Positions 1 through 13,439 of a stretch of DNA of 13,439 bases are shown here, in pieces (position 1 is the first letter of the stretch; every line of letters starts with the position of its first letter). Origin of the DNA: Myxococcota bacterium (GTDB taxonomy: Bacteria; Myxococcota; JACRCW01). The translations under genes and the position numbers were made by a program. The notes under the pieces are model-generated. The model was given only the letters and a program-made list of their open reading frames with translations. It made no database searches and had not been told where the DNA came from. The stretch spans positions 1 through 13,439 of the forward strand of contig JBFMGU010000283.1 of assembly GCA_040752415.1 (NCBI GenBank), given 5' to 3'.

Positions 1-17
1 GCCGTATGGTGTTGTTC

Positions 18-87
18 ACTTGAAAAGCCCTTTCGTCGGTTCCGGCTCTCGTCGCTGTGAGCTTGGATTGTCGGGGGCTTTTCAAGT
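18..87 (+). repeat. Long inverted repeat/hairpin (13-bp perfect terminal arms plus imperfect inner stem)
   Basis: ACTTGAAAAGCCC (18-30) and GGGCTTTTCAAGT (75-87) are exact reverse complements. The interior 33-51 pairs with 56-74 through Watson-Crick and G-T/U pairs around a TCGC loop (52-55). Confidence 0.85.
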
Positions 88-137
88 TTGATCCGTCATT
101 TCGTGTCGTCACGCGCTTGTTTTGGGATTAGGCTGCC

Positions 138-1790
138 ATGGCGGTGATCGTCCCGCGCGGACGGGGCTGGGAGCGGTCGGTGAGAGGCGCGGTGCTGCTG
201 GTGATCGCGGACGGGACGGCGCGCTCGGCGTTGGGCGAGGCGCTGTCGGCGCGCGGGTTCGCCGTCTTCGAGGCGCCGGATACCGCACACGCCATGGCCG
301 CGCTGGGGCGCGCACGCTTTGAGCTCATGGTGACCGAGCACGGGCCCCGTCCCCTCGCGCTCAAGGGCCTGTGCCTCCTGGCGCGCAAGCGTCACCTCAC
401 CATGCGAATCTTCGTCCTCAAGGCGCCCACGGCACAGCTGGACGCCGCCCATCTCCCCGACGTGGGAGAGCGCTACCTGGACGCGCGCATGAACGCCACC
501 ATGCTCGCCAACCAGATCTTTGCCGAGATGATGCGCGGCGGCATGGAGGAGTTCGACATCCCCAGCACCACGCAGGTGTGGAGCACGCTGGAAGCCGCCG
601 CCGAGGAGCAACGCACCCCGTTTGATGAGCCCGCCACCGCGGTGACGCCGCCACCGCAGATGATGGAGCCGTCGGTCACGCAGAACCTGGGCACCTGCGT
701 GCTGATTGGTGATTTCGAGGAGCAGAACGGCTCCGCGCTGCTCATGACCATCCTGGCGCAGGACCTCACGGGTTTCCTCAACGTCACCAACGGGCCCGCT
801 GAGGGGCTGCTGTACTTCTACATGGGTGAGCCGGTGTGGATGGAGGACGTCACCGGCGACGCGGGATTGCTGGTCCAGCTCATCCGGATGGGTCGCCTGC
901 CGCAGCGCGTGCGTCGCCCGGAGGTCCCGGAAGGCCAGCTGGTGAACGCGCTGGTGCAGTCCGGTGCGTTGTCCGCGCAGGCGGCGCAGGAGGCCATGCT
1001 CGTCCTCATCCGGCAGCGCGTGATGTCGCTGGTTGGTCAGCGGACGGGAACCTACAAGTTCCACGAGGAGCGCACCTTCGTCGACCGGCTTCCCCTGCTC
1101 AAGGTGAACAGCTTCGGCCTGCTCCTGGAAGCGCACCGCCAGCAGATGGGCGGAGACCGGCTGCGCGAGCTCACGCGCGCCTACGAGAACCATGCCCTGG
1201 TGGCGGGGCCCGCCCTGGATGCCGCCGCGCCGCGCATTGCGCCGTTCGTGCGCGGGGCGTACGTGGACAAGGTGTTGGCGGACGCCAAGCCGGTGACGAC
1301 GTTCTGGCGCGAGGTGGGCCTGGATGCGTTGGCCGGCACGCTGCTGGTGCACACCATGGTGGAAGCGCGCCTGGTCACCGTGCAGCGCAGCGTGGCCAGC
1401 TGGCGCGTGCCCACCGTGCGCCTCACGCCCCTTGCCCGCCAACGCACCGAGGAGTTCATGACGCTGCCGGACACGGAGATCGAGAACGTGTCGCTGGTGC
1501 AGGGTCGTCCCGAAGAGCAGAAGACGCGCGAGGAGATCATCCAGCTCTACCTGCGCATCAAGCCGCAGACCACCGCGTACGCCGTGCTGGGCGTGACGCC
1601 GGGCGCCGACCTGGCCACGGTGGAGCGAGCCTACCGCGGTCTGCTCACGCAGCTGGAACCGTCGCGCGTGCCCGGCGGTGCCAGCCAGGCGCTCCTGCAA
1701 TCCCATCTCCACGAGCTGCGACGGAAGGTGGACGCCGCGTACAACGTGCTGATGCGCGCGCAGACGGGACCGCGACGTTCACCCTGGTGA
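138..1790 (+). CDS. Multidomain protein: N-terminal receiver-like domain, central DUF4388-like domain, C-terminal degenerate DnaJ-like domain
   Basis: 550-aa ORF with strong GC3 bias. The N-terminus VLLVIAD...LSARGFAVFEAPDTAHAMAAL...FELMVTE has receiver-fold character. The centre GDFEEQNGSALLMTILAQDLTGFLNV...EGLLYFYMGEPV...LVQLIRMGRL...GTYKF resembles DUF4388. The C-terminus AYAVLGVTPGADLATVERAYRGLLTQLEPSR...VDAAYNVL is J-domain-like. Confidence 0.8.
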   Translation: MAVIVPRGRGWERSVRGAVLLVIADGTARSALGEALSARGFAVFEAPDTAHAMAALGRARFELMVTEHGPRPLALKGLCLLARKRHLTMRIFVLKAPTAQLDAAHLPDVGERYLDARMNATMLANQIFAEMMRGGMEEFDIPSTTQVWSTLEAAAEEQRTPFDEPATAVTPPPQMMEPSVTQNLGTCVLIGDFEEQNGSALLMTILAQDLTGFLNVTNGPAEGLLYFYMGEPVWMEDVTGDAGLLVQLIRMGRLPQRVRRPEVPEGQLVNALVQSGALSAQAAQEAMLVLIRQRVMSLVGQRTGTYKFHEERTFVDRLPLLKVNSFGLLLEAHRQQMGGDRLRELTRAYENHALVAGPALDAAAPRIAPFVRGAYVDKVLADAKPVTTFWREVGLDALAGTLLVHTMVEARLVTVQRSVASWRVPTVRLTPLARQRTEEFMTLPDTEIENVSLVQGRPEEQKTREEIIQLYLRIKPQTTAYAVLGVTPGADLATVERAYRGLLTQLEPSRVPGGASQALLQSHLHELRRKVDAAYNVLMRAQTGPRRSPW

Positions 1791-3983
1791 TCACGGGCAC
1801 TCCGTCAGCGTGGTGATCCAGTCCGAGATGAGCTGGACGCCCTGCTCGTCCACGCGCGTGGTGGCCAGCGGCGGCATGGCGTGCGCGTCCCGACGATCCA
1901 TGCGCGCACGGATGAGTGAACGCGCCGCGTCCCCGGGCAACAGGAGGCGCGCGCCGGTGATGCCCAGGTCTCCGAACAGCGGCGGCTCGTCGCACACGCC
2001 CAGGTCCGCGTCCGGCGTCCAGTGCAGGTAGTTCGCATTGCCCTGGCCGGTGCTCCCCGGGCGGTGACAGTACGCGCAGTTCACGTGCAGGTAGGCGCGG
2101 GCGCGTTCCGCCAGCGGCGCTTCACCGTCCAGCGCGGGGAGCGCGGGTTGCTGCTCCACCGACGGAGAGAGAGGCACCTGGAAGAGGCCGATGTGCTCCC
2201 AGGTCTTGAGCTGATTGGAGATGCGGTTGGTGGAATAGAGATGCTCACCGTTGAGCTGGCGCACTTCCAGCCCCAGGGAACGGCCCGCCGCACCGGTGTG
2301 ACAACGCATGCATTCCCCGCGACTGGGATGAATCCACGCATTGGCGCCCACCACCCGCGTCTTGCCGGCGGGCAGCAGCGCCGCGTCGGTCTCCGCGTCA
2401 TTCCACTCGTAGGAATAGCCGCCCCATTCCCCGTCGGGATGGCGCATCAGCAGACGCGTCTCCACCAGCTTCCCCTCCAGCCGGAAGCTCTTCATCAGCA
2501 CCGTGCCCACCGGCAGCTCCATGTCGCCGTTCTCGTCGATCTTGATGGTCTCTCCGTCGGGCAGCGCCATGAAGCGCTCCTTCACCGAGCCGTCCGACCA
2601 GAACGGGTCCATCACCGAGTAGGGAATCAGTCCCGCGGCGGGGCGCGTGGGATCGGCGGGGTCCACGCAGCCGGTCTGGCTCAGCGTCGTCGGAAAGGCG
2701 TCCTCGTTGGGGGTGCCGTCGGGTTCCAGGCGGTGGATGCCGCCGCGGTCGTAGCTGACCACGTAGACCTCTCCGACCTGGTCCTGCGCAAAGGTGGAGA
2801 TGTTCAGCCCGGAATCCAGCAGGACCTCCGCGGTGCGCTCTCCCGTGGCGCCATCCTCGACGACTCCCCAGACGCGACCGCTGCTGAAGTCGCCGTAGAT
2901 GTACACGCCCGCCAGCGCCGGGATGCGCGTGCCACGGTACACGTAGCCACCCGTCACGCTCTGTCCCTCGTTGTGACCGTAGTCCACCACCGGCTCGACA
3001 AAGGCGCCGGGGCAACTCTGGCGGTTGTAGCAGTGGGTCCCCTCCTTGATGTTCCACCCGTAGTTGCCCCCGCGCTGGATGATGTCCACCTCTTCCCAGA
3101 GGTTCTGTCCCACGTCGGCAACCCACAGCGCGCCCGTCTCGCGGTCAAAGCTGAAGCGCCAGGGATTGCGCAGGCCCCACGCGTAGATCTCGGGGAGGCC
3201 CTGGTCGCGGGTGAGCGGATTGTCGGCGGGAATGGCGTAGGCAGCTCCGTTGTCGACGTCAATGCGCAGCATCTTCCCGAGCAGCGACTGCAGGTCCTGG
3301 CCATTCTCCTCGGGGTCGCCGCCGCCGCCTCCGTCGCCAAAGCCGATGTAGAGGTAGCCGTCCGGACCGAAGGCGATCATGCCGCCATTGTGGTTGGAGG
3401 CGAACTGCGGGACGGTGAGCAGCACCTCCTCCGACGAGGGATCCACCTGCGTGCGCTCCGCATTGGTCCGGAAGCGCGAGATGACGCTGGTGAGCGCGTT
3501 CCCGTTCTGACCGGACGCGGTGTACGAGAGGAACACGTAACCGTTGCTGGCGAAGTTGGGATGGAACGCCATGCCCAGCAGCCCGGCCTCGCTGGGGTTG
3601 GACTCCACGCGGTCGATGATGTTGGCGAACACCGACGTATTGCTGACGGACGGATCGTTGGTGAACCGTTGCACGCGGCCCACCTTCTCCACGGCGTACC
3701 ATTGCGTGTTGTCGCCGGGCGCCTGGGTGAGGAGCACCACGCGTCGCAAGGTGGTCAGGTTGGGAAACGCGTCCACCAGCTCCACGTTCACCTCACCCTG
3801 CGGCCGCTCCGGCGCGCGACAACCCGGATTCGCGGGGCGGGTGTCCAGGCCGAACTCCGCGTGCACGGGTCCAGGCGGGTCTTCCGACGTGGGAGAGGGA
3901 GAGAAGGGATTGTTGGTGCAGCCGAGGCTCCCCAACGCGAGCGTCAGGGAGGTTGCGGCTGCGAGCCTGGCAGGGCTGCGCAT
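1791..3983 (-). CDS. Lipoprotein: PQQ-dependent glucose/sorbosone dehydrogenase-family propeller fused to an SO2930-like diheme c-type cytochrome domain
   Basis: 730 aa with lipobox LGSLG-C. GSDH motifs: EAGLLGMAFHPNF, NHNGGMIAFGPDGYLYIGFGDGG, LLGKMLRIDVD, GLRNPWRFSFD, GGNYGW. C-terminal module: FPTTLSQTG, FWSDGSVKERF, PVGTVLMKSF, VETRLL, CMRCH (2298-2312), RARAYLHVNCAYCH (CxxCH at 2064-2078), AMPPLA. Confidence 0.9.
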   Translation of the reverse strand: MRSPARLAAATSLTLALGSLGCTNNPFSPSPTSEDPPGPVHAEFGLDTRPANPGCRAPERPQGEVNVELVDAFPNLTTLRRVVLLTQAPGDNTQWYAVEKVGRVQRFTNDPSVSNTSVFANIIDRVESNPSEAGLLGMAFHPNFASNGYVFLSYTASGQNGNALTSVISRFRTNAERTQVDPSSEEVLLTVPQFASNHNGGMIAFGPDGYLYIGFGDGGGGGDPEENGQDLQSLLGKMLRIDVDNGAAYAIPADNPLTRDQGLPEIYAWGLRNPWRFSFDRETGALWVADVGQNLWEEVDIIQRGGNYGWNIKEGTHCYNRQSCPGAFVEPVVDYGHNEGQSVTGGYVYRGTRIPALAGVYIYGDFSSGRVWGVVEDGATGERTAEVLLDSGLNISTFAQDQVGEVYVVSYDRGGIHRLEPDGTPNEDAFPTTLSQTGCVDPADPTRPAAGLIPYSVMDPFWSDGSVKERFMALPDGETIKIDENGDMELPVGTVLMKSFRLEGKLVETRLLMRHPDGEWGGYSYEWNDAETDAALLPAGKTRVVGANAWIHPSRGECMRCHTGAAGRSLGLEVRQLNGEHLYSTNRISNQLKTWEHIGLFQVPLSPSVEQQPALPALDGEAPLAERARAYLHVNCAYCHRPGSTGQGNANYLHWTPDADLGVCDEPPLFGDLGITGARLLLPGDAARSLIRARMDRRDAHAMPPLATTRVDEQGVQLISDWITTLTECP

Positions 3984-4060
3984 GGGTGCACTTTAGCCTG
4001 GTTCGCGTGCCCGTCGTGAGCTTCGTGCGGGGGCCCCTGGGCCTGGGGCATCATGACGCC

Positions 4061-6661
4061 ATGTCCGGTCCATGCCGCGGGAGCCTGGTGAGACTCCTCG
4101 TCGCCTCTGCAGTCATCCCCCTCGTCCTTTCCGTCGGAGCGCGGGAGGCCGTCACGTTCGACCCGGGCCCACCCAACCTGGTGGTGCCCACGGGATTCAA
4201 GCCTGCGCCCGCACCCGTGTTCGAGCGCGCCCCGGAGTCCGACGTGCACCTGTGGTGGGGCGAGAAGCTGCTGATCCTGAGTGCCACCCATGGACTGCGG
4301 GTGTTGGAGGTCCCGGGCTTCCTGGATGTTGCCCTCACAACCACGCTGGCCACCTCGGGCCGGCCCGTGGCGCTCCTTGCCGACGCCAGCCGCGTTCATG
4401 CCGTCACCACGACGGGCGACCGCGCACCTCGCACCGTGGTCACCACCATCGACATGTCCCAACCACAACCGGCCACCCTGGGTGAGTGGAGCGTGTCCGG
4501 CCGGTGCGACTTCGCGAAGATGTTTGGCCAGGCGCTGGTGCTCAGTTGCGAACTGCTCGACGAGCCCAACGCGATGCAGCGGGTCCTCTCCTTGCGGCAG
4601 CAGGACGGTGCGTGGACCACCGTGGAGTCCCACGATTTTCCCTACACACCTGATGGCGAGTACACCTGGCACGCCGCCTCGAGCGACGACGCCCTCGTCC
4701 TGGCCACGGCGCTGTTCTCCCTCGAGGAAACCGCGAACGAGGATCGCTATCGCACCCGGATCACGCGGCTGGACTTCTCGTCGAGAGATGGCGCTTCCGT
4801 CCGAGGCGAAATCACCTTCCCCGGCAGGCCCCTCTTCTTCCACGAGGAAGGAGGTCTGCTGCGCGCGGTTGGCCAGCCGGAACACTTCAGCCAGGAGGTG
4901 CTGCTCACCCTGGTGGACGCGCACAACCCCGCCACGTTGGAGGAGGTGTCTCGCCTGACCGTGAGTGGAAGCCCGTGGGCAGCGGTCATGCGGGGTGACG
5001 ACGTCCTGCTCGCGTCCACCAGGCTGCAGTGGATTGAAGTGCACGACCCCACCCATCCCGTGGAGCGGGAGATGGATCCCACCGGCGACGTCGTCGGCAT
5101 GCCGGCGCTCATCGGCAATCACGTCCTCGCCACGGTAAGTCGCGCGCCAGATGTGGACCTTGCGCTTCTGGCGCTCGAGGGGGAACGGGCCCGGCTGGTG
5201 TCAACGTTGGCGGTATCGCCACCCTGGGACAGCTCGAACGGATGGATGCCGTTCAAGAACATTCTCGGGACCAACCTGGTCTTCCATCCCATCCAGCGTG
5301 GAACCGACACCGGCATGCGCCTGGTGGAGATGCGGCCGGATTCCCTTCTGCCACGCGGGGAGCTTCATGACGTGGGATGGGTGGAGCATGTCACCGCCGG
5401 GCTCGACGGGCGCCTGGTGACGACGTCCGATGCGCGCGTGATCCTGGTGGATGCCGCCAATCCGGACCAACCGCGGGAGGTGCAGCGGGTGGAGTTTGCG
5501 CGCACGGTGCTGCGACACGGCGCGCTGTCCAACGGGAGCCTGCTGCAGACGTCCTGGGATGAGATGGGCAATACCGTCGTCACTGTGCGGCGCGTGGATG
5601 AGCTCAACGACGGCGGGGCGCGCGCCCGGAAGGTGGTGCCCATGAACGTGGAGCACATGTTCATGCAGGGAGACCAGGCCCACCTGGTGGAGCTTCCCGC
5701 TGATGCTGCGTCGACGTCGTCCACGGCGATCCACGTGGTGACCCTGGACGCGAGCAATCCTGACCACCTCCAGGCGACCCAGGACCGCACCATCACCAGC
5801 AATGGACCGCTGTGGGGTCCGTATGGAGAGTCGCGCCCCGTGCTGATGGTGGGCACGACGTTGGTGGTGGCAGCGCCGGTCATGGACCCGTCGGTACCCG
5901 CCAACCGCGGTGGATGTGCCTGCGGCTATGTGGCGCTGGAGCCCCGCTATCACAGCGAAGTGGTCCTGTTGGACACCGCCGACCCTGCGGCCGTGGCGTC
6001 GACGCTGACGGTGTCACAGAACGAGTGGATCACGTCGCTGGTCCCGGCCGCGGACTCGCTGTTCGTCTCGGTGCACACCTGGGCCGACAACGGCCAACGA
6101 AGCATCACCCGCCTGGAAAGATGGGATCTCTCCGCGCCGCAGCAACCGCGACGGACCACGCTGGGAGAGGTGCCGGGGCCCGTGATCTCCGTCGTGGACG
6201 GCCGGCTCCTCCTGTCCCTTGAGCCTCCCGGCGACGAGGCGGCTCGCACCCAGATTCACGCCTTGCGCGCGACCGACGAAGGCATCCAGTTGCAGCGGAC
6301 CCATGTGCTCTCCGGTCGGGTGACCAGCGTGGGTTCTGGCGAAGGCGTGGCTTGCATGATCGCCGGCGCACCATTCGAGACGAAGCTGCGGTGCCTCACG
6401 CCGGACGCGGGAGAGGGCCCTCCGGTTGCGGTGGAAGTTGGGCCACTCTCCAGCGAGACCCAGGTGGTGACCGTGCAGGCCGACAAGGTGCTGTTGGCGG
6501 ATCATGATGGCGTGAGCTGGTTCGACCTCTCCGAGAACGGAACACCGACCGCGCGCGGATCCCAGGCGCTGCCCGGGTCCATCCTCGACGTGACCGTCGT
6601 CGACAACATCGCCGTCGTCGCCGCAGGTGCGCACGGAGCGTTCACGGTGCCGTTGCAGTGA
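4061..6661 (+). CDS. Large secreted beta-propeller repeat protein (LVIVD/Beta_propel-like), function unknown
   Basis: Long ORF. The start is moved from 3953, which overlaps the divergent gene, to ATG 4061, which precedes a hydrophobic signal-like segment (LVRLLVASAVIPLVLSVGA). Repeated blade-like motifs: TIDMSQPQP, LVDAHNPATL, EVHDPTHPV, LVDAANPDQP, TLDASNPDHL, WDLSAPQQP, and C-terminal VAAGAHGAFTVPL. The start codon is uncertain. Confidence 0.7.
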   Translation: MSGPCRGSLVRLLVASAVIPLVLSVGAREAVTFDPGPPNLVVPTGFKPAPAPVFERAPESDVHLWWGEKLLILSATHGLRVLEVPGFLDVALTTTLATSGRPVALLADASRVHAVTTTGDRAPRTVVTTIDMSQPQPATLGEWSVSGRCDFAKMFGQALVLSCELLDEPNAMQRVLSLRQQDGAWTTVESHDFPYTPDGEYTWHAASSDDALVLATALFSLEETANEDRYRTRITRLDFSSRDGASVRGEITFPGRPLFFHEEGGLLRAVGQPEHFSQEVLLTLVDAHNPATLEEVSRLTVSGSPWAAVMRGDDVLLASTRLQWIEVHDPTHPVEREMDPTGDVVGMPALIGNHVLATVSRAPDVDLALLALEGERARLVSTLAVSPPWDSSNGWMPFKNILGTNLVFHPIQRGTDTGMRLVEMRPDSLLPRGELHDVGWVEHVTAGLDGRLVTTSDARVILVDAANPDQPREVQRVEFARTVLRHGALSNGSLLQTSWDEMGNTVVTVRRVDELNDGGARARKVVPMNVEHMFMQGDQAHLVELPADAASTSSTAIHVVTLDASNPDHLQATQDRTITSNGPLWGPYGESRPVLMVGTTLVVAAPVMDPSVPANRGGCACGYVALEPRYHSEVVLLDTADPAAVASTLTVSQNEWITSLVPAADSLFVSVHTWADNGQRSITRLERWDLSAPQQPRRTTLGEVPGPVISVVDGRLLLSLEPPGDEAARTQIHALRATDEGIQLQRTHVLSGRVTSVGSGEGVACMIAGAPFETKLRCLTPDAGEGPPVAVEVGPLSSETQVVTVQADKVLLADHDGVSWFDLSENGTPTARGSQALPGSILDVTVVDNIAVVAAGAHGAFTVPLQ

Positions 6662-6663
6662 CC

Positions 6664-7668
6664 CTAATGGAGCAACCGCGGCGTTCCGCTGGAGGAGCGC
6701 GTGAGCATCCAGCCCAGCAACGCGGGCACCGCGGCCATCCCCAGCGCCTTGACCCGTCGACGCATCCGTGACGGCGGGTGACGCCAGCCGCCACTCACGC
6801 CCAGCCCATCATGCATGGGATGGAACAGCGCGCCGTCTCCGCGATGCGCCGGCCGGTGATGATCCACGTGTCCGCGTGCCACCGCCCGCGCCACAATCTG
6901 CTCCCCGAGCGCCGGCGCCAACCGGTATGGCATGGAGAGCACCCGCGCGGGGCCACCCACGAATGTCTCGCGCCGCGGAGAGCGCAACACCTCGACGATC
7001 TTCGACGCCACGCGCTCCGGCGCATACACCGGCGCCATGGGTTTCACCTCGTGGTCCAGGTAGTTGGCGGCGTGCGCGAAGAACGGCGTGTCCACGGCCG
7101 CGGGCAGGACCGTGCAGACGTGGATGTCGTTCAGCCCCTGCAGCAACAGCTCCTGGCGCAGACAGTCTCCCAGCACCCGCACGCCGTGCTTGCTGATGAC
7201 GTACGCGCTTGCCCACGGCTGGCCAATCTTGCCCACCACGGAAGACACGTTCACGAGGACACCGTGGCCACGCTGTCGGAACACGCGCAGCGCCTCCCGC
7301 GCGCCGTGGATGGTGCCAAACAGGTCGGTCTCCAGCGCGCGGCGGTAGGCAGCGGCGGGAATCTCGTCGAACCAGCCGTACAGCCCCACCGCGGCGTTGT
7401 TGATCCACGCATCCATCCGGCCGAGCTCCTGCATCACGCGCTCCGCCAGGGCGTGCACCTCCTCTTCGCGCGCCACGTCGGTGGGAACCACCAGCGCGCG
7501 ACCACCGAGCCGCCGGCACTGGAGCGCCACCTCCTCCAGCGCGTCTTCCCGTCGGGCGGCCAAGACCACGATGGCGCCACGACGGGCCAGGGCCAGGGCG
7601 GTGGCGCGTCCAATGCCGCTGGATGCTCCGGTGATGACCACGACGGCGTTGCGGAAATGCCGGATCAT
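6664..7668 (-). CDS. SDR family NAD(P)-dependent oxidoreductase with C-terminal hydrophobic tail
   Basis: Motifs ITGASSGIG, LAARR, WINNAA, NVSS and catalytic YVISK (YxxxK). ATG at 7668 is preceded by the RBS AGGGAGGAA, giving 334 aa. Confidence 0.92.
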   Translation of the reverse strand: MIRHFRNAVVVITGASSGIGRATALALARRGAIVVLAARREDALEEVALQCRRLGGRALVVPTDVAREEEVHALAERVMQELGRMDAWINNAAVGLYGWFDEIPAAAYRRALETDLFGTIHGAREALRVFRQRGHGVLVNVSSVVGKIGQPWASAYVISKHGVRVLGDCLRQELLLQGLNDIHVCTVLPAAVDTPFFAHAANYLDHEVKPMAPVYAPERVASKIVEVLRSPRRETFVGGPARVLSMPYRLAPALGEQIVARAVARGHVDHHRPAHRGDGALFHPMHDGLGVSGGWRHPPSRMRRRVKALGMAAVPALLGWMLTRSSSGTPRLLH

Positions 7669-7873
7669 GGGTTCCTCCCTCGTCGCCCGCGGGAATGCGG
7701 TCCCTGCCGCGGATCTACCGACGAGAACGGGGCGCTCATCCGCCCGCACGTCCGAGAACACGCCGGGCCATCACGGTTGCCGCCCCCCCGCGTCGTCGCT
7801 ACCTCGCATGCAGGGTCTGCGCGCCGACGAGGGTGCACCAGCCACGACGGCGCTTCACGCGGAGGTTGGCGTC

Positions 7874-8164
7874 ATGATGCAGGATCCCCTGGAGCGACAT
7901 CAGAAGCCCAACGTCGGTCAGACCAGGATCGGGACCGGGTACACCATCATCACCGGTGGCCAGTCCGTGCGACAGGCCGGCTGGTATTACGACGAGAAGA
8001 CGCACGAGCTGCGCTTCTTCCACGACGGTGACCGCGTCCCGCACCGCGGCGACCCCTGGGTCTACCTCTCGCCGGACGAAGGCGCCGACCGCGAGTCCCT
8101 GCTGCGCATCCTGCATGAGCGCGGCTGGCGCGGGGATGATTCCGTGGTCCACATGCACCACTGA
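7874..8164 (+). CDS. Small hypothetical protein (96 aa), possibly YjzC-like
   Basis: GGAGG RBS at 7861-7865 lies before ATG 7874/7877. Strong GC3 codon bias, and it fills the gap between the SDR and exoD. It is the 3' part of the listed 7397..8164 ORF. Confidence 0.75.
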   Translation: MMQDPLERHQKPNVGQTRIGTGYTIITGGQSVRQAGWYYDEKTHELRFFHDGDRVPHRGDPWVYLSPDEGADRESLLRILHERGWRGDDSVVHMHH

Positions 8165-8207
8165 CGACGTGACGCCGCAACACCTGCGCGCACGCGCCAC
8201 GGCGAGG

Positions 8208-8224
8208 CTGGCACAGGAATGGCA
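8208..8224 (+). promoter_or_regulatory. Candidate sigma-54 (-24/-12) promoter upstream of the exoD-like gene
   Basis: CTGGCACAGGAATGGCA has GG at 8210-8211 and GC at 8222-8223 with exact 10-nt spacing. The -24 box TGGCAC is perfect; the -12 box TGGCA differs from TTGCA by one base. Confidence 0.45.
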
Positions 8225-8239
8225 GGTTCAACCGGTGGC

Positions 8240-8974
8240 ATGAAGAGCGCGCCTGCTCAGAGCCAACCTCGCATCCCCGGGAGCGTTGGCGAAGGTCACG
8301 TGGGAGAGGCCTCCCACCGGAGACACGCGTTCCCGCTGCCGTCGGATGATGACCCGCAGCCGCACATGGTGCCGTTTGCGCATGGCGTGCCCATGCCACG
8401 GTTGCTGCGCGCGCTGGCGGTGAGACTGCGCGGCCGCACGTTGACGGTGGAGGAGATCATCGCGCTGCTGGGCGAGGACGGCCTGCTCCTGATGGCGGTG
8501 ATCTGCGCGTCCCCGTTCCTGCTGCCGGCGTCCATTCCCGGCATCAGCACGGTGGCGGGGACCATCATCCTGCTGGTGGGGATGGCGGTGGTGGCGGGCC
8601 ATACGCCTGCGCTCCCGTCGAGACTGCTGCATGCGCGCGTGGGTGGCGAGGGCTGGTCCAAGGCACTGATGATGGCCGCGCGCGTGGTGAAGCCGCTGGG
8701 TCGCTCCCGTCAGCCCAGCCGCAGCGCGCAGGTGGGTCTGCCCCTGCACGGGCTCTCATTGGCCATCAACGGCGTGGTGCTGCTCATGCCGCTGCCCATC
8801 CCGCTGTCCAACTTCCTGCCGGGCTGGGGCGCCATGCTGCTGGCCACGGGCTTGCTCAAGCAGGGTCGCAGGCTGCTTGTGGCCGGGCACTTCTCCACGT
8901 TCATTGGCGTGGCGTACGTGGCGCTGACCGCAGTGCTGGGCGTGGAAGGCGCGGTGCGCATGCTGCACCACTGA
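8240..8974 (+). CDS. exoD: ExoD-family exopolysaccharide biosynthesis membrane protein
   Basis: LTVEEIIALLGEDGLLLMAVICASPFLLPASIPGISTVAG...PALPSRLL and LLMPLPIPLSNFLPGWGAMLLATGLL match the ExoD family pattern. The start is uncertain (8219, 8240, 8300, 8366 or 8393); the conserved part begins near 8400. Confidence 0.85.
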   Translation: MKSAPAQSQPRIPGSVGEGHVGEASHRRHAFPLPSDDDPQPHMVPFAHGVPMPRLLRALAVRLRGRTLTVEEIIALLGEDGLLLMAVICASPFLLPASIPGISTVAGTIILLVGMAVVAGHTPALPSRLLHARVGGEGWSKALMMAARVVKPLGRSRQPSRSAQVGLPLHGLSLAINGVVLLMPLPIPLSNFLPGWGAMLLATGLLKQGRRLLVAGHFSTFIGVAYVALTAVLGVEGAVRMLHH

Positions 8975-9139
8975 GCCCGTTCCTCGACGTCACTTCCCCG
9001 GCGCAGTTGAGCACCACGTCCCCGGTGATGTCCGTGCCCCAGGCCGCGGCCGGCTCCAACGTGGAGGCCTTGCGGATCACAAACCACGACACCGCCTCCG
9101 GTCACGCCACCTTCGTCGACGATGCGGAGGCGCGCCGGC

Positions 9140-9541
9140 TCACTCCTCCGGCTCCAGCGTGACCGTCACCTTCCGTGGCTCGGCCCTGCGCTTGGGCGCG
9201 GTCACCGTGAGGAATTCCCCACGCTGCGTGGCATGGATGGCGTCCGGGTCAATGACGGCGGACATCTGGAAGGAGCGCTCCAGGATCTGGCCCCCCTCGG
9301 TCACGGCGCGCACCAGGAGCGCCGCGCCCTGCACCAGCACCTCCGTGCGCGTGGGGTCAAACCCGGGGAGATAGGCGGTCACCGTCAGGGCCCGCGCATC
9401 CTCGTCCATGGTCATGCGCGCAGCCTCCAACGGGGAGTCTTCCGTCACCCAGCCAATCACCGGCCATGCCACGTCGCCCAGGGACGCGGTGACCGACTCG
9501 TCCACTTCCACTGCGGACAGCAAACCGTTTCTGGTTGCCAT
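9140..9541 (-). CDS. Hsp20/alpha-crystallin family small heat shock protein
   Basis: 133 aa. MDEDARALTVTAYLPGFDPTRTEVLVQGAALLVRA...ERSFQMSAVIDPDAIHATQRGEFLTVTAPK follows the alpha-crystallin strand pattern. C-terminal RKVTV is an IxI-like motif. RBS-like AAGGGTGA lies upstream. Confidence 0.85.
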   Translation of the reverse strand: MATRNGLLSAVEVDESVTASLGDVAWPVIGWVTEDSPLEAARMTMDEDARALTVTAYLPGFDPTRTEVLVQGAALLVRAVTEGGQILERSFQMSAVIDPDAIHATQRGEFLTVTAPKRRAEPRKVTVTLEPEE

Positions 9542-9577
9542 GACGTCACCCTTGGCTGGACCCGCCAGCTTCCGGGC

Positions 9578-9606
9578 AAGGAAGGAACGAAATGCCCTTT
9601 CGTCAA
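9578..9606 (-). promoter_or_regulatory. Candidate sigma70-family promoter for hsp20 with overlapping palindrome
   Basis: Minus strand: TTGACG (9606-9601), 17 nt, then TTCCTT (9583-9578, a weak -10). The palindrome ACGAAA-N5-TTTCGT at 9587-9603 overlaps the -35 and spacer. Confidence 0.35.
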
Positions 9607-9643
9607 GGCGTTTTCCGACGGGGAAGCGTCAGCGGAGACGCCG

Positions 9644-10999
9644 TCATTCAATACACGTGCGGTATTCCTCGGGAATCTGCGTGATCGGATAGACCACGAT
9701 GAAGTTGAAGCACATCTCGTCCTCGGTCTCCTCGCCAAAGGTCACACGTGCGCCGGTGTCGTTGTTGTACACGCACGTGGTGGTGAGGACGTCATTGCGC
9801 TCAATACGGACCGGCGGTGCGTGCACGTACGACGCCTGCAGGCCGCTGTCCCAGGGATCCACGCGGATCAGGGTCTCGGCGACACCAGAACTGCGCGTGA
9901 TGGTGGTCTCCACGCTGCGCCCCAGCAGGTGCATGTGCGGAGCGCTGGAGAGCACGTAGACGGGGTCCTGCATGCGCGCGGTGCAGGTCCCGGTGACGGC
10001 GTGGTCCACGGCACCGGCGGGAATGTCGATGTCCACCGAGCCCAGCGTCACCACCCCCGCCACCTGCGCGCGCGGTGCCGGCTCCGTGCACAACGCCACA
10101 CCGCTGCGGTCCATGGCGTCCGAGTAGCCGGGCACGTTCCAGTAGTGGAGCTGCAGGATGTACCAGCTGTTGGAGCCGCCGAGCTCCAGGCTGACGCCTT
10201 CCGGCATCACCACGTTGCCTCCACCCGGCGCCCAGCCCGTCACGAACGTGGCGTCGGAAGGCATGTTGCACGGCCCCACCTCTCCGTCCGTCTGCGGCGT
10301 GTGCGTGCGGTAGAGGATCCAGTGGTGCACCACGCGCTCGTCGTCGATGATGGGCGCCCAGGCCACGGCCTGCTCGCTGTCGGTGAAGGGCGAGTTGAAC
10401 GCGAAGCACTCGTACAGGTTGTCCGCCGTCTCCGGGACGTGGAAGCCCGCAATGGTTCCCGCGGCGTGCGCGCGGAAGAAGTGCTGCGGCTCGCACGGGA
10501 GCTCGTCGGGACCCACGCCGCCGCTGGAGGAGCTGCTGCTGGTGCCGCCGTCGGGAGGGTCGCAGCTGGCCTCGGTGCGCGCCGGTGCACCCTGCGCAAT
10601 CCACCCATCCAGCGTGGCCAGCTCCGCCTCGGTGAGGCCGCCGCCGGGCGGCATGGGTGCGTTCTCGTCGTGGATGCGCACGGACATGAGCTCGTAGACG
10701 TTGCGCTCCGGATCACTCACCGCCGGGCGCTGCACGTGCTCATGCGTCATCAGCTGCATGGGCGCGCCGTAACGCGGGGGACTGTTGTGACAGCGCTGGC
10801 AGTGGGCCTGGAGGATGGCGTCCACCGCACAGGGCAGCGGCGTGTCTCCACCGGATGACGACGACGCGGATGAGCTTGTGCTCCCCCCCGACGAAGACGA
10901 CGTGGAGCCTGACGAGGTTCCGCCCTCCGGCTCCGTCGTCGAAGAGGCACACCCTGCCCACAACATCCCAATGACGAAGACCCCTGCTGCATGCCGCAT
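9644..10999 (-). CDS. Lipoprotein: monoheme cytochrome c domain fused to a copper type II (PHM/dopamine beta-monooxygenase-like) monooxygenase
   Basis: ATG 10999 follows an AGGAG RBS, giving 451 aa. Lipobox LWAG-C, then a Ser/Gly linker, CQRCH (10787-10801) with downstream PMPP, and a second Ser linker. Copper motifs: VHHWILY (HH 10322-10327), LQLHYWN (H 10145-10147), APHMHLLGR (HMH 9929-9937), FGEETEDEMCF (EMC 9710-9718). Confidence 0.9.
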   Translation of the reverse strand: MRHAAGVFVIGMLWAGCASSTTEPEGGTSSGSTSSSSGGSTSSSASSSSGGDTPLPCAVDAILQAHCQRCHNSPPRYGAPMQLMTHEHVQRPAVSDPERNVYELMSVRIHDENAPMPPGGGLTEAELATLDGWIAQGAPARTEASCDPPDGGTSSSSSSGGVGPDELPCEPQHFFRAHAAGTIAGFHVPETADNLYECFAFNSPFTDSEQAVAWAPIIDDERVVHHWILYRTHTPQTDGEVGPCNMPSDATFVTGWAPGGGNVVMPEGVSLELGGSNSWYILQLHYWNVPGYSDAMDRSGVALCTEPAPRAQVAGVVTLGSVDIDIPAGAVDHAVTGTCTARMQDPVYVLSSAPHMHLLGRSVETTITRSSGVAETLIRVDPWDSGLQASYVHAPPVRIERNDVLTTTCVYNNDTGARVTFGEETEDEMCFNFIVVYPITQIPEEYRTCIE

Positions 11000-11333
11000 C
11001 ACGTCGCTCCTGTTCCTTGCCCCTCCAGATCTTGACACGGCAGCGACGCCAGAACGAAAGACGACCATCTCGACGGTCACGCCACACGCACGACGACCAC
11101 GTAGCATCGGCGACGGACCTCGCTGCACCCTTCGGATCGAGCAACGGCGCGCTGCCGCGTTGCCCGAGCCCCTTCACCAGCGAGGTGGCGCGCAGCCGCG
11201 GCGGTTCGGGGAAAGCCCGGGCGAGGCGCGGCGTGGAACCGACGCTGGAGCGCTGACGCGGGCCGGAGACGCGCCGGGAAATCCCGTTTATTTTTGGCCT
11301 GTTGCGAGAATCCCGCAAGATCCCGGGTGAAGA

Positions 11334-11360
11334 TGTCGATTGGGGTCGCGCCCGTTCGTC
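11334..11360 (+). promoter_or_regulatory. ECF42-type sigma factor promoter
   Basis: TGTCGA (11334-11339), 17 nt, then CGTC (11357-11360). This matches the ECF42-group consensus as I recall it (TGTCGA / CG[A/T]C) and lies upstream of an operon containing a DGPF-family gene, the typical ECF42 target. Confidence 0.75.
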
Positions 11361-11434
11361 GTGCGGGGTGGAGCCGGGATGCAGGTCCCGGTTTGACCGC
11401 CGCAGGCCACCCAGCAGATACCGGAGCAAGCCCC

Positions 11435-12220
11435 ATGAGCACTGTCACTTCCAAAGACGGCACCACCATTGCGTTCGAGCGACTGGGTGCCGGCCCCGCA
11501 CTCATCCTCGTCGACGGCGCGATGTGCAGCCGCGAGTTCGGCCCCATGCCCAAGCTCGCGCCCCTCCTGGCCAAGCACTTCACCGTGTTCATGTACGACC
11601 GTCGTGGTCGCGGCGGGAGCAAGGACACGCAGCCCTATGCGCGCGAGCGCGAGGTGGAGGACATTGCGGCGCTCATCGAGGCGGCGGGCGGGAAGGCGTA
11701 CGTGGTGGGACTCTCGTCGGGCGCGGCGTTGGCGATGGAGGCGGCGGCCAGCGGTCTCAGCATTCCGCGTCTTGCCGTCTATGAGCCGCCGTACATGGTC
11801 GACGACCCGCGCGACCACACCGGTCACGAGGCCCACCTCAAGCGCCTCGTCGCCGCGGGCCAGCGTGGTGCGGCGGTGAAGTACTTCATGCGCGACATGG
11901 TGGGCATCCCGGCCCCGTTCGTCTTCCTCATGCGCGTGCTGCCGCCGGGCATGTGGCGCAAGCTGGAGGGCGTGGCGCACACGCTTCCCTACGACGCCGC
12001 GATCATGAACGAGTTCAAGGTGCCCACGTCGCGCCTCGCCGCCATCACATCTCCCACACTGGCGATGAATGGCGAGAAGTCCGAAGCGCGGCTCAAGAAG
12101 GCGACGCACACCGTGGCCAGCGCCATCCCCAACGCGCAGCACCGCACGCTCAAGGGGCAGACGCACAACGTGAACCCGGAAGTGCTCACCCCGGAGCTGG
12201 TGGAGTTCTTCGCCGCCTGA
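11435..12220 (+). CDS. Alpha/beta fold hydrolase
   Basis: ATG 11435 follows a GGAG RBS, giving 261 aa. Motifs: VTSKDGTTIAFERLGAGPALILVDGA, YDRRGRGGS, nucleophile elbow GLSSG, YEPP and C-terminal GQTH. Confidence 0.92.
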   Translation: MSTVTSKDGTTIAFERLGAGPALILVDGAMCSREFGPMPKLAPLLAKHFTVFMYDRRGRGGSKDTQPYAREREVEDIAALIEAAGGKAYVVGLSSGAALAMEAAASGLSIPRLAVYEPPYMVDDPRDHTGHEAHLKRLVAAGQRGAAVKYFMRDMVGIPAPFVFLMRVLPPGMWRKLEGVAHTLPYDAAIMNEFKVPTSRLAAITSPTLAMNGEKSEARLKKATHTVASAIPNAQHRTLKGQTHNVNPEVLTPELVEFFAA

Positions 12221-12252
12221 ATCCTCGTCGACACGGATACGGAGCCAACACC

Positions 12253-12984
12253 ATGCGATTCATCATCATGCACAAGACCAACGCACAATGGGAGGCCGAC
12301 GCCATCCCCAGCAAGGAGCTGGTTGCCACCGTGGGTGGGCTGCTGGGAGAGATGACCAGGGCCGGCGTGCTGCTGAGCGGGGAAGGCCTGCGGGCAACGT
12401 CCCACGGCGTGCGCCTGAACTTCTCCGACGGGAAACGCACCATCACGCGCGGGCCCTACCAGGGCACCCGCGAGATTCCCGCGGTGTTCAGCATCCTCAA
12501 TGTCGAATCCATCGACGAGGCGGTGGACTGGGCATCGCGCTCGGTGGAGGGTGTCGACGACGTGGAGATTGACATCCGCCCCGTCACGGAGCCCTGGGAC
12601 ATTGGCATGGCGCCCAAGCCGGAAGGGCGGAAGACCACGCGCTACATGGCGCTGCGCAAGGCCAACGACGCATACGAGGCCGGGACGCCACCCTCGCCGA
12701 AGCAGAAGGCCGCCATGGCCCGACTCATCGACGAGACCACGCGCTCCGGCGTTCACCTCGTCACCGAAAAGCTCGAGCCGTCCTCCAAGGGCAGGCGCTA
12801 CCGCGTCACCCAGGGAAAGCTGTCCATCACCGACGGACCGTTCGCGGAGTCCAAGGAGATGATCGCCGGCTACGTGTTGTTCCGCGCCAATTCCCTGGAG
12901 GAAGCCGCCGAGTGGGCACCGCGCTACGCCGTCGCGGTGGACTGCCACGAGCTGGACCTGCGTCAGGTTGCCGACGAGCTCTGA
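12253..12984 (+). CDS. YciI/YCII-related (DGPF-type) protein with two tandem domains
   Basis: ATG 12253 follows a GGAG RBS, giving 243 aa. Domain 1: MRFIIMHK...AGVLLSGEGLRATSHGVR...ITRGPY...EIDIRPV. Domain 2: RYMALRK...EKLEPSSKGRR...ITDGPFAESKEMIAGY...ELDLRQV. Confidence 0.92.
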   Translation: MRFIIMHKTNAQWEADAIPSKELVATVGGLLGEMTRAGVLLSGEGLRATSHGVRLNFSDGKRTITRGPYQGTREIPAVFSILNVESIDEAVDWASRSVEGVDDVEIDIRPVTEPWDIGMAPKPEGRKTTRYMALRKANDAYEAGTPPSPKQKAAMARLIDETTRSGVHLVTEKLEPSSKGRRYRVTQGKLSITDGPFAESKEMIAGYVLFRANSLEEAAEWAPRYAVAVDCHELDLRQVADEL

Positions 12985-13270
12985 GCCGCGCGGTTCTCCC
13001 GTCGGAGCTGGGCCACGCGCCAGTAGGTGTAGACCACCGGGATGATCTCCAGCGTGGGGAATGCGCCGCTGAGCAAGCCGCCCACCATGGGCGCGGCAAT
13101 GCGCTTCATGACGTCGGCACCGGAGCCCTGCGCCCACAAGAGCGGCACCAAGCCAAAGAGCATGGTTGCCCCCGTCATGAGCTTGGACGCACGCGCTGCA
13201 CCGTGCCCTCCATGTGCGCCCAGACGATGTCGTTGAGGTCGCGGATCCTGCCGGCGCGCTTGCGTCGCTC
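12985..13270 (-). pseudogene. cusA: 3' remnant of a CusA/CzcA-family heavy-metal RND efflux permease, frameshifted
   Basis: ERRKRAGRIRDLNDIVWAHMEGTVQRVRP continues in another frame as KLMTGATMLFGLVPLLWAQGSGADVMKRIAAPMVGGLLSGAFPTLEIIPVVYTYWR, the conserved CusA C-terminus. The join needs one extra base at the Pro codon (minus strand CGT CC- AAG CTC ATG, about 13185-13186). Only about 95 of the usual 1000+ codons are present. Confidence 0.9.
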
Positions 13271-13439
13271 ACGGGGCATGTTGGGGCCGTATGCGGGCGG
13301 AGTGGTCCATCCGCTAAGTAGCTGGCCAGAAGTTCCTTCACATCTGGAAGACTCCGGTTGAGCCCGAACAGCTCCGGCCAAAGCGGTATTTCAGACCGCA
13401 CTCCCAAGGTGCCGGCCGCGCCCATCCCATTGGGCGGAG

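Follow-up and report, generated by a model that had tools for sequence, protein, structure and literature searches.

The gene described here occupies positions 9644-10999 on the minus strand of a 13,439-nucleotide Myxococcota contig, which is called the window below. Its placement on the minus strand was a point absent from the original prediction; unless another strand is given, all features below lie on the minus strand. The reading frame is intact, with 451 codons and a stop, and runs from an ATG at 10999 to a stop codon at 9644-9646. The 451-amino acid product combines a predicted lipoprotein signal, a cytochrome c domain and a bicopper monooxygenase that resembles the animal enzymes PHM and DBH. 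An AGGAG that reads as a ribosome-binding-site-like sequence (11007-11011) is located 7 nt 5' of the ATG, and the GC fractions at the three codon positions (0.63/0.54/0.87) are as usual for coding sequence here. An antisense open reading frame on the plus strand (9122-10858) is long but has an inverted codon-position GC pattern, and was rejected as a shadow ORF. A weak terminator-like hairpin was located 35 nt past the stop codon (9594-9609), with two such sites found compared with 0.8 expected from shuffles. This weak hairpin faintly suggests that the gene is transcribed alone, as a monocistronic message.

The N-terminus was predicted to be a signal peptide with a lipobox (LWAG-C; 10949-10999), based upon sequence and conservation. 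It is laid out as MRH-AAGVFVIGMLWAG-C17, and the lipobox region reads MRHAAGVFVIGMLWAGC, with Cys17 as the predicted lipidated residue. The prediction follows the lipobox pattern rule, namely a signal peptide ending in an invariant Cys. Cys17 is kept in 116 of the 120 closest relatives that were aligned, the remaining four having gaps, and a lipobox-like pattern was observed in 66 out of 78 genomic copies. A tether of 38 amino acids rich in Ser, Gly and Thr follows (residues 18-55; 10835-10948) and is predicted to be disordered, with pLDDT values below 50. A second Ser/Gly-rich linker spans residues 147-162 (10514-10561), of which residues 151-158 also have pLDDT values below 50. The lipobox and the two linkers named in the original prediction were thus all found when their coordinates were checked, and the proposed surface or periplasmic location agrees with the export signal and its lipobox. 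On the best reading, the product would be a Sec-exported, lipid-anchored enzyme of the periplasm (or of the cell surface) that carries two redox modules on one chain.

Between the two linkers, residues 56-146 (10562-10834) were assigned to a class I c-type cytochrome domain of about 90 amino acids by profile, model and conservation, and the domain is flanked by conserved Cys57 and Cys146. The haem c attachment motif CQRCH (residues 67-71; 10787-10801) supplies C67, C70 and the proximal ligand H71. Met116, in a PMPP motif (residues 115-118; 10646-10657), is the predicted distal ligand from sequence and conservation, and it lies 45 residues beyond H71; the C-terminal helix spans residues 124-135 in the AlphaFold model. 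These are the motifs from which a His/Met-type cytochrome had originally been proposed, and they are strongly conserved. C67, C70 and H71 are present in 119 of the 120 closest relatives, the other having a gap, and Met116 is likewise present in 119. The CxxCH motif is invariant in 69 out of 69 domain sequences, and an M-P motif was found in all 78 of the genomic copies that bear CxxCH. Pfam support for the cytochrome is weaker for the single protein, for which PF13442 matched at an E-value of 0.0029 and 18.4 bits, under the 27-bit cut-off, than at the level of the family, where 12 of 25 relatives matched at E<=0.01 (best 8.9e-7). The family profile also matched cytochrome c6 (3dr0) at 8.3e-5 over positions 56-136. 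The isolated domain was predicted as four helices with a pLDDT of 94.4. A Foldseek search with this isolated domain gave no match at E<=0.001; the top ranks were almost all class I cytochromes, at weak scores (TM 0.43-0.49), the best being cytochrome c6 at E 0.095 and TM 0.43-0.46. TtX183A (8q1v) was among these weak structural neighbours, at rank 28 and E 1.4, a similarity that is not significant. Stand-alone copies of the domain were sought with region 52-150 as the query, in a word search that uses one sequence and has low sensitivity; none turned up, which is weak evidence. A precomputed cytochrome Pfam domain was present on only two of the 120 listed relatives; routine annotation mostly misses the haem module.

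The sub-threshold Pfam score of the single protein, the weak Foldseek support and a genomic relative (L024) in which the motif reads CQRCR, with the haem His missing, would all be compatible with an N-terminal domain that is no working electron carrier, but either a structural or docking module that has no haem, or a sensor that uses haem to gate the enzyme. Such a role is nevertheless very improbable. The CxxCH motif and the distal Met are conserved as strongly as the copper ligands described below (119 versus 119-120 of the closest 120 relatives), and a multi-haem protein, P0235, contains three tandem copies of the same domain and matches Pfam cytochrome c at E 3.9e-13.

The rest of the chain consists of the two monooxygenase halves, in the order N then C, each supported by Pfam, profile and model. 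The N-terminal copper domain (residues 163-308; 10076-10513) would hold CuH, the electron-transfer site, and matched Cu2_monooxygen (PF01082) at residues 186-289 with an E-value of 1e-13 and 52.1 bits against a cut-off of 30. The C-terminal copper domain (residues 309-451; 9647-10075) would hold CuM, the site of O2 and substrate, and matched Cu2_monoox_C (PF03712) at residues 314-442 with 1.5e-21 and 76.9 bits against a cut-off of 23. Both halves therefore pass the curated cut-offs, as the original prediction had proposed to check, and both were found in 25 out of 25 relatives scanned; in NCBIfam no model matches the protein. Every copper ligand that had been claimed is also present. H225 and H226 (10322-10327), two of the three CuH ligands, and the third, H285 in LQLHY (10145-10147), align with the HH and LxVHY motifs of PHM and DBH. 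In the CuM half, the alignment gives H355 and H357 of an HMH motif (residues 355-357; 9929-9937) and the methionine ligand M429 in EDEMC (9713-9715). Met356, between the two histidines, is invariant and specific to this family, the aligned PHM and DBH sequences having Thr there. All six ligands were aligned in the matches of the family profile to human DBH (9.7e-32) and to rat PHM (about 7e-27). H225, H285, H355, H357 and M429 are present in 120 out of 120 closest relatives and H226 in 119, and all six ligands were found in 146 of the 148 gap-free rows among 150 wider representatives, which were obtained by clustering at 50%. Judged on sequence, the copper ligands and the domain features are far beyond chance. 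His178 looked family-specific, yet it is His in just 93 of the 150 representatives. Gln283, which we take to be the counterpart of PHM Gln170, is kept in 116 of the 120 closest relatives, whereas 78 of the 150 wider representatives have Glu at this position, and no claim is made for it.

AlphaFold predicted the whole chain with a pLDDT of 88.5 and a pTM of 0.82. From residue 173 to 437 the model is all-beta and forms a two-domain beta-sandwich. With the whole model, Foldseek returned PHM (E 6.9e-20, TMt 0.73, about 26% identity) and DBH (1.2e-18), with the next matches only at E>=1.4e-5, leaving rat PHM and human DBH as the only real matches. Atlas models of other clusters align across residues 54-451. 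Since the pTM is close to the share of ordered residues (about 385 of 451), the model implies that the cytochrome domain is placed in a single rigid frame with the copper core.

Homology searches returned 552 homologues and 340 genomic copies, almost all from Myxococcota, with several paralogues per genome being common. There were 365 clusters at E<=1e-30 and roughly 2,500 relatives at E<=1e-10. Cytochrome and copper domains co-occur in 119 of the 120 closest relatives. One CxxCH precedes the copper domains in 78 of 82 genomic copies, and three of the remaining four copies are truncated at the end of a contig. Among the 150 cluster representatives, 132 contain CxxCH and 18 do not. Three of these 18 were inspected: in two the sequence starts within the cytochrome domain, and in the third the motif reads CxxxCH. 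The remaining 15 could be fragments or could truly lack the cytochrome. A search for longer homologues gave just two weak matches as candidates for larger fusions. Look-alikes in Acidobacteriota and Planctomycetota carry EF-hand, TPR or thioredoxin-like fusions. The gene is thus a member of a large Myxococcota family with paralogues and is not unique. Its copper domains are already labelled by automatic pipelines, and the novelty lies in an unstudied architecture rather than in a unique gene. In the copy of the PDB that was searched, by profile and by Foldseek, no bacterial member of the PHM/DBH fold was found. A literature search whose coverage excluded most subscription journals found no work on bacterial PHM/DBH-like enzymes or on the cytochrome fusion, and passages of PMC8812541 and PMC2938197 yielded nothing pertinent.

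The gene context was surveyed at 79 loci by clustering the coding-like open reading frames and scanning representatives. Ser/Thr kinases carrying TPR repeats recurred at 28 of the 79 loci, sigma-54 activators at 11, hybrid histidine kinases at nine and alpha/beta hydrolases at five; these gene types are all common in Myxococcota, and none of them keeps to one position. The genes that flank the present one in the window do not recur beside homologues, apart from a single weak SDR match. Because the neighbours are common types in variable positions and those of the window do not recur, an operon partner was ruled out as an explanation, and no conserved neighbour gene able to supply a separate reductase was found at the 79 loci. 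Pfam and NCBIfam scans found no PAL/NHL lyase or biosynthetic cluster in the window, in keeping with the original prediction, and no such lyase was found among the recurrent neighbours at the 79 loci. The window also encodes, at 1791-3983 on the minus strand, a glucose/sorbosone dehydrogenase of the PQQ type with a dihaem cytochrome c at its C-terminus.

Insofar as the direction of electron flow is not deducible from sequence alone, the copper domains could conversely act as a dehydrogenase or oxidase on a substrate, whose electrons would then leave for the respiratory chain through the tethered cytochrome c. Many periplasmic dehydrogenase-cytochrome c fusions operate in this way, and the PQQ-type dehydrogenase just described is one such fusion in the same window. 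This reverse direction is judged improbable. All six ligands of the O2-activating site, including the CuM Met, are kept in 146 of 148 representatives, and we know of no enzyme with the PHM/DBH fold that is a dehydrogenase.

The residues of PHM that bind the carboxylate of the peptidyl-glycine substrate, which we take to be R240, N316 and Y318, align to A353 (Phe in 84 of the 120 closest relatives), F431 and F433. F433 is present in 120 out of 120 closest relatives and F431 in 107, and both are hydrophobic residues located where PHM has its substrate pocket. A true bacterial PHM orthologue, alpha-hydroxylating glycine-extended peptides in the first step of amidation, would share the PHM-like fold and ligands seen here. 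It is the most doubtful of the alternatives, given the replaced carboxylate-binding positions, the lack of a PAL/NHL lyase in the window and among recurrent neighbours at the 79 loci, and a family profile on which DBH outscores PHM. The earlier judgement that peptide amidation is not supported at this locus therefore stands. Because the carboxylate-binding positions are Ala or Phe and Phe, the substrate is more likely to be hydrophobic or aromatic than a glycine-extended peptide, as far as the alignment indicates.

The same pocket bears on a further alternative, in which cytochrome c would drive the reduction of O2, H2O2, superoxide, nitrite or NO at CuM, for detoxification or for respiration-like chemistry in the periplasm. 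Solved structures show nitrite, azide, CO and O2 bound at CuM of PHM (3mib, 3mic, 3mlj, 1sdw), and no substrate-supplying gene cluster lies nearby. The pairing of a cytochrome c with a copper enzyme is also the domain logic of the tethered copper nitrite reductases (PMC13324648, PMC7201279). Small-molecule reduction is nonetheless unlikely, though less so than reverse electron flow, because hydrophobic residues are conserved at the pocket position (F433 in 120 and F431 in 107 of 120 relatives) and several paralogues per genome fit organic substrates better.

The reading preferred here is that the protein is probably a periplasmic lipoprotein hydroxylase whose tethered haem supplies one electron at a time. 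The analysis shows the domain order, the fold, the ligand sets, their co-conservation across the family, the export signal and the absence of a partner gene. Haem c would be held through C67 and C70, with H71 and M116 as axial ligands, and would receive single electrons from the periplasmic cytochrome or respiratory pool. From the haem each electron would pass to CuH (H225, H226 and H285), with the haem taking the role that ascorbate has in the animal enzymes, and then across the inter-domain cleft to CuM (H355, H357 and M429). There O2 would be activated and a C-H bond of the bound substrate hydroxylated, at the cost of two haem-delivered electrons per turnover. In this scheme the loading with haem and copper, the direction in which electrons flow, the hydroxylase chemistry and the class of substrate are assigned by homology. 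We infer the haem-to-CuH wiring from the sequence features, and only by inference from the fused cytochrome c would ascorbate be replaced by another donor. Most bacteria are not known to make ascorbate. A His/Met haem c usually has a high potential, so that reduction of CuM may be uphill, which counts against the scheme. For the family as a whole, the chances are about even that it constitutes an ascorbate-independent branch of PHM/DBH enzymes coupled to the respiratory chain, comprising lipid-anchored periplasmic C-H hydroxylases in which both electrons would arrive through a covalently tethered haem c that docks onto the CuH domain.

Amidated peptide hormones and noradrenaline are the products of PHM and DBH, and the way in which electrons cross from CuH to CuM, over about 11 A of solvent-filled cleft, has long been a question in copper enzymology. 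To our knowledge it has been studied almost only in these two animal enzymes, both of which require ascorbate. A bacterial version with a tethered haem would allow the entry of electrons to be triggered and followed optically, and would exemplify PHM/DBH chemistry that operates without ascorbate. The family, with its 365 clusters at E<=1e-30, offers a large pool of expressible homologues, and it points to uncharacterized oxidative chemistry, periplasmic or at the cell surface, in Myxococcota. If the family is such an ascorbate-independent branch, this would be a natural PHM/DBH system with a built-in optical reporter of electron transfer, and such chemistry would be applied to hydrophobic substrates by bacteria, mainly by predatory Myxococcota whose genomes hold several paralogues each. 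The family may in that case lie near the root of the eukaryotic enzymes.

Of the characterized systems, PHM (EC 1.14.17.3; PDB 1phm, 1sdw, 6ala) shares the two beta-sandwich domains with one copper each, and its CuH HH and H and CuM HxH and Met ligands align with those found here. The Cys pattern around EMC and TTC would also fit the PHM disulfides. In contrast to PHM, the present protein is bacterial, is a predicted lipoprotein and carries a c-type cytochrome on the N-terminal side of the copper domains; it lacks a PAL partner, its counterparts of the carboxylate-binding residues are replaced, and its electron donor is presumably the haem rather than ascorbate. DBH, grouped with tyramine beta-monooxygenase (EC 1.14.17.1; PDB 4zel), is the best match of the family profile (9.7e-32) and has the six ligands in common, and the EMCxNY/F motif seen here is nearer to that of DBH (EMCVNY) than to that of PHM (EMCNLY). 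Neither the DOMON domain nor the C-terminal dimerization domain of DBH was found by Pfam, and the chain ends nine residues past the Cu2_monoox_C match. The cytochrome c domain of this bacterial, predicted periplasmic protein stands in place of the N-terminal DOMON of DBH.

For the proposed wiring, one precedent is a copper nitrite reductase to which cytochrome c is naturally tethered as its donor (PMC13324648). In such enzymes, for example RpNiR of Ralstonia pickettii, a class I cytochrome c is likewise fused through a linker as a built-in one-electron donor (PMC13324648, PMC7201279, PMC6038957). There, however, the fusion is C-terminal and the fold is that of a cupredoxin; a type 1 copper accepts the electrons, nitrite is reduced, and there is no sequence kinship to the present protein. 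A bacterial c-type cytochrome domain has also been described to reduce copper LPMOs (PMC8981238). In that case CjX183 or TtX183, a small domain of this kind, feeds a copper monooxygenase in place of ascorbate, but the domain is part of another, multi-domain protein and works in trans, and its partner is a copper enzyme of the mononuclear histidine-brace type.

The target gene lies on the minus strand (9644-10999), with its ATG at 10999 and its stop codon at 9644-9646, and encodes a product of 451 amino acids. An AGGAG motif is present 7 nt upstream of the ATG, and a weak hairpin follows the stop codon. A longer start, the GTG at 11128 used in the listed open reading frame, was disfavored because its 43 additional residues do not resemble a signal peptide and because homologues of the protein also open with a short MR... 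signal. The GC contents at the three codon positions (0.63/0.54/0.87) agree with those of the remaining real genes in this window of 67-70% GC. An antisense reading frame of 578 amino acids (9122-10858, plus strand) shows the mirror pattern (0.86/0.51/0.67) and was rejected as a shadow frame; most genes in this GC-rich window have a comparable shadow frame on the opposite strand. The translation comprises a signal peptide with a lipobox (MRHAAGVFVIGMLWAG-C17), a Ser/Gly/Thr tether of 38 residues, a cytochrome-type domain of about 90 residues (P56-C57 to C146, with CQRCH at 67-71 and PMPP at 115-118), a second Ser/Gly linker of 16 residues, and a copper core of about 290 residues containing HH at 225-226, LQLHY (H285), PHMH at 355-357, and EDEMC (M429). 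Every feature on which the original prediction of a cytochrome c-copper monooxygenase fusion was based was found in this translation. The many conserved cysteines are consistent with an oxidizing compartment, and c-type haem motifs need Sec export and periplasmic maturation.

Both monooxygenase halves of the predicted fusion were matched by Pfam well over the curated cut-offs, Cu2_monooxygen at residues 186-289 (E 1e-13) and Cu2_monoox_C at residues 314-442 (E 1.5e-21). A family profile built from 25 relatives matched human DBH (4zel) at 9.7e-32 and rat PHM at about 7e-27. In the profile alignments, the HH pair and third His assigned to the electron-transfer copper CuH (H225, H226, H285) and the HxH pair and EMC Met assigned to the O2/substrate copper CuM (H355, H357, M429) all coincided with the corresponding DBH and PHM residues, which bears out the ligand set first proposed. 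These ligands were retained in 119-120 of 120 aligned relatives, and all six were present in 146 of the 148 gap-free sequences among 150 cluster representatives. The AlphaFold model of the protein, computed with the 120 relatives, had a mean pLDDT of 88.5 and a pTM of 0.82, with pLDDT below 50 only at the signal and tether (1-48) and at 151-158. When this model was compared with the PDB using Foldseek, ranks 1-31 (29 among the matches listed) were all PHM or DBH, with E values from 6.9e-20 to 1.2e-14 and TMt of about 0.7; the next matches were unrelated jelly-roll proteins at E>=1.4e-5. The protein has every defining feature of the PHM/DBH superfamily that can be assessed in silico. No bacterial structure of this fold was found in the PDB copy searched by profile and Foldseek. 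A Met separates the two CuM histidines (H-M-H, 9929-9937, minus strand) in all 120 relatives and in 139 of the 150 representatives, whereas the PHM and DBH sequences in the profile alignment have Thr, and this Met is a hallmark of the family.

Evidence for the cytochrome domain was modest for the target alone and good at the family level. The target matched PF13442 at E 0.0029 (18.4 bits, under the 27-bit cut-off) and no NCBIfam model, but 12 of the 25 relatives matched PF13442 at E<=0.01 (best 8.9e-7), four matched PF00034, and the family profile matched cytochrome c6 (3dr0) at 8.3e-5 over positions 56-136. The isolated domain, modeled with 69 sequences, formed four helices (pLDDT 94.4, pTM 0.86). 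Its Foldseek neighbors were nearly all class I c-type cytochromes (c6, c553, c554, c550, c552, TtX183A); none was significant (best E 0.095, TM 0.43-0.49), a result that an apo model would be expected to give and that speaks neither for nor against the assignment. Met116 is conserved in 119 of the 120 relatives, and all 78 genomic copies have an M-P motif 30-75 residues past CxxCH. A second conserved Met, M81 of GAPM, is present in 70 of the 78 and replaced in several, which makes M116 the likely sixth (distal) haem ligand. Cys57 and Cys146 flank the domain and may form a disulfide. Both recur in every repeat of P0235, a 611-residue protein from the representative-library search in which three tandem LPC...CxxCH...GAPM...PMPP domains and two more CxxCH motifs occur without copper domains. 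Pfam calls P0235 a cytochrome c (3.9e-13). These tandem copies indicate that the same domain also exists as a multi-haem 'wire', and P0235 could be a redox partner.

The original prediction had also proposed a census of the architecture, and the fusion of CxxCH with copper domains was found in most of the sequences surveyed. Exactly one CxxCH precedes the copper domains in 78 of 82 homologous reading frames at 79 genomic loci, and three of the four exceptions (L055, L056, L074) are cut by a contig end. The fourth (L024:8001-9149, from a Polyangiaceae MAG) is the one full-length genomic relative reading CQRCR, in which the His is lost but the distal Met and every copper motif remain; a sequencing error could account for this, or the protein could be a haem-less variant. 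CxxCH was present in 132 of the 150 best cluster representatives. Three of the 18 that lack it were inspected: P0189 and P0241 start inside the cytochrome domain, and P0199 carries CxxxCH (CAGTCH). The other 15 are 261-382 amino acids long, and the part of each that matches best begins no earlier than query residue 81; they may be fragments or genuinely domain-less. A non-redox role for the cytochrome-like module is possible but less likely; the haem motif is present in 119 of the 120 relatives (the remaining one is a gap), level with the copper ligands. The domain anatomy is genuine and far from random, and it has been conserved as one unit.

The target belongs to a large unstudied family and is no singular oddity. 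A near-length search scored 8000 candidates and found 552 homologues at E<=0.001. Of these, the 120 listed are of similar length and 45-56% identical. Each has both copper Pfam domains, whereas only two had a precomputed cytochrome Pfam domain. Those with names are entered as 'hypothetical protein' and come from Myxococcota, Nannocystaceae, Minicystis or 'Deltaproteobacteria'. An exhaustive representative search returned 7191 clusters at E<=0.001, of which 2542 remain at <=1e-10 and 365 at <=1e-30. In species-representative genomes, 340 stretches coded for a relative, from which 79 loci in 57 assemblies were retained. All but two are titled as myxobacterial or deltaproteobacterial lineages (77/79), the exceptions being an 'uncultured proteobacterium' (L037) and a contig-end fragment from a Methyloceanibacter MAG (L056). 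Up to six loci occur in one Nannocystaceae MAG (assembly CAYXVR01), and three loci (L009, L034, L037) hold two copies each, which indicates growth of the family through duplication within genomes. Look-alikes in the Atlas, a predicted-structure and feature resource, also came from Acidobacteriota and Planctomycetota (structure, residues 54-451) and from Actinomycetota (feature search). Some structure look-alikes add EF-hand, TPR or AhpC-TSA/Redoxin domains. Taken as leads, they suggest that a broader range of redox modules has been fused to the same copper core.

Real genes in the window were called by GC3 and Pfam/NCBIfam. At lower window coordinates than the target lie genes for a protein with DUF4388 and DnaJ-like domains (138-1790, plus), a glucose/sorbosone dehydrogenase (1791-3983, minus), a 902-residue protein (3953-6661, plus), an SDR (6664-7761, minus), ExoD (8219-8974, plus) and a 133-residue protein (9140-9541, minus). 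An alpha/beta hydrolase gene (11294-12220, plus) is divergent from the target, and a YCII-domain gene ends at 12984 (plus). The dehydrogenase is of the PQQ type (PF07995, E 2.2e-49), and its C-terminal part is a dihaem cytochrome c of the SO2930 family (TIGR03806, 268.8 bits, under the 313-bit cut-off). This second cytochrome-fused periplasmic oxidoreductase might in principle supply the same pool of cytochromes; it is not conserved beside the target's homologues at the 79 loci. The 902-residue protein had no Pfam or NCBIfam match. In the Atlas it resembles Beta_propel/LVIVD repeat proteins of Myxococcota (feature score 0.90, structure TM 0.77), and the listed TTG probably lies upstream of its real start, since the Atlas record begins at residue 46. 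The 133-residue protein starts 102 bp past the target stop on the same strand; its Hsp20/alpha-crystallin match is weak (E 2.6e-4, 21.5 bits, cut-off 20.8), and it is probably a cytoplasmic protein with no relation to the target. Across the 79 loci no neighbor held a conserved position, and none of the window's own neighbors recurred beside a homologue, so the enzyme seems to stand alone, in keeping with an electron-transfer module of its own. At 28 of the 79 loci, Ser/Thr protein kinases occur no more than 8 kb from the homologue, frequently with TPR or AAA_16 domains and some only 130-600 bp away; this may be background, as Myxococcota are very rich in such kinases.

The best available interpretation of these motifs is an electron relay in which haem c would take single electrons from periplasmic carriers and reduce CuH, CuH would reduce CuM, and CuM would activate O2 and hydroxylate a substrate C-H bond, as in PHM and DBH. 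The ordered fraction of the protein (about 385 of 451 residues) nearly equals the pTM of 0.82, from which we infer that AlphaFold placed the cytochrome domain rigidly against the core. Electron flow in the reverse direction, from a dehydrogenase reaction to the cytochrome, and reduction of a small molecule at CuM are both possible but less likely than this relay. True peptide amidation is likewise possible but less likely; in line with the original prediction, no PAL-type lyase or biosynthetic cluster was found among the window genes. PHM residues R240, N316 and Y318, the carboxylate triad, correspond to A353 (Phe in 84 of 120 relatives), F431 (107/120) and F433 (120/120) in the alignment, which makes a glycine-extended peptide an unlikely substrate. 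The Ala and Phe positions would form a hydrophobic pocket closer to DBH's EMCVNY.

No literature on bacterial PHM/DBH-like enzymes or on the cytochrome fusion was found in a search that covered only a minority of subscription journals. The target differs from PHM proper, which has the carboxylate triad and a PAL partner, and from DBH proper, which has DOMON and dimerization domains; all of these are absent. In functional terms, two systems offer the nearest analogies to the haem module: cytochrome c-tethered copper nitrite reductases (PMC13324648, PMC7201279, PMC6038957), and the cytochrome domain CjX183, which takes over from ascorbate as the reductant of bacterial LPMOs (PMC8981238).
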